Origin: a virus
Strand: one strand, 5' to 3'
Virus record (IMG/VR): IMGVR_UViG_3300014039_000007
Span: 1 to 55,901 of that record
Length of the DNA stretch: 55,901 nt
Shown: piece after piece, positions 1-55,901 of the stretch
How the letters are laid out: each line of letters begins with the position of its first letter
Numbering within the stretch: the stretch's first letter is position 1
Program-made: the position numbers and the translations under genes
The notes under the pieces: model-generated
Databases searched by the model: none
Told to the model about the DNA's origin: nothing
What the model saw: only the letters and a program-made list of their open reading frames with translations

Positions 1-86
1 TTCGGTTTTATTCAAGGTGTATTAAAAGCATATAGAATACCGTTTGAATTAGTATCGCCTCAGAAGTGGAAAAAGGAATTTAGTGT
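1..86. repeat. 86-nt terminal overlap identical to 55816..55901 (closure of a circular or circularly permuted genome unit of 55,815 bp)
   Basis: First and last 86 nt are identical when compared directly. One ORF reads in frame across the junction. Confidence 0.95.
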
Positions 87-231
87 AACCAGTGATAAGA
101 ATACTTCTATTGAAGTATGTAAGAGATTATTTCCAAATGTCAATTTAAAAGCAACTGAAAGATGTAAGAAAGACCATGATGGCATGGCGGAGGCTCTGCT
201 TATGGCAGAGTATGCAAGGAGGAAATTATGA
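1..231 (+). CDS. RuvC-like Holliday junction resolvase, C-terminal part (N-terminal part is 55603..55901)
   Basis: Frame 1 is open from nt 1 to TGA 229-231. The joined protein starts MIYIGIDPGKNGG and ends ...HDGMAEALLMAEYARRKL (RuvC/RNase H-like motifs). Confidence 0.8.
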   Translation, partial: FGFIQGVLKAYRIPFELVSPQKWKKEFSVTSDKNTSIEVCKRLFPNVNLKATERCKKDHDGMAEALLMAEYARRKL

Positions 232-779
232 GTAGAAGAGACAATATTAAGGTTAATACATCTGAATACAAAACAGCAGAATCTATAATGAAGAATGTGG
301 ATTCTATAAGCAATACAATCAAGGAAATATCTGATGGACTTGTAAATAAGTATTGCAAGGATTTAGATGATATTATGCTGAATATTCGTACAACATTAGG
401 ACAATGTAATGTATCTGATGAATACTTAGAGACCTCTATATTAGGGCTTGCTAATATATTATACTTTGTAGGTTCTGCTCAAGAGGATTTAGGTATTAAG
501 GAAGATACATGCAAAGCTATAAGACAGGAAGTATATTCTAAAGCAAGAGAACAGGCTACAGGAAAGACAATAGCAGATAAGACAGCACAGGCAGAGCTTA
601 TAGCACAAGCAGAAACAATGACACTTGCTATATATTCAAGAGCTTATAAAAAGGTAAAGTTGAGGATGGATGCAGGTTATGAAATGCTGAACAGTTTGAA
701 AAAGGTAATGAATAAGCGAATATCTGAATTGGAATTATCCAACAGCAGATATATAAATCATTCAGATAATCAAGATTAA
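228..779 (+). CDS. hypothetical protein (183 aa)
   Basis: ORF track. ATGA start/stop overlap with the upstream gene. Confidence 0.6.
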   Translation: MSRRDNIKVNTSEYKTAESIMKNVDSISNTIKEISDGLVNKYCKDLDDIMLNIRTTLGQCNVSDEYLETSILGLANILYFVGSAQEDLGIKEDTCKAIRQEVYSKAREQATGKTIADKTAQAELIAQAETMTLAIYSRAYKKVKLRMDAGYEMLNSLKKVMNKRISELELSNSRYINHSDNQD

Positions 780-791
780 GGAGGTAATTAT

Positions 792-905
792 ATGTTATAT
801 TGTGATGAGTATGATAAAGATTGCAGTGAGGTTACATCTGAAGAATGTGATAATGGCTGTTGTGACAATTGTATGTATTGTGTTGTATGTACAGATGAAG
901 AATGA
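792..905 (+). CDS. Cys-rich micro-protein (37 aa, 8 Cys)
   Basis: AAGGAGG lies 7 nt upstream of ATG 792. Product is MLYCDEYDKDCSEVTSEECDNGCCDNCMYCVVCTDEE. It is below the ORF-track size cutoff. Confidence 0.45.
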   Translation: MLYCDEYDKDCSEVTSEECDNGCCDNCMYCVVCTDEE

Positions 906-944
906 AACAGCGGATATATAAATTATAGTGAAGGAGAATAATAA

Positions 945-1234
945 ATGATACTTATAAGTGATAGTATTATAAAACAAAGTATTGATTTTTATGGCGAGGA
1001 TATACAATCAACTGTATGTATGAAAGAATGTGCAGAACTTATTCAGGCAATCAGTAAGCAAAAAAGATGTAATTCAGATAGAAATAAAGAGCATATGACA
1101 GAGGAAATTGCTGATGTTCTTATTTGCATTAAATTATTACAAAATATATATATGGTATTTCTGATGGTCATATAGAAGATTGGATAATACGCAAACAAGC
1201 AAGAGTGTATCAAAGAATTAAAGGTGATAACTAA
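945..1234 (+). pseudogene. MazG-like nucleoside triphosphate pyrophosphohydrolase, reading frame broken in an (AT)5 run
   Basis: ECAELIQAISK...EEIADVLICIKLLQNIY matches the MazG-type helix pattern. After (AT)5 at 1144..1153 the sense continues in frame +2 (GISDGHIEDWIIRKQARVYQRIKGDN*, stop 1232-1234). Removing one AT unit gives one 95-aa ORF. Confidence 0.6.
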
Positions 1235-1389
1235 TGGTTTATGCATGGGACAATAATAGTACTCAAAATGCTCATATAAAGCATTCAAACGATAATAGAC
1301 AGAAAGCTTATATGGAACACAGAGACGATAAGGCATATGGGAGATTTAAACATATGCTGGATTATGGGAAAGGAGCAAAAAAACTATGA
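1234..1389 (+). CDS. hypothetical small protein (51 aa)
   Basis: TAATG overlap upstream and ATGA overlap downstream suggest translational coupling. Below the ORF-track cutoff. Confidence 0.4.
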   Translation: MVYAWDNNSTQNAHIKHSNDNRQKAYMEHRDDKAYGRFKHMLDYGKGAKKL

Positions 1390-1784
1390 CAAATAGAGAG
1401 AAATTTGCAGAACAGATTTTAGATGTGGCTTGTAGTGGCAACAAATTAGCAGTTAACAAAGCAACATTAGAGCTGTCAAGGTGCTTTAGCTTAGCGTGTA
1501 AAGATTGTTTATTCAACACGCATGGTCTTGGTTCTTGCGCAGACAAAAGAAAAAAATGGGCGAATAGTGAATATGTTGAACCACCTATTGATTGGTCAAA
1601 AGTTGCAGTTGATACACCAATACTGGTAAGAGACAGTGCCCGTTCAGAGTGGGTTAAAAGGTATTTTGCAAAATACGAGAATGGAGACGTTTATGCTTGG
1701 TGTGCTGGAACAGCATCGTGGAGTAGTGATGGGTGTACAACAGCATGGGAACTAGCTAAACTTCCGGAAAGGAGCAGGCAATGA
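1386..1784 (+). CDS. hypothetical protein (132 aa)
   Basis: ORF track. Overlapping stop/start with neighbours. Confidence 0.6.
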   Translation: MTNREKFAEQILDVACSGNKLAVNKATLELSRCFSLACKDCLFNTHGLGSCADKRKKWANSEYVEPPIDWSKVAVDTPILVRDSARSEWVKRYFAKYENGDVYAWCAGTASWSSDGCTTAWELAKLPERSRQ

Positions 1785-2302
1785 ATATTGATGAAGCGAT
1801 AGCACATGCAATAGAGTTTGCTACAATACAAAGAAATAACGAAAAACTCAATAGAACTTTAAGAAATGCAAGCCCTTATATCAATGAGAATTGTATAAAG
1901 TGTGTGGAAGAACACGAGCAACTTGCAAAGTGGTTAGAACAACTAAAAGAATATGAGGATTTAGAGGAACAGGGCAGACTTATCAAATTGCCTTGTAAGG
2001 TGGGAGATACGTATTACAGCATTGAAGTTAATACGGGCTCCTGTGAAGAATGTGTCCACTTTCAAAGAGGATATTACTGTGACGATTGGTGTACGAATAA
2101 TAATGTACGAGATGATAATGGTGATATGTTAATTAATCCGCAATATTCAGATAAGGCGTTTTGTAAAAATCATTTTTATGAAATTAATAAATGCTGTTTT
2201 GACAATGTTGATGACATTTTTAATTTACGAAAGTGCTTGGGTAAAACAATATTTCTCACAAAGTCCGAAGCCGAACAGAAACTAAAGGAAATGGAGAGGT
2301 GA
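1781..2302 (+). CDS. hypothetical Cys-rich protein (173 aa)
   Basis: ORF track. Coupled starts. Confidence 0.6.
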   Translation: MNIDEAIAHAIEFATIQRNNEKLNRTLRNASPYINENCIKCVEEHEQLAKWLEQLKEYEDLEEQGRLIKLPCKVGDTYYSIEVNTGSCEECVHFQRGYYCDDWCTNNNVRDDNGDMLINPQYSDKAFCKNHFYEINKCCFDNVDDIFNLRKCLGKTIFLTKSEAEQKLKEMER

Positions 2303-2730
2303 AGAAAATGACAGATAAACAAAAATACGCCATTAAAATAGCCATAAATACTATGAATAAGCATTTTGGCAGGCATTACAACACAGTTTATGGTAATCAG
2401 GAGTTAGGTATGAGTGTTGGATATGATGAAGCAATAAACATTTTGTCAGATATGCTTTCAAATGTCGACAGTCACACTTGCAACTGCCCACACAACAGCA
2501 ATTCAAGAGATAATGAGCCTTGTTGCAGATGTGATAGCAGAAAGACCAATGCCGACAAGATAAGGAATATGTCGAATGAAGAATTAGCAGATTGGCTCAA
2601 CAATATGTGCAATTTTGAAAAGGATGAAGAGCCCTATAAGTCAATTTATAATCTTGAAACCGAAAAAGAGGAAGAAATCCACGATAGTTATGGGGATTTA
2701 TTGATATGGCTTCAATCAGAAGCAGAATAG
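2299..2730 (+). CDS. hypothetical protein (143 aa)
   Basis: ORF track. Coupled start. Confidence 0.6.
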   Translation: MKKMTDKQKYAIKIAINTMNKHFGRHYNTVYGNQELGMSVGYDEAINILSDMLSNVDSHTCNCPHNSNSRDNEPCCRCDSRKTNADKIRNMSNEELADWLNNMCNFEKDEEPYKSIYNLETEKEEEIHDSYGDLLIWLQSEAE

Positions 2731-2741
2731 GAGAGAATGAT

Positions 2742-3206
2742 ATGGAAGATAGATATTTATTTAAGGCAAAGAGACTTGATAACGGAGAATGGGTGCACGG
2801 ATATTATGTAAAAGGTTTAAATATGTTTGCCAAAGAGGTTCATCTAATATTTGAGCCTGCCACGCTATTTTATTCTAGTGGAAAAACAGATGGGTGGAAC
2901 GAAATAGACTCAACCACCATCTGCCAATGTACCGGACTTAAGGATAAGAATGGCAATTTGATATGGGAGGGCGATGTTATTCACAAACCATCCTATACAG
3001 ATTATGATGCCTATGTTAATTCAGAAGCATATACTGGGCGTGTTCAGTATGAAGATGGCGGTTGGTCTGTAGAAATTACAAGGTCTGATGGAAGTGTATG
3101 TGTATCACCTATTATTGAGATGATTGCTTATTCAAAAGATATAGAACATTCTGAAGTTATTGGCAACATTTTTGACAACCCAGATTTGTTAGAAAGTGAT
3201 GGATGA
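2742..3206 (+). CDS. YopX-family protein
   Basis: MEDRYLFKAKRLDNGEWVHGYYV...CTGLKDKNGNLIWEGDVI...VIGNIFDNPDLLE. AGGAGAG RBS precedes ATG 2742, which is in frame with track ORF 2706. Confidence 0.75.
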   Translation: MEDRYLFKAKRLDNGEWVHGYYVKGLNMFAKEVHLIFEPATLFYSSGKTDGWNEIDSTTICQCTGLKDKNGNLIWEGDVIHKPSYTDYDAYVNSEAYTGRVQYEDGGWSVEITRSDGSVCVSPIIEMIAYSKDIEHSEVIGNIFDNPDLLESDG

Positions 3207-3402
3207 CATGGAATATGAAAAGGCAATAAAAGGAAAAAAGTTCATAGGATTGAATGGTAAATTATGTAGACATCATAAATATTGGTGCCGTCTGCACGAG
3301 ATATATCTATCTGAACAGGATGTTATAAAAAAGCATTGTAAAAATAAGTATACATTCGATATGATTAGCCGATACAGATGCGGAAATTTGGAGGAATTAT
3401 AA
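3196..3402 (+). CDS. hypothetical Cys/His-rich protein (68 aa)
   Basis: ORF track. Confidence 0.5.
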   Translation: MMDDMEYEKAIKGKKFIGLNGKLCRHHKYWCRLHEIYLSEQDVIKKHCKNKYTFDMISRYRCGNLEEL

Positions 3403-4421
3403 TGAGTAATCTTAATTTAATTATAAAAGACTTAAATAAAAAGATGAAGGTAGGAAATATTCAGTTAGGAGTTGATTTTCAGGAGGTACAGAAAATTCCA
3501 TTTTCATCCTGTCGTTTGAATTATATGACTTATGGTGGAATCCCGGTTGGAAGAATAGCAGAATTTTACGGTACTGACGGAAGTGGAAAGACAACAACCG
3601 CTATTGATGTAGCAGGAAATGCACAAAAGATGTTTCTTGATAAGAAAGTATTATTTGTGGATATAGAACACACCTTTGACCCAGTATGGGCGACAAAGCT
3701 GGGATTGAATTGTGATGATTTGTTGTATTTAGACCCTGACAGCATGGGTGCAGAAGAAGTATTTAATATTATAATAGACATAATAGACAGTGGAGAAATA
3801 AGCCTTTGTATATTAGATTCTATTGGAGCTATGGTATCTATGCAGGCGAATGAAAAGGAAATCGGTGAGAGAACATATGGTGGAATTAGTATGGCTTTAA
3901 CTGAATTTACTAAGAAAATAACCCCAGTATTAGCCAGAACACAGGCAGGCTTTATTGGCATAAATCAGGCAAGAGATGACATGAACAGTCCTTATGGTGG
4001 AACTACTACAACAGGTGGAAAGTGTTGGAGACATGGTTGCAGTACAAGGCTTGAATTTAGAAAAGGAAATTACATTGATGAAAAAGGAAATAATCTTTCA
4101 AGAGCTTGTGAAAACCCGGCTGGAAATATAGTCAATGTAGCTTTAATCAAGTCTAAGGTTGTTAGACTTGATAGAAAAGTAGGATTTTATACATTAAAAT
4201 ATCTTGAAGGAATTGACTATGTATCAGATGCAGTTGATGTAGCCATCAAGATGGGATTGGTTGCGCAAGGCGGAGCATGGTTCTCTTTAGTTGATGTAGA
4301 AACAGATGAAATATTAAGCAAATACCAGGGTAAATCCAAGCTAGTCGAGTATCTAAAGGAAAATGATAACTATGAAGATTTTTATTCAAAATTGGAGAAA
4401 TTATTAAACGAAGAATGTTAA
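3402..4421 (+). CDS. recA: RecA-family recombinase (RecA/UvsX/Sak4-like)
   Basis: Walker A GTDGSGKTT and Walker B LCILDSIG. GGAGG RBS precedes ATG 3402, which is in frame with track ORF 3378. Confidence 0.75.
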   Translation: MSNLNLIIKDLNKKMKVGNIQLGVDFQEVQKIPFSSCRLNYMTYGGIPVGRIAEFYGTDGSGKTTTAIDVAGNAQKMFLDKKVLFVDIEHTFDPVWATKLGLNCDDLLYLDPDSMGAEEVFNIIIDIIDSGEISLCILDSIGAMVSMQANEKEIGERTYGGISMALTEFTKKITPVLARTQAGFIGINQARDDMNSPYGGTTTTGGKCWRHGCSTRLEFRKGNYIDEKGNNLSRACENPAGNIVNVALIKSKVVRLDRKVGFYTLKYLEGIDYVSDAVDVAIKMGLVAQGGAWFSLVDVETDEILSKYQGKSKLVEYLKENDNYEDFYSKLEKLLNEEC

Positions 4422-4429
4422 TTATCGAC

Positions 4430-4466
4430 AAGTTATCCGCATTAAATTGTGGGTAACTTTTTGTTT
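4430..4466 (+). terminator. rho-independent terminator
   Basis: AAGTTATCC / GGGTAACTT stem (9 bp, one G-U) followed by TTTTGTTTATTTTT. Confidence 0.7.
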
Positions 4467-4482
4467 ATTTTTAAAAAATCAC

Positions 4483-4511
4483 TTGACATACATATTTGTA
4501 TGTGTTACAAT
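4483..4511 (+). promoter_or_regulatory. early promoter copy P1 (TTGACA-17-TACAAT, TG-extended, palindromic spacer)
   Basis: TTGACA 4483-4488, TACAAT 4506-4511, upstream A-tract. Confidence 0.75.
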
Positions 4512-4554
4512 ATACTTGTAAGTAAGAAATACATAATTTAAGGGGACAAAAAAC

Positions 4555-4731
4555 ATGAAGTTTAGATTTATCATGAATGGAGAATATGTTACAAGAAAGA
4601 CATTTGAAGATTGTTATAGTAAAGTAGAAACAAGAAGAATAATAAATGAATTAAAGAATGACCCTTGGGCAACAATTTATCTTAATGATGGAATGGATGA
4701 AGTTTTTGCTTATAATTTTTTTAATACATAG
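4555..4731 (+). CDS. small protein (58 aa), first gene after P1
   Basis: AAGGGG RBS. Product is MKFRFIMNGEYVTRKTFEDCYSKVETRRIINELKND... Confidence 0.5.
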   Translation: MKFRFIMNGEYVTRKTFEDCYSKVETRRIINELKNDPWATIYLNDGMDEVFAYNFFNT

Positions 4732-4751
4732 AAAGGCAAAAGGTGATTGAT

Positions 4752-5057
4752 ATGAAAATTTGGAATAGTAGAAATAGTAAATTTGAAAATGTGTCAGTTG
4801 GTGTGAGATGTATTGTTGCTCGATGTGCTTCGGGAAAATCTTATTTTGGCGAATTTGGAACAGTCACGAAAGAACTGAAAAATCATCTTGTTATAACAAC
4901 AGATTCAGGTTCAATTATTAAAGTAAATGATATGTTCAGACCTATTGGTAAATTTTCAGAATATTTTGCCTCTCTAAATATTGAAAATAGGGAAGATATG
5001 ATTACGGAGAGAGTATGTATTTGGAACAGTAAGAAGCAGACTTTTGATTATAAATAA
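4752..5057 (+). CDS. hypothetical protein (101 aa)
   Basis: AAAGGTG RBS 6 nt before ATG 4752, in frame with track ORF 4743. Confidence 0.55.
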   Translation: MKIWNSRNSKFENVSVGVRCIVARCASGKSYFGEFGTVTKELKNHLVITTDSGSIIKVNDMFRPIGKFSEYFASLNIENREDMITERVCIWNSKKQTFDYK

Positions 5058-5073
5058 AAGGAGAGAGTGTGTC

Positions 5074-5613
5074 ATGAAAGAAATATTTAAACAAATACAT
5101 AGATTTCAGAATGTGGATTTTGAAGAGGGTAAATCATTTGAGTTTACCCTAAACAGAAAAGAAAATAATAATACTGATTGGTTATGTCCACCGGTTCAGA
5201 AGATGGAAGTTGGAAAGTCATATAAAATAACAGTTAAAAAATATATGACTGAACCAGCTACATCAACATTTGATTTTCAAGATAAATGGAACAACGGAAA
5301 GCCAATGCCTCTTTGTATAATGCAGGGAGAAGTTATAAAAGAAACTCGTGGAATGTATTATATGAACTTACAAGGAAAAGCAGAACCCACATCAAAATGC
5401 CTTGTATGTGGAAAAAATCTTACAAATCCGGTTTCTAAACTATATGGAGTAGGTCCAGAATGTAGTGATAAAATAGGACTAATAAGAATAGAAAGTGAGG
5501 AAGAAGTAAAAGAAAAACTAAAAGACATTATGGAGCAAATTGATGATATAACTTGGAAAGGTTGGGTGATTAAATCAGCAATTAAAGAATGGGAGGAGAT
5601 TGAACATGACTAG
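5074..5613 (+). CDS. hypothetical protein with zinc-ribbon motif
   Basis: AAGGAG RBS before ATG 5074. Motif CLVCGKNLTNPVSKLYGVGPEC. Confidence 0.55.
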   Translation: MKEIFKQIHRFQNVDFEEGKSFEFTLNRKENNNTDWLCPPVQKMEVGKSYKITVKKYMTEPATSTFDFQDKWNNGKPMPLCIMQGEVIKETRGMYYMNLQGKAEPTSKCLVCGKNLTNPVSKLYGVGPECSDKIGLIRIESEEEVKEKLKDIMEQIDDITWKGWVIKSAIKEWEEIEHD

Positions 5614-5827
5614 GGAAGAGTGTGAAGATAAGATTTTAGAGAAGTTAAAAGAAATAAGAGAAATAGTAAAAAAGTATGACAACAGTGATAAAGGTGCTTT
5701 GGACATGGTGATTAGTAATGAGAAAGATTATATCGCTGTATTTAATAGTTCATCCGTATCTGGAAGAATGAATACTGCGATAGATTTTACTGTAATGAAT
5801 GGGGAGGTGTATCATTTTGACAACTAG
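5606..5827 (+). CDS. hypothetical protein (73 aa)
   Basis: GGGAGGAG RBS 7 nt before ATG 5606. Confidence 0.5.
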   Translation: MTREECEDKILEKLKEIREIVKKYDNSDKGALDMVISNEKDYIAVFNSSSVSGRMNTAIDFTVMNGEVYHFDN

Positions 5828-6155
5828 AGATTATTCAGATATGCAAGAGAAACATATAGCAAAAGTAACAGGTGGAAAAGTACAGAGCAACTCTGGTGGA
5901 ACAAAGTTCGGTGGAGGTGATGTCCACACAGATAAATTCTTTATAGAAGCAAAAACACCAACAAAAGAACAGACATCTTTTTCAATTAAAAAAGAATGGC
6001 TAACTAAAATGAGAGAACAGGCTTTTGAACAAGGGAAAGAATGTGGTGTGTTAGCTTTTAGATTTCATCCACATGGAAACGATTTCTATATATTAAGTGA
6101 AAGACAGTTTTTAGATTATTTAAGATATAAGGAGAATAAAGATGAAACGATATAA
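5799..6155 (+). CDS. possible PD-(D/E)XK-type nuclease
   Basis: GGGDVHTDKFFIEAKT fits D...ExK. The start is uncertain (ATG 5799, or TTG 5817 after GGAGGTG). Confidence 0.4.
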   Translation: MGRCIILTTRDYSDMQEKHIAKVTGGKVQSNSGGTKFGGGDVHTDKFFIEAKTPTKEQTSFSIKKEWLTKMREQAFEQGKECGVLAFRFHPHGNDFYILSERQFLDYLRYKENKDETI

Positions 6156-6219
6156 TTTATTACAGGAAGATGATTTGATAAAAGGCAGACATTATGAGGT
6201 TGTTAGTATAATTGGATGA
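6142..6219 (+). CDS. short ORF (25 aa) ending at a TGA that is in frame with 6232..6459
   Basis: Strong AAGGAG RBS 7 nt before ATG 6142. Same frame as the next ORF. Confidence 0.35.
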   Translation: MKRYNLLQEDDLIKGRHYEVVSIIG

Positions 6220-6231
6220 AATCCAAATCCT

Positions 6232-6459
6232 ATGAGTGAAACAGCTTATTATGATAAGTATGGGAATTGGTGTGGTATTCCTGATAATCATACAATTTTA
6301 GACATCATAGATAATAGTGTCATGCTGGTATTAGTTAAAGAAAATCCAGAGCGATATAAAGAAATTGTATTAGGTGGTTCCTATGATGATGGAAAATTTA
6401 ATAATAAGCGTTGCAGGACTTCTTATATAGACTGTGAAGAAATGGAGGAATTACAGTAA
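6232..6459 (+). CDS. hypothetical protein (75 aa), possibly the C-terminal part of a 6142..6459 product
   Basis: ORF track. No SD before ATG 6232. Confidence 0.45.
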   Translation: MSETAYYDKYGNWCGIPDNHTILDIIDNSVMLVLVKENPERYKEIVLGGSYDDGKFNNKRCRTSYIDCEEMEELQ

Positions 6460-6527
6460 TGGCAAAAGAATCACTGGCAGTAAAATATCGTCCTAAAACA
6501 GTTGACGATATGACCCTTTACAAATAA
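6459..6527 (+). pseudogene. remnant/duplicate of the clamp-loader 5' end (22 codons)
   Basis: MAKESLAVKYRPKTVDDMTLYK* compared with the N-terminus of 7398 gene MASQSLATKYRPTDFSSLT. Confidence 0.6.
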
Positions 6528-6568
6528 ATATAATTGTTTTATAATATAGTCCAAGGAGGTTTGATGAT

Positions 6569-7405
6569 ATGTATGGATATATTTATAAAACAACAAATTT
6601 ATTAAATGGAAAAATTTATATTGGACAGCATAAGGCAGAGACATATGATTTTTCTTACTATGGTAGTGGTAAAATATTAAAATTAGCTGTTGAAAAATAT
6701 GGTATTGATAATTTTTCAAATGAATTATTATGTGAATGTGATTCTAAGAATGATTTGGATAAAATGGAAAAGTATTTTATAAAAAAATATGATAGTAGAA
6801 ATCCATTAGTTGGTTATAACATATCATTCGGTGGTGATGGCGGAGATACTTTTACAGGTCTTCCTGATAAGGAAAAACAGGAAAGAATAAATAAGTTAAA
6901 AGTAAATGGGTATTTTTCAAAATTGACATACGAACAAAATAGAGATATGCACTTAAAGGGATGGGAGACAAGAAGAAAAAATGGGAATGATAAGTTCTCT
7001 GAATCAGCAAGAAAGAAGATGAGTGAATCACATAAAGGGTTAAAACCTACAAAGTCACAGATAAAAAAGATGTTAAAAACAAAGGGCGAATATCACCATT
7101 CAGCAGAGACAAAACAAAAAATAAGAAATTCAAATTTAGGTAAAAAGAAAAATTTAACAGACGAACAAAGAAATAAACTATCTGAAAGAGGAAAAAAATT
7201 AAAGGGGGTAAATAATCCATTTTATGGAAAACATCATTCAGAAGAAACGAAAAAAATTATAAGTGAAAAATGTGGTGATAATGCAAAAGACACTGTATGG
7301 GTGCATGATGATGTACGCTCATATCGAGTAAAAAAGAATGAACTAGAAAAATATATTAAAGACCTAGGATATGAATTAGGCAGAAAGAGGTGGAAAAATG
7401 GCTAG
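6569..7405 (+). CDS. GIY-YIG homing endonuclease with NUMOD3-like repeats (free-standing)
   Basis: YGYIYKTTNLLNGKIYIGQ, then repeated (S/H)xETKxKI motifs. AAGGAGG RBS. Own TTTACA-17-TATAAT promoter at 6517-6545. Confidence 0.85.
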   Translation: MYGYIYKTTNLLNGKIYIGQHKAETYDFSYYGSGKILKLAVEKYGIDNFSNELLCECDSKNDLDKMEKYFIKKYDSRNPLVGYNISFGGDGGDTFTGLPDKEKQERINKLKVNGYFSKLTYEQNRDMHLKGWETRRKNGNDKFSESARKKMSESHKGLKPTKSQIKKMLKTKGEYHHSAETKQKIRNSNLGKKKNLTDEQRNKLSERGKKLKGVNNPFYGKHHSEETKKIISEKCGDNAKDTVWVHDDVRSYRVKKNELEKYIKDLGYELGRKRWKNG

Positions 7406-8507
7406 TCAGTCGTTAGCAACAAAATATAGACCAACTGATTTTTCTTCATTAACAGAGCAGAGCGCAATCAAGGATATATTAACTAACCAGATAAACACAA
7501 AGACATTTCAACATGGATATTTGTTTACTGGACCGGCAGGAACAGGTAAAACTACAAGTGCCAGAATTTTTGCAAATATGATAAATGCAGGGAAAGGAAA
7601 CCCGATTGAAGTGGATGCCGCTTCTAATAGTGGAGTTGACAATATTAGACAGATTATAGAAGATGCTAAAAGAAAGCCTCTTGACGCAGAATATAAGATA
7701 TTTATTGTTGATGAGTGTCATTCTCTTTCTAATGGAGCTTGGCAGGCATTACTTAAGACACTTGAAGAACCACCTAAGTTCACGATATTTATATTGTGTA
7801 CAACCGACCCTCAGAAAATCCCTAATACTATTCTTTCCAGAGTGCAGAGATACAATTTTCAGAAAATAAGTAATAAAGGAATTGTTGAACGATTAAGTGA
7901 CATAATCTTCTATGAGAATAGAGAACTTATAGAAGATGCAGGAGGTTCACAGGATGCTATTAATGATATAGAATGGGCTAAACAGGAAGGTATTAGCTGT
8001 ATAGATTATGAGGGAAAAGCTCTGGAATATATAGCTAAAGTATCCAACGGAGGAATGAGAGATGCTATAACCTTGATGGATAAGTGTTTATCTTTATCAT
8101 CAGATTTAACATTGGAAAATGTGTTAAAGACTATTGGAGGAGAAGATTATTCTACATTCATAGAGTTTTTAGATGCTTTAGAAGTGAAGGAAAAAGAGAC
8201 AGCTATTAGAATTATCGAAGATGTTTACAATGCAGGAAAAGATGTTAAGCAGTTTTTGAAGGATTTTGCTAAGTTCATTCTTGAAGTGGAAAAGTATGCT
8301 ATATATAAGAATTTTGATTATATCAATTTGCCTAATACACTTGAAAATGAATTAGAGCGACTTATAGATAATCCACTGTTTGATGCAGAGAAAGCGTTGT
8401 TTGCTACTATGGATTTTATAGTTACATTAAATAGTCAGGTCAAGTGGGATAGTGACCCTAAGACATTAATAGAATTATCTATTTTGGTTTATTGTGGAAA
8501 GGGTTGA
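7398..8507 (+). CDS. dnaX: clamp-loader ATPase, DNA polymerase III gamma/tau-like
   Basis: KYRP..., GPAGTGKTT, IVDECHSLS, LSRVQRYNF, LEEPP. Confidence 0.8.
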   Translation: MASQSLATKYRPTDFSSLTEQSAIKDILTNQINTKTFQHGYLFTGPAGTGKTTSARIFANMINAGKGNPIEVDAASNSGVDNIRQIIEDAKRKPLDAEYKIFIVDECHSLSNGAWQALLKTLEEPPKFTIFILCTTDPQKIPNTILSRVQRYNFQKISNKGIVERLSDIIFYENRELIEDAGGSQDAINDIEWAKQEGISCIDYEGKALEYIAKVSNGGMRDAITLMDKCLSLSSDLTLENVLKTIGGEDYSTFIEFLDALEVKEKETAIRIIEDVYNAGKDVKQFLKDFAKFILEVEKYAIYKNFDYINLPNTLENELERLIDNPLFDAEKALFATMDFIVTLNSQVKWDSDPKTLIELSILVYCGKG

Positions 8508-8512
8508 AAAGA

Positions 8513-9307
8513 ATGATAGGACAGAAGAACAATATTAAAACCCTTATTAAATGGAGATGTAATAGGTCTGTTCCCAGATTCATCATTATAGCTGGAGATG
8601 AAGGAAGTGGAAGATTAACCTTTGCAAAAGCTATTTTAAAAACAATAAATGCTAAAGGTGTAATCATGGGAAATAGTATATCAGATGTGAGAGATACTAT
8701 AGAACAGGCTTATTATATAACACAACCTACATGTTATATATTCAGAGATGCGGACGATATGAAACCTGAAGCTAAAAATGCTCTTCTTAAAGTTGTAGAA
8801 GAACCTCCTAATAATGCTTATTTCATAATGACTGTACACAATATTGATAATATGTTGGGTACTATTAGAAGCAGGGGAACAGTTATTAAGATGGAACCTT
8901 ATACAATGCAGGAATTGCGTTCTGTTAGTGAGGATGAATTGAGCCTTGAATATTGTACTAATATAGGTGAGTTACAGATTCCACATGAAGAAATACAGAG
9001 AGCAGAAGATTGTGTGAATGATGTATTAAAGGCTCTGAGGGAAAAGAGCGGTTCTAAATTATTAAAAGCCTGTACACAATTAAGAGCCAAGCAAACAGAA
9101 ACAGATAAGATTGACTGTTTATTATTTTTTAAAGTATTTCAGAAACGACTGTATATAACACAGGCAAATGCAATCATATTGTCTTTTGACTGTTTAAAGG
9201 CTATAGTTGTATGCAAGCAGGAACTAAGTAGAAATACAGTGAATAAAAAAACCAGTATAGAATCTATGCTTATTAAAATATTGGAGGAAATTAAAAATGA
9301 GACTTAA
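8513..9307 (+). CDS. holB: clamp-loader subunit, delta-prime-like
   Basis: IIIAGDEGSGRLTFA, LLKVVEEPPNNAYFIMT, TIRSRG. Confidence 0.6.
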   Translation: MIGQKNNIKTLIKWRCNRSVPRFIIIAGDEGSGRLTFAKAILKTINAKGVIMGNSISDVRDTIEQAYYITQPTCYIFRDADDMKPEAKNALLKVVEEPPNNAYFIMTVHNIDNMLGTIRSRGTVIKMEPYTMQELRSVSEDELSLEYCTNIGELQIPHEEIQRAEDCVNDVLKALREKSGSKLLKACTQLRAKQTETDKIDCLLFFKVFQKRLYITQANAIILSFDCLKAIVVCKQELSRNTVNKKTSIESMLIKILEEIKNET

Positions 9308-9560
9308 AGATGTCACAAGAAGATTTGACAGAGGCAAAATTTACAAAGGCAAATATAAAAAGTTTGAGTGCTGTGTAAACTATTTTCCCGATGGGAATGT
9401 TTGGTATTACTGCATAGATTCTAAGGATGAAAGAGATATAAGATACAACAGTTTCTGGAGCGTTGAAAAATTTAAAACACAGGAAGAATGTGTGTCCGCT
9501 TGTCAAAAGTATGTTGATGAGGTGATTAGAGATGCAGAAATTTCCAAGAAGATGGGATAA
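9297..9560 (+). CDS. small protein (87 aa)
   Basis: ORF track. Contains the FKTQEEC motif shared with other small ORFs. Confidence 0.5.
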   Translation: MRLKDVTRRFDRGKIYKGKYKKFECCVNYFPDGNVWYYCIDSKDERDIRYNSFWSVEKFKTQEECVSACQKYVDEVIRDAEISKKMG

Positions 9561-9870
9561 AATAACATGTATTAATTTTTTACAAAGAAAAATCATATTA
9601 AATTGTATTGCTTATTATGAGTTAAATACCAATAAGCTGTCAGATAAGGAGTATGATGAATTAAGCTACCAGCTTGTAGAATTGCAGAAAGATGTGGATA
9701 TTTCAATAACTCAATATGGTTATGTGATGTATGATTTTGATGGGTCTACCGGATTTTATTTGTATGACAGATTAAATCAACACGACAGGGAATATCTGAT
9801 GAATATAGCAGTTCACTGTTGCGGAAATAAAATTAAATCTGAGAAAAGAAAGAAAGGAGGACTGTTTTAA
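9532..9870 (+). CDS. hypothetical protein (112 aa)
   Basis: GAGGTG RBS 6 nt before ATG 9532. Confidence 0.5.
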   Translation: MQKFPRRWDKITCINFLQRKIILNCIAYYELNTNKLSDKEYDELSYQLVELQKDVDISITQYGYVMYDFDGSTGFYLYDRLNQHDREYLMNIAVHCCGNKIKSEKRKKGGLF

Positions 9871-9871
9871 T

Positions 9872-10816
9872 TTGGAACTTGTAAATTTGATGAAATTAAT
9901 ATCTGAAAATAGTGTACCACATTATTTAGTCCTTTTTGGTGAAGAACAGGCAATCCTTGATATTTATATTCAGCATATAGCACAGAATTATAAGATTGTA
10001 TATTGTGATACTGTTGCTTATGCTCTTTCACAGGTTGGAAAAAAGAGTATTGATAAGTCCAACAAGGTTTATATTGTGAATGAAGATAATGCTTATAATA
10101 AGGCAGAGGAAAGCTGGAAGAATGTAAAACAGACTTTTAATAAAAGCAAGCATATCTTACTACTTAAATATCACAGCATAGATAAGAGAGGAAAATTCTA
10201 TACACAGAATAAAGGAAATGCTGTAGAATTTACACATTTATCCGAGGATGTACTAATTAACTATATTCAGCAAAAACTGCCAGCTTTAAGCGAGAAAAAC
10301 GCTTCTAAGCTAATAACATGGTGTAATTACGATTACGGCAGAATCTTAATGGAGATAGATAAGGTAGAACATTATCATTCAGTAATGGATGCCCTAACAA
10401 CAGACAGTTGCTTCACTCAATTAAATGAACAGGGTCTGTTCTATAAAGAAATAGGAGATATTACATTTGAATTAACTAATGCTGTATTAGGAGGGTATCC
10501 AGAAACAGCTATACAGAAGCTTGATGAAGCTAAGAGAAAAGGTGAACCCGCAATGATGATATCCAGCATATTATATAATGGTTTTAGAAACCTATTAGCT
10601 TATCAAGGTCTTGGAAGTAATAAGCAGAACGCAATGGAGAGAACTGGGATGAGTAAAGGGGAATTATATGGCTGTACTAAGAATGTCGGCGGCTATAGTA
10701 TAACAGAAGTACGAAGAAACATGCTTAAATGTCAAGAAGTAGAAGCTGGAATTAAAATGGGTACAATAGAGGAAGAAATAGCACTTGAATATCTTGTTTT
10801 ATCCTGTCTGAAATAG
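9872..10816 (+). CDS. holA: clamp-loader subunit, delta-like
   Basis: TTG start 11 nt after AAAGGAGG. N-terminus ...HYLVLFGEEQAILDIYI, size 314 aa, position next to gamma/tau and delta'. Confidence 0.5.
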   Translation: MELVNLMKLISENSVPHYLVLFGEEQAILDIYIQHIAQNYKIVYCDTVAYALSQVGKKSIDKSNKVYIVNEDNAYNKAEESWKNVKQTFNKSKHILLLKYHSIDKRGKFYTQNKGNAVEFTHLSEDVLINYIQQKLPALSEKNASKLITWCNYDYGRILMEIDKVEHYHSVMDALTTDSCFTQLNEQGLFYKEIGDITFELTNAVLGGYPETAIQKLDEAKRKGEPAMMISSILYNGFRNLLAYQGLGSNKQNAMERTGMSKGELYGCTKNVGGYSITEVRRNMLKCQEVEAGIKMGTIEEEIALEYLVLSCLK

Positions 10817-10849
10817 ACGGAATTTTTTATATATTTTTTAAAAAATCAC

Positions 10850-10878
10850 TTGACATACATATGTGTATGTGTTACAAT
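10850..10878 (+). promoter_or_regulatory. early promoter copy P2
   Basis: TTGACA 10850-10855, 17-nt spacer, TACAAT 10873-10878. Confidence 0.75.
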
Positions 10879-10931
10879 ATACTTGTAAGTAAGAAATGAA
10901 TAAAAATTTTGAAAGGTAAAAGGTGATTATT

Positions 10932-11195
10932 ATGAAAGAACTGAGAAACAATTTTGACAAGGAGACTACATTTACAGACGTACAGGATGCAAAGAGCTAT
11001 TATTTAAAAAGTGTTGGTGTTCTTTGTTCGGAAGATGAGTATATCGGAGATGATTATGGAGATTACTGTGTGCAATTTTGTGAATACTGCACAGATATCA
11101 ACAATTCTGAAACATTAGAGGAGTTAGCAGATGTGTTAAATAATTATACTGATATATTCGGTAATGGAAGTGAATACAGCGTGGTTGAGTTTTAG
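10932..11195 (+). CDS. small, highly acidic early protein (87 aa)
   Basis: AAAGGTG RBS. D/E-rich sequence. First gene after P2. Confidence 0.55.
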   Translation: MKELRNNFDKETTFTDVQDAKSYYLKSVGVLCSEDEYIGDDYGDYCVQFCEYCTDINNSETLEELADVLNNYTDIFGNGSEYSVVEF

Positions 11196-11235
11196 CATAT
11201 AAAAGGGTGAGGGTGGCAGGGAAAAAGGAGTGTGT

Positions 11236-11400
11236 ATGAATAATAAACGTCAAACAGTATGTAAGAGATGTGGAAGAAAATTAAGGACAGAAGAAGCCAT
11301 TGACAGGGGTATGGGGATAGTGTGCTGGAGAAAGTGGCAGAAGGAAAACAATCATAAAAAACTATGGGAAGAGGAGCTTAGTAATAATGAAAAAAATTAA
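11236..11400 (+). CDS. small zinc-ribbon protein (54 aa)
   Basis: AAAGGAG RBS. CKRCGRKLRTEEAIDRGMGIVC is the same motif type as in 5074..5613. Confidence 0.45.
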   Translation: MNNKRQTVCKRCGRKLRTEEAIDRGMGIVCWRKWQKENNHKKLWEEELSNNEKN

Positions 11401-11950
11401 ATGTTTAATGTACTTTGTATCGACTGCATTTATAATCTGGGTATTCGCCAGTGTTATAAATGTAAACATGCATAATTTAACTGATAATCAGTACGCTAAA
11501 TGGAATATATTCAGTTTCACAGATTCACAGAAATCTGTGCGCGCAAGTGAAAAATTATATAACAGGCAGTCTGTGAAAGAACAGAATCTACAAGTACCGA
11601 CAGAATTCTACACAGCGTATAACATACTTCTTTTAGCTCAACTGCTTGAGGCGGAAAATGGGAGCGGAACAGATGAAATGGTATATTTAACAGGCGTGAT
11701 AGTATTAAAAAGGTTACAGTCAGATGATTTTCCAAACACATTAAAAGAAGTAGTATATCAAAAAGGACAGTATTCTACAGCGCCTAAGCTTGCAAAAATA
11801 AAACCATCAGACCGGTGTATGGAGATTGCAGAAGAGCTATTGATATATGGCGTAGAGCAGTATCCGGATAATTTAATATATCAGTCAATGTTCCCTCAAG
11901 GTTCAAAGATATATAAAGTGATTAATGATGAATATTTTTGTTTGAAATAA
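11387..11950 (+). CDS. SleB/CwlJ-like cell-wall hydrolase with N-terminal membrane anchor
   Basis: N-terminal TM segment. LLAQLLEAENGSGTDEMVYLTGVIVLKRL...VVYQKGQYS resembles the Hydrolase_2 (SleB) domain. Confidence 0.6.
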   Translation: MKKIKCLMYFVSTAFIIWVFASVINVNMHNLTDNQYAKWNIFSFTDSQKSVRASEKLYNRQSVKEQNLQVPTEFYTAYNILLLAQLLEAENGSGTDEMVYLTGVIVLKRLQSDDFPNTLKEVVYQKGQYSTAPKLAKIKPSDRCMEIAEELLIYGVEQYPDNLIYQSMFPQGSKIYKVINDEYFCLK

Positions 11951-11970
11951 AAAAAAACAACGAATACTTC

Positions 11971-12004
11971 AAGAACAGTTATATATTAACTGTTCTTTTT
12001 TATT
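11971..12004 (+). terminator. rho-independent terminator
   Basis: AAGAACAGTTA / TAACTGTTCTT 11-bp stem followed by a T-run. Confidence 0.75.
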
Positions 12005-12005
12005 G

Positions 12006-12034
12006 TTTACAAATATAATATACATTGTTATAAT
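12006..12034 (+). promoter_or_regulatory. promoter of the packaging/head operon (TTTACA-17-TATAAT, TG-extended)
   Basis: TTTACA 12006-12011, TGTTATAAT ending at 12034. Confidence 0.55.
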
Positions 12035-12083
12035 ATACATATATCAAAAATTAAGAGAGGGGGCGGCGGTTAAGGTGGCGGAT

Positions 12084-12308
12084 ATGTCAAAATTAATGTA
12101 TAAATTACAATCAGCATTAAAACAGAAAGGGGTGAAAGTATATATTAATACATCTCAATTTTATTCAAACGAACAAGACAGATATATTAAGGTGTATACT
12201 ATAGTGCAGAATAAAAAGAAGCTTTTAAGTACAGCTTCTCAAATTAAGGTAGTAACTAAATTAAATGAAATCTGGCAGGGGGTAAAAAATGAAGAAGGAA
12301 ACAAGTAA
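12084..12308 (+). CDS. hypothetical protein (74 aa)
   Basis: AAGGTGG RBS before ATG 12084, in frame with track ORF 12003. Confidence 0.45.
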   Translation: MSKLMYKLQSALKQKGVKVYINTSQFYSNEQDRYIKVYTIVQNKKKLLSTASQIKVVTKLNEIWQGVKNEEGNK

Positions 12309-12732
12309 AGAAAAAGAGTGTAAGAAAAATCTTACAAAAAGACAAATAGATTTCGTACAGGAATATATGAAGACTAATAATGTACGTCAGTCAGCAATTA
12401 AAGCTGGTTACAGTGCAAGAACAGCGAGTGTACAAGGTTCAAGACTATTAACTAATGTTAAAGTGTCTGCCTACATACAAGCCATCACAGAGAGGCTTGA
12501 ATCCGATAAGATAGCTGATATACAAGAGGTGATGGAATATCTCACGTCTGTAATGCGTGGGGAAAAGAAAGACCAGTTTGATTTAGACCCTGCATTAAGC
12601 GAAAGAACTAAAGCGGCAGGAGAATTAGCAAAGAGATTAGATGTTAGAGCTAAGAACCTGAATATTGAATGTGCCGTGAATATTATAGACGATATTCCAG
12701 ATGACGTAGAGGTGGAAGATGAAGAAGATTAA
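12289..12732 (+). CDS. terS: terminase small subunit
   Basis: LTKRQIDFVQEYMKTNNVRQSAIKAGYSARTASVQGSRLL (Terminase_2-type HTH). Precedes TerL. Confidence 0.75.
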   Translation: MKKETSKEKECKKNLTKRQIDFVQEYMKTNNVRQSAIKAGYSARTASVQGSRLLTNVKVSAYIQAITERLESDKIADIQEVMEYLTSVMRGEKKDQFDLDPALSERTKAAGELAKRLDVRAKNLNIECAVNIIDDIPDDVEVEDEED

Positions 12733-13981
12733 AGGTAAGCCTTTGACAAAATGTATAGGGTCAGCTTTCTATTTTGTTCATAATGATATTAAAAATGGTA
12801 AGCATACATATTATGACTTGACAGGTGGACGAGGTTCTCTCAAATCCTCTTTTGTATCAGTGGAAATAATTCATAATATGATGAAAAAAGAAAATAAGAA
12901 TAAGCACGCAGTCATTTACAGAAAAGTCCGTGATACATTAGAGACTTCTGTATATGCACAGATAGAATGGGCTATTGATAAGCTGGGAGTTAGTCATTTA
13001 TGGAAATTAACTAAATCACCTATGCGAGCAGTATATAAGCCTACAGGACAGATGATTATATTTAAAGGTCTTGATAATGCAGGAAAATCTAAATCTATCA
13101 AAGTGCCTTTTGGATATATAGGCTATTTGTGGTTTGAGGAGTTTGATGAATTTGCAGGTGAGGAAGAGATACGAAAAGTTCAGCAGTCTATAATCAGAGG
13201 CGGTTCAGATTTTATTGTTTTCAAATCAATGAATCCACCTAAGTCAAGAAATAACTGGGCTAATGATTTCATAGAAAAAGAAAAGCTAAGACCTGATACA
13301 TTAGTATCTCATACAACATATTTACAAGCACCTAAAGAGTGGTTAGGTCAGCAGTTCCTGGATGATGCAGAATGGCTTAAGCAAGTTAATCCTAAAGCAT
13401 ACGAACATGAGTATTTAGGAATACCTATTGGAAATGGCACAGAAGTATTTGATAATCTTGAAATTAGAGAAATTGCAGATGAAGAAATTGCTAGGTGGGA
13501 TAGATTATATCGAGGAGTTGACTGGGGTTGGTATCCAGACCCATTCCATTACGGATGTATGTACTACGACAGTGCTAGAATGACCTTATATATCTTTGAG
13601 GAGTTCAGAACTAATAAGATGAGCAATAAGGAAACAGCTCAAGTATTATTAGATGACTTTCATTTGGGAAGATTTGATGTAGTTACTTGCGATAGTGCCG
13701 AACCAAAATCAGTTGCAGATTATAGGAGTTACGGAATTAATGCCCGAGGAGCAGAAAAGGGTCCGGATTCTGTGCGTTATGGAATGAAATGGTTGCAGTC
13801 ACTGATTAAGATAGTAATAGACCCAGTTCGTTGTCCGAGTACTTCTGATGAATTTAAGAAGTATGAATATGAGTTGGACAAAGATGGAAATCCGACTTCT
13901 AATTATCCTGATGCTGATAATCACAGTGTAGATATGACAAGATACGCAATGGAGCAAGTATGGAAGAGGAAAGGAAAATAA
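12719..13981 (+). CDS. terL: terminase large subunit (PBSX/Terminase_3-like)
   Basis: 420 aa. GGRGSLKSS P-loop-like motif, WFEEFDE Walker B-like motif, C-terminal nuclease region. Gene order. Confidence 0.85.
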   Translation: MKKIKGKPLTKCIGSAFYFVHNDIKNGKHTYYDLTGGRGSLKSSFVSVEIIHNMMKKENKNKHAVIYRKVRDTLETSVYAQIEWAIDKLGVSHLWKLTKSPMRAVYKPTGQMIIFKGLDNAGKSKSIKVPFGYIGYLWFEEFDEFAGEEEIRKVQQSIIRGGSDFIVFKSMNPPKSRNNWANDFIEKEKLRPDTLVSHTTYLQAPKEWLGQQFLDDAEWLKQVNPKAYEHEYLGIPIGNGTEVFDNLEIREIADEEIARWDRLYRGVDWGWYPDPFHYGCMYYDSARMTLYIFEEFRTNKMSNKETAQVLLDDFHLGRFDVVTCDSAEPKSVADYRSYGINARGAEKGPDSVRYGMKWLQSLIKIVIDPVRCPSTSDEFKKYEYELDKDGNPTSNYPDADNHSVDMTRYAMEQVWKRKGK

Positions 13982-14088
13982 TATGAAGCAATACATTATT
14001 GAAATTATATGTTGTATAAGGCACAGCGGAATACCGTTGGAAATGTAGGAGTATTTAATTGATATGTTAAAAGAAAGGATGGAACGTT

Positions 14089-15654
14089 ATGATTAAAAAG
14101 CTGTTACGGCTGATATATTCAGCTTTGGATAAGATATTAACGAATACCGATGATACAGCATTTAGTGAAATCACCTTATCTGATGTAATGATGGATGCCA
14201 TTGAACTGTGGAGACAGATGTATAAGGATGAAAGCCCTTGGCTTAATGATGATGAGGGTGTATATTCGCTAGGGCTGGCTAAGGAGATATGTCGGGAAAT
14301 CCAACAACAGGTATTATCTGAAATTGATACTCGAATTGTTGAACCAGGAAAAGAATCAGATGTTAATGATGTTAAACTTAATGTGTCAAGGGCTTCTTAC
14401 TTGAACGAGATATATATGAAAAAGTTCATTGCAAAGTTGCCTAATGCGTTGGAGAAAGCTATGGCATTAGGCGGTATGATTGTTAAACCTTATTTTAGCA
14501 ATGACCAAATTTATTTTGACTTCTGTTATCAAGGTGAATTCTATCCGTTAAATTTTGATGAAGACGGAAATGTCATTGATATAGCTTTTTACGATTCTTT
14601 CGTATCAAACGGATTTGTTTACACCAAGATAGAAAGACAGTCATTCGATTATTCAACACATACTATCAAGGTGACTAATAAAGCATACAAGGCTAAGCAA
14701 CGGTCAGCTGATGATAACATAGAACAGGATTTGGGTACTGAAATACCCCTTGAATCCGTTTCACAATGGCAGAATCTTGAAGAAGAGACGACAATTAACA
14801 ATGTGGAGAAACCGCTATATGGATATTTCAAGATACCAACAGCCAATAATATAGACATGAAATCACCTCTTGGTATATCCATATTCAGTCCAGCAGTGTC
14901 GTTAATACAGAGGGCGGATGAACAGTTTAGCCGCCTTGACTGGGAATACAAGGGAGGACAGCTCGCGATTGATGTAGACCCGACAGCTGTTACTTATTCC
15001 GAAACATATTTTAAAACAGGCGTAGAAATGGATGATTGTCAAAGGAGATTATACAGAAAGCTGGATTTAGGTTCAGACGAAACGTATAATGCATGGAGCC
15101 CCGCCCTTAGAGATGCTAACTATATCAATGGACTTAATGCTTATAAATGTCTTATTGAAGATGTTATTGGCGTGTCCAGGGGCACAATATCCGAACCTGC
15201 TTACGATGCGAAAACAGCAACAGAAATTAAGCTGTCCAAACAAAGAAGCTACATCACTATATCTGCTATACAGGATTCTTTGGAAGAAACCATCAAGGAT
15301 ATTATGTATGCCGTAAATGTGCTTGTGGATTTATACAGCTTGGCGTCTTATGGCGAGTATGACGTAATAGTTGAATGGAAGGACAGCATACTCACTGACA
15401 CGGACACTGAACTTACTCAAAAATTAGAATTGCAGAACGCTGGTATATTAAGTAAGGCAGAAGTGAGAGCCTGGTATAACGGAGAATCCCTTGCAACTGC
15501 ACAGGCGGAAATTGATAAAATGGAAAAAGCTAATCAATCTAAGATGTTAAATGATATATATGGGAATCTGCCTATCGCCACGTTAGAAAATAACGGTGTG
15601 GATGATGAAACAGGGGGAAAAAACAACCAAACCAAGAAGAAGAGGAGTGATTAA
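14089..15654 (+). CDS. portal protein (SPP1 gp6-like)
   Basis: 521 aa. Position after TerL. Confidence 0.8.
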   Translation: MIKKLLRLIYSALDKILTNTDDTAFSEITLSDVMMDAIELWRQMYKDESPWLNDDEGVYSLGLAKEICREIQQQVLSEIDTRIVEPGKESDVNDVKLNVSRASYLNEIYMKKFIAKLPNALEKAMALGGMIVKPYFSNDQIYFDFCYQGEFYPLNFDEDGNVIDIAFYDSFVSNGFVYTKIERQSFDYSTHTIKVTNKAYKAKQRSADDNIEQDLGTEIPLESVSQWQNLEEETTINNVEKPLYGYFKIPTANNIDMKSPLGISIFSPAVSLIQRADEQFSRLDWEYKGGQLAIDVDPTAVTYSETYFKTGVEMDDCQRRLYRKLDLGSDETYNAWSPALRDANYINGLNAYKCLIEDVIGVSRGTISEPAYDAKTATEIKLSKQRSYITISAIQDSLEETIKDIMYAVNVLVDLYSLASYGEYDVIVEWKDSILTDTDTELTQKLELQNAGILSKAEVRAWYNGESLATAQAEIDKMEKANQSKMLNDIYGNLPIATLENNGVDDETGGKNNQTKKKRSD

Positions 15655-16821
15655 ATGCTTTCTGATTCTAAATTAACAGATTATGCATATATTGTTTCGG
15701 CAAGGTTTGAAGCTGTCAATTCACATTATATCAAACTGATGGCAGAACAGATAAAGGAGATAGGACAGCTGTCTCATTCTAATCTGCATCGCCTGCAACA
15801 GATGATTAAAATGCAACAGAATATTGACACTATTAACTACTTACTTGCACAGGAAACAGGCAGGACACTTGAAGAACTATATCAAATATATGATATGAGT
15901 GGGATGTCCTTATATGGGGATACTTATAATCTATATACTGCCAGAGGCATAGCACAATTGCCATTTGAACAGAATACAAGAATACAACAGTATCTTGAAA
16001 GTATGAAACAGCTTACAGCTAATACCTTTGTTAATCTTTCTACTACAACAGCGTTATATGAGCCTTATAGGCATTTAGTTGATACAGCTATAGATGCTGT
16101 AGTAAGCGGAACAGGTTCGTATGATGAGCTTATAAGGGCACAGCTTACAGACACATCACTTTCTCCACTCGTAAGAAATGCTGATGAGGGATTAAGAATC
16201 ACATACGCAAGCGGACATACAAGACGGTTAGACAGTGCGATACGAATGAATATATTAGACGGCGTGAGGGAGGTTAATAATGGTATTAGAGAACAGGTTG
16301 GAAAAGAATTTGGGGCTGATGGTGTAGAGATTACAGTTCATGCATTATGTGCAAAAGACCACGTAAATATTCAAGGAAAGCAGTTTAGTAACAAAGAATT
16401 TAAAAAGATGAATGATTCGTTGAAACGTAAAATATCTACATGTAATTGTAAACACGCAACATTCCCGATTATCTTAGGTGTATCTAAACCAGCTTATACA
16501 GATGAAGAATTAGCTTCTTATAAGACTAATAGTGAACAGACTGTCACTGTAGATGGCAGAGAAATGACTAAATACGAAGCTACACAGGTGCAGAGAAGAG
16601 TTGAGACAGAAATACGAAAAGTAAAGGATAAATATATTTTCGCTGACACAATGGGAGACACAAAGTCAGCCACCCGTGCTAAAGCAAGAGTTGAAACATT
16701 AAAAAAGCATTATAACAATGTTTCAAGACAGGCGGGATTAACTCCTAAACTTGACAGAGCTTACGTGCAGGGTTACACAGGTAAGCAAGTCAAGCCAAAG
16801 TCAATCAAATTAACTGTGTAA
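15655..16821 (+). CDS. head morphogenesis protein (SPP1 gp7 / Mu F-like)
   Basis: 388 aa, immediately after the portal gene. Confidence 0.65.
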   Translation: MLSDSKLTDYAYIVSARFEAVNSHYIKLMAEQIKEIGQLSHSNLHRLQQMIKMQQNIDTINYLLAQETGRTLEELYQIYDMSGMSLYGDTYNLYTARGIAQLPFEQNTRIQQYLESMKQLTANTFVNLSTTTALYEPYRHLVDTAIDAVVSGTGSYDELIRAQLTDTSLSPLVRNADEGLRITYASGHTRRLDSAIRMNILDGVREVNNGIREQVGKEFGADGVEITVHALCAKDHVNIQGKQFSNKEFKKMNDSLKRKISTCNCKHATFPIILGVSKPAYTDEELASYKTNSEQTVTVDGREMTKYEATQVQRRVETEIRKVKDKYIFADTMGDTKSATRAKARVETLKKHYNNVSRQAGLTPKLDRAYVQGYTGKQVKPKSIKLTV

Positions 16822-17185
16822 TAGCAAATTGTATATACAATTACTCATATAACGGCGAATCAATACACAATATACGATAACTGTATATACAACTAAATAT
16901 TTTGTTGATGAATTAAGTATACAGTATTTAATATTGTATACTTAATTATTTTATAGGGCACTGAATTATATACACAATAATGCTTAATTGTTGCTATTAT
17001 ATATACAATTCCAGCTTATTGTGAATGTAACTAAGCTTTATATAAAAATAATGTATATAATTTAACAATAAATTGTCTTTATGTCTTTACAATTTATCAA
17101 ATTGTGTGTATAATAATTAATGTAAATAATCCCTATTGCGGAAAGCGCAATTAAAAAATATTTTAGATTAAAGGAGTTAGCAAAT
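16822..17185. promoter_or_regulatory. 364-bp non-coding region with an array of TGTATATACA-type palindromic boxes
   Basis: Boxes at 16827-42 (perfect 16-bp palindrome), 16882-91, 16913-23/16935-45 (11-bp inverted repeat), 16966-78, 17000-10 and 17052-60. Confidence 0.6.
17086..17114 (+). promoter_or_regulatory. promoter of the scaffold/capsid operon (TTTACA-17-TATAAT, TGTG-extended)
   Basis: TTTACA 17086-91, TATAAT 17109-14. ATTGCG-GAAAG-CGCAAT hairpin in the leader. Confidence 0.55.
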
Positions 17186-17818
17186 ATGGAAAACATTTAC
17201 GAAATCTTAAAATCATTTGGAATTAGTGTTTCAGAGGACAAGAAAGCCGAGTTTGACAGACTGTTTAACGAAAATTATAAGACGCAAGCAGAAGTCAACA
17301 ACCTGAAAGGTAAGTTAGCAAACGTTGAAGAGGAAAGAGATAACCTGCAATCAAAGTATGACACAGACATTGCACAGCGTGACGTAGATTTGAATGACCT
17401 GAAACAGAAACTTGCTGATGCTGGTACTGACGCCGAGACTTTGAAGAATCTACAGAGTGAGTTTGACACGTTGCAGACTAGTTACACTAATGCTCAAGAA
17501 GATTATAAGAAAGCCCTTGACAAGCAGGCTTATGAGTTTGCTATTAAGGAAAAGACCAATAGCTTACAGTTCACAAGTGCGTCAGCCAAGAAAGCATTTT
17601 TAAATGACGCTTTAGCAAAGAATCTTACTATGGATAAGGGCAATATATTAGGATTTGATGATTTCGTAAGCGCCTATAAGGAACAGGACGCTGGCGCATT
17701 TGTTGATGAACCACAAGATAACACGGAACGTCCTAAATTCAGTTCAAAGTCAAATAAGAGCGATGAACGAAAGGACACGAAGACAAAAGAAGTTAAAGAA
17801 AGACCATTAATTTGGTAA
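17186..17818 (+). CDS. scaffolding protein
   Basis: Charged coiled-coil composition. Directly upstream of the major capsid gene. Confidence 0.65.
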   Translation: MENIYEILKSFGISVSEDKKAEFDRLFNENYKTQAEVNNLKGKLANVEEERDNLQSKYDTDIAQRDVDLNDLKQKLADAGTDAETLKNLQSEFDTLQTSYTNAQEDYKKALDKQAYEFAIKEKTNSLQFTSASAKKAFLNDALAKNLTMDKGNILGFDDFVSAYKEQDAGAFVDEPQDNTERPKFSSKSNKSDERKDTKTKEVKERPLIW

Positions 17819-17838
17819 TTTAGAAAGGAGATTATAAA

Positions 17839-18954
17839 ATGCCAAGAATCACATCACTTGAAGTACTGCTTGACCCGGAGGGCAAGATGTTCTTAGCCGA
17901 AGCTTATGATGGAGTTATTGAAAATGTACAGAAAGCTACAATCTCAGGACAGTTAAAGAACACAGATTTATCTGGAGACCCAACAGCAGGCACAGTGGAA
18001 GCGAAGAGATTCGTTAATGCTAAGTCTAATGCTTATGGTACAGCCAGAGGAAAGGGTAAGGGTGAGCTTGTAAAAGGTAAGCCAGTAACAATTCCTATTG
18101 ATACAGACCGAGAGTTTATTGAAGAAGTTGAGCAGAAGGATGTATCTCTTTTAGGTGTTGATGGGCTTATTACAAGAAGAAGTGCTAATCACGCAATGCA
18201 GATGGCTAATGAGCTTGATAGAGCCTTCTTTGCAGAGTGTGTTGCTAGTGGTACACAGTTCACACCATCCACAGAAGCAACAGCAATTCAGGATATTATC
18301 GAAGAGGCTATTGTAAACCTTGAGACACTCAAGAATGATTATATTGACGGTATTCCAAGAAATATGTTATCTGTACAGGTTACCCCAGCCGTATACAGCA
18401 AGATGCGTAAATATCTTGATGAGATTGTTCATAATGCTAATGTTAATACAGCGGCAGAAGAGTTTATAACATTTCATGGCGTTAGATTTATGTCAACAAT
18501 TAATATGCCCGATAAGGTAGAATTCATCGTGCAGGTTGATGGCTCTGTAGCACAGCCGGTAAGAAGTCAGACATATTCAGCTGAAAAGATTCCTATGTCT
18601 GAAGCTTATGCAATCGAATTATTCTTCTACTATGGTACTAAGGCGGTCACACCAGAAACTATTCTTTTCTATGCCCCGGATGGAACCATGACAGTTAAGT
18701 CAAAAACAGGTACGGCACAGGGTAAAACTATAATCACAGTTTCACCGGAAAAAGCAAGTGCTAATTCATATTCTTATAAGACTGCAAAGTCTGTAGCACT
18801 TCCAGATAAGGGCAGTACAGTAACTGGATATTCAACATGGGATGGTTCAGCAGAAATCGAAGCTACCACTAACAATGATATAGTGGTCGTTGAACTTGAC
18901 ACCAACAGCAAGGTAGTAAGGGCAGGGAAAACAAAAGTGACATCAATGGCTTAA
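17839..18954 (+). CDS. major capsid protein with C-terminal Ig-like extension
   Basis: Gene order. 371 aa. C-terminal ~90 aa is a beta-rich T/S/V/K segment. Confidence 0.75.
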   Translation: MPRITSLEVLLDPEGKMFLAEAYDGVIENVQKATISGQLKNTDLSGDPTAGTVEAKRFVNAKSNAYGTARGKGKGELVKGKPVTIPIDTDREFIEEVEQKDVSLLGVDGLITRRSANHAMQMANELDRAFFAECVASGTQFTPSTEATAIQDIIEEAIVNLETLKNDYIDGIPRNMLSVQVTPAVYSKMRKYLDEIVHNANVNTAAEEFITFHGVRFMSTINMPDKVEFIVQVDGSVAQPVRSQTYSAEKIPMSEAYAIELFFYYGTKAVTPETILFYAPDGTMTVKSKTGTAQGKTIITVSPEKASANSYSYKTAKSVALPDKGSTVTGYSTWDGSAEIEATTNNDIVVVELDTNSKVVRAGKTKVTSMA

Positions 18955-19005
18955 CCTGTGGATAATCTGTTGATGTGAAATGATGAAGTAGAGGAGGTAG
19001 TCGTC

Positions 19006-19380
19006 ATGTATTTGACCTATGCAGAATATGAAAAATTGGGAGGTACGAAAGATGTGGCTACCTTTGAACTTCAAGAATCGGAAATAGAAGCTAAATTAAA
19101 CTATCTTACGTTTGGCAGGATTAAAGATTTAGCAGAAATTCCAATTGCTGTAAAGTTGTTATGTTTCAGACTGCATATTAACTTTTGGGAAAAAATGGAT
19201 ATAGATAAGCCTAACAACCTATCTAGCTATTCCAACGGAATTGAAAGTTTCGGTTATTCAGATACAAGCAGTTCCAACCACTCAAATTTAAACAATCAGA
19301 TAGCAGGTGTTGTAAAGGAGTATCTATGGGAGTACCCACAGTTATTATACAGGGGGGTATCAAAGTGGAAGCACAGTTAA
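19006..19380 (+). CDS. head-tail connector protein
   Basis: MYLTYAEYEKLGG... N-terminus. Position. Confidence 0.5.
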   Translation: MYLTYAEYEKLGGTKDVATFELQESEIEAKLNYLTFGRIKDLAEIPIAVKLLCFRLHINFWEKMDIDKPNNLSSYSNGIESFGYSDTSSSNHSNLNNQIAGVVKEYLWEYPQLLYRGVSKWKHS

Positions 19381-19775
19381 CCACTATCGCAAACAGGCTA
19401 AACAGAACAGACAGTATCACAGGACTTGATGTATGGTATAAGTTTCAGTTAAAAAATATACAATATAGTAAAGAAAGAGTAACAACAGTTAATGGTACAC
19501 AAGTAAGTATGGGTGAATCATTTAACATTTTACTTCCGTTTACAGATAGATACATCCCATATCTACAGTGGAAAGATTTATCAAACAAAGATGATTATTA
19601 CACACTGTCGCAAGGGGATTATATTTTTTTAACTGACATAACCGAGGATATTCAGCCTAATACTATAATGCAGATAAAGAACAGATATAAAGGTTATGTG
19701 TGTGAAGTGCGTAGCATTATCGAGGTGCCTAAACGAAACGGAGCCACGATACAGTTGAAAGTGAGTGGTGTTTAA
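19365..19775 (+). CDS. head-tail joining protein
   Basis: GTG 19365 after a GGGGGG RBS, in frame with track ORF 19326. Confidence 0.4.
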   Translation: MEAQLTTIANRLNRTDSITGLDVWYKFQLKNIQYSKERVTTVNGTQVSMGESFNILLPFTDRYIPYLQWKDLSNKDDYYTLSQGDYIFLTDITEDIQPNTIMQIKNRYKGYVCEVRSIIEVPKRNGATIQLKVSGV

Positions 19776-20209
19776 TGAGTGATAGCAAGGTTACCATCAC
19801 GATTAACAGTCCATCCGGTATATTAGACAGAATAATTGATGATGATGTAGGAGCATTCGTAGCAAGCGAATGGTCAAGGTACTTTGCCAAATATACACCT
19901 ATGCAGACAGGAGTGTTATCTCAAAACATAACTATAGAACCATTTCAAGTTACGTACAATTCACCCTATGCGCATTATCAATGGATGGGTAATCTATACG
20001 TTGACCCAATCACACATAAAGGAGCTTTTTATGACCCGGACTATGGATTCTGGAGCAGACCAGGAATTAGTAAAATTCCAACAGACACCTCATTAAGCTA
20101 CAGCACTGAACAGAATCCACTCGCCACAAGTCATTGGGAAGTTCCAGCCTTTGAGGCTTTCAAAGATGATGTTGCACAAGCAGTTACTCAATATTTGAAA
20201 GGGAAATAA
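19775..20209 (+). CDS. head-tail joining / minor capsid protein
   Basis: Position. Coupled start. Confidence 0.4.
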   Translation: MSDSKVTITINSPSGILDRIIDDDVGAFVASEWSRYFAKYTPMQTGVLSQNITIEPFQVTYNSPYAHYQWMGNLYVDPITHKGAFYDPDYGFWSRPGISKIPTDTSLSYSTEQNPLATSHWEVPAFEAFKDDVAQAVTQYLKGK

Positions 20210-20214
20210 TTATT

Positions 20215-20655
20215 ATGAATTTGTATAAAAGTATAAGTGATTGGCTGACTGACAATTACAGTCCTATTATAGGATGGTTATATTTTAATGCCACACCAAT
20301 GATTACTGGTACGGTTGCAATGAACAGTGTACCCGGAAATCGTGTAGTGAAGAAATTCATAGACGGTAGTATGCAAAAGGAACTTGTGTTTGCGATTGAC
20401 ATGGTGTGTAATTATGACAATCAAGGTACGAGTGACATTAACATGAATGCTATGGACGAAGTTAATAACTTTGCAGATTGGGTTGATAAATTGTCTTCTA
20501 CTGACTATCCGGATTTTGGAGAATATAACATCATAACTAAAATTGAAGTATTAACTAATGTTCCATCACTGTTAGTTAATACAGAACAGCAATTAGGTAA
20601 GTATCAGTTTCAAGTGAAAATAATATATATTGATGAAAGTGAGGTAATTAAATGA
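20215..20655 (+). CDS. tail completion-type structural protein
   Basis: Position. Confidence 0.4.
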   Translation: MNLYKSISDWLTDNYSPIIGWLYFNATPMITGTVAMNSVPGNRVVKKFIDGSMQKELVFAIDMVCNYDNQGTSDINMNAMDEVNNFADWVDKLSSTDYPDFGEYNIITKIEVLTNVPSLLVNTEQQLGKYQFQVKIIYIDESEVIK

Positions 20656-21137
20656 AATTAAACAGAGAGGCTTTAATGCATTATATTGATTCTAAATTTG
20701 GGGCAAGTGGTTCCCCGGCATGGTTTTTAATCGGTAAAGATATTGAGGATATGAGTGTTGAACTTAACCCTGATACCGAAACGACTAAGAATATCTTAGG
20801 TGAAACGACTGTTAAGGATAATGGCTATGAACCCAGTATGTCAGCCGACCCTTACTATGCTAACCCGGATGATGCAATTTATGAAAAAATCCGTGATATC
20901 GCAATGAACAGATTGAAAGGTGATGCGTGTAAAACAACAATCCTTGAAGTAATTATGGAAGACACCGCTGGACCGCACAAGGCTTGGCAGGAGGATGTCA
21001 TTGTGAAACCACAGTCCTATGGTGGAGATACATCTGGTGTGGCTATTCCTTTCGATGTACTGTTTAACGGAAATCGGCAAGAGGGCACCGTTACGATTAC
21101 GAGCGGTGTTCCAACATTTACACCCAAGGAAAGCTAG
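20652..21137 (+). CDS. major tail protein
   Basis: 161 aa. Position upstream of the chaperones and tape measure. Confidence 0.55.
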   Translation: MKLNREALMHYIDSKFGASGSPAWFLIGKDIEDMSVELNPDTETTKNILGETTVKDNGYEPSMSADPYYANPDDAIYEKIRDIAMNRLKGDACKTTILEVIMEDTAGPHKAWQEDVIVKPQSYGGDTSGVAIPFDVLFNGNRQEGTVTITSGVPTFTPKES

Positions 21138-21226
21138 TCAAAAGGCTAGTTTACCAACAAAACACTCATTGCTTAATGTTATGAGTGAGCAGGAAGATTC
21201 AGATTTGAATATGGAGGATGATGATA

Positions 21227-21655
21227 ATGAGTAGTATTAAAATAAATACTGGCGTGAAAACTTATGACCTTGAAGATGAAAATGGCAATGTTCTGGGTCA
21301 GATACATATTAATCCGGGAGATTTAAGTTTGTACGAGAGGGCTAATAAAGCGAGACATAACATACTTGATTATGTATCTAAGCTGGATGATATTAATACA
21401 GATGAATTGTCTGATGAAGCCATGTATTCAATGCTCAATGATTTGGATGTAACTATCCGAAATGAGATTGATAACCTTGTAGGAGCAGGTGTAAGTGACA
21501 TGGTATTTAAGGGAAGTTGCCTAAACACTGTAAATGGAATTACAGCTGTTGAAAATTTCTTAAGTGCAATTATTCCAATTATACAACATGAAGTCAGTGA
21601 AGAAGCTAAGAAGAGTGAGAAGCGCATGTCCAAATATCTTGATGACATAAAGTAA
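21227..21655 (+). CDS. tail assembly chaperone
   Basis: Acidic. Position. ATG 21227 lies 9 nt after GGAGG, in frame with track ORF 21218. Confidence 0.5.
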   Translation: MSSIKINTGVKTYDLEDENGNVLGQIHINPGDLSLYERANKARHNILDYVSKLDDINTDELSDEAMYSMLNDLDVTIRNEIDNLVGAGVSDMVFKGSCLNTVNGITAVENFLSAIIPIIQHEVSEEAKKSEKRMSKYLDDIK

Positions 21656-21669
21656 AGGGGCTGTAATCT

Positions 21670-22239
21670 ATGCGAGAAATGTTACCAACATATTTGATTA
21701 TCAATGATATAAAATGTGAACTTCGCACAGATTATAGATACGGATTAACAGTTATGCACGCTTTTAACGACCCGGAATTGACGGATTTTGAAAAAGTGTA
21801 CATAACTGTTAAAATTTTGTTTAAAAATATTCCGGATGGTGTGGAGTTAAATGAATTATATGAAAAAGCTGTATGGTTTTTAGACTGCGGAAATATCATT
21901 GATGAAAATGCTGATGTCGTGAAACCATCGAAAGCCCTATATGATTGGGAACAAGATGAACAGATGATTTTTTCTGCTATAAATAAAGTAGCAGGCAAAG
22001 AAGTGAGACTTGTTGAATATATGCACTGGTGGACGTTTATTGGACTGTTTAATGAAATAGGCGAAGGTGTGTTTTCAACAATTCTGTCAATACGAAGTAA
22101 AAAACAAAAGGGCAAAAAACTGGATAAATGGGAACGTGAGTATTACAGAAACAATAAATCTAAGATAGATTTACAATCTAACAAAAAACGTAGAAGTGAA
22201 GATGAACAGGACGCTATTAATAAAGCATTAGGTATATAA
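21670..22239 (+). CDS. Gp15-like protein (second chaperone-position gene)
   Basis: Position immediately upstream of the tape measure gene. Confidence 0.45.
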   Translation: MREMLPTYLIINDIKCELRTDYRYGLTVMHAFNDPELTDFEKVYITVKILFKNIPDGVELNELYEKAVWFLDCGNIIDENADVVKPSKALYDWEQDEQMIFSAINKVAGKEVRLVEYMHWWTFIGLFNEIGEGVFSTILSIRSKKQKGKKLDKWEREYYRNNKSKIDLQSNKKRRSEDEQDAINKALGI

Positions 22240-22254
22240 AGTGAGGTGATATAA

Positions 22255-25200
22255 TTGGCAGATGGAAAAGTTGTAATCGAAACAAGTGTTGACACGTCAC
22301 AGGCGGTTAAGGACATAAATAAGTTATCGGATGATATTAAAAAACAAGAAAACAATATACCTGATGTGAAAATAAAGGCTGATAAAGCAACTAAAGAAGT
22401 ATCAGAAGATGTAAAACAATTAATGTCACAAGTTGAAGAAATAATAAGTAATGCAAAAACTGATGTTGACATAAAAGTATCTGATGAAGATTTAAGTACT
22501 GTATCCAACAGAATAAATAAAATTCTTGAAAATACAGAATTATTAACAGCTGAAAAAATCAAGAAAATAAATGCAGAATTTAAGAAGATTGGCATGACTG
22601 GGATAGAACAGCCTACGGCTGTTAAGGCAACAGATAAAGCAACTAAAGAAGTATCAGAAGATGTAAAACAGACTGTTGAAGCAAAAAAACAATTAAATAA
22701 CCAAACAATACAGGCTGTAAATAACACGAAAAATTTACAGCAAGCTACGACAGGAACTTTGCAAGCAAATAAGAGATTGACCAATAACACAATACGGCTT
22801 AACTCTGATTTAAGAGCTACTGGTACTACTGGAAATAAGTCGATGCAACAGATTGCCAAAGGAACAGATTCAGCCTCAAAATCTGTGAGTAATTTACAGT
22901 CATCATTAAAGCGAATTGCAGGACTTCTTTTAGCTGGATTTTCAATACGCTCACTTATTAATTTTGGGAAACAGTCTGTGGAGACGGCATCTGACTTAGT
23001 TGAAGTGCAAAATGTCGTTGATACGGCGTTTGGTTCAATGTCTTCTAAAATGGAAGCATTCGCTCAAACTTCTGTTGACACTTATGGTATATCTAAACTT
23101 TCGGCTAAGAATATAGCTTCAACATATGCCGCTATGGGGCAGGGAATAGGTCAAGGGTTAAATGATTCTACAGATAAAGCACTTGAAATGACTGGAAGAG
23201 TGGCTGATATAGCATCATTCTATAATCTGACACTTGACAAGGTTAATACGATTGGAAGAGCTGTGTATTCCGGGGAAACGGAACCTTTAAAGCAGATTGG
23301 TGTTATAATGACCGAGGCACAGCTTGGAACGTTTGCCCTTTCTAACGGTTATAAAACATTATACAAAAATATGTCTGCGGCAGAAAAACTGGAAGTTAGA
23401 CAGGCTTACTTTTTGTCACAGACAAACCTTGCCGCCGGAGATTTTGTCAGAACACAAGATTCATGGGCTAATCAAACTCGTGTATTAACTGAAAGATGGA
23501 AAGAGTTCATGTCTTTGATGGGAACAGGGCTAATTCAGATGTTACAGCCTGTCGTTAAGATGTTAAACAGTTTGATAAGCGCTGTAACGTCTGCACTTAG
23601 TAAGCTGTATAGTTTCCTGGGTGTGCAGATGCAAGATACATCTGCGAAAGGTATAGCTGACATATCAGATGGGACAGAAGATTTATCGGATAACATCAAC
23701 AATGTAGCGAAGAATACTAAAAAGGCTACCAAAGCGGCAAAACAAAGTATAGCTCCGTTTGATGAACTTGTAATGCTTAATAATGAACTATCCAGCGGGG
23801 ATAAGAAATCAAACAATGCAGGCAAAAGTTCTGTTGTGAATCCTCAGCCATCGAAGATAACAACAAATGTGGATAGTGCAGTCACCAACCTTGATTTACT
23901 TAAGGCAAAGTTTCTAGAAATTAAGGAATTATTTGATACTGGCTTTAAAATAGGATTGGGGGATAATACACAAAACGCTTTCAACGGCATAAAAGATAGT
24001 ATATCAAATATCAAAGCTCAGTTGAATACTATATTCACTGACCCGAAACTAGTTGGTTCAGTAAAGAGCTATGCAGATTCAGTAGTGGTCACGCTTGGTG
24101 CATTAGCTGGTTCTATGACTAGTGTGGGAATCTCACTTGCAACTAATCTATTAGGGGGTTTCAGTAAGTATTTGACTAGTAGCAGTGGTTATATCACTAA
24201 AATGTTCACTTCATTATTTAAAAATTTAACGTCTGCTAACAAAAAGTTGACAAAAACCTATAAGGCTATTGCTGAGATATTTGAAGCATTCGCAAGTGAA
24301 CCAGCCCGACAGCTCACAGGTAATATAATAAGTATCGTGGCGAACACAGCTTTAGGAATAACCACACTTTTGAGTGGTATATATGATTCTTTTATAACAT
24401 TAGTGTCAACACCTATTATTGATAATGCAACCTTGATAAAGACTACGTTAATAGATACGTTTGCATCTCTTAATCCCGCATTAAATGCTTTTAACGTGTA
24501 CATCCAAACAGTATTTAATTCAATAACTGACGTGTTTAACACTAAATTATCTCCCGCAATAAATACCGTTGCCAAAGAGATATCTGGAACAGTGACCACA
24601 ATTGTGACGACTTATAGTCAATACATAGTTCCATTTATAAATGAGCTATCAACTAAATTAAGTACATTCATGAGCAGTACACTAACACCTTTTTCAAAAA
24701 ATGTGATAAAAACTATCGGAGATTTTACTTCTTTATTATCAAAATTTTGGAAAAATGTGCTGTCACCTATATTGAATATGCTAGTGAAAACAGAGATACC
24801 TAAACTTGTGAACACTATAAATGCAATATGGAATATAGTATCAACCGTTATAAAAAATATAGTTACAGCCATAAATAATGTGATTAGCATATTAGATGGT
24901 GTTATCATATTTCTTGAAGGTGTGTTCACCTTAGACATAAAAAAGGTATTTGAAGGAATCAAAACTATATTTAAGGGGTTTATTTCCCTAATTATATCGA
25001 CATTTAAAGGATTAGGCAGTATAATAAAAAGTGTTCTATCGGGTATAGGCAGTATTATATCATACCCATTTAAACAGGCTTGGTCGATAATAAAAGGAAT
25101 ATTCTCATCAGAAACTGTAAAAAATTTCTTTGCAGGCGTTATGAACAGTATTAAGAATGTTTTCAGTCCTATCGCCGAATGGTTTAAAATCACATTTTCC

Positions 25201-25692
25201 ACAGCGTGGGAGAACGTTAAAAAAGTATTTTCAGCCGGGGGAAGAGTGTTCACTGGAATTAAAGATGGGATATTGAACGGATTAAAAGCTATTATTAATG
25301 CTTTAATCAAAGGCATTAACACTGTCATATCTGTGCCATTTAATGGACTGAATAAAGCCCTTAAATCTATACATGATGTTGAGATATTGGGAGTTAAACC
25401 TTTTGATTTTATAGGAACAATTGATACACCTCAAATTCCAATGCTTGCAACAGGAGCTGTGTTACCTGCTAACAAGCCATTTCTTTCGGTTGTTGGAGAC
25501 CAAAAACATGGTACTAACATAGAAGCTCCTTTGGACACAATCAAACAGGCATTGATGGAAGTGATGGCATCAAACACAGTGTCTAATAACCAACCTATCA
25601 CTGTGGAGATTGATGGGCAGGAAGTGTTCAGAGTTGTAAGAAAAGAATATGATGCGTTTAAGACCAAGAACGGTTATCCAGCATTTTCTTAG
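22255..25692 (+). CDS. tail tape measure protein
   Basis: 1145 aa, TTG start after GAGGTG, coiled-coil plus TM-like central segments. Confidence 0.85.
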   Translation: MADGKVVIETSVDTSQAVKDINKLSDDIKKQENNIPDVKIKADKATKEVSEDVKQLMSQVEEIISNAKTDVDIKVSDEDLSTVSNRINKILENTELLTAEKIKKINAEFKKIGMTGIEQPTAVKATDKATKEVSEDVKQTVEAKKQLNNQTIQAVNNTKNLQQATTGTLQANKRLTNNTIRLNSDLRATGTTGNKSMQQIAKGTDSASKSVSNLQSSLKRIAGLLLAGFSIRSLINFGKQSVETASDLVEVQNVVDTAFGSMSSKMEAFAQTSVDTYGISKLSAKNIASTYAAMGQGIGQGLNDSTDKALEMTGRVADIASFYNLTLDKVNTIGRAVYSGETEPLKQIGVIMTEAQLGTFALSNGYKTLYKNMSAAEKLEVRQAYFLSQTNLAAGDFVRTQDSWANQTRVLTERWKEFMSLMGTGLIQMLQPVVKMLNSLISAVTSALSKLYSFLGVQMQDTSAKGIADISDGTEDLSDNINNVAKNTKKATKAAKQSIAPFDELVMLNNELSSGDKKSNNAGKSSVVNPQPSKITTNVDSAVTNLDLLKAKFLEIKELFDTGFKIGLGDNTQNAFNGIKDSISNIKAQLNTIFTDPKLVGSVKSYADSVVVTLGALAGSMTSVGISLATNLLGGFSKYLTSSSGYITKMFTSLFKNLTSANKKLTKTYKAIAEIFEAFASEPARQLTGNIISIVANTALGITTLLSGIYDSFITLVSTPIIDNATLIKTTLIDTFASLNPALNAFNVYIQTVFNSITDVFNTKLSPAINTVAKEISGTVTTIVTTYSQYIVPFINELSTKLSTFMSSTLTPFSKNVIKTIGDFTSLLSKFWKNVLSPILNMLVKTEIPKLVNTINAIWNIVSTVIKNIVTAINNVISILDGVIIFLEGVFTLDIKKVFEGIKTIFKGFISLIISTFKGLGSIIKSVLSGIGSIISYPFKQAWSIIKGIFSSETVKNFFAGVMNSIKNVFSPIAEWFKITFSTAWENVKKVFSAGGRVFTGIKDGILNGLKAIINALIKGINTVISVPFNGLNKALKSIHDVEILGVKPFDFIGTIDTPQIPMLATGAVLPANKPFLSVVGDQKHGTNIEAPLDTIKQALMEVMASNTVSNNQPITVEIDGQEVFRVVRKEYDAFKTKNGYPAFS
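22381..22670 (+). repeat. exact 38-nt direct repeat inside the tape measure gene (22381-22418 and 22633-22670)
   Basis: GATAAAGCAACTAAAGAAGTATCAGAAGATGTAAAACA occurs twice and encodes DKATKEVSEDVKQ. Confidence 0.85.
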
Positions 25693-25711
25693 AAAAGGAG
25701 GTATGTAATAC

Positions 25712-26143
25712 ATGGCTTTCAATGGAACATTGCTTACTGTAGGGACTTACAAATTTCCTATGGAGTATATTGAACACGGAACTTATACCGCTACATATAT
25801 CACATCTGATTCTAATAGTAAAAGAACAGCTTCGGGTATATTAGTGAGAGGTGTAGTTCCTCATCCTTCAATTAAAATATCTTTTAGCACAATAAATGGT
25901 TTGACCAATAAAGAAATCAATAAGGTGATGTCAAACATACAAACCCAGTATATAGCATCAGGAAATAATACAGCTCGTTTGGAAAAACGTGCACGTATAA
26001 CCGCTTTTGTACCAGAAATAAATAACCACATCACCCAATACTGTTACCTTAAACCCGACATGGAGTTTACTATTGACGAAATCGACGGCACTACTATATA
26101 CTACAGTACAGTGAGTTTCACATTCATAGGCTACGGAAATTAG
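25712..26143 (+). CDS. tail protein (distal-tail position)
   Basis: Position after the tape measure gene. Confidence 0.4.
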   Translation: MAFNGTLLTVGTYKFPMEYIEHGTYTATYITSDSNSKRTASGILVRGVVPHPSIKISFSTINGLTNKEINKVMSNIQTQYIASGNNTARLEKRARITAFVPEINNHITQYCYLKPDMEFTIDEIDGTTIYYSTVSFTFIGYGN

Positions 26144-26157
26144 GGGGATAGTGCAAT

Positions 26158-27219
26158 ATGAGCATAATCAATATGATGTTTTCCAACCCTTCTTTTACAA
26201 TAACAGAAACAAGTATTATTGGTGAAAATTTCAGTCTTACAGAATCAATATGCTCAACTTCACCGCTGATGTATGGAGGATGTGAGAATGGAAGTATTAA
26301 AGCCACTTTAGTGAGAAAGTCGAATTATTCAGATTTAGTAGGGAAAACTTTCTACTTAATATACGATGGTATAAATAAGGGATATTTCAAGGTGTATTCA
26401 TGTAAACCATCCACTGACAGAACTACACTTGAAATGGTAGCATATGGAACATCTTATGATTATTACGAAAGGGATATAAGTAGTTGGTATAACTCTTTTT
26501 TAGCCAATAATTCAAAAACTGTAAAAGCTATAAGAAATAATTTAACCAGTTATTTGGGTCTTATTGATGCAAGTACCACATTGATAAGTGATGATGTGGT
26601 TATCAAAGGTGGAAATACTGTTAGTGATGTCATTAAGTGTAGAGAAATGTTTAAAGCCATCGCTGAAATAAATGGACGATTTTGCCAAATAACCAACAGC
26701 GGTTCAACTGGTGTGGTTGGTTATAAGACTATTGAGGATGTAAGTACCAAGTACATATATCCAAGCACTACCTTATACCCAGGCGCAGAGTTATTCCCAT
26801 TTGAACAAGTAGTTAATAATGGGAATGTGTATTTTTCAATTGAGTATGAAGATTTCAAGACCAACCCTATTACAGACGTCCGAATCCAAAGCGGGTCAGC
26901 TGACTATCACTACGGTCCAGGCTATGGTGACCCTTTTAACTGTTACACAATCAAAAATAATGTGTTATTGCAAAATGTTGAAGCTACATCTTTAATGACT
27001 ATTGCACATAATTTTTTCGGTTATGCAAAAGGGCTGATATACCAGCCTGTCAATAATTTAGTGATGATACACGATAACTCATTGAATGTAGGGGATGTTT
27101 TAAGAATACAGACACTTGATGACGAAATAATAGATACAATCATATTGGAGAAAACTATTTCAGGTGTAAATATGTTAACGGACACAATTACAGCCAGAGG
27201 GGCATTTGTTTATAATTAA
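26158..27219 (+). CDS. tail/baseplate protein
   Basis: Position. Confidence 0.45.
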   Translation: MSIINMMFSNPSFTITETSIIGENFSLTESICSTSPLMYGGCENGSIKATLVRKSNYSDLVGKTFYLIYDGINKGYFKVYSCKPSTDRTTLEMVAYGTSYDYYERDISSWYNSFLANNSKTVKAIRNNLTSYLGLIDASTTLISDDVVIKGGNTVSDVIKCREMFKAIAEINGRFCQITNSGSTGVVGYKTIEDVSTKYIYPSTTLYPGAELFPFEQVVNNGNVYFSIEYEDFKTNPITDVRIQSGSADYHYGPGYGDPFNCYTIKNNVLLQNVEATSLMTIAHNFFGYAKGLIYQPVNNLVMIHDNSLNVGDVLRIQTLDDEIIDTIILEKTISGVNMLTDTITARGAFVYN

Positions 27220-27241
27220 TAAATAAAAGGAGGTTTAACTA

Positions 27242-29461
27242 ATGGAAGGATACACATTAATTAATTGGGAAAATTCGCCCAGCACACAAACTCCATTGTC
27301 CGCAGAAAATTTAAGCCATATGGACAATGGAATAAAAGTGGCTTATGACCTTATTCAAGGTATAAGAACAGATAACATACTTCATTCGGGTGCTGGTTCA
27401 TATGATAGTAATTACAATTTTATATTACTGGATATAGACGATTTCAATGCTGAGCTTGTAAAATCGGGGGATGTATTTGCAGTGACTTTTAACACCGGTT
27501 ACAATATACCCAAACCTGGCACAGACAGTCTTATGATACGCATTAACACCAATGCAATGATTGCAACAATAATCAATGTATATACTAATGTGTCAATAGT
27601 GCCAAATGATGTATTATATCTTATATATTCTGCATCAAATAACACGTTTATCCCGATAAATTTAATACTGGGGCAGATTAATACTATTAACGAACAACTG
27701 GATGATTTGATGGTTCAATTAATTCCTCTGGAGAGTAGGTTAAACTCCTTGCAAGCAGACAACATAGCAGTGACAGGCACGTTGAAATATTCAGAAAATT
27801 CACTCACGTTGACAACTCCGTATAAAGGTACATCATTACCAACCATGCCTTTCGTATGTTACGGGCTCGCACTGAACAACATGACTGTTGTCAATGGTAA
27901 TTCCTTTTATATTTCGGCTGATAATGTATTTGCACAAAAGAGTATAACTAACAATAAGATTAATATAACTGCTAACAAATTCATTAAAATAACTGTCAGT
28001 TCAGCTGGAGCAAGTATTAACAGCGTAAACAGCTTTTATGGCATGGAGCCTAGTATAATACAGGATTTACAGGACAGTTTAAAATCCATAACAAATATTT
28101 CAAGAGACTTAGCAGAACTTGAAGACAGTGTGGAGACGGAAATAAATGATTTGACCCAGCGCAATACTGCTACCGAAAAAGCTATTGCGGAATTAAAGGA
28201 CAAAAAAATTACAAAATTTTATGCGAATAGTTTAGGTCAAAGTACATTAAATGATTCTGACAATGGAACAATTGTTGACATGAAAATATTTGGTAAGGGT
28301 GAACAAGACCTAACAGATAACCCACCTAGCCCTAATAATCCTAAAGACATCAAATACGTTAAATTTTCATCAATAACAATTTGTGGTAAAAACATATTTG
28401 CATTTAATGTAACTGCTTATGATAGAACAGCTGAACTTAGACCTAATGCTACACAAAGATTAATTTTAACAAAAATTAATGATAATGAGATTAAATGTGC
28501 ATATAATGGTGGAAACAATTCCTGGGGTTATATTGTGATACCGGGGGTGGATGGTACTCTGAATTATAAAATTACATATAAAGTTAAAGAAAACAACACT
28601 GTATATGCGCCTACGTTAAAAAAAGCTGTTAACGTTAGTAGTGATAAAACTAAACTTATATTGGTGGCTGTTGGGGGTAATGCATCAGCTAATGTGTCTA
28701 ATGATAAGTACTTTATATTATCAAATATTCAAGTTGAACAATCGAGTGTTGCTACAGAATATGCACCATACAGTGGTGAAACCGTTCAACTTAGTAATGA
28801 CCTATACGGAATACCTGTCACGTCAGGTGGTAATGTCACAATTGATAATCAACAATATGTTTCAGACTATATAGACGTAGATACACAGAAACATACGCAT
28901 TGCGTAGACATGTATCGAATACAAGGTACAGAAAATATTTACGCACATAGTTCTGGATGGATATATTGTGAAATATCTGCCAAGTATAAAGCTGATGTTG
29001 ACATATTATGCAATGTTGCCCTACACACAAGAGATATATCACAGACTACTGGAAACTACATAAGAAGTGGTTCAGCGGGTGTGTACTTTAGTTATAATGA
29101 TGTCTTTAAAACCGTAGACGATTTTAAAACTTATGTTCAAAGTAATATTGTTGATGTGTTACTTCAACTAAATACACCTATGGAATTTAATGAAATGCTA
29201 GTTTTACCTCTACAGTCAGCGAAAACACAATATCCTACCACCAACATAATAATTAGGAGTGACAGCAGGGATGGATTACTCGGGTATTCCACATTCAATT
29301 ATCCTGTATCAATGAAAAATGGATGGGATTATGTCAAACAGCAAATCAATGATAACAGGGATTATATCTATGACATGGAACTGCAATCCCTTAAATCATA
29401 CATTAACAGCGAGTATGCTGTAGCTCTTACAGAATTGGAGGTGGACAATAATGCTGTATAA
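27242..29461 (+). CDS. tail fiber / receptor-binding protein
   Basis: 739 aa, central coiled-coil segment. Last large structural gene. Confidence 0.5.
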   Translation: MEGYTLINWENSPSTQTPLSAENLSHMDNGIKVAYDLIQGIRTDNILHSGAGSYDSNYNFILLDIDDFNAELVKSGDVFAVTFNTGYNIPKPGTDSLMIRINTNAMIATIINVYTNVSIVPNDVLYLIYSASNNTFIPINLILGQINTINEQLDDLMVQLIPLESRLNSLQADNIAVTGTLKYSENSLTLTTPYKGTSLPTMPFVCYGLALNNMTVVNGNSFYISADNVFAQKSITNNKINITANKFIKITVSSAGASINSVNSFYGMEPSIIQDLQDSLKSITNISRDLAELEDSVETEINDLTQRNTATEKAIAELKDKKITKFYANSLGQSTLNDSDNGTIVDMKIFGKGEQDLTDNPPSPNNPKDIKYVKFSSITICGKNIFAFNVTAYDRTAELRPNATQRLILTKINDNEIKCAYNGGNNSWGYIVIPGVDGTLNYKITYKVKENNTVYAPTLKKAVNVSSDKTKLILVAVGGNASANVSNDKYFILSNIQVEQSSVATEYAPYSGETVQLSNDLYGIPVTSGGNVTIDNQQYVSDYIDVDTQKHTHCVDMYRIQGTENIYAHSSGWIYCEISAKYKADVDILCNVALHTRDISQTTGNYIRSGSAGVYFSYNDVFKTVDDFKTYVQSNIVDVLLQLNTPMEFNEMLVLPLQSAKTQYPTTNIIIRSDSRDGLLGYSTFNYPVSMKNGWDYVKQQINDNRDYIYDMELQSLKSYINSEYAVALTELEVDNNAV

Positions 29462-29609
29462 ATCACTTGTTAAGCTCAAAGAAATCACTGGATTGACAGA
29501 GGAACTTAAAAAGAAGATTGATGTATTCTATGCGCTTGACCATATTACTGAAATACAGTACAGGTCATTAATGAATGAACAATCTGAAACTGTTGATTAT
29601 GTGAATTAA
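29451..29609 (+). CDS. XkdX-like small protein (52 aa)
   Basis: Overlaps the fiber gene stop. Typical position between fiber and lysis genes. Confidence 0.35.
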   Translation: MLYKSLVKLKEITGLTEELKKKIDVFYALDHITEIQYRSLMNEQSETVDYVN

Positions 29610-29612
29610 TTA

Positions 29613-29641
29613 TTGTATTATTCAGCACGTAATGTTATAAT
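29613..29641 (+). promoter_or_regulatory. promoter of the lysis cassette (TTGTAT-17-TATAAT, TG-extended)
   Basis: TTGTAT 29613-18, TGTTATAAT ending at 29641. Confidence 0.5.
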
Positions 29642-29663
29642 ACAGTAAGAGGAGGTTATGTTA

Positions 29664-30182
29664 ATGTTTAGAATTAAAAAGTTGCGAGCTAAACCAGTAA
29701 GTTATGATTCCGCTAAACGGAATCGGGCGGACGTAAAGTACATTGTAATACATTGGACAGGTAATACAAAAGATACTGCAAAAAATAATGCCGTGTATTT
29801 TGCAACAAATAACACTCGTCAAGCTGGGGCACACCTATTTATTGACCAAAAAGGCAATATCATTAAGTCTGTCAGTCTTAATCACGCCGCATGGTCTGTA
29901 GGTGGGGGATTATTTACCAAATGTAATGGGGCGGCAAAGTATTTTAAAAAATGCACAAATCACAATTCAGTGTCAGTTGAGTTGTGTGCGTTTACACCAG
30001 AATATCCAAAAAAGCAAGCAAAGGCTGTCAAAAAAGCTATAAAATACATAAGGAAATATTGCCCTAATGCTACAACAGTGATACGTCATTGGGATGTTAA
30101 TGGTAAAGATTGTCCACATGGTATGACAGGTCATAGTAATGAAACGTGGGTTAAATTTCTACGTGATATAGGGGAGATGTGA
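29664..30182 (+). CDS. endolysin, N-acetylmuramoyl-L-alanine amidase (Amidase_2/PGRP-type), catalytic domain only
   Basis: VKYIVIHWTGNT...AGAHLFIDQKGNI...SVSVELC...RHWDVNGKDCP. Confidence 0.85.
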   Translation: MFRIKKLRAKPVSYDSAKRNRADVKYIVIHWTGNTKDTAKNNAVYFATNNTRQAGAHLFIDQKGNIIKSVSLNHAAWSVGGGLFTKCNGAAKYFKKCTNHNSVSVELCAFTPEYPKKQAKAVKKAIKYIRKYCPNATTVIRHWDVNGKDCPHGMTGHSNETWVKFLRDIGEM

Positions 30183-30427
30183 CGATGTATGAATCTATAT
30201 TAGTAGCCTTGATAACTGGCGGATTAACATTATTGGGTACCATTATATCAAATACTGCTAGTCACAGTAAAACCATGTATCGAATAGAACAGCTTGAAAA
30301 GAAGCAGGAGATACATAACAGTGTGATTGAAAGGATGTATTGCGCAGAGAAAGCCATAGAAATTTTAGACACTAAGGTTAAAGTCGCAGACCATCGACTG
30401 GATGACTTGGAAAGTGAGGTGAAATGA
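30179..30427 (+). CDS. membrane protein with coiled coil (XhlA-like lysis accessory)
   Basis: N-terminal TM ILVALITGGLTLLGTIISN followed by a coiled coil. Confidence 0.45.
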   Translation: MTMYESILVALITGGLTLLGTIISNTASHSKTMYRIEQLEKKQEIHNSVIERMYCAEKAIEILDTKVKVADHRLDDLESEVK

Positions 30428-30627
30428 CAATGAGTGATAAACTGTATGACAAATTAAAATGGACAGCATTAGTAGCGTTGCCTGCTTTGACCACATTTTA
30501 CGGCGTAGTAGGGGCAACGTGTAACATACCCTACACACAGGAAACATTAACCATAGCTGTCGCATTTGACACTATGTTAGGCACTATGTTAGGAATAAGC
30601 AATTCTGTATATAAAAAGAAAGGCTGA
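30424..30627 (+). CDS. holin (Dp-1/LL-H-like)
   Basis: KLYDKLKWTALVALPALTTFYGVVGATCNIPY... The alternative start ATG 30430 has better SD spacing. Confidence 0.7.
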   Translation: MTMSDKLYDKLKWTALVALPALTTFYGVVGATCNIPYTQETLTIAVAFDTMLGTMLGISNSVYKKKG

Positions 30628-30632
30628 CAATC

Positions 30633-30884
30633 ATGGATAGTGGAAATTTAGCAACTGAATTATTATCAACCCTTAAGGGTTCAATTAAAAGACTGTATGT
30701 TGCAATATTGATACTTATAATACTACTATTTGCTTCCAATGTGGCGTGGTTATACACGTGGAATCTACCTCGGGAAGAATCAACTTCTGAATCTTATGAC
30801 ATACAAGCCGAAGATGATGGGAACGCAGTATTTAATGAAAATGGGGGTGTTAATATTGGCACGAGTGAGAGTGACGAAGACTAG
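30633..30884 (+). CDS. small membrane protein with acidic tail
   Basis: One TM segment. ORF track. Confidence 0.4.
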   Translation: MDSGNLATELLSTLKGSIKRLYVAILILIILLFASNVAWLYTWNLPREESTSESYDIQAEDDGNAVFNENGGVNIGTSESDED

Positions 30885-30935
30885 GACGATAAAACGTACC
30901 AACAGACCTCGCTCCAGAAGGAGAACGAGAAGAAG

Positions 30936-31136
30936 ATGACGATTTCAGACTTTACGAAACCGGAACTGGACTATTTTCGTGCTAACTGTAATTTTGTAAA
31001 TTATGAATTACAGTTATTTGAGCAACGAGCAAAGGGTATTTCATTGGAGCAAATTGCAGAAAGTCTGAACATATCTTATGATTATGCAAGGCACTTAAGC
31101 CGAAAGGTTAATAAAAAGATAATAAGTGTGTTATAG
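30936..31136 (+). CDS. small HTH DNA-binding protein (sigma-70 region 4 / LuxR-like)
   Basis: GISLEQIAESLNISYDYARHLSRKVNKKI. Confidence 0.5.
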   Translation: MTISDFTKPELDYFRANCNFVNYELQLFEQRAKGISLEQIAESLNISYDYARHLSRKVNKKIISVL

Positions 31137-31161
31137 TTAATTCTCCGGCTATGACACTTTT

Positions 31162-31199
31162 AGAACACATTCGTTACATTGTGAATGTGTTCTTTTTTA
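31162..31199 (+). terminator. rho-independent terminator (end of late/lysis operon)
   Basis: AGAACACATTC / GAATGTGTTCT 11-bp stem followed by TTTTTT. Confidence 0.8.
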
Positions 31200-31235
31200 T
31201 TTATAATAAAAACATAAAAGAGAGGCGGTGTGTTA

Positions 31236-31397
31236 ATGAATCTGAATTCCATTTTAAACGATAATGAAATACAAGATATACCTATATTGTATGTATTACG
31301 CATTATAACCGCTATCCAAAGGGAGGATATATTAAGAAATGAATCCTGTCGTGCTCGTAAAAAATTATTTAATGTTAATGAATCAATTAAGGAGTGA
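31236..31397 (+). CDS. small protein (53 aa), first gene of the accessory cassette
   Basis: Open + frame with an AGAGAGG RBS-like site. Below the ORF-track cutoff. Confidence 0.35.
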   Translation: MNLNSILNDNEIQDIPILYVLRIITAIQREDILRNESCRARKKLFNVNESIKE

Positions 31398-31402
31398 TAT
31401 AG

Positions 31403-31807
31403 ATGTTTCAAAATCCATATGCAAACCTGTTAGCACAGAATCAATATTACAATCCACAAATGAACAACCAACAAATTTATCCGCAAGAGCAAACGCAAAG
31501 TCTTATTAGAGTTAATGGCATAGATGGTGCAAAAACTTATCAAATGAGTGCTAATTCTACTGTTGCTCTGTTCGATTCTAACGATGATATAATGTACATC
31601 AAGTCAACAGATGGAGCAGGATTTCCATCTATAAGAACATTTTCATTTACTGAAATAAAAGAACAAGCTAAACCTGTGCAACAGGTTGATTATATTAGTC
31701 GTGAAGAATTTGAAGAGTTTAAAAAGGAGTTGATGAACAATGGCAAGCAGTCTATTTCAAGGTCAAAATCAAACCTCAACACAGCAGATAAATCCACAGA
31801 TAATTAA
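31403..31807 (+). CDS. Q/N-rich protein, GerQ-like architecture (tentative)
   Basis: AAGGAG RBS. N-terminal QNQYYNPQMNNQQIYPQEQTQ, then SLIRVNGIDGAKTY...DDIMYIKSTDG. Confidence 0.45.
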   Translation: MFQNPYANLLAQNQYYNPQMNNQQIYPQEQTQSLIRVNGIDGAKTYQMSANSTVALFDSNDDIMYIKSTDGAGFPSIRTFSFTEIKEQAKPVQQVDYISREEFEEFKKELMNNGKQSISRSKSNLNTADKSTDN

Positions 31808-31958
31808 TCAAGCAAAAGCTATGATGGGAAACATGAATCAGCTTAGAGGAATAATGGGAATGTTGAGTGGCAAGGGAATGAACCCGGAACAGGCAGTTCG
31901 TTCTATATGTCAGCAAAGGGGCATAGATGTAGATACGTTTATGTCACAATTAAAATAG
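31740..31958 (+). CDS. Q/M-rich small protein (72 aa), overlaps the upstream gene by 68 nt
   Basis: AAGGAG lies 10 nt upstream of ATG 31740. Confidence 0.4.
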   Translation: MASSLFQGQNQTSTQQINPQIINQAKAMMGNMNQLRGIMGMLSGKGMNPEQAVRSICQQRGIDVDTFMSQLK

Positions 31959-32005
31959 GAATTTGCAAATTCAAATAAATATTAAAAGGAAAGAGGTGTC
32001 ATAAT

Positions 32006-32611
32006 ATGACAGATGGAGTATCATTAGCAGATATCGCCGCAGTGACAGACAAAGCCGACAATAATATGTTCGGTGGTGCAGGTGGTGGCGGAATGTGGAT
32101 TTTCGCACTTTTAATCCTGCTACTTATCGGGGGCGGCGGTAGCGGTTTCTTCGGTGCTGGTAAGAATGGAGCAGTTACAGAAGCAGGACTTTGTAATGCT
32201 ATGAATTTTAACGACTTGCAGAACTCTGTAGGTAGACTGAACGACAGTCTCCAGCATGACTACATGGGACTACAGAATGGAATCTGTAACTTAGGTTATG
32301 AAACACTGAGAAACTTCAATACAGTTCAGCAACAGGTTGCCGATTGCTGTTGCACAACACAGAGAGCCATTGATGGTGTAAACTATAATGGAGCTATCAA
32401 CACAGCGGCTATCAATGCCAACACAACAGCTCAGACACAGAAGATTTTGGATGCTATGGCACAGAATAAGATTGAGAGCTTACAGGCTCAGGTGAACCAG
32501 CTTCAACTTCAGTCAGCTATGTGTGGAGTGATTAGATATCCAAACGCAACCACTTACACAGCTGGTTTCAGTCCAGCATTTGCAAATGGTTGCGGATGTG
32601 CAAACATCTAA
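32006..32611 (+). CDS. Gly-rich/TM N-terminus, Cys-rich coiled-coil protein (YjcZ-like N-terminus, tentative)
   Basis: FGGAGGGGMWIFALLILLLIGGGGSGFFG. CCC triplet. C-terminal GCGCANI. Confidence 0.5.
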   Translation: MTDGVSLADIAAVTDKADNNMFGGAGGGGMWIFALLILLLIGGGGSGFFGAGKNGAVTEAGLCNAMNFNDLQNSVGRLNDSLQHDYMGLQNGICNLGYETLRNFNTVQQQVADCCCTTQRAIDGVNYNGAINTAAINANTTAQTQKILDAMAQNKIESLQAQVNQLQLQSAMCGVIRYPNATTYTAGFSPAFANGCGCANI

Positions 32612-32654
32612 ATTAAATATTGTAACTGAGCATATTAGTATGCCAATATTAAGG

Positions 32655-32683
32655 GAGGGTACTAATATAGTATCCTCTTTTTT
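32655..32683 (+). terminator. internal terminator/attenuator
   Basis: GAGGGTAC / GTATCCTC stem (one G-U) followed by TTTTTT. Confidence 0.5.
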
Positions 32684-32702
32684 AGTGAAAGGAGAAATAA
32701 TT

Positions 32703-33113
32703 ATGTTAGAAGCATATTCAAAAAATCAAACAATTCCTGCAACAACAGGTATCTTACCTTTTAACTCTATAACACTTAAAAAGGGATGTACAGCTGAACT
32801 TAATGGAACAACTACAATCCAGCTTAATAAATGTGGTGTGTATGAGGTTATCTTTAATGCTACAGCACTTGCAACAACAGCTGGAAATATAACTGTTGGA
32901 ATGACTAAAAACGGAGTAGCACAGCCACAGGCTACAAGAACAATCACAGGAGCTACAGTAGCAACTTCTGTAAATGTTCCTATAGCTACACTTGTACAGG
33001 TAACAGATAATGATTCTTGCAGATGTTGTGATGCTCCTACAATCTTACAGTTTATCAATACTGGTGTAGCTTGGGCAGGTGATATTGATGTTGTTATAAC
33101 TAAGATTTGCTAG
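32703..33113 (+). CDS. BclA C-terminal-domain-like (C1q/TNF-like) protein
   Basis: AAAGGAG RBS before ATG 32703. Pattern PFN...G.Y.V.FNATA...ITV.M.KNGV...ATLVQVT...VVITKIC resembles the exosporium BclA C-terminal domain. Confidence 0.5.
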   Translation: MLEAYSKNQTIPATTGILPFNSITLKKGCTAELNGTTTIQLNKCGVYEVIFNATALATTAGNITVGMTKNGVAQPQATRTITGATVATSVNVPIATLVQVTDNDSCRCCDAPTILQFINTGVAWAGDIDVVITKIC

Positions 33114-33125
33114 GAGGTATTAATT

Positions 33126-33425
33126 ATGACAAAGATTAAGAAACTGGCAGAGCATATAGAAGAAGAGCTTTGTGGAGCTAAAGACTACGCAGAGAAGTAT
33201 GTTGAGTGCAAAGCTAAAGGCGATATGCAATGGGCTAATCGTTATAAAGAAATGGCTAATGATGAGCTTAAACATGCAGGCTATCTTCATGATAAAGCTG
33301 TTCTTGAAATAGAACAGATAGGAAAAGTATTTAAGCCTACAGAAGAGATGGAAGAGAAGTGGGAACATTCCCACAAGAAATTTGTGGAGCATACGGCTTG
33401 GATTAAGCAGATGTTAGCTATGTAA
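33126..33425 (+). CDS. small four-helix, ferritin-like protein (two E..ExxH-type motifs)
   Basis: EEELCGAKDY...ANDELKHAG and MEEKWEHSHKKFVEH. Confidence 0.4.
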   Translation: MTKIKKLAEHIEEELCGAKDYAEKYVECKAKGDMQWANRYKEMANDELKHAGYLHDKAVLEIEQIGKVFKPTEEMEEKWEHSHKKFVEHTAWIKQMLAM

Positions 33426-33436
33426 AGGGTGATTAT

Positions 33437-33772
33437 ATGACATTCAATGAAAGTATTCCTATTGCTAAAGAGTTGGCAGAAAATGAATTAAAGAGACATT
33501 TTGATGCAGATGCTTTTATAATTCTTGCATTAATCGACAAGATGAATATTGATTTAGTCCCTGAAAGCAATGTTGATGAAACTATTACAGACATTCAAGG
33601 CTTGTTTGTTAATTATATGCACAATAGAAGTATCAGCAATCTTGAAGTATTAATGTCTACTATTAGGAAGATGTTGAGTGAATTATATCACACTTGCACG
33701 ACAGAGGAAAAGGAAGTATTCACTAAGTATCTATCTAATTTAGAGAATATTATAAATGTTACATTGGTCTAA
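33437..33772 (+). CDS. hypothetical protein (111 aa)
   Basis: ORF track. Confidence 0.5.
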   Translation: MTFNESIPIAKELAENELKRHFDADAFIILALIDKMNIDLVPESNVDETITDIQGLFVNYMHNRSISNLEVLMSTIRKMLSELYHTCTTEEKEVFTKYLSNLENIINVTLV

Positions 33773-33783
33773 CGCTTTTTTAT

Positions 33784-33818
33784 AAAGGCTGGAATTAATT
33801 TTCCAGCTTTTATTTTTT
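33784..33818 (+). terminator. rho-independent terminator
   Basis: GCTGGAA / TTCCAGC stem, extendable, followed by TTTTATTTTTT. Confidence 0.75.
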
Positions 33819-33836
33819 GGCACTGTATAAAATCAC

Positions 33837-33865
33837 TTGACATACATATTTGTATGTGTTACAAT
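33837..33865 (+). promoter_or_regulatory. early promoter copy P3
   Basis: TTGACA 33837-42, TACAAT 33860-65. Confidence 0.75.
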
Positions 33866-33900
33866 ACAAATATGTTAAAAAGAAAGGAATGAATTAATAA

Positions 33901-34050
33901 ATGTGTAGATTCAAAGTTAATTGGGTATCAAACGGAACAGAAATCTCAACCTGTTTTAATACATATTGGGAAGCATTATCAAGATATAATCAAATGAGAA
34001 TGTGGACTAGGAGATGCGAACTTGAAGACACGAAAAAAAAGGAATTTTAA
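33901..34050 (+). CDS. small protein (49 aa) after P3
   Basis: MCRFKVNWVSNGTEISTCFNTYWEALSRYNQ... Weak RBS. Confidence 0.35.
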   Translation: MCRFKVNWVSNGTEISTCFNTYWEALSRYNQMRMWTRRCELEDTKKKEF

Positions 34051-34113
34051 GAAAAACATACATGAGAAAATTACCAGATAATATTCATTATGAAAGAGTG
34101 GAGGAATTAGTAA

Positions 34114-35829
34114 ATGATTAAAATACATATCGGAGAGCCTGACAAGCTCTCCAACAGTATACTTGTTAAAAAATCAGCGTTCGTATCATTCAGTTATAAC
34201 CCGGACATTGTTTCGTTTATCAAACAGATGGGAACCCGAGTTTATAACCCAGATAATCATACATGGGAAATGCCGGTGAACAATATTATTTCTATTTGCA
34301 ACAAATTTGAAAACGAAGAAATTCAAATATCCGGTATTTATGAAAATTTACACAAGCAGGAATTTGAAGTTGATATTCCAAAAGACTTTGAATTTAAAAC
34401 AAAGCCATTTAGCCATCAGGTTGACGGAGTGAGATTTGGTTTGAATAAAAAGAAATTCCTACTTTGTGATGACCAGGGACTTGGAAAGACAAAACAGATT
34501 ATAGATTTTGTAGGATGTCTTGAAAAAACAGATACAATCAATAAAGTGCTTATTGTATGTGGTGTCAATTCATTAAAATATAACTGGCAGTCAGAAATTA
34601 GTATTCATTCAGACGAAAAAGGATGGGTTCTTGGTACACGTTTTAGAAAGACAGCTGGAAAAGCTTATGAAGGAAGTACAAAAGATAAGCTCGCAGACTT
34701 AGACAATCTTCCGGATTGCAGATACATTATAACAAATATTGAAACATTAAGAGCTGGAGCAGAAAAAATAAGCAAAAGTAAATATCATTTTCCAATTGCA
34801 GAAAAATTACAAGAATTATGTAAAAACGGAACAATCTCAGTAATTGCTTTTGACGAATGTCACAAATCAAAAGAACCTACTTCTTTACAAAGCAGGGCAA
34901 TGATAAATGTTACTGCAAAATATATGGTTGCAATGAGCGGAACACCACTCATGAATAACCCACTTGATTTATATTTTCCAATGAAATGGCTTGGATATGA
35001 AAATCATTCATTTTATCAGTTCAAGCAACATTATTGTACATTAGGAGGATGGGGCGGTTCGCAGGTTGTAGGTTATAAGAATTTGGAAGAAATTAGAACA
35101 ATGATGGATAATATCATGCTTAGAAGATTAAAGACAGATGTTCTTGACTTGCCGGAAAAGATTAGAAAGATTGAATATGTTGATATGACACCTAAGCAGA
35201 ATCAAATCTATAAGGAAGTATATAATGGAGTTATGTCAGAATTACAGAAGATTAAATTCTCAAATAATCCGCTTTCTATGATGATTAGATTAAGACAAGC
35301 AACTGGGTGGACTGGTGTATTATCACAAACAGTTCAAGAATCTGCTAAAATGGATAGAATGATTGAGTTAGTGCATGAAATTGTTGCAAGCGAACAAAAA
35401 GCTATTATTTTTAGTAATTGGGAATCAATGACAGAAGTTGCAAAAGAGAAATTAAAATCTTATAATCCAGCTTATATCACAGGTGCAACTAAAGCAGAAG
35501 AAAGAATGAAAGAAGTTGATAGGTTTCAAAATGATGATAAATGTAGGGTGATAATTGGTACTATTGGAGCGATGGGTACTGGACTTACATTGACCTCCGC
35601 ACAGAATGTTATTTTTTTAGATTCACCTTGGAATATGGCTCTTAAAGCACAGGCAGAAGATAGAGCTCATAGAATTGGAACAAAGGGAACAGTATCTGTA
35701 ATTACATTATGCTGTCGTGATACCATTGATGAACGTATAGAAGAATTAGTACAAAAGAAAGGACAGATTGCAGATGCATTAGTAGATGGAAAAGTAAGTA
35801 TAGAAGACATCAATTATCTTCTATCTTAA
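34114..35829 (+). CDS. SNF2-family helicase
   Basis: DDQGLGKT, FDECHKSK, helicase-C motifs (GTGLTLT, QAEDRAHRIG). Confidence 0.85.
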   Translation: MIKIHIGEPDKLSNSILVKKSAFVSFSYNPDIVSFIKQMGTRVYNPDNHTWEMPVNNIISICNKFENEEIQISGIYENLHKQEFEVDIPKDFEFKTKPFSHQVDGVRFGLNKKKFLLCDDQGLGKTKQIIDFVGCLEKTDTINKVLIVCGVNSLKYNWQSEISIHSDEKGWVLGTRFRKTAGKAYEGSTKDKLADLDNLPDCRYIITNIETLRAGAEKISKSKYHFPIAEKLQELCKNGTISVIAFDECHKSKEPTSLQSRAMINVTAKYMVAMSGTPLMNNPLDLYFPMKWLGYENHSFYQFKQHYCTLGGWGGSQVVGYKNLEEIRTMMDNIMLRRLKTDVLDLPEKIRKIEYVDMTPKQNQIYKEVYNGVMSELQKIKFSNNPLSMMIRLRQATGWTGVLSQTVQESAKMDRMIELVHEIVASEQKAIIFSNWESMTEVAKEKLKSYNPAYITGATKAEERMKEVDRFQNDDKCRVIIGTIGAMGTGLTLTSAQNVIFLDSPWNMALKAQAEDRAHRIGTKGTVSVITLCCRDTIDERIEELVQKKGQIADALVDGKVSIEDINYLLS

Positions 35830-35837
35830 AAAATGAC

Positions 35838-35866
35838 TTGACATATGTATTTATATGTGTTACAAT
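35838..35866 (+). promoter_or_regulatory. early promoter copy P4 (variant spacer, still palindromic)
   Basis: TTGACA 35838-43, TACAAT 35861-66. Confidence 0.7.
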
Positions 35867-35908
35867 ACAACAAAATGATGCGTATATAATTTTTGGAGGA
35901 TTAAAAAA

Positions 35909-36133
35909 ATGAAAATTTACAAAGTATTTAAAAGTTCACATAAAATATTAGCTTATGTGAAAATAAGTGGGGATGTGTGTAAAATGATATCTGACACATC
36001 CTATGCCGCTTTACAATTAGTCAGATACAATTATAACGATGATGGTATTAACGGAACACAGTTGGTTGATATAGATGAACCACTTGAAGCTGGTGTTCCT
36101 GTATTTACAATATTAAATGGTGAAAGGAGGTGA
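35909..36133 (+). CDS. hypothetical protein (74 aa)
   Basis: ORF track. GGAGGA RBS. Confidence 0.5.
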   Translation: MKIYKVFKSSHKILAYVKISGDVCKMISDTSYAALQLVRYNYNDDGINGTQLVDIDEPLEAGVPVFTILNGERR

Positions 36134-36140
36134 ATATAAA

Positions 36141-36440
36141 GTGGAATTATTTTCAACATCGAGAGCCGCACAGATACTGGATGTATCAACAGTAACTCTA
36201 AAGCGTTGGTACAAGTGGTACGAAGATGATAGTTACACTAAGCCTGAGGGCTTGAAACTACCACAGTACACTACTGATAATCGGGGAACAAAGTTTTTCA
36301 CCCTAGAGCAAGTGCAAGAATTACATGCTTTTCAGCAAAATTTAAAAACGATATATCGAGGGTGTATGTCAGAGTTTAATGCGGCTTATCAGTGGGGCAA
36401 ACGTGGCACAGAAATATTAATGAGAAAGGAAAGTGAATAG
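36141..36440 (+). CDS. MerR/excisionase-type HTH DNA-binding protein
   Basis: GTG 36141 lies 8 nt after AAAGGAGGTG. STSRAAQILDVSTVTLKRWYK. Confidence 0.55.
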   Translation: MELFSTSRAAQILDVSTVTLKRWYKWYEDDSYTKPEGLKLPQYTTDNRGTKFFTLEQVQELHAFQQNLKTIYRGCMSEFNAAYQWGKRGTEILMRKESE

Positions 36441-36441
36441 A

Positions 36442-36846
36442 ATGAGTAGAAGAGACAGTTTTAATTTGGCAAAAACAATTGACGAATACAAGGAATCCAA
36501 AGACCGGGAGAATGCATTGAAAAAAGTAAATGGTGCATTAAATGAATCAATTAAAGACTATATGCATGAGCATAATATGACACAAGCTGATTCAGATAAG
36601 TATACTGCCATTTTATCAATTACAGAAAAGCAGAGCCTGAATGAAGAACTTGCTATTGAGATTATCAAAGAAAATCTTAGTGGAGCTTTACTAGCTTCTG
36701 TCATTAAGCAAAAAGAATACATTGATGAAGATGCATTGGAGAAGTTGGTGTATAATGGTGACTTTGATATTAATAAGCTGACAAAAGCCAAAATCACCAA
36801 ACCAGTCAGCACTCTACGAATCACCAAAAGAAAGGATGTTAAATAA
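36442..36846 (+). CDS. hypothetical coiled-coil protein (possibly Gp157-like)
   Basis: ORF track, in-frame ATG 36442. Confidence 0.4.
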   Translation: MSRRDSFNLAKTIDEYKESKDRENALKKVNGALNESIKDYMHEHNMTQADSDKYTAILSITEKQSLNEELAIEIIKENLSGALLASVIKQKEYIDEDALEKLVYNGDFDINKLTKAKITKPVSTLRITKRKDVK

Positions 36847-37064
36847 TGATAATATGTGATAAATGCGGTAGTAGTCATATTTCTGTAGTATATAACACAT
36901 ACGCACAATCTAAAAGCAGAAGCTTCATTTGGAATACATTAATGATTTGCTGTACGTGTGGTCTTTGGTTAATATGGGCTCTTGTTAGAAAGAAGAAAGA
37001 GAAAATTATACACGAAAAAATATGTGTATGTCAAAATTGTGGTAATTCATGGAAAATATGTTAA
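36846..37064 (+). CDS. zinc-ribbon membrane protein (72 aa)
   Basis: CDKCG...CQNCG flanking a TM segment. Confidence 0.45.
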   Translation: MIICDKCGSSHISVVYNTYAQSKSRSFIWNTLMICCTCGLWLIWALVRKKKEKIIHEKICVCQNCGNSWKIC

Positions 37065-37086
37065 TGAATAAAGGAGGATGTTTAAA

Positions 37087-37680
37087 ATGGTAAAATGTAA
37101 ATGGGCAGGAGATGTAAATGACGAATACTGCAAGTGCTGTGACGGAATTACAATGGAAGTAGATGGAAATTCTATTTCATGTACAGAATGTGCAGGATAT
37201 GAGGCTGGGGAAGAAGATGCTATTTCTGATGATGTAGACATGACACCTACTGAAGCAGATAAAAGAGTTGTGGATGAAGCGGCTAAAAAGTTGAATAAAG
37301 ATTCATCTGAAGAAGAAACAGAACCTGCTGACACACAACAGAACGTCGAAATCAAGCCAAAAACAACAAAGACAACAACTACTAAGGGTGCGATTAAAAA
37401 ACCGCAAAATAAAAAGGCTACAACTGTATCTAAAGTGAAAGAAGAAAAGAAGTCAGTTGAATCTGGTGAAGAAGTGGATGGTGAGTTCAAGGTCACTTCA
37501 ATGCGATACACTTCCGGAGCAACCATTAAAAAGGGAGATAATTATTTTAAGTTTATCGCAGAAGAGGAATGGGATGTATCACATGCAAAACAAGATGTAC
37601 AGGATATACGAGAGCAGTTATGGGCTAAATTAAATGTCGAAGTAGATTCACAGATTGAAGAATTAAACAATATGGAATAA
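37087..37680 (+). CDS. hypothetical protein with N-terminal Cys4 motif and acidic then K/T-rich linker
   Basis: AAAGGAGG lies 10 nt before ATG 37087, in frame with track ORF 37078. Confidence 0.5.
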   Translation: MVKCKWAGDVNDEYCKCCDGITMEVDGNSISCTECAGYEAGEEDAISDDVDMTPTEADKRVVDEAAKKLNKDSSEEETEPADTQQNVEIKPKTTKTTTTKGAIKKPQNKKATTVSKVKEEKKSVESGEEVDGEFKVTSMRYTSGATIKKGDNYFKFIAEEEWDVSHAKQDVQDIREQLWAKLNVEVDSQIEELNNME

Positions 37681-37688
37681 AATATATG

Positions 37689-37717
37689 TTGTAATTCGAT
37701 TTAGGTTGTGTTATAAT
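37689..37717 (+). promoter_or_regulatory. promoter (TTGTAA-17-TATAAT, TG-extended) driving the structured leader
   Basis: TTGTAA 37689-94, TGTTATAAT ending at 37717. Confidence 0.6.
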
Positions 37718-37720
37718 ATA

Positions 37721-37863
37721 GTTGCGGATAAGAAATAATGAATTTAATAAAGATGACAATAATCCTTGTTATATGTGGGTGTACCTTTGTACACAACCAA
37801 ACTATATTTCTTGTCCGCAACTTGAAATTTTAGAGGTACACCGACATATAACAAGGATTTTTT
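37721..37863 (+). ncRNA. structured leader RNA with interleaved 17-bp (A/A') and 24-bp (B/B') helices and a U-tract
   Basis: A 37721-37 pairs with A' 37805-21 (one G-U). B 37761-85 pairs with B' 37835-59 (one G-G mismatch). T6 at 37858-63. Confidence 0.5.
37738..37833 (+). CDS. 31-codon hydrophobic ORF inside the structured leader
   Basis: MNLIKMTIILVICGCTFVHNQTIFLVRNLKF*. Weak SD lying inside helix A. Confidence 0.3.
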   Translation: MNLIKMTIILVICGCTFVHNQTIFLVRNLKF

Positions 37864-37879
37864 AATTGAAAGGAGAAAT

Positions 37880-38713
37880 ATGATAAAGAACGAAAACCAT
37901 ATAACAATTCAAGGGTGGATGGTTAATGAATTAAATCTAAAAGGAAATTCTTTAATCATATATTCAATAATTTATGGATTTTCACAAACAGAGGATTGTA
38001 AATTCACAGGAAGTGCAAGTTATTTAGCTGAATGGTGTGGATGCTCAAGGCAAACCGTATTGACAAATCTTAATAAACTTGTGGAAGATAATTTAATAAT
38101 AAAGCATGAAGAATTTAGAAACAATGTGAAGTTTTGCTCATATAGTGTTAATTTGACGGGATGTAAAAATTCTTTACAGGGGGATGTAAAAATTCTTTAC
38201 AGGGGGATGTCAAAAAATTTGACAGGGGGATGTCAAAATTCTTTACACAATAATATAGATAAAAACAATAGAATTAAAAATATAGATGATAATATAGATA
38301 AGAAAAATACTAAAAAGAAATCTAAAATTGATACTAAAATCGAACTTATAGAGAAGAAATGTTTAGAGTATGATTTAGAAGATGACGTTATAGAACTTTT
38401 AAGTAGATTTTTTAGAAATCTTTTAGAAAATCATAAAATGGTTACAGAGGATAAGATAAATGCAATTTTAACAAAATTGGCAAAAGTAAATACAAAAACT
38501 CAAATATCAGCAATCAAGCTATCTCTTGATAATGGATATATGAATATAGACCCGGAATGGCTACAGAACAAAAACATTTCATATGATGGTAGTGGTAAAT
38601 GTTCAAAAGAACTAGCATGGCGAACACATGAAGAAATGCAAGAAGCAGAAGAGAAAAGACAAGAGTTTTTTGAAAAAGTAAAAAATAATGACCCATCAAT
38701 ACATCATTTTTAA
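37880..38713 (+). CDS. replisome organizer / replication initiator (winged-helix N-terminus)
   Basis: N-terminal wHTH-like YLAEWCGCSRQTVLTNLNKLVEDNLI. Iterons embedded in the gene. Helicase loader and DnaB lie downstream. Confidence 0.65.
   Translation: MIKNENHITIQGWMVNELNLKGNSLIIYSIIYGFSQTEDCKFTGSASYLAEWCGCSRQTVLTNLNKLVEDNLIIKHEEFRNNVKFCSYSVNLTGCKNSLQGDVKILYRGMSKNLTGGCQNSLHNNIDKNNRIKNIDDNIDKKNTKKKSKIDTKIELIEKKCLEYDLEDDVIELLSRFFRNLLENHKMVTEDKINAILTKLAKVNTKTQISAIKLSLDNGYMNIDPEWLQNKNISYDGSGKCSKELAWRTHEEMQEAEEKRQEFFEKVKNNDPSIHHF
38158..38248. repeat. origin iterons: four tandem 22-23-bp repeats, each containing an inverted repeat
   Basis: GGGATGTAAAAATTCTTTACAGG x2, GGGATGTCAAAAAATTTGACAGG, GGGATGTCAAAATTCTTTACAC. 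AT-rich tract 38249-38345 follows. Confidence 0.8.
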
Positions 38714-38727
38714 AGGAGAAATATAAA

Positions 38728-39072
38728 ATGGCATATACAGGAACATATAAAGCTAAAGATGAATCTTATTTTAAGGAATTGATATTAAACTTCATTCCAA
38801 CAGAACCAAACAATACGAACTCAAAGCAGTTAGCAGAGTATATTGGATTAAATGCAAGAGATGTCAGATTGATTATACAGAAATTAAGAGATGATGGATA
38901 CCCTATATGCGGCACTCCGTATAACGGATACTGGATGGCAAGAACAAGCTGGGATATGAATGAAACTATGAAGAAATTACAAAATCATATAGATTCTTGT
39001 CAGATGACACTTGACGCTCTGATGGAATGTCAAAGAAAACTAAGGGAGAGTGAAAATCTTGAAGTTAAATGA
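38728..39072 (+). CDS. winged-helix DNA-binding protein
   Basis: KQLAEYIGLNARDVRLIIQKLRDDGYPI. Confidence 0.45.
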   Translation: MAYTGTYKAKDESYFKELILNFIPTEPNNTNSKQLAEYIGLNARDVRLIIQKLRDDGYPICGTPYNGYWMARTSWDMNETMKKLQNHIDSCQMTLDALMECQRKLRESENLEVK

Positions 39073-39721
39073 TTGCTGGTATAAGAGAATATGCACCGAA
39101 CAATGTTCCGAAAACTGCATACGCTATAAGTTGATGTATTCATTATTTAAGCAATCCAATCTCCCGGAAGCTTTGTGGAATTATAAAGAGCTTGTGTGTC
39201 ACGAAAAAGACTTGCAAAGTTATAAGCAACTACAAGCAAAATCAGATGTGATTTTAAATTTTATTGAGGCAGGCAATAATTTATACATCTATTCAGAAAA
39301 CTGTGGAAATGGCAAGACAACATGGGCTATTAGATTGATGTATTCATATTTTGACAAGATATGGCATAAGAGTTGCTTTGATTGTAAAGCATTATTTGTT
39401 AGTGTTCCAAAATTCTTATATAACTGCAAGCGTTCAATATCACAGGATGTAAAAGGCTTTGAGGAACTGTGCAATCTTATTAGCGAAGTTGACCTTGTTA
39501 TATGGGATGATATTGGTGAAATGAAAGCAAGTGATTATGAACATCAAATACTATTTCAGTATATTGATGACAGAATTAATTCAAAGAAAAGCAATATATA
39601 CACAAGTAACAAGAGCAAGGAACAGCTTGAAGATGTACTTGGTGTAAGACTTGCAAGTCGAATCTATAACTGCTCGAAGTGTATAGAATTTAGAGAAGAA
39701 GATAAGAGAGGTAAGTATTGA
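39050..39721 (+). CDS. DnaC/IstB-like AAA+ helicase loader
   Basis: Walker A ENCGNGKTT and Walker B LVIWDDIG. Confidence 0.7.
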   Translation: MKILKLNDCWYKRICTEQCSENCIRYKLMYSLFKQSNLPEALWNYKELVCHEKDLQSYKQLQAKSDVILNFIEAGNNLYIYSENCGNGKTTWAIRLMYSYFDKIWHKSCFDCKALFVSVPKFLYNCKRSISQDVKGFEELCNLISEVDLVIWDDIGEMKASDYEHQILFQYIDDRINSKKSNIYTSNKSKEQLEDVLGVRLASRIYNCSKCIEFREEDKRGKY

Positions 39722-40992
39722 TGGTGGAATTACAAATAATCAATAAGATTCTAAAGGATAAAAATACTTCTCTTTTAGAATTAAACGACATCACAAGAGA
39801 ATATTTCAATCAATATCAAGAAGAATACGACTACATAATGGAACATAAGCAGGAATATGGAAATGTTCCAGATTTAGAAACATTTATAGCAAAGTTTCAA
39901 GATTTTGATGTAGTTAATGTTTCTGAAAGCACTGAATATCTTGTGAATACATTTAGAGAGGAATATTTATATTCTCAATCTGTTCCGGTACTCACAAAGA
40001 TGGCAGAACTTTTGCAAACAAACGCATATTCAGCAGTGGATTATCTTAAATCAAAGTTGCCAGAATTAAAGATTGATGGTGCAGTAAAAGGAACGGATAT
40101 TATATCGCAAGCAAATGAGAGACTTGAAGAATGGAAAGAGACGAGAGATAATCAAGATACACACTTTATAGCAAGCGGATTTGAAGAGATTGACGAAGAT
40201 TTAGGAGGCTGGCATAGAGGTGAAGAGCTTGTAGTTTTATTTGCAAGAACCGGACAAGGTAAGTCTTGGGTACTTATAAAAATGTTGGAACATGCCTGGA
40301 AAGTATATCATGCAAGGGTTGGACTGTTGGAGCCTGAAATGTCTGCAAGTAAGACAGGTTATAGATTTGATACAGTACATCAGCATATATCATCTAAGGC
40401 ACTATATAAGGGCGAAGATGTACAGGGATATGAAAAATATATAAATAAATTAACTGATGATGGAACACCATTCTATGTTGCTCATCCACGAGATTTTCAA
40501 AAGAAAGTAACAGTATCAAAGTTGAAAAGCTGGTGTGAGTCAAACAAATTGGATATACTTGCAATAGATGGTATATCTTACTTACAAGATGAACGAGGAA
40601 AAAGGGGTGATAATAAGACAACACAGTTGACGAACATATCTGAAGATTTAATGCAGTTGAGCATCGACTTAAAAATCCCAGTGCTGGTTGTTGTGCAATC
40701 AAACAGAGAGGGAGTGCATAATGAAGATTTACAGCTCGATAACATTAGGGATTCAGATGGAATAGCTTATAACGCTTCAATCGTTCTTTCAATTCAGCAA
40801 AAAGAAGAAGGCTTGCAAATACAGAATGTAAAGGCAAGAAATTCAAAAGTTGGAATCAAGTGGGTATATGCTTGGGATACGGATAGAGGAACATTTGACT
40901 ATATCCCACAGCCTGCGAAAGGAAAAGAAGATGAAGAAAAGAGTGAAGATTTAAGAAGAAGATACCATGATAAAGAAAGTGAGGAATATTAA
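39718..40992 (+). CDS. dnaB: replicative DNA helicase (DnaB-like)
   Basis: ARTGQGKSW and ILAIDGISYLQDERG. 424 aa. Confidence 0.85.
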   Translation: MMVELQIINKILKDKNTSLLELNDITREYFNQYQEEYDYIMEHKQEYGNVPDLETFIAKFQDFDVVNVSESTEYLVNTFREEYLYSQSVPVLTKMAELLQTNAYSAVDYLKSKLPELKIDGAVKGTDIISQANERLEEWKETRDNQDTHFIASGFEEIDEDLGGWHRGEELVVLFARTGQGKSWVLIKMLEHAWKVYHARVGLLEPEMSASKTGYRFDTVHQHISSKALYKGEDVQGYEKYINKLTDDGTPFYVAHPRDFQKKVTVSKLKSWCESNKLDILAIDGISYLQDERGKRGDNKTTQLTNISEDLMQLSIDLKIPVLVVVQSNREGVHNEDLQLDNIRDSDGIAYNASIVLSIQQKEEGLQIQNVKARNSKVGIKWVYAWDTDRGTFDYIPQPAKGKEDEEKSEDLRRRYHDKESEEY

Positions 40993-42005
40993 ATGGATTT
41001 AATAGAATTATTGAATCAAGAACCATCAGTAATCCCAAAAAATGCTACAGTTTTGGATAATTTTGTAAAGGCATATTCAATTATAAACAGACCACAATAC
41101 AAGACTATTTTCTGCTCAATTTCAGGCGGAAGTGATAGTGATGTTATGATGGATATTATATACAAAGTAGATGTGAATAAGAAAGTAACCTATGTATGGT
41201 TTGATACAGGGCTTGAATATGAAGCTACAAAAAGACATATTGAATATCTGGAAAAGAAGTATAATGTAAAAATCATGAGAGAGAGAGAGCTATTAAGCCT
41301 ATTCCTACAACTTGCAAGGAATATGGTCAACCGTTTTTATCCAAGGATATCTCACATTATATAGAACGATTACAAAAGAAAAATTTTGATTTTAAGGATT
41401 ATACTTATGATTATATGTTGGAGCATTTTGGAAGGCACATTGCGGAGTGGTGGTGTAATTGCAAAGTGCTTGATAGATTTAATATAGAAAGAAATTTGTA
41501 TTTGAAAGAATTTTTAATTGCACATCCCCCAAAATTTAGAATATCAAATAAATGTTGTAAGTTTGCAAAGAAAGATGTTTCTAACTCACTTATTAAAAAG
41601 TATAATGTAGATTTAATGATTATTGGTGTAAGAAAGGCAGAAGGTGGAATAAGAGCTACAGTTTATGAAAATTGTTTTTCAGAAGAATTACATGGAGCCG
41701 CACAATATAGACCTTTATGGTGGTACAATAATGAGGATAAAAAAGATTATGAAGATTATTGTGGAATCGTTCATAGCGACTGCTATAATATATATGGCTT
41801 CAAGCGGACGGGATGTTGTTGCTGTCCTTATGGCTGGGTTCACAATGAATTATTAAAAGGGTTGGAAGCAATAAGAATAAATGAACCAAAACTATATAAA
41901 GCAGTAAATACTATATTCAAAGATAGTTATGAATACACAAAGCAATACTTACAGTTTAGAAAGGAAATGAAAGACAAAGAAAAAGGAAGGAAAAGATTGT
42001 TTTAA
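40993..42005 (+). pseudogene. PAPS reductase-family PP-loop protein, frame broken in a (GA)6 run
   Basis: SISGGSDSD PP-loop. After the GA run at 41277..41289 the sense continues in frame +2 (AIKPIPTTCKEYGQPFLSKDISHYIERLQKK... into track ORF 41415..42005, with a CCCC cluster). Confidence 0.7.
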
Positions 42006-42019
42006 AGGAGGAATATTAA

Positions 42020-42127
42020 ATGGCTATATATTATATTAAAGATATGTATGGTGATTATGTAGGAAAAGGTTCTTATACAGTGCAAGGAATACCTTATAAG
42101 GTAGTTGGAAAAAATGGAAGATGCTAG
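42020..42127 (+). CDS. small ORF (35 aa), apparently truncated after an A6 run
   Basis: AAAGGAGG RBS. Sense continues in frame +1 to 42227 (DARCFKTYEATKNALYKMSQKYEN...). Confidence 0.4.
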   Translation: MAIYYIKDMYGDYVGKGSYTVQGIPYKVVGKNGRC

Positions 42128-42244
42128 ATGTTTTAAAACATACGAAGCGACTAAAAATGCTTTATATAAAATGTCGCAAAAATATGAGAATATAGACAAT
42201 ACTTATTTTATTGTAAATATTAATTAGTGTAATCATATAGAAAG

Positions 42245-43300
42245 GTGATAAATTTGATAAAACTACAAGATACAATAATACAATCTGATATTCAATCAAT
42301 ATTAGATATACTTAAATTTGACCTTGCTCAACATGGAGTAGATAGATTTCATATATTTAGAAACAATGGAGAAAACATCCAGACGAATTGTCCTTTCCAC
42401 AAAGGAGGACAGGAAAGAAAGCCATCTTTCGGAGTAAATGGAGAGATTGATAAATGCCACTGCTTCGCCTGTGGTTGGTCGGGAACAATAGAGGAAATGG
42501 TATCCGAATTATATGGTTATGAAGATGAAGGTAAATTTGGAAAAAGATGGCTGATTAAAAGATTTAATACAGTAGAGATTGAAACAAGACCGAATATAAT
42601 GGAGGGATTTAATGCAAGGAAAATCAATTTATCCAGAGGAATTTATAAAAGCTCTACGAGAACATCAGAAGGAAAATCCAGAGAAATGGGAGAAGCTGGA
42701 AAAGGAGATGGGTATGAAAAGAACAGAAACTTGGAAGAAAGAGATAAAACAGTCATTACAGAAGAAGAACTAGAAAAATATAGATATATTCATCCTTATA
42801 TGTATCAAAGAGGATTAACAGATGAAATTATAGAAAGGTTTGATATAGGATATGATAGAGAACGAGAAGAGATTACTTTCCCAGTTGCAGATTTGCAAGG
42901 AACAGTTAGATTCATTGCAAGCAGAAGTGTCAAAAGCAAATTTTTCAGGCTCCCAAAAGGGCTGGATAAACCTGTATATCAGGCATATAGATTTCAACAT
43001 GGAGAATATAAAGAAGCTTTTATAACAGAATCATTTTTAAATTGCTTGACTTGTTGGAAATATGATAAGCCTGCTATGGCTATGATTGGCACAGGAAATA
43101 AAAAACAATATGAGATTTTAAATAATCTTCCTGTGCGTACTTATATATTAGCATTTGACCCTGATGAAGCCGGAAGAAAAGCAACAGAACGATTTAGAAA
43201 ATATGTACATGGAAAAATAATAAAAGAGCTTGTATATCCAGATGATAGGGATATAAATGATTTGCAAGAAGAATTTTTAAATTGCAAAATTATTTTTTAA
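42245..43300 (+). CDS. dnaG: DNA primase (DnaG-like: CHC2 zinc finger plus TOPRIM)
   Basis: CPFHKGGQERKPSFGVNGEIDKCHCFACGWSG. Start is GTG 42245 or TTG 42254. Confidence 0.85.
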   Translation: MINLIKLQDTIIQSDIQSILDILKFDLAQHGVDRFHIFRNNGENIQTNCPFHKGGQERKPSFGVNGEIDKCHCFACGWSGTIEEMVSELYGYEDEGKFGKRWLIKRFNTVEIETRPNIMEGFNARKINLSRGIYKSSTRTSEGKSREMGEAGKGDGYEKNRNLEERDKTVITEEELEKYRYIHPYMYQRGLTDEIIERFDIGYDREREEITFPVADLQGTVRFIASRSVKSKFFRLPKGLDKPVYQAYRFQHGEYKEAFITESFLNCLTCWKYDKPAMAMIGTGNKKQYEILNNLPVRTYILAFDPDEAGRKATERFRKYVHGKIIKELVYPDDRDINDLQEEFLNCKIIF

Positions 43301-43307
43301 AAATCAC

Positions 43308-43336
43308 TTGACATCTATATTTGTATGTGTTACAAT
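43308..43336 (+). promoter_or_regulatory. early promoter copy P5
   Basis: TTGACA 43308-13, TACAAT 43331-36. Confidence 0.75.
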
Positions 43337-43376
43337 ATACTTGTAAGTAAGAAATACATAGAAAGAGGTAATTAAT

Positions 43377-43577
43377 ATGATAAATTTTAAAGGAATGGAA
43401 TTAAAAGTAATTGAAGCTACTGCAAATGTAAATGGAGAAGAAACAGTATTATGTGAAAAACCTAATGGAAATTATACAGTTCTTACAAGAGATTCACATG
43501 ATGCATCATATAATTCATTTGCAAGAAGCTTTAAGACATTGGAGCAGGCAAGAAGACATTTTGAGAAAGTTGCATAA
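43377..43577 (+). CDS. small protein (66 aa) after P5
   Basis: ORF track. AGAGG RBS. C-terminal SFKTLEQARRHFEKVA. Confidence 0.5.
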   Translation: MINFKGMELKVIEATANVNGEETVLCEKPNGNYTVLTRDSHDASYNSFARSFKTLEQARRHFEKVA

Positions 43578-43611
43578 TAAAAAGTGAAGCGATAACACAT
43601 AAAACACTATT
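43578..43611 (+). repeat. 34-nt element repeated at 54403..54437
   Basis: TAAAAAGTGAAGCGATAACAC(A/T)TAAAACACTATT. One mismatch between the copies. Both follow a small ORF downstream of a P5/P6-type promoter. Confidence 0.7.
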
Positions 43612-43613
43612 AT

Positions 43614-43718
43614 GGTATAGTATGCAAGTGGCTAAAGCAGGCAAAACAAAGAGAGCTGATGAAGGAATAACAGCTGTGAACCTTTAATGTTTCGTGGGTT
43701 CGATTCCCACCTATACCA
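43614..43718 (+). tRNA. tRNA-like element (105 nt), non-canonical, no assignable anticodon
   Basis: 7-bp acceptor GGTATAG/CTATACC plus A. D-like arm TGC-AAGTGGCTAAA-GCA. T-arm GTGGG-TTCGATT-CCCAC. In place of an anticodon arm there is a ~50-nt extended helix (43644-51/43682-92 and 43654-58/43671-75). Confidence 0.4.
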
Positions 43719-43891
43719 AGCCGGGTATGACGGACTACCCGAGACCAAGTAATTAGTAAAAACAGTAAATGAACCCGGGATAGTTTACTTAGTATGAAAA
43801 TTACAGCTCCGATTATAGCTTGTATCAGTGAGGTGGTGGACTGGCTTGGTGCTAATGACGATTAGCAGGTAGTTGGTATGAGCTATATTAT

Positions 43892-43962
43892 AGCCCTTTA
43901 GCCTAATGGTAGGGTAACAGACTTTGATTCTGTTGGTGTGGGTTCGAACCCCACAAGGGCTG
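43892..43962 (+). tRNA. tRNA-Gln (anticodon UUG)
   Basis: Hand-folded cloverleaf. Acceptor AGCCCTT/AAGGGCT. Anticodon arm ACAGA-CTTTGAT-TCTGT. T-arm GTGGG-TTCGAAC-CCCAC. No encoded CCA. Confidence 0.8.
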
Positions 43963-44019
43963 TTTTCCTACTTCCCCGAGTAGGATATACTGAATGGGTT
44001 GTTAGGTTCTCATTCAGTC

Positions 44020-44089
44020 TGGAGTATAGTATAGATGGCGAGTGCGTGTACCAGCTGGCAAGGTGTAGGTTCGATTCCTACTACTCCAG
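44020..44089 (+). tRNA. tRNA-like element (70 nt), acceptor and T-arm canonical, no foldable anticodon arm
   Basis: Acceptor TGGAGTA/TACTCCA. T-arm GTAGG-TTCGATT-CCTAC. The interior contains the palindrome CCAGCTGG but no 5-bp/7-nt arm. Confidence 0.35.
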
Positions 44090-44154
44090 ATTATAAGATA
44101 TTAAATCTTATAAGAAACTAAAAACACTAAAACAATTAAGAAAGGAATTAAAAC

Positions 44155-44838
44155 ATGGGAAGAATTAACTATGATGATGTAGACAAGTATGGCGGTTCTG
44201 ATAGTGAATTTTTAAAACTTGAGAATGACGGTGACATGGTAACAGCACAGCTTCTTGTATCTGATATGGAAGATGTTGATATCTATGCTTGTCATCAGGC
44301 TGTTGTCGGCAAGTGGGATGATGGAAATGATAAGACAAGATTTGTTAATTGTCTTAGAAACTATGATGACCCTATTGATGTATGTCCTATGTGTGCCGCA
44401 GGCTTAAAGACACAAGTTGTAATGATGTTGGCTATGGTTGACCAGCAGGACGCAAAGATTAAGATATGGAACAGAGGAAAGACTTTCATTCCTAAGATTA
44501 AAAATCTTGTAAATCGTTGGGGTGATATGCGTATGCAACCAGTAGATATTATTCGTAATGGCAAGAAAGGTGATAAGAAAACCAAGTATGATATACAGGT
44601 ATCTCCAGCAAAGCCTATTGATATCAGTAATTTTGAAAAGCCAGACTTTTTAGGTGGTTACATTATGGATAAGACAGCTGATGAAATGCAGGAATATCTT
44701 GATACAGGTTCATTCCCTGATACAGATAATACAGACACTAAGCAGGAAGATAATACACAGGTAAGACGCAGGAACACAGAACCACTTCCATCAAGAAGAG
44801 GTGCAAGCAGAGCAACAAGCAGAAGGGCAGGTATGTAA
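44155..44838 (+). CDS. ssDNA-binding protein, T4 gp32-like zinc motif
   Basis: FVNCLRNYDDPIDVCPMCAAG resembles the gp32 Zn site. Acidic then Arg-rich tail. Position upstream of polA. Confidence 0.5.
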   Translation: MGRINYDDVDKYGGSDSEFLKLENDGDMVTAQLLVSDMEDVDIYACHQAVVGKWDDGNDKTRFVNCLRNYDDPIDVCPMCAAGLKTQVVMMLAMVDQQDAKIKIWNRGKTFIPKIKNLVNRWGDMRMQPVDIIRNGKKGDKKTKYDIQVSPAKPIDISNFEKPDFLGGYIMDKTADEMQEYLDTGSFPDTDNTDTKQEDNTQVRRRNTEPLPSRRGASRATSRRAGM

Positions 44839-44839
44839 T

Positions 44840-45016
44840 ATGGCTAACAGAAATAAACATATGGCAAGAAGTCAGTACAGTTATCATAATAAACCAGATT
44901 TCACGGATTTTGAAAGAAAAGCTAATATGAAGCAGGTACAGAAAGCATCACAGATGAGTTCAGTTGGTTTACTTGGAAAGTTAAAACAGGCTTTTCATAG
45001 AATGACAAGTAAGTAA
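44840..45016 (+). CDS. small basic protein (58 aa)
   Basis: In-frame ATG 44840 just after the upstream stop. Confidence 0.4.
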   Translation: MANRNKHMARSQYSYHNKPDFTDFERKANMKQVQKASQMSSVGLLGKLKQAFHRMTSK

Positions 45017-45026
45017 GGAGAATTAT

Positions 45027-47288
45027 ATGGCTTTATCATTTGCAAGACCAAAAACAAGTGATAAGAGTATAGTCCAGAAGTCTAAAACAATAATGAATAG
45101 AACAAGTATAAGGGGCGGCGGTGGTAATAACATTGCCGCTCAAATACAGTCTATAGTGGCTATTGCTAATCAAAAATTGGCAATACATAAAGATGACTAT
45201 ATTCTTATTAGAGAACCTGACCAGTTATATGAGTACATGAAAGAAATGAAACAGGTTGGGGAGGGTGCGTTAGATACAGAAACAACAGGATTAAATCCGT
45301 TACTTGTAGATATAGTAGGTGGTTGTATCTATACTCCAGGACAGAAAGCGGCTTATATTCCTATTAATCATAAATCTTATATAACAGGTGTAAGGACGAA
45401 AGACCAGTTAGATGAACAGACAGTTTCTAAGATTATGAAAGATTTCTATAAGAATATCAGATGGGTTTTTCATAATGCTAAGTATGATATCCGTGTATGT
45501 AGAAAAACATTAGGAATAGATATTCCACCTTACTGGGATACAATGTTAGCGGCTTATTGTATAGACGAAGAAGAAAGTCACAGATTAAAGGATTTACATT
45601 TAAAATATTGTGATAGTAAAGATACAGAATCTTTGACATTTGAGGCTTTATTTAAAGGTGTAACATTTGATAATATTCCTATTTCTACAGCTTATCTATA
45701 TGCCGCAGGTGACCCAATTAAGACATATGAGTTATATGAGTATCAGAAAACAATACTTAATAGAAGAGTATTATCTGGTCCTTATAATGTATTTAAGAAT
45801 ATTGAAATGCCTTTGATATCAGTTGTAGCAGATATGGAAGATAGGGGAGTATGTTTGGATTTTGATGTTTGCAAGAATCTACATGAAAAATATCATGCTA
45901 TTAGAGAAGAGCGACAGAAGCAGGCAGATGAAGCAATAGCCATGTATCAGAATGAGATTGATACTTATAAGATGAAACATCCTGATAATAAGCTGTCAGA
46001 CCCTATATCATTATCCAGTCCTACACAGCTTGCAATATTGTTTTATGATATCTTAGGATTAGAAAGTCCAGATAAAAAAGCACCTAGAGGAACAGGTGAA
46101 GATATCCTAAAACACTTTGCACAGGGCAAGGAAAAGAATATCTGTGAGGCTATTTTAGGAATGAGAAATGTTGAAAAGCTGATAGGAACTTATATTGATA
46201 AGATGCCTGAAATTGCTCTTGAAGATGGAAGAGTTCATGCAAGCTATAATCAGTATGGTGCTAAGACAGGACGATTCAGTTCACAAGACCCTAACCTACA
46301 GAATATTCCTTCACATAATAAGGAAATTAGACAGATGTTTAAGGCTCAAGACGGCTATGTGCTTATAGGTTCAGATTTTAGTCAACAAGAGCCTATGGTT
46401 ACAGCTCATTTATCCGCCGACCAGAAAATGCAGGAAGCCTTTATAAATGGAAAAGATATCTATGCTACAATAGCGGCACTTGCTTTCCATAAGCCTTATG
46501 AAGAGTGTAAAGAGTTTAGACCTGATGGAACAGTCAATCCAGCAGGTAAGGAAAGAAGAAGTCAAGCTAAGAGTATTGTATTAGGTATCTTATACGGACG
46601 ACAGATTCCTTCCATTGCAGAACAGCTTGGAGTATCTACTAAGGAAGCTCAAGCCATATATGATAAGGTTATAGCTTCCTTCCCAGCTCTTGGAAAGTTC
46701 ATTGAAGATTCCCAAAACATGGCAAGAACTGAGGGCTATGTGACTACAGCATGGGGCAGAAGAAGACATTTAAAAGATATGCAATTAGAGCCATATGAAT
46801 TTAGTTATAGTGGAAAAGTAACTAATTTTGACCCTTTAGCTTTTGGCAGTGAAGTATCTACAGAAGTTCCAAAAAAAGTAAAGGATAACTATACTAAACA
46901 GCTTCAAAAGGCTTTTGGATGGAAAAAGAAAAATGATATAATCCAAAAAGCATTAGCAGAAGGAATTAAAATTAAAGATAATGGTGGATTCATATCACAA
47001 GCAGAAAGACAATGTGTTAATGCAAGAGTACAAGGTTCAGCGGCAGACATAACAAAGCTGGCAATGATTGCTATAAACAATGATGAGAGAATGAAAGAGC
47101 TTGATTTCCATTTGCTTATACAGGTGCATGATGAAGTTATAGGTGAGTGTCTTATTGAGAATGCAAAAGAAGCAGGGGAAAGACTTTCATATCTTATGAG
47201 AACAGCACCAAGTCATTTGATTAAACTTCCATTCAAGTGTGATATTTCATACACAAGCAACTGGTATGGAGAGGAGTTGTCTATTTGA
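45027..47288 (+). CDS. polA: family A DNA polymerase (Pol I-like) with 3'-5' exonuclease domain
   Basis: DTETTGL (Exo I), KTGRFSSQDPNLQNIP, RRSQAKSIVLGILYG, QVHDEV. Confidence 0.9.
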   Translation: MALSFARPKTSDKSIVQKSKTIMNRTSIRGGGGNNIAAQIQSIVAIANQKLAIHKDDYILIREPDQLYEYMKEMKQVGEGALDTETTGLNPLLVDIVGGCIYTPGQKAAYIPINHKSYITGVRTKDQLDEQTVSKIMKDFYKNIRWVFHNAKYDIRVCRKTLGIDIPPYWDTMLAAYCIDEEESHRLKDLHLKYCDSKDTESLTFEALFKGVTFDNIPISTAYLYAAGDPIKTYELYEYQKTILNRRVLSGPYNVFKNIEMPLISVVADMEDRGVCLDFDVCKNLHEKYHAIREERQKQADEAIAMYQNEIDTYKMKHPDNKLSDPISLSSPTQLAILFYDILGLESPDKKAPRGTGEDILKHFAQGKEKNICEAILGMRNVEKLIGTYIDKMPEIALEDGRVHASYNQYGAKTGRFSSQDPNLQNIPSHNKEIRQMFKAQDGYVLIGSDFSQQEPMVTAHLSADQKMQEAFINGKDIYATIAALAFHKPYEECKEFRPDGTVNPAGKERRSQAKSIVLGILYGRQIPSIAEQLGVSTKEAQAIYDKVIASFPALGKFIEDSQNMARTEGYVTTAWGRRRHLKDMQLEPYEFSYSGKVTNFDPLAFGSEVSTEVPKKVKDNYTKQLQKAFGWKKKNDIIQKALAEGIKIKDNGGFISQAERQCVNARVQGSAADITKLAMIAINNDERMKELDFHLLIQVHDEVIGECLIENAKEAGERLSYLMRTAPSHLIKLPFKCDISYTSNWYGEELSI

Positions 47289-47290
47289 TA

Positions 47291-47343
47291 TTTACATTAT
47301 ACCAATTATATGTTATATTATAGAAGTAACATATAATTGGTAT
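47291..47343 (+). promoter_or_regulatory. promoter (TTTACA-17-TATATT, TG-extended) embedded in a 17-bp perfect hairpin upstream of HEG2
   Basis: Arms 47299-47315 and 47327-47343 (ATACCAATTATATGTTA / TAACATATAATTGGTAT). SD AGGAG at 47346-50. Confidence 0.5.
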
Positions 47344-47356
47344 ATAGGAGATATAT

Positions 47357-48076
47357 ATGATAGGAATTTATATTATCACAAATAAACAATCAGGAAAATT
47401 TTATATAGGTAAATCAAAAAACATAGAAGGTAGATTTGCACACCATAAAGCAGAATTAAGACATAATAATCATTATAATATTCATTTGCAACGAGCTTGG
47501 AATTTATATGGTGAGGAATCATTTGTATTCAGTGTTCTTGAAGAATGTAAAGAAGATGAATTAAACGATAAGGAAATTCATTGGATTAGTGAGTTTGGTG
47601 GTTATAAGAGTGAATTTATGTATAATCAGACAAAAGGTGGGGATGGATTAGCTTTATTTGGGGAAGATAATGGTATGTATGGAAAACATCATACACCAGA
47701 ATCTTTATTAAAAATGCATATTAAAAAAGCTGGTTCATCTTTAGGAAGTAAAAATCCAATGTATGGAAAACATCATACAATTAAAACAAAAAAGAAGATA
47801 AGTGATGCTAATAAAGGTAAGATATTATCCACAGAACAAAAGGAAAAAATTTCAAGAACATTAAAAGAAGGGTATTCTAAAGGAATTTATAAAGAAAAGC
47901 AACCAAGTAAATATACAGATGAATTTATGAAAGAATTAAGAGAAGAATATCTTAAATGTAAGTCTTTTAAGGAAGTTGCAAATAAATATAATATACCGTA
48001 TGAATGTTGTAGATGTGCAATTACATTTAATAGGACAAATGTATCAAATCAAAAATCATTGAAACGATATATTTGA
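47357..48076 (+). CDS. GIY-YIG homing endonuclease with NUMOD3-like repeats (free-standing)
   Basis: IGIYIITNKQSGKFYIGKS...RFAHH. MYGKHHT repeats. Confidence 0.85.
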   Translation: MIGIYIITNKQSGKFYIGKSKNIEGRFAHHKAELRHNNHYNIHLQRAWNLYGEESFVFSVLEECKEDELNDKEIHWISEFGGYKSEFMYNQTKGGDGLALFGEDNGMYGKHHTPESLLKMHIKKAGSSLGSKNPMYGKHHTIKTKKKISDANKGKILSTEQKEKISRTLKEGYSKGIYKEKQPSKYTDEFMKELREEYLKCKSFKEVANKYNIPYECCRCAITFNRTNVSNQKSLKRYI

Positions 48077-48119
48077 TTTTACTCAAAATTGGTATGGAGC
48101 AGAAATGGAAATAAATTAA
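48066..48119 (+). pseudogene. remnant/duplicate of the polA 3' end
   Basis: DIFDFTQNWYGAEMEIN* compared with the polA C-terminus DISYTSNWYGEELSI*. Confidence 0.5.
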
Positions 48120-48138
48120 GAAAATTTGAAATTTCATA

Positions 48139-48167
48139 TTGCAATCTTCTTTTTTATGTGCTACAAT
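48139..48167 (+). promoter_or_regulatory. promoter (TTGCAA-17-TACAAT), diverged relative of the early promoter family
   Basis: TTGCAA 48139-44, TACAAT 48162-67. The leader shares AAGTTAAAGATAACA...AAAGGAGGATA with the P6 leader. Confidence 0.55.
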
Positions 48168-48213
48168 ATACACAAGTTAAAGATAACAAACACATAAAAG
48201 GAGGATACATATT

Positions 48214-48714
48214 ATGAGTAGAGAAAAGTTAGAATCAATGAAAGGTGCAGAGTTAATTGCATACGCTGACAAGTTAGGAGTAAAGGTTAGTTGTAATAGG
48301 GAAAGAACAGGACTTAAGGAATCAAAAGCAAATGTTATTGATAAGATTTTAGCATTTGAGAAAGAACATTCTGCCAAAAATGAAAAGTTAGAAAATAAAA
48401 AGAATAATATTGACTTGATTCTTCCTGATATTATTGATTCTTTATCTGATTATATTCAGGTACCTTATAAGACAAATAGAAATTATATCACAATAAAGAC
48501 AAATACTGAAAAGCCAAAGAGACTTGCTGAGGTTGATGTTCTTTCCAAAAAGGTTACAGTATATATGAGAAAAAAAGTTGATAATTTACCTGAAGGAATT
48601 TCATTTCATAAATATGTAAATAATACTTTAGGAAATTGTTATCATATATCATATGATTGTGATTATATTGAGTGTATTAAGCTATTACTTAATGAACAGG
48701 AGAAAGGAGTATAA
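48214..48714 (+). CDS. hypothetical protein with N-terminal SAP/Rho-N (HeH)-like motif
   Basis: LESMKGAELIAYADKLGVKV. Confidence 0.45.
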   Translation: MSREKLESMKGAELIAYADKLGVKVSCNRERTGLKESKANVIDKILAFEKEHSAKNEKLENKKNNIDLILPDIIDSLSDYIQVPYKTNRNYITIKTNTEKPKRLAEVDVLSKKVTVYMRKKVDNLPEGISFHKYVNNTLGNCYHISYDCDYIECIKLLLNEQEKGV

Positions 48715-49629
48715 ATGGATCTATATTTTGCATCAAGTGGAAACAAAGATATGGAAATATTGCTTGAAACAAAGCATTGCCACAGACTGTTTACACAGCT
48801 TGAAAAATCATCTATAAAGCGTTGTATTGAAATGAAAACCAGGCATAATCCAGCAAAGTTATTTATAGATTCTGGCGCATTTACAGCATGGACGAAAGGA
48901 ATACAAATTGATGTAGATAAATATATTGATTATATAAATGGTCTTGATGATAAAATAACAATATGCGCTCAAGTTGATTGTATTCCGGGCACATTTGGTG
49001 GGGTAAGAACACAAAAAGAAATAGAAGAATCTCCTATTAAAAGTTGGGAAAATTATCTGTATATGAAAGATAAATTAAAATCTAGGGATAAATTGATTCC
49101 TGTATTTCATCAGGAGGAAAGTTTTGAGCATTTGAAAAAAATGCTTGAATATAGACATTCAGATGGTACACCAATAGCATATGTTGGTATATCACCTAGT
49201 AATGATAGGTCACAGTCAGATAAAGAAGATTTTATTGCAAGAAGTTTTTATATTATAAAACATAGTTCAAACCCTAATGTAAAAACTCACGCATTTGGAA
49301 TGACAAACTTATCAATATTAGAGAGGTATCCTTATACATCTGCTGACAGTACATCCTGGAAAATGTCAGCGGCATTTGGTAGCATAATGACAAGATTAGG
49401 AACAATAGTAATAAGTTCTGAACAATTAAAGGATAAAAAGCATATTGAATATATGCCAAAAAGTGTTAAAGATTATGTTAAGTCTGAATGCTTGAAATAT
49501 GATATTGATTATGATATGTTATACACTGATTTTTGCACAAGGGCAAAATTTAATATAAATTATCTTAAAGACTGGGCAGATAACTATGAGTATAAACCTG
49601 TCACAGTTCATAAGAAGTCATTATTCTAA
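48715..49629 (+). CDS. dpdA: DpdA-like DNA-guanine transglycosylase (TGT superfamily)
   Basis: Motif pattern LFIDSGAFTAWTKGIQIDVDKYIDYI ... THAFGMT ... YTSADSTSW recalled from phage DpdA proteins. Adjacent to yhhQ. Confidence 0.6.
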   Translation: MDLYFASSGNKDMEILLETKHCHRLFTQLEKSSIKRCIEMKTRHNPAKLFIDSGAFTAWTKGIQIDVDKYIDYINGLDDKITICAQVDCIPGTFGGVRTQKEIEESPIKSWENYLYMKDKLKSRDKLIPVFHQEESFEHLKKMLEYRHSDGTPIAYVGISPSNDRSQSDKEDFIARSFYIIKHSSNPNVKTHAFGMTNLSILERYPYTSADSTSWKMSAAFGSIMTRLGTIVISSEQLKDKKHIEYMPKSVKDYVKSECLKYDIDYDMLYTDFCTRAKFNINYLKDWADNYEYKPVTVHKKSLF

Positions 49630-49638
49630 ATTGGTTAT

Positions 49639-49676
49639 AAGGTGCTGTTTTGTAATCTTCTGACACCCAGCACCTT
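49639..49676 (+). promoter_or_regulatory. 9-bp hairpin with 20-nt loop in the yhhQ leader (riboswitch-like or terminator-like)
   Basis: AAGGTGCTG / CAGCACCTT. Loop CUUCU (49657-61) is complementary to SD AGGAG (49698-702). Confidence 0.4.
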
Positions 49677-49712
49677 CATAATAAATATTAAAAATAAAGG
49701 AGTGTTGTAAAA

Positions 49713-50348
49713 ATGAACAACAAAAAAGTATCAAGTATCTTATTAACACTATGCGTGGTATTTGTATCATGTATTATTATGAGTAATGTTTTAGCAAATG
49801 AAACTTTACAAGTGTACAAGTGGAGTTTAGATGCAGGCATATTTCTATTCCCTATAACTTATATATTATCTGATATTTTTTCAGAAGTATATGGTTATAG
49901 ATGGTCAAGACGTGTCACATGGATGGCAGTAACATTGAATTTAATATTTTCATTACTTATAATCTTGGCTTGTAAATTACCTCATCCTGTTTGGTTCGAC
50001 GGTTCACATTTTGAACTGGCATTATGTGGGTCATTTAAGATTGTTCTTGCAAGTGCTATTTCTTATCAATGCGGGGATTGGGTAAACGATATTATATTTA
50101 AGCATATGAAGAAAAATCATTCAGATTCAAAAGGGTTTATCATTAGAGCTATCTCATCATCATTAGGAGGAGAATGTGTTGATTCAACGCTATTTGTTTT
50201 AATAGCATTTTTAGGTACAATGCCGTTTTCTGAAATTTTTCCTATGATTATAATGAATATTGTTTGCAAGACGGGATATGAAATTATAATTTGTCCATTT
50301 ACAAATATCTTAATGAAAAAGATTAAAAAATTAGAGGGTATTGAATGA
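49713..50348 (+). CDS. yhhQ: YhhQ/VUT-family queuosine-precursor (preQ0/preQ1) transporter
   Basis: Polytopic membrane protein. FLFPITYILSDIFSEVYGYRWSRRVTWM matches the YhhQ signature. Confidence 0.8.
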   Translation: MNNKKVSSILLTLCVVFVSCIIMSNVLANETLQVYKWSLDAGIFLFPITYILSDIFSEVYGYRWSRRVTWMAVTLNLIFSLLIILACKLPHPVWFDGSHFELALCGSFKIVLASAISYQCGDWVNDIIFKHMKKNHSDSKGFIIRAISSSLGGECVDSTLFVLIAFLGTMPFSEIFPMIIMNIVCKTGYEIIICPFTNILMKKIKKLEGIE

Positions 50349-50632
50349 TGAAAATTTATATATCAGGTAAAATAACAGGAACAATAGATTATATACAAAG
50401 ATTTGAGAGAGCAGAAAAAGCTCTCTCAAAATATACAGTAATCAATCCAGCTAAAGTAAATGCACAACTTCTCACTGAAACAACGTGGGAAGAATATATG
50501 CAAATGTCAATGACTATGTTAAAAATGTGTAATGCTATTTATATGCTAAAAGGTTGGGAAGATAGTAAAGGCGCAAGAATAGAATATAATTATGCGATTG
50601 AGAATAATTATAAAATAATTTTTGAAAAATAA
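50345..50632 (+). CDS. DUF4406 / nucleoside 2-deoxyribosyltransferase-like protein
   Basis: MKIYISGKITG...MCNAIYMLKGWEDSKGARIEYNYA. ATGA overlap with yhhQ. Confidence 0.65.
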   Translation: MMKIYISGKITGTIDYIQRFERAEKALSKYTVINPAKVNAQLLTETTWEEYMQMSMTMLKMCNAIYMLKGWEDSKGARIEYNYAIENNYKIIFEK

Positions 50633-50650
50633 ACAGAAAGGAGAAATACA

Positions 50651-52042
50651 TTGAATTATGATGAATTTCTAAAAACAAAAATAGAGCAATTCAAGCCTTG
50701 CGGCTTTGATTGTGAACCATCAAACGAAAATCTATTTGATTTTCAAAGAGCTATTGTAAAGATAGCACTTAAAAGAGGAAAATCTGCATTGTTTCTTGAT
50801 ACAGGACTTGGTAAAACAATATGCCAGTTATCGTGGGCAGATGAAGTGTACAGACACACAGGAGGAAATGTACTTATACTTGCCCCACTTGCTGTATCTA
50901 TACAGACTAAAAGAGAAGGGGAAAAATTCGGGATTGATGTAAATATCTGTAGGTCGCAAGAAGATGTAAAAGACGGAATCAACATTACGAATTATGAAAT
51001 GCTAGACCATTTTAATGCTGATGAATTTGTTGGAGTTGTACTTGACGAAAGTTCAATACTTAAATCATATAGTGGAAAGATAAAGACTGGAATTATAGAT
51101 AAATTTGAGAATGTGCCTTATAAACTATCTTGTACAGCTACACCATCTCCAAACGATACAATGGAACTATTAAATCAAGCTGAGTTTTTAAATGTATTAA
51201 AATCACACGAAGCACTAGCTGTTTGGTTTGTTACTGACCAAACTGCAATGGGAGCATATAGATTAAAGTATCACGCTGAAGATGATTTTTGGACTTGGGT
51301 ATCAAGCTGGGCAGTTCTTTTAAAAAAGCCGTCAGATTTAGGATTTAATGATGATGGTTACGATTTACCTCCATTGCATGAGAAAGATGTTATAATTCCC
51401 GTATCCTTGAAGAGTGAGGAAAAGGGAAGATTGTTACGAAAAGTTGAAATGTCAGCAACAAACTTCTATAAGGAAAAGAAACTAATTACAGATGAAAGAA
51501 TAAAAAAGATTGCTGAAATAGCAAATAGTACAGATGAACAGTATCTAATATGGTGTGATACAAACGAAGAGAGTTCATTGTTACACAAAGCTATTGAGGG
51601 AAGTGTTGAGGTTAAGGGTTCAGATAAGCCCGAACACAAGGAGCAATCAAGTCTTGATTTTAAATCAGGAAAAATAAGAGTGCTTATATCAAAAGTATCT
51701 ATTTTTGGGTTCGGCTTGAATTTTCAGAATTGCACAAAATGTATTTTTTGCGGATTGAATTATTCATATGAAAAATACTATCAAGCAGTTAGGAGATTAT
51801 ACAGATTTGGACAGACAAAGGAAGTAACGGTGTATAGAGTTTTAGGCTCAACAGAAAGTCATATTCTTAATATATTGACTGACAAATATAGAAAGCAAGA
51901 GGATATGCAGGAGCATATGAACAAATGCACAAATAAACTTATACTTGACGAAATGAATGGCAATAGAAAATTCAAGTTGAGCGAACAAAATACGGAAAAT
52001 ATAAGTTTTCCTAGTTGGTTAAAGGAGGAAACATATGAATAG
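50651..52042 (+). CDS. SF2 (DEAD/SNF2-like) helicase coupled to the methyltransferase
   Basis: LDTGLGKT and VLDESS. TTG start after AAAGGAG. Overlaps the next gene by 8 nt. Confidence 0.75.
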   Translation: MNYDEFLKTKIEQFKPCGFDCEPSNENLFDFQRAIVKIALKRGKSALFLDTGLGKTICQLSWADEVYRHTGGNVLILAPLAVSIQTKREGEKFGIDVNICRSQEDVKDGINITNYEMLDHFNADEFVGVVLDESSILKSYSGKIKTGIIDKFENVPYKLSCTATPSPNDTMELLNQAEFLNVLKSHEALAVWFVTDQTAMGAYRLKYHAEDDFWTWVSSWAVLLKKPSDLGFNDDGYDLPPLHEKDVIIPVSLKSEEKGRLLRKVEMSATNFYKEKKLITDERIKKIAEIANSTDEQYLIWCDTNEESSLLHKAIEGSVEVKGSDKPEHKEQSSLDFKSGKIRVLISKVSIFGFGLNFQNCTKCIFCGLNYSYEKYYQAVRRLYRFGQTKEVTVYRVLGSTESHILNILTDKYRKQEDMQEHMNKCTNKLILDEMNGNRKFKLSEQNTENISFPSWLKEETYE

Positions 52043-52949
52043 TGTAGTTAAAAATGATTATGCAATCTATAATGGAGATTGCGTAGAGTTGATGAAAACA
52101 ATGCCAGATGAAAGTATCGACTTTTCCGTATTTTCGCCACCATTCGTAAATCTGTATATTTATAGTGATGATTTACGAGATATGGGAAATTGTAAAGATA
52201 GTGGAGAGTTCTTTCAGCAAATGCAGTTTATGACAGAACAGTTGCACAGAATATTAAGGACAGGCAGGCTTGTAGCAGTTCATTGCAAGAATACAGTCAA
52301 ATATAAAAATCGTGACGGAGTTGCAGGCTGGTACGATTTTAGAGGAGATTTAATTCGACATTTTGAAAACAACGGCTTTCAGTATCATTCAGAGGTGTGC
52401 ATCTGGACTGACCCTGTAAGAGAAATGCAGAAAACAAAAACACAGAGATTGTTATATTGTCAGTTGCAGAGAGATGCAAGTCATACGGGAATTGGTATGC
52501 CAGAATATCTTGTAATTTTTAGAAAGTGGGGAGATGAAAGTAAAGAAATCCCTATTAAGCATTATAAGAATGAAAAGCAGATGGAAGACGATAATGGAGA
52601 ACCACTACAATTAGTTGACCTTGAAACTTGGCAGAGATATGCAAGCCCTGTTTGGTTCGATATTAAACGTACAGACGTATTAAGTGGAAAGATGGCTAGG
52701 GATGAAAAAGATGAAAAGCATATTTGCCCATTACAATTAGAGGTTATTCAGAGAGCGGTTGAGTTGTGGACTAATCCGGGAGAAGTAGTATTTACCCCAT
52801 TTATGGGTATTGGTTCAGAAGTATATCAGAGCTTGAAACTTCACAGAAGAGCCATAGGAGTTGAATTAAAAGAAAGCTATTTTAATCAAGCGGCTGAAAA
52901 TTGCAAAATGGCAATATCAGATAGAGTAGAAAGAAAGAAATTATTTTAA
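52035..52949 (+). CDS. DNA methyltransferase (N4/N6, beta-class order)
   Basis: FSPPF catalytic motif near the N-terminus. SAM motif TPFMGIGSE near the C-terminus. Confidence 0.8.
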   Translation: MNSVVKNDYAIYNGDCVELMKTMPDESIDFSVFSPPFVNLYIYSDDLRDMGNCKDSGEFFQQMQFMTEQLHRILRTGRLVAVHCKNTVKYKNRDGVAGWYDFRGDLIRHFENNGFQYHSEVCIWTDPVREMQKTKTQRLLYCQLQRDASHTGIGMPEYLVIFRKWGDESKEIPIKHYKNEKQMEDDNGEPLQLVDLETWQRYASPVWFDIKRTDVLSGKMARDEKDEKHICPLQLEVIQRAVELWTNPGEVVFTPFMGIGSEVYQSLKLHRRAIGVELKESYFNQAAENCKMAISDRVERKKLF

Positions 52950-52961
52950 GGAGGAAACAAA

Positions 52962-54056
52962 ATGAAAGTAGTAACAAGCAGAATGAAAGAAGCAGTAAAC
53001 AAATCAATAAAAGGAGCAGGATTTAATAATCTTATTCCTATTACATCCATGATTGGTATTAAATTATCAGATGGAAAGTTAAGATTGCTTACCACAGATA
53101 TGACTAATACATTATGTATTATAATTGACAAGGTAGCCGGAGATGATATGGACATTACAGTTGACGCGGATAAGTTTGGAAAGTTAATAGCTAAGACCAC
53201 ATCCGAGGATATTGATTTATCTGTAAAAGATGATGTACTTTTTGTAAAAGCAAACGGAACTTATAAGATTCCATTGATTTCAGACGAGGAAGGACTTATT
53301 TCATTCCCGGATATTAAGTTAATGGATGATAAGAATGTACAGTGTTCAACCAAACTTTCAAGTGTTATGCAAGCATATAATATCAATAAATCAGCACTTG
53401 CAAAGACATTGGAAAATCCAGCTCTTACAGGATATTATTGTGGAGATACTGTTATTTCAACGGACGCAAATGTAATCACATTCAATGGGTTTAAGATGTT
53501 TGACAACGAAGAACCTATTCTTATCTCCGCCCAGCAGATGCAGTTATTGACATTGAATACAAAGGAAGATATTGATGTTTATATTGGAAAAACAAGTATT
53601 CAGTTCGTGACAGAAGATGTGGTTATTGACGGGGCATTGATGGAAGGAATTGAAGATTTCCCTGCAAATGAAGTAAATGCATACTTAGATGAAGCTTTTA
53701 CATCTTCCTGCAAAGTACCGAAAGATTTGCTTCTTTCCGTACTTGATAGACTTGCATTATTCATTGAGCCTTATGACAAGAACGGAGCTTATTTCACATT
53801 TGGTAGAAAGGGTATCAATATTCACAGTAAAAAGGACGCTTCTACAGAAACTATCAATTATGTGGAAAGTAAAGATTTTGAGCCTTTTGTGTGTTGTGTA
53901 GATATTCCAATGTTAAAAGAACAGTTGCAGGCTAATCCAGCTGATACAGTCAAGATTTGCTATGGAAATGAAAATGCGCTAAAAATTGAAAGTGGAAAAG
54001 TAACACAGGTTATAGCATTGCTTGAGGATGAAGAACTTGACAATATGAATGAATAA
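52962..54056 (+). CDS. dnaN: DNA polymerase III beta sliding clamp-like protein
   Basis: 364 aa. N-terminal pattern ...IPITSMIGIKLSDGKLRLLTTDMT resembles DnaN. Confidence 0.65.
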   Translation: MKVVTSRMKEAVNKSIKGAGFNNLIPITSMIGIKLSDGKLRLLTTDMTNTLCIIIDKVAGDDMDITVDADKFGKLIAKTTSEDIDLSVKDDVLFVKANGTYKIPLISDEEGLISFPDIKLMDDKNVQCSTKLSSVMQAYNINKSALAKTLENPALTGYYCGDTVISTDANVITFNGFKMFDNEEPILISAQQMQLLTLNTKEDIDVYIGKTSIQFVTEDVVIDGALMEGIEDFPANEVNAYLDEAFTSSCKVPKDLLLSVLDRLALFIEPYDKNGAYFTFGRKGINIHSKKDASTETINYVESKDFEPFVCCVDIPMLKEQLQANPADTVKICYGNENALKIESGKVTQVIALLEDEELDNMNE

Positions 54057-54117
54057 TGTTATACTTAATATTGACAAAAATCATTGGCAATATTATCGTC
54101 CCTCTCTTTACGTTGTT

Positions 54118-54156
54118 GTATGCACCTTATAGAAATATAGGGTGCATATTTTTTTG
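54118..54156 (+). terminator. rho-independent terminator
   Basis: ATGCACC / GGTGCAT stem, extendable, followed by TTTTTTT. Confidence 0.8.
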
Positions 54157-54175
54157 AAAAAATTTTAAAAATCAC

Positions 54176-54204
54176 TTGACATCTATATTTGTATGTGTTA
54201 CAAT
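54176..54204 (+). promoter_or_regulatory. early promoter copy P6
   Basis: TTGACA 54176-81, TACAAT 54199-204. Confidence 0.75.
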
Positions 54205-54246
54205 ATAGAAAAGTTAAAGATAACATATTAAAGGAGGATATATATT

Positions 54247-54402
54247 ATGATACAGACAAAATTAAAAATGATGAGTGAGGAACAGATGAGAGCTACAGAA
54301 CATAAATTAAATATAACAGGTTGGAAAAAGACCAATGATTGTATGTGGTGTAAAATATATAAATTAAGAGAAATGGAGATAGTTTTATCCAGAGAATATT
54401 AA
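54247..54402 (+). CDS. small protein (51 aa) after P6
   Basis: AAAGGAGG RBS. Below the ORF-track cutoff. Confidence 0.4.
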   Translation: MIQTKLKMMSEEQMRATEHKLNITGWKKTNDCMWCKIYKLREMEIVLSREY

Positions 54403-54437
54403 ATAAAAAGTGAAGCGATAACACTTAAAACACTATT
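54403..54437 (+). repeat. second copy of the 34-nt element (see 43578..43611)
   Basis: One mismatch relative to the first copy. Confidence 0.7.
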
Positions 54438-54461
54438 CATAAAGGAGGAATAAATGACTAA

Positions 54462-55259
54462 ATGAGCAGAAGATTATTAAACTTGATAAACAACAATCAG
54501 CCAGAACTTCCAGCAAATAAGAAGTTCTTATCTGATGTTATGAGCTGTATTGAAAGAATGGAGCAGGAAGGTAGAAGAAAAGGAAGCAATTATTATAAGC
54601 CATCTTCCTTACATTGTATGAGAAATATGTATTTTACAAGAACAAAAGCCCCAACTGACCCAGAGGTTGTAGAATATAATTCCACAGGAATGGCGGATAC
54701 TGGTACAGACAGACATGAAAGAATACAGAATGTATTATTACATATGCAGGAGATGGGATATGATTGGAAATATCTTGATGTTGCTGAATATGTTAAACAG
54801 AAACAGAAGTTTGGAAAATGTAAATCCTTGATTGTAAAAGGTACACAGGGAGCAGAAACACATCTTATAGATACTGTATTAAATCTATCTTTTAGATGTG
54901 ATGGTATCATAAGGAGAATATCTACAAATGAGGATTATCTCTTTGAGTTTAAGAATGTTGTATCATTCAAATTTAATCAGTTAGATAATCATTGCTTGGA
55001 ACAACATCATAATCAGGTTATCTGTTACTGCACAGCTTTAGACTTAGATAAGGCTTTTGTTACTTACGAAAATCGTGATATATGCACGCTTGAAGTTCCT
55101 GAAGTATTTGAAGTTACACAGGATATGAAGAACTGGCTTGTGAATTATATAAGCGAATGTGAGGGCTATGTGGAAAGAATGATAGCACCTCCAAGAACAG
55201 AAGATACAAAGAATTGTAAATATTGCCCTTATAAGGGAATATGTAGAAAGGTGGGATAA
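54462..55259 (+). CDS. Cas4/RecB-like PD-(D/E)XK exonuclease with Cys cluster
   Basis: N-terminal Cys (SSLHCMRN) plus C-terminal CKYCPYKGIC. RCDGII...LFEFKNV nuclease core. Confidence 0.65.
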   Translation: MSRRLLNLINNNQPELPANKKFLSDVMSCIERMEQEGRRKGSNYYKPSSLHCMRNMYFTRTKAPTDPEVVEYNSTGMADTGTDRHERIQNVLLHMQEMGYDWKYLDVAEYVKQKQKFGKCKSLIVKGTQGAETHLIDTVLNLSFRCDGIIRRISTNEDYLFEFKNVVSFKFNQLDNHCLEQHHNQVICYCTALDLDKAFVTYENRDICTLEVPEVFEVTQDMKNWLVNYISECEGYVERMIAPPRTEDTKNCKYCPYKGICRKVG

Positions 55260-55261
55260 TA

Positions 55262-55606
55262 ATGATATTTGGAATTAAGACAAAGAAGGACAAACGAATC
55301 GAAGAATTGCAGGTAATTAATAAAGAACTGCAAAACGCACTTGAAGAAGAAAAGATGAGAAAACAATCAACACAGTTCATTCAAGTACCTTGTGAAACGG
55401 TCACATTCAGAGCTAATTATGATGTGTTTGATGAAGAGGATAGATTAAGACAATTACCTAAATCTGAATCAGAGTACATTAAATCTGTATTAGCTACACA
55501 GCTCATACATGCTATTAAAGACCATTTGTATATTGAAACAGAAAGAGTTCCTTATATGAATGTTACAAAATATACAACAAGACTTGAGGTGGTGATTAAG
55601 AAATGA
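55262..55606 (+). CDS. hypothetical protein (114 aa)
   Basis: ORF track. Confidence 0.5.
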   Translation: MIFGIKTKKDKRIEELQVINKELQNALEEEKMRKQSTQFIQVPCETVTFRANYDVFDEEDRLRQLPKSESEYIKSVLATQLIHAIKDHLYIETERVPYMNVTKYTTRLEVVIKK

Positions 55607-55901
55607 TATATATAGGTATTGACCCGGGAAAGAATGGAGGCATTGCATTTATTAGTGATTCTTTTGATACTCCACTTGTATATCCATTTTCAGAAGAAGT
55701 TTTAATTAAAGAATTAAACGCTACTTATAGAGATTATGACATGAAGTGTGTGCTGGAAAAAGTAAATGCTATGCCTGGACAGGGAGTTGTATCAATGTTT
55801 AATTTCGGTCAGAATTTCGGTTTTATTCAAGGTGTATTAAAAGCATATAGAATACCGTTTGAATTAGTATCGCCTCAGAAGTGGAAAAAGGAATTTAGTG
55901 T
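55603..55901 (+). CDS. RuvC-like Holliday junction resolvase, N-terminal part (continues at 87..231 after removing the overlap)
   Basis: ATG 55603 (ATGA overlap). MIYIGIDPGKNGG. In frame with nt 1. Confidence 0.8.
   Translation, partial: MIYIGIDPGKNGGIAFISDSFDTPLVYPFSEEVLIKELNATYRDYDMKCVLEKVNAMPGQGVVSMFNFGQNFGFIQGVLKAYRIPFELVSPQKWKKEFS

Follow-up and report, generated by a model that had tools for sequence, protein, structure and literature searches.

Introduction

The rep mRNA leaders of the plasmids pT181, pIP501 and pAMbeta1 are controlled by countertranscript-driven transcriptional attenuation. In phages, the lambda nutR/tR1 and HK022 put RNAs modify RNA polymerase, with N or directly. 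To our knowledge, RNA switches that gate replication genes in cis are familiar from Gram-positive plasmids and P4-like elements and have hardly been described for virulent phages of gut Clostridia. The P4 CI RNA, the P1/P7 c4 RNA and the Gifsy-1 IsrK RNA, grouped in the Rfam C4 family, are same-strand, leader-derived RNAs complementary to their own transcript (PMC4825925). With P4 CI RNA, premature termination blocks the phage replication genes, and IsrK occurs as a terminated short form and a read-through form (PMC4825925).

We analyzed a 55,901-nt stretch of DNA (IMGVR_UViG_3300014039_000007:1-55901; hereafter the window), in appearance a near-complete ~56 kb genome of an uncultured phage whose genes lie essentially all on the + strand. 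Ahead of its replication organizer gene is a leader that is strongly supported as a real structured RNA. Our favored reading, held with somewhat more confidence than doubt, is that the leader is a non-coding + strand RNA serving as a two-state transcription attenuator of the replication-initiation operon (organizer, DnaC-like and DnaB-like genes).

Results

Genome context

The replication unit of the window opens with an organizer gene whose product carries an HTH_36 domain (SD AAGGAG at 37870-37875, ATG at 37880, 37870-38713 in all, + strand), which is the first gene dependent on read-through of the leader. The unit continues with genes for an HTH protein, a loader resembling DnaC and a helicase resembling DnaB, with PAPS-reductase-like ORFs and with a primase gene. 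Other products of the phage genome are a DNA polymerase, an SSB, a clamp-like factor and a recombinase similar to UvsX. Neither an integrase nor a repressor turned up among the window ORFs scanned, and since the genes also lie all on one strand, a role in lysogenic immunity is unlikely; the phage appears to be virulent.

Relatives came from human-gut metagenomes and from one contig of an 'uncultured Clostridia' MAG. The large terminase shared only ~50% identity with that of Blautia phage Montmirail. GenBank phages yielded no homologous leader; the sole DNA similarity there was an 82-nt patch within the organizer gene (37907-37988), which 69 Flavobacterium columnare phages share at 81-83% identity.

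The gene immediately 5' of the leader (37078-37680) encodes a conserved 200-aa protein of unassigned function and occupied this position at every locus where that side was fetched. In this protein, a variable low-complexity linker separates an N-terminal Cys-rich zinc ribbon from a highly conserved C-terminal domain of sheet plus helix; it has 1,217 metagenomic homologues. Considered as an RNA-binding partner, it had no sequence match in PHROG, Pfam or the PDB. Its AlphaFold model had a mean pLDDT of 59 (~83 in the C-terminal sheet-plus-helix), and Foldseek searches against the PDB and BFVD gave no match at E ≤ 0.001.

Further downstream, two adjacent ORFs ~50 nt apart (40993-41364 and 41415-42005), the first matching part of a PAPS-reductase-like family, may be one split or interrupted gene. 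A GIY-YIG homing-endonuclease gene (47357-48076) directly follows the family A DNA polymerase gene (45027-47288). A DpdA-type gene, queuine tRNA-ribosyltransferase-like, at 48715-49629 hints at 7-deazaguanine DNA modification; a Cas4-like exonuclease gene lies at 54462-55259.

Promoters

A sigma-A type promoter lies on the + strand at 37689-37717, with a -35 of TTGTAA (37689-37694), a 17-nt spacer and an extended -10, TGTTATAAT (TGtTATAAT, 37709-37717). It scored a 10/12 match plus the TG extension. With a canonical discriminator assumed, the transcription start is predicted at ~37724, so RNA derived from this promoter would lack the first 3 bp of helix A:A', described below; these 3 bp also covary among relatives. 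The promoter was in an identical position in all relatives checked other than one variant, found in L015, L024 and L049 (one IMG/VR contig) and in L045 (a separate metagenome contig), in which the -10 has been lost to a 16-nt deletion between two GTTG repeats and the leader RNA is kept in full. Retention of the whole RNA in a promoter-less variant argues that the element acts on transcripts arriving from upstream, and also that the terminator is not fully efficient and read-through is substantial.

The T-run and the organizer ATG are separated by 16 nt (37864-37879) that contain no promoter, and the next strong + strand promoter downstream is at 43308. The genes from organizer to primase, having no promoter of their own before 43308, therefore need read-through. 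No antisense promoter in the leader was conserved in position across subtypes, the minus-strand sites being weak (8-10 of 12) and scattered among them, in agreement with the initial annotation, which had found no convincing one.

Other strong promoters in the window, of the form TTGACA, 17 nt, TGTTACAAT, are usually preceded by a terminator, whereas the order at the leader is promoter, RNA, terminator, gene. One such promoter plus 5'-UTR cassette occurs three times (4483-4530, 10850-10897 and 43308-43355), each with TTGACA, a 17-nt spacer and TGTTACAAT, and a 28-nt block of TGTTACAAT plus ATACTTGTAAGTAAGAAAT is identical across the three. Further similar consensus promoters are at 33837, 35838 and 54176. 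Strong terminator-like hairpins with T-runs lie immediately 5' of consensus promoters at ~4430-4462, 33785-33818 and 54120-54155; they mark the boundaries of terminator-promoter units, in an order opposite to that of the leader.

Leader structure

The 5' arm of helix A (37721-37737, GTTGCGGATAAGAAATA) pairs with A' (37805-37821, TATTTCTTGTCCGCAAC) over 17 bp with one U.G (U37729.G37813). An inverted-repeat search returned these arms as 37720-37737 and 37805-37822, 18 nt and 94% complementary. Helix B, the 5' arm of the terminator hairpin (37761-37786), pairs with B' (37834-37859), and in this core the sole mismatch is G37777.G37843, the counterpart of an A-U pair in half of the family; here the inverted-repeat search gave arms at 37758-37786 and 37834-37862, 29 nt and 93% complementary. 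Apart from its partner, each helix arm is unique in the 55.9-kb window, even with 3 mismatches allowed.

Together with the U-tract T6 (37858-37863), B:B' is a predicted intrinsic terminator, its 3' part spanning 37834-37863 on the + strand, with a 26-bp stem, a computed duplex energy of -41 kcal/mol and the U-rich tract immediately after the stem. A T-run of 5-7 nt follows B:B' in 29 of 29 distinct leaders. The 47-nt loop, within which A' lies, is atypical of terminators, which is why a simple terminator scan (loops of 3-8 nt) misses the hairpin. Predicted 3' ends at ~37863-37868 give an RNA of ~140 nt.

A single-stranded motif, AAUUUAAUA (37741-37749, placed by alignment), occupies the linker from A to hairpin P2. 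This motif is kept in most type 1 leaders, replaced by AAUUAAAUA in types 3 and 4, and absent in L034. P2 (37753-37772) pairs AUGACAA (37753-37759) with UUGUUAU (37766-37772) at the base of B, and so provides a decoy for the terminator 5' arm. Hairpin H (37779-37794) pairs GUGUAC (37779-37784) of distal B, across a CUUU loop, with GUACAC (37789-37794) and is a decoy for that distal part. The 31-codon ORF MNLIKMTIILVICGCTFVHNQTIFLVRNLKF (37738-37833, + strand) is not conserved, and we judged it a chance ORF inside the RNA.

Most of these elements had been marked in the initial annotation, and all of its coordinates were found again in the sequence: the promoter with TTGTAA at 37689-37694, its 17-nt spacer, its -10 ending at 37717 and a start at ~37724; the 17-bp A/A' helix with its one G-U; the long B/B' helix with its one G-G mismatch, for which we use the core given above; T6 followed by the SD and the organizer ATG; GTGTAC and its local partner GTACAC, predicted here to form H; and the ORF opening at ATG 37738, whose stop codon abuts B'. 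Folding of the region, which had been suggested as a check, gave a minimum free energy of -44.4 kcal/mol for + strand RNA 37718-37870 (z = -6.4), and none of 200 dinucleotide shuffles was as stable.

Two further repeats were noted around the leader. A pairing between the promoter spacer and the region after H (37701-37711 with 37791-37801) was set aside as a by-product of the extended -10 and hairpin H, only its TGTGT/ACACA core recurring in relatives. The 10-mer CATATAACAA of B' (37845-37854), complementary to B (37766-37775), occurs again at 37898-37907, 18 nt into the organizer gene. As other initiator types lack the 10-mer, this repeat is probably a coincidence of codons (H/Y-I-T-I-Q).

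Homologous leaders and covariation

Three kinds of search, seeded with the organizer protein, with the upstream protein and with conserved DNA patterns, recovered 29 distinct homologous leaders from related uncultured human-gut phages. A covariance model built from 22 leaders found exactly one copy per phage contig. Type 1 leaders scored 134-155 bits and the divergent types 3 and 4 scored 55-61 bits; the window scored 152 bits on the + strand versus 56 bits on the - strand. A pattern search of IMG/VR with the conserved base of B and the T-run returned the same phage group and one new subtype, L087, and nothing else.

For the covariation analysis, arms were excised in register from 21 distinct arm sets of types 1, 1v and 3. 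Standard pairs occupied 95.9% of cells, versus 36-46% when the 3' partner was slid by 1-3 columns. Two-sided changes were seen at 22 pairs (A:A', 14 of 17; B:B', 8 of 27), and none of 500 shuffles reached the observed values. RNAalifold on the natural alignment recovered B:B', and where types 3 and 4 have A in place of T at the base of B, B' has the matching change. At least nine sequence variants of A/A' were present, always complementary (e.g., GTTGCGGATAAGAAATA, GTTGCGATTGAATAATA, TTTGCGAGGTAGAA, GTAGTATAGACAGGTAA, TTTGGTATGAACAGGTAAA and TGTTGTGGGAGAGAAAAAAGA), and L087 and L094 contained further A/A' sequences that were perfectly complementary. The non-Watson-Crick cells comprised 39 G.U on the + strand, in 13 column/type combinations, versus 3 A.C. 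This bias toward + strand wobbles indicates a + strand RNA and not a feature of duplex DNA. Both helices were thus conserved in relatives with compensatory changes, an outcome on which the initial annotation had staked its pairings, and the pattern of substitution demonstrates, at the level of sequence, selection on A:A' and B:B' as RNA pairings.

Searches of Rfam 15 gave no named family, consistent with the initial annotation, which had recognized none. For window positions 36500-39000, the best cmscan match was mir-466 at 22 bits, below the threshold of 85 (E = 0.49). No family reached its gathering threshold in the window region, including C4, riboswitch aptamers and the T-box, and leaders of types 1v, 2a, 2b and 3 had sub-threshold matches only.

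Competing folds

We folded six representative transcripts up to the start of B' (prefix folds) and at full length. In all six prefix folds, A:A' closed a three-way junction holding P2 and H. Full-length folds gave B:B' as the minimum free energy structure (-40 to -46.5 kcal/mol), and the junction state (-32.5 to -37.7 kcal/mol) lay consistently 6-9 kcal/mol above it. For the window, the junction (state 1) had ~-37 kcal/mol and the 26-bp terminator (state 2) ~-44 kcal/mol, state 2 being thermodynamically favored.

P2 and H were both predicted inside A:A' in 25 of 25 type 1 leaders. The 5' arm of P2 is a copy of UAUAACAA of B' and the 3' arm of H is a copy of GUACAC of B', so each half of B has a local decoy, and with an alternative partner for each half, the leader has two mutually exclusive folds. 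In L056 and L083, distal B changed from GGTGTACC to GGTGTGTC (GTGTGT), its partner in H changed to ACACAC through a substitution and an AC insertion, and B' changed to GGCACA. Both alternative pairings of the same nucleotides are, as aligned, restored by different mutations, and this lineage is the single one with double-compensatory support for H. The loop of H varied from 4 to 7 nt among leaders. Variants of the P2 5' arm within type 1 (AUGACAA and AUAACGA) were wobble-compatible only, and the P2 equivalent in types 3 and 4 was weak or in a different register. Conserved pairings on the terminator 5' arm that exclude the terminator were therefore found in P2 and H, the evidence for P2 consisting of conservation and wobbles. 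A full pseudoknot of A:A' plus B:B' could also form, in which case P2 and H could be mere folding intermediates; the coexistence of the two long helices was judged by geometric reasoning only.

Cassette exchange

One leader type preceded at least six different first genes, with N-termini MIKNENxITIQGW, MSVIRVEKTKNYT, MITDLLSTDGFII, MENVNIKKEETFI, MLSLNEDIYAD and MQSLNDKYISIQG. Conversely, organizers 85-87% identical to that of the window sat behind a different RNA cassette, type 2. L066 was identical to L064/L065 up to the -10, where a switch from type 1 to type 2b occurred. This switch and the shared leaders place the module boundaries at the -10 and at the T-run/SD, and exact exchange between -10 and SD ahead of varied first genes implies that the module is self-contained. 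Judging from these junctions, the module is swapped among phages independently of flanking genes.

Leaders of types 2a and 2b occupied the site of window positions 37681-37879, behind the same promoter, in L001-L004, L007-L010, L013, L014, L016, L057-L065, L067-L072, L075-L080 and L099. Type 2 scored 26-28 bits with the covariance model, which is no detectable homology. Its structure was a 5' hairpin followed by a hairpin of GAUAUUAGG, UUGGCGGA and CUUAAUAUC with a duplicated 3' arm, ending in a long terminator, AAAUAAGUUAUACA...UGUAUAGCUUAUUU plus a U-run, whose apical loop (CCGCCA) complements a UGGCGG lying upstream. Compensatory changes were present among 2a, 2b and L099. In prefix folds of type 2a, an upstream segment paired with the terminator 5' arm.

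Discussion

Attenuation of the replication operon

The initial annotation had suggested a translation- or structure-controlled terminator gating the replication module. The structural half of that suggestion held, given the covariation, the T5-T7 run in 29 of 29 leaders, the lack of a promoter before the ATG and the alternative folds; the translational half fell with the ORF, which is not conserved. In the mechanism that we propose, P2 and H would form first during transcription and hide B. The emerging A' would then pair with the 5'-terminal A and lock the three-way junction (state 1). To form the 26-bp terminator (state 2), B' would have to invade P2 and H inside the loop closed by A:A', with candidate toeholds in the H loop (CCUUU with AGAGG) and the P2 loop (AAUCC with GGAUU), and to wind ~2.5 turns round the loop-held strand while its own 3' end was still in the polymerase. 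Because of this topological obstacle, the A:A' clamp is expected to favor read-through and its loss to favor termination. With the clamp on, RNA polymerase would read into the organizer gene. With the clamp prevented or opened, B:B' would form, transcription would stop at the predicted ~37863-37868, and a stable RNA of ~140 nt would be released.

Several inputs could set the clamp. In order of preference, the candidates are the released leader, working in trans on nascent A or A', an RNA-binding protein of phage or host, and simple kinetic partitioning; input from a ribosome, an antisense RNA or a metabolite is disfavored. A short-word BLAST of the leader against the 55.9-kb window for trans targets returned only chance matches of 11-12 nt. 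A tentative extension of the first candidate, which we consider fairly unlikely, is that the leader is a self-sensing, sense-strand regulator: the terminated ~140-nt RNA would accumulate with genome copy number, pair via the fast-evolving A or A' with nascent leaders of the same type, keep the clamp from forming and so force termination before the replication-initiation genes. If true, the leader would time or dose replication in a lytic gut phage by means of an RNA and would also determine incompatibility or superinfection, which would account for the circulation of at least nine A/A' variants and several types of cassette among otherwise similar phages in the same metagenomes.

Alternative explanations

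One alternative is a stand-alone small RNA gene (promoter, RNA and terminator), in which a stable A:A' plus B:B' pseudoknot would act in trans on host or phage RNA or protein, or on the nascent leader in a self-targeting version, and read-through would be leakage. The promoter is strong and conserved, the terminator is conserved, the cassette is exchanged as a unit from -10 to SD, and the paired 5' end and long 3' hairpin predict high stability; A:A' is also the most variable part yet complementary, like specificity determinants in RNA-based immunity, and P4 CI RNA and IsrK offer a precedent for self-targeting (PMC4825925). It fits less well that the 55.9-kb genome offers no other site of extended complementarity (off-site, matches reach 12 nt at best, a chance level), that the RNA is kept in the promoter-less variant and that the downstream replication genes are without a promoter of their own. 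Moreover, a static pseudoknot leaves the selection on decoy H unexplained, and the RNA's own A would compete for A'. We regard this reading as unlikely, though deserving of real weight. The region could instead be a constitutive leaky terminator combined with a processing or stability element, with B:B' as an RNase III substrate, a paired 5' end that stabilizes the replication mRNA, and no switch. RNase III sites between genes are known in phage early transcripts (T7, SP82), the duplex is long and nearly perfect, and the 5'-terminal nucleotides are sequestered in A:A'. This is improbable, however, as it does not account for the conserved decoys of both B halves or for the concerted change of B, H and B' in L056/L083, and a processing site has no need of an invariant U-tract right after the stem.

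A three-way junction (A:A' as P1, P2 and H) that overlaps an expression platform, with the conserved AAUUUAAUA in a junction strand, also resembles a riboswitch, which would bind a small molecule and control the B:B' terminator. But a P1 of 14-19 bp is far too stable for ligand dependence, the junction strands vary by subtype (the motif is missing from L034, and the strand between H and A' is different in the L020 group and in types 3 and 4), and no Rfam aptamer matched. No unpaired nucleotides of a would-be ligand pocket were conserved in all members, and we find the riboswitch quite improbable. An element acting as DNA (an origin of replication, a cruciform or paired operators bound by a protein) would suit a position adjoining the initiator gene, the operator-like GTGTAC-N4-GTACAC and the overlap of A with the transcription start. 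We consider it very improbable, given that mismatches are nearly all + strand G.U (39 versus 3), that the H half-sites lie 4 to 7 nt apart, a variation that a hairpin tolerates and a dimer operator would not, and that GC skew is uniformly positive with no feature at the leader. Nor does the element co-vary with initiator type: one leader type is found with at least six first genes, near-identical organizers have different leader types, and no iterons were found. Finally, the 31-codon ORF might encode a leader peptide controlling the terminator or, as the initial annotation had proposed as its second reading, a type I toxin. It is present in the window with its stop abutting B', and the peptide has a hydrophobic stretch. 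Among relatives, nevertheless, L035, the closest, is the only one to keep its ATG and frame; an ATG ORF of at least 10 codons is lacking in 11 of 29 leaders and the remaining ORFs are unrelated, substitutions track base-pairing and not codon structure, the SD is weak, and there is no conserved antisense promoter. Because the ORF survives only in the window and L035, we rejected both the peptide and the toxin readings, to which we assign next to no likelihood.

Significance

The leader family is abundant, the adjacent gene having >1,200 metagenome homologues, and is carried as an exchangeable cassette. Its covariation is unusually clean for two interleaved long helices and is joined by evidence of competing folds. 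Under the attenuator reading, the leader offers a compact model for co-transcriptional folding in which a long-range 5' clamp would control an intrinsic terminator, and for the timing and dosing of replication initiation in uncultured phages, possibly extending to RNA-based incompatibility of co-infecting phages. It could also readily be proposed as a new Rfam family.

Comparison with known systems

As in trp and erm attenuators and type I toxin-antitoxin loci, alternative helices overlap a terminator and the window sequence has a short ORF, but this ORF is not conserved and there is no antisense RNA gene. What lambda nutR/tR1 and HK022 put share with the leader is the placing of a cis RNA element and a terminator after an early promoter and ahead of the replication genes, and a need for read-through. 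In those systems there is no nucleotide competition with the terminator, whereas here the decoys and the terminator share segment B. With the P4, P1 and Gifsy-1 RNAs, the leader has in common that regulator and target would be on one strand and in one transcription unit. It differs from them in having no Rfam match, C4 included, at E ≤ 10, in belonging to a phage without an integrase or repressor among the scanned ORFs, and in its predicted intrinsic terminator; action in trans is here a proposal only.

The rep-leader attenuators of pT181, pIP501 and pAMbeta1 belong to plasmids and not to a phage, and the phage leader has no conserved antisense promoter. It would, moreover, pre-empt the terminator through two local decoys and a 5' clamp that acts on the terminator loop, not on its arm. 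By analogy, the leader would work most like the pT181/pIP501 attenuators, without a countertranscript: in each case the leader of an initiator gene in a Gram-positive replicon carries an intrinsic terminator (predicted in the phage) just 5' of the rep RBS, an upstream pairing would pre-empt that terminator, and the outcome would set the dose of the initiator.

Follow-up and report, generated by a model that had tools for sequence, protein, structure and literature searches.

A DpdA transglycosylase gene paired with a YhhQ-family transporter gene in a closed gut phage genome without preQ0/preQ1 biosynthesis genes

How does a phage that encodes a DNA-guanine transglycosylase, and none of the genes for making a 7-deazaguanine base, obtain its substrate? 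According to published work, the signature of 7-deazaguanine modification of DNA is DpdA (PMC10516641). The question is raised by a stretch of 55,901 nucleotides, hereafter the window, in which an initial annotation had recognized a DpdA-like transglycosylase gene, a YhhQ-type transporter gene and a DUF4406 gene, and had proposed that the phage relies on host-made or imported precursor.

A DpdA-transporter gene pair in a closed phage genome

Positions 1-86 of the window are identical to positions 55816-55901, and the window is therefore a circularly closed, complete genome of approximately 55.8 kb. The genome is that of a tailed, Dp-1-like phage, and it comes from metagenomes of livestock gut (pig, bovine and sheep samples). 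A megablast search with the module region against deposited phages returned no match. Comparison of TerL placed the phage broadly among phages of gut Bacillota, e.g. Blautia and Clostridium phages. The bacterial relatives of the transporter were rejected as a guide to the host, as the nearest are only 41-47% identical to it and come from several phyla, gut Bacillota among them.

The three open reading frames of the initial annotation were recovered at 48715-49629, 49713-50348 and 50345-50632, all on the + strand. The first encodes a protein of 304 aa that has no match in Pfam or NCBIfam. It matches phrog_887, 'queuine tRNA-ribosyltransferase' (E=8e-52), and it aligns over its full length with gp7 of Streptococcus phage Dp-1 (41% identity, 310 aa, E=1e-71) and with a homologue from Bacillus phage Flasso at 45.5% identity. 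A search of PDB sequences with an HMM profile of the protein found no TGT and gave noise matches to an anti-CRISPR protein only, which made a fold search necessary. The AlphaFold2 model has a pLDDT of 92.3 and a pTM of 0.88, and its top 49 Foldseek matches in the PDB are TGTs of bacterial, archaeal and eukaryotic origin (probability 1.00, TM 0.5-0.6). The protein is thus predicted to adopt the TGT-type (beta/alpha)8 barrel fold. Searches against TGT/DpdA profiles had been put forward in the initial annotation as the check on its DpdA identity, and the phrog_887 match, the similarity to gp7 and the fold matches all agree with that identity.

The motifs by which the gene had been recognized, FIDSGAF, HAFGMT and SADSTSW, contain D52, G195 and D211, which are invariant across 30 homologues, as is D88 in QVDCIPG. 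None of the 53 columns that are invariant among these homologues (46-82% identity) is changed in window DpdA. An hhalign comparison of the DpdA profile with E. coli Tgt placed FIDSGAF on 'LTDSGGF', an alignment of low probability that covers the DSG motif only. D88 and D211 may be the counterparts of the substrate-binding and nucleophile aspartates of TGTs, a likeness drawn from motif resemblance and not from structural superposition. Based on sequence and predicted fold, we assign 48715-49629 to the DpdA family of DNA-guanine transglycosylases, of the Dp-1 gp7 type.

The second gene (49713-50348, 211 aa) encodes a protein with several hydrophobic segments that matches Pfam Vut_1 over profile positions 1-150 of 152 (129.3 bits, cutoff 27.2, 2e-37). 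It also passes the cutoff of the NCBIfam equivalog TIGR00697, 'queuosine precursor transporter' (80 bits, cutoff 50.95, 2e-22), so that the family searches proposed for it bear out the YhhQ/VUT identity. The protein falls below the cutoff of the E. coli-type equivalog PRK11212 (45.8 bits against 252) and shares 23% identity with E. coli YhhQ in an alignment of 148 aa, and is hence a member of the family and not an orthologue of the E. coli protein. Streptococcus virus MS1 has a Vut_1 gene upstream of DpdA, and to this the window gene is 40% identical. By family we classify it as a YhhQ/QPTR (COG1738) queuosine-precursor transporter. Sequence does not tell which substrate a member of this family carries, and the substrate range varies: preQ0/preQ1 in E. 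coli, queuine in Chlamydia (PMC11130926).

The de novo preQ0/preQ1 pathway is missing from the whole closed genome. A Pfam scan of the entire + strand proteome found no FolE, QueD, QueE, QueC, QueF or QueT, and the best E-value in a six-frame tblastn search with FolE, QueC, QueD, QueE, QueF and QueT of Dp-1 and Flasso was 0.08. The absence reported in the initial annotation for FolE, QueD, QueE and QueC is therefore upheld. Its view of the sole PP-loop gene also stands: Pfam places this gene in the PAPS_reduct type and not with QueC, and it is frameshifted, the (AG)n run at 41277-41289 having one AG too many.

Source of the 7-deazaguanine base

The pair lies in the replication module, between the genes for PolA (DNA polymerase A) and DnaN (sliding clamp). 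We compared 72 related loci that have a complete PolA-DnaN slot. Each locus covers +/-10 kb only, and biosynthesis genes may therefore lie elsewhere in the genomes of these relatives; the set also contains many near-duplicates. Within these limits, biosynthesis genes stand beside DpdA in 41 of the 72 slots, eight of which also have YhhQ. A transporter without biosynthesis genes accompanies DpdA in the other slots, YhhQ in 28/72 and QueT in 3/72, and DpdA with neither biosynthesis gene nor transporter occurs in 0/72. The partners include QueC, QueD, QueE and FolE (with or without QueF), DpdA::QueF fusions, YhhQ and QueT; SDR or GNAT genes accompany YhhQ-DpdA in sister lineages. One locus (L032) reads DpdA-QueF-YhhQ, with no QueCDE between DpdA and DnaN, a layout consistent with import of preQ0 followed by its reduction to preQ1. 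The pair of the window itself recurs in L005 and L006, with identities of 92-93% for DpdA and 91% for YhhQ.

The transporter-only lineages are scattered over the DpdA tree, which carries no bootstrap support. Making and importing the base thus appear, from gene content, to have been exchanged repeatedly at a single locus in this lineage, and DpdA with a transporter and no biosynthesis genes is by the same comparison a common arrangement among the relatives of the window phage. The slot is shared by two non-homologous transporter families, YhhQ and QueT, and this speaks for precursor import as the selected function. The finding of a supply gene beside DpdA in all 72 slots suggests that host pools alone are insufficient. 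This make-or-import pattern, as far as gene content can speak, supports a salvage reading, and together with the missing pathway it supports the proposed reliance on host-made or imported precursor. The 72-slot comparison could also help with annotation and with choosing experimental models.

The reading that we favor, with moderate confidence, is that DpdA and YhhQ salvage an external 7-deazaguanine base into phage DNA and so blunt restriction, with DUF4406 standing outside the unit. YhhQ would raise the intracellular pool of the free base during infection. The imported base would be preQ1 and/or preQ0, scavenged from the gut surroundings or lost from bacteria nearby. After replication, DpdA would exchange guanine in double-stranded DNA for this base, placing it at a fraction of the phage-DNA guanines, and the modified DNA would blunt the host restriction enzymes. 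Gut Bacillota are mostly users of queuosine precursors that lack QueDECF (PMC11130926), which, together with the gut origin of the samples, counts in favor of import. The variable substrates of YhhQ/QPTR proteins and the missed PRK11212 cutoff count against salvage. If the salvage reading is true, anti-restriction modification would be environment-dependent, working only where preQ0/preQ1 can be had, a gut community with queuosine producers being one such setting, and phage host range and defence evasion would be tied to micronutrient cross-feeding.

A somewhat unlikely alternative is that DpdA uses preQ0/preQ1 which the host has made or salvaged for tRNA queuosine, YhhQ being a dispensable booster. 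Such host supply for DpdA-only phages was proposed by Hutinet et al. in 2019 (PMC6884629). Escherichia phage CAjan offers a parallel: DpdA is experimentally required for dPreQ0 in its DNA, deletion of yhhQ leaves modification at the wild-type level under laboratory conditions, and delta-folE and delta-queC phages retain approximately 1/12 of the modification level by drawing on host preQ0. The yhhQ deletion counts against salvage as well, although CAjan makes its own preQ0. YhhQ also stands alongside a full pathway in the eight related loci and in Streptococcus virus MS1, and can thus be an add-on. Against host supply stand the absence of any complete slot in which DpdA has no supply gene and the lack of QueDECF that is typical of gut Bacillota.

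It is improbable, in our view, that the module has little or no activity, with no or trace 7-deazaguanine in the DNA and with genes that are left over from a full cassette of an ancestor and are now drifting. Two 'DpdA-only' phages that have been tested would fit such decay and count against salvage: Mycobacterium phage Orion has no 7-deazaguanine and Salmonella phage 7-11 has a trace only, 50 dADG per 10^6 nt (PMC6884629). The catalogued DpdA+YhhQ phage CDKM15 has a 'TGT' gene that is only a 78-aa C-terminal remnant of DpdA, and the frameshifted PAPS reductase is another decayed gene in the window genome. However, the dpdA and yhhQ reading frames of the window are both intact, DpdA keeps every one of the invariant columns, and the pair, besides being kept in L005/L006, recurs in many diverged clades.

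We consider it quite improbable that the base which the transporter-only phages salvage and insert into their DNA is neither preQ0 nor preQ1. Queuine would be a candidate, if the window YhhQ is of the queuine-importing kind, as would a derivative that the SDR or GNAT genes of the sister lineages produce. Were this so, the DNA modification would be one not yet described, and restriction resistance of gut phages would hinge on a micronutrient cross-fed by the microbiota.

A tRNA-directed takeover, in which enzyme and transporter boost queuosine-type tRNA modification for phage translation and leave DNA unmodified, is very improbable: the PHROGs and GenBank label 'queuine tRNA-ribosyltransferase' and the fold matches to tRNA TGTs speak for it, but the DNA of Dp-1, the phage of the nearest characterised homologue, contains dPreQ1 (PMC6884629), DpdA is regarded as the signature of a DNA modification, the Pfam and NCBIfam TGT models miss the window protein, so far has it diverged from tRNA TGTs, and the phage tRNA found by ARAGORN is tRNA-Gln(UUG), which is not a GUN queuosine substrate.

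Transcription unit and the DUF4406 gene

A degenerate copy of a promoter-like repeat (family D4; TTGCAA-N17-TACAAT with TG) lies upstream of the pair at 48139-48167 on the + strand. It scored 9/12 in the promoter scan, with an extended -10 TG, and may mark the beginning of the transcription unit to which the module belongs. ORF166 follows (48214-48714, + strand) and has no family match in Pfam or PHROGs; its stop codon abuts the start of dpdA (TAA-ATG). Homologues of ORF166 are also found upstream of a methylase cassette in L022 and L023, both of which lack DpdA, and ORF166 is not specific to the DpdA-YhhQ module. The unit probably ends at a terminator-like hairpin with a T-run 3' of dnaN (54118-54149, + strand), after which a strong promoter copy lies at 54176; repeat family D2 is represented in this region.

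The 83-nt spacer between dpdA and yhhQ contains a hairpin (49639-49676, + strand) with a 9-bp stem, AAGGTGCTG/CAGCACCTT. Its minimum free energy is -16.1 kcal/mol (z=-1.7, not significant), and it is kept only in the near-identical L005/L006, a comparison that offers no covariation. An Rfam search upstream of yhhQ gave no match at the gathering cutoff, neither to a preQ1 riboswitch nor to another family, and only spurious snoRNA matches at E<=10. The significance of this hairpin is doubtful.

The third gene (50345-50632, 95 aa) is a DUF4406 member (Pfam, 90.1 bits, cutoff 22, 1.3e-25) whose ATGA overlap with yhhQ was confirmed. It is followed on the + strand by genes for a SNF2/DEAD-type helicase (50651-52042; Pfam Helicase_C/ResIII/SNF2, phrog_62) and an N6/N4 DNA methyltransferase (52035-52949; Pfam N6_N4_Mtase, 6e-19), both of which synteny identifies as conserved partners of DUF4406. 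The methyltransferase is a second DNA-modification function, independent of DpdA. The predicted DUF4406 fold has NDT and DNPH1 as its top Foldseek matches (TM ~0.7), and across homologues S7, G8 and E80 are invariant and Y5 nearly so. This Tyr, Ser-Gly loop and Glu resemble by motif the active site of the NDT/DNPH1 (Rcl) superfamily, and E80 may be the nucleophile. Members of that superfamily have 130-160 aa, in contrast to the 95 aa of the window protein, whose putative activity is drawn from sequence and model. The genes conserved beside it encode a helicase and DNA methylases; nucleotide-salvage or deazaguanine genes are not among them. In the literature we found incidental mentions of DUF4406 only, and no functional study.

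The initial annotation had suggested that DUF4406 is a coupled accessory of the deazaguanine module, acting on the base or nucleotide pool. The ATGA overlap, the NDT/DNPH1 fold with its conserved Glu and the co-linearity with DpdA-YhhQ in L005/L006 are in line with this suggestion, yet synteny largely refutes it and we give it very little credence. Homologues of 83-84% identity are found in L016-18 and L022-23, sister phages without DpdA or YhhQ, and the SNF2-type helicase and N6/N4 methylase always adjoin them. L019-21 have a copy of 60% identity 3' of a helicase-methylase fusion. The start/stop coupling is present in L019-23 regardless of which gene is upstream, be it a C5 methylase or the helicase-methylase fusion. 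DUF4406 occurs together with DpdA-YhhQ only in L005/L006, whereas L016-L023 have it without either, and the slot is free of DUF4406 in 26 DpdA+YhhQ(+/-SDR) loci. Going by this gene order, DUF4406 is part of a conserved DUF4406-helicase-methylase block and not of the DpdA-YhhQ unit.

Comparison with known systems

Bacterial YhhQ/QPTR proteins share with the window protein the full-length Vut_1 domain and membership of TIGR00697. The window protein differs in being phage-encoded and in being paired with a transglycosylase that, by family, modifies DNA and not tRNA. CAjan, like the window phage, combines DpdA and a phage YhhQ in one cluster. Unlike the window phage, it encodes FolE, QueD, QueE and QueC, belongs to an unrelated phage group and infects a Gram-negative host.

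The closest counterparts are the clusters of Dp-1 and MS1, which come from the same phage type and occupy the same position next to DnaN. Window DpdA is 41% identical to that of Dp-1 and 36% identical to that of MS1, and all three phages have a queuosine-precursor transporter directly beside DpdA: QueT in Dp-1, YhhQ in MS1 and YhhQ in the window. In the virion DNA of Dp-1, dPreQ1 amounts to 3389 per 10^6 nt (PMC6884629). Both Dp-1 and MS1 have the full de novo pathway (QueC, QueD, QueE and FolE), to which Dp-1 adds a QueF-like gene, and all of these are missing from the window phage. ORF166 and the DUF4406-helicase-methylase block are extra in the window region.

In lacking FolE, QueD, QueE and QueC, the window phage resembles the 'DpdA-only' group of Hutinet et al. 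2019, for which use of host preQ0 or uptake of exogenous precursor was proposed (PMC6884629). The same study noted phage YhhQ homologues, and its Supplementary Data 1 lists Clostridium phage CDKM15 and halophage eHP-6 with DpdA and YhhQ only (PMC6884629). The doubt about novelty voiced in the initial annotation was thus justified, and with the concept proposed in 2019 the window phage counts as an example, if a well-supported one, rather than as a discovery. CDKM15 is ruled out as a cultured precedent by its truncated DpdA, and eHP-6 is a partial genome, whereas the window presents an intact DpdA-YhhQ pair in a closed genome. Unlike these single entries, the lineage of the window phage displays the DpdA+YhhQ-only pattern systematically.

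The dpdA and yhhQ genes

Three genes proposed from the sequence alone were confirmed on the + strand: dpdA (48715-49629, 304 aa), yhhQ (49713-50348, 211 aa, Vut_1) and a DUF4406 gene (50345-50632, 95 aa), including the ATGA through which the yhhQ stop codon overlaps the DUF4406 start codon. The TAA stop of the preceding ORF166 (48214-48714) directly abuts the dpdA ATG. The dpdA product matched PHROG 887 ('queuine tRNA-ribosyltransferase', E=8e-52) and had no match in Pfam or NCBIfam. Among cultured phages, tblastn ranked Bacillus phage Flasso (45.5% identity) first, ahead of Streptococcus phages Dp-1 (41%) and MS1 (36%); many DpdA genes of Escherichia, Pseudomonas, Vibrio and Mycobacterium phages came next, at ~30% identity. 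A DpdA sequence profile searched against solved structures reached no TGT, and the hhalign alignment with E. coli Tgt was limited to the FIDSGAF/LTDSGGF motif. The top 49 PDB matches of the AlphaFold2 model (pLDDT 92.3) were all tRNA-guanine transglycosylases, so the predicted fold lies within the TGT fold, not outside it. The PHROG match, the phage homologues and the fold agree with the DpdA-like transglycosylase named in the initial annotation.

The yhhQ product is a full-length Vut_1 protein (Pfam, 129 bits) and scored above the cutoff of the NCBIfam equivalog TIGR00697 'queuosine precursor transporter', bearing out its proposed placement among YhhQ-family membrane proteins. Against PRK11212, the E. 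coli-type model, its score was below the cutoff; its identity to E. coli YhhQ is 23%. The substrate of such transporters is not predictable from sequence (PMC11130926). The dpdA-yhhQ spacer holds a 9-bp hairpin (49639-49676), lacking a T-run, that is kept in two related loci (L005/L006); it had no Rfam match and was not significant against shuffled sequences, and the Rfam search returned neither a preQ1 riboswitch nor any other Rfam family.

Six or more promoter-like sites of the genome share a repeated TTGACA-N17-TACAAT element. Copies of the ~56-nt repeat lie at 4475, 10842, 33829, 35830, 43300 and 54168, and a degenerate one precedes ORF166 at 48139; a further ~25-45 nt downstream are common to four copies. 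The element is probably this phage's family of early/middle promoters. A terminator-like hairpin at 54118 lies 3' of dnaN and is followed by a strong promoter copy at 54176. By these signals and the copy at 48139, the module probably shares one transcription unit with ORF166, DUF4406, the helicase and methylase genes and dnaN. Elsewhere, a tRNA-Gln(UUG) (43891-43963) was called by both ARAGORN and Rfam, and a second tRNA-like element (44020-44089) by Rfam only, at 40 bits.

Precursor supply in the genome and across the slot

Positions 1-86 are identical to 55816-55901, which indicates a circularly closed assembly and a complete genome of ~55.8 kb; its genes include full packaging, head, tail, lysis and replication sets. 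No GTP cyclohydrolase I, PTPS/QueD, QueE-type radical SAM, QueC or QueF turned up when all + strand ORFs of 60 aa or more were scanned with Pfam. When FolE, QueC, QueD, QueE, QueF and QueT of Dp-1 and Flasso were used as six-frame tblastn queries, the best E was 0.08; DpdA was recovered in the same search at E=1e-71 and 6e-85. With both searches blank and the assembly closed, the suspected absence of preQ0 biosynthesis genes holds. The sole PP-loop gene (40993-42005) is, as had been thought, of PAPS-reductase type rather than QueC, and frameshifted by a single surplus AG within an (AG)n tract (41277-41289). Deleting 2 nt gives a single 336-aa ORF, and the gene is intact in L006 (345 aa). Three origins are possible for this break: a genuine mutation, slippage-prone phase variation, or an error of assembly.

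The phage is one of a Dp-1-like group that is abundant in gut metagenomes of pig, bovine and sheep origin as well as in IMG/VR; in this group, dpdA lies in a slot between the DNA polymerase A gene (polA) and dnaN. We classified ~95 related loci, spanning only +/-10 kb and including many near-duplicates, with one common query set; slot counts rest on the 72 with both borders present. QueC/D/E and FolE stood beside DpdA without a transporter in 26 of these (12 with QueF, separate or DpdA-fused, 9 with two tandem DpdA and 5 with neither), while 7 had QueD/E and FolE without recognisable QueC, 8 had YhhQ in addition to the full pathway, 28 had YhhQ only (13 alone, 13 with an SDR gene, 2 with DUF4406) and 3 had QueT only. 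DpdA with neither biosynthesis nor transporter occurred in none of the 72 complete slots. Locus L032, whose contig stops short of the PolA side, reads DpdA-QueF-YhhQ-DnaN, with no QueCDE from DpdA to DnaN. In an approximate, unbootstrapped neighbour-joining tree of DpdA, transporter-only lineages did not group together but fell into several clades, with biosynthesis-carrying lineages between them. Both transporter families are known only for queuosine-precursor uptake (PMC11130926). That two unrelated transporter families replace the biosynthetic cassette at one site is the strongest available argument that the selected function is 7-deazaguanine base supply for DpdA.

Other features of these loci were also recorded. 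The SDR gene (adh_short, ~214 aa; ~640-670 nt) adjoins YhhQ and DpdA in 13 loci that have no QueCDE/QueF (L001/L002, L034-L037, L039-L043, L050, L066), and its product may act on an imported precursor. The seven QueC-less loci (L048, L057, L060, L061, L065, L085, L086) suggest a pathway ending at CDG or a divergent enzyme in an unassigned 0.9-1.5 kb gap. The tandem DpdA genes (L071, L075-L078, L080-L083) are diverged paralogues that follow the full QueC/D/E/FolE cassette. DpdA::QueF fusions of ~520 aa (protein P0044, L012 6620-8206, and ~10 similar) are followed by QueC-QueD-QueE-FolE. The window carries two GIY-YIG/NUMOD3 homing endonuclease genes (6569-7405 and 47357-48076), polA is split by a GIY-YIG gene in L019, and in several others (e.g. 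L005, L009) an uncharacterised insert divides the PolA match into two pieces. These genes and breaks suggest that homing is active around the replication module.

Proposed function of the module and the place of DUF4406

We propose that YhhQ would let the infected cell take up preQ1 and/or preQ0, that after replication DpdA would swap a fraction of the phage-DNA guanines for the imported base, and that this base would shield the DNA from restriction. Taken as a whole, this is the account towards which we lean. preQ1 is a plausible base, preQ0 also being possible, since Dp-1 DNA contains dPreQ1 (PMC6884629), QueF occurs in many clade members and is DpdA-fused in some, and substrate-side motifs are invariant across QueF-carrying and transporter-only members. 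Against the account, modification was absent or at trace level in the two DpdA-only phages assayed in 2019 (PMC6884629), yhhQ of phage CAjan is dispensable, and YhhQ and TerL relatives did not identify a host. That the host supplies the precursor, with YhhQ as a booster, is unlikely in our judgement. Less likely still is a silent module, against which D52, D88, D211 and the HAFGMT segment of DpdA are still invariant in 30 homologues (46-82% identity); a tRNA-directed role is hardly credible.

While the idea of salvage by DpdA and YhhQ stood, the accessory role that the initial annotation suggested for DUF4406 did not, and we now consider it very improbable. The closest DUF4406 homologues beyond L005/L006, at 83-84% identity, are from sister phages in which the order is PolA-x-DUF4406-helicase-N6/N4 methylase-DnaN and neither DpdA nor YhhQ is present (L016-18). 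In L022/L023, a SAM-methyltransferase and C5 DNA methylase cassette (3212-5001) replaces the window's DpdA-YhhQ (48715-50348) between PolA and DUF4406, whose start there overlaps the methylase stop. Homologues at 60% identity come after a helicase-methylase fusion, which they also overlap. DUF4406 was found in none of the slots of 26 DpdA+YhhQ(+/-SDR) loci. These contexts place the gene with the helicase/methylase block; judged by synteny, its translational coupling to yhhQ is incidental, and the PolA-DUF4406 interval seems to be a place where alternative DNA-modification systems are exchanged. The DUF4406 model (pLDDT 96) matched nucleoside 2'-deoxyribosyltransferase and DNPH1 (TM ~0.7), and Tyr5, Ser7-Gly8 and Glu80 are conserved. 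The model points to an N-glycosidase or deoxyribosyl-transferase with nucleosides/nucleotides as substrates; a DNPH1-like sanitising of modified dNMPs is conceivable, as speculation by analogy.

Relation to known systems

DpdA without preQ0 genes characterises a group of 76 phages defined by Hutinet et al. 2019 (PMC6884629), who proposed that such phages draw on host preQ0 or take up exogenous precursor, and whose Supplementary Data 1 gives Clostridium phage CDKM15 and halophage eHP-6 as having DpdA and YhhQ only (PMC6884629). CDKM15 gp78 (L142 5765-6001), 'queuine tRNA-ribosyltransferase' in RefSeq, proved to be only a 78-aa C-terminal DpdA remnant that carries an FYSVDSSSW motif and is followed by an intact YhhQ, so this example may be non-functional. 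A 2023 survey of DpdA subfamilies mentions neither transporters nor DUF4406 (PMC10516641). In Dp-1 it is QueT that adjoins DpdA, whereas the window has YhhQ there; in MS1 a Vut_1 gene adjoins DpdA, as in the window. The proposed salvage by DpdA and YhhQ is of a kind already known and hypothesised, and the window is a well-preserved member. Our analysis adds a make-or-import pattern that runs through the lineage, along with repeated swapping of cassettes at one locus.
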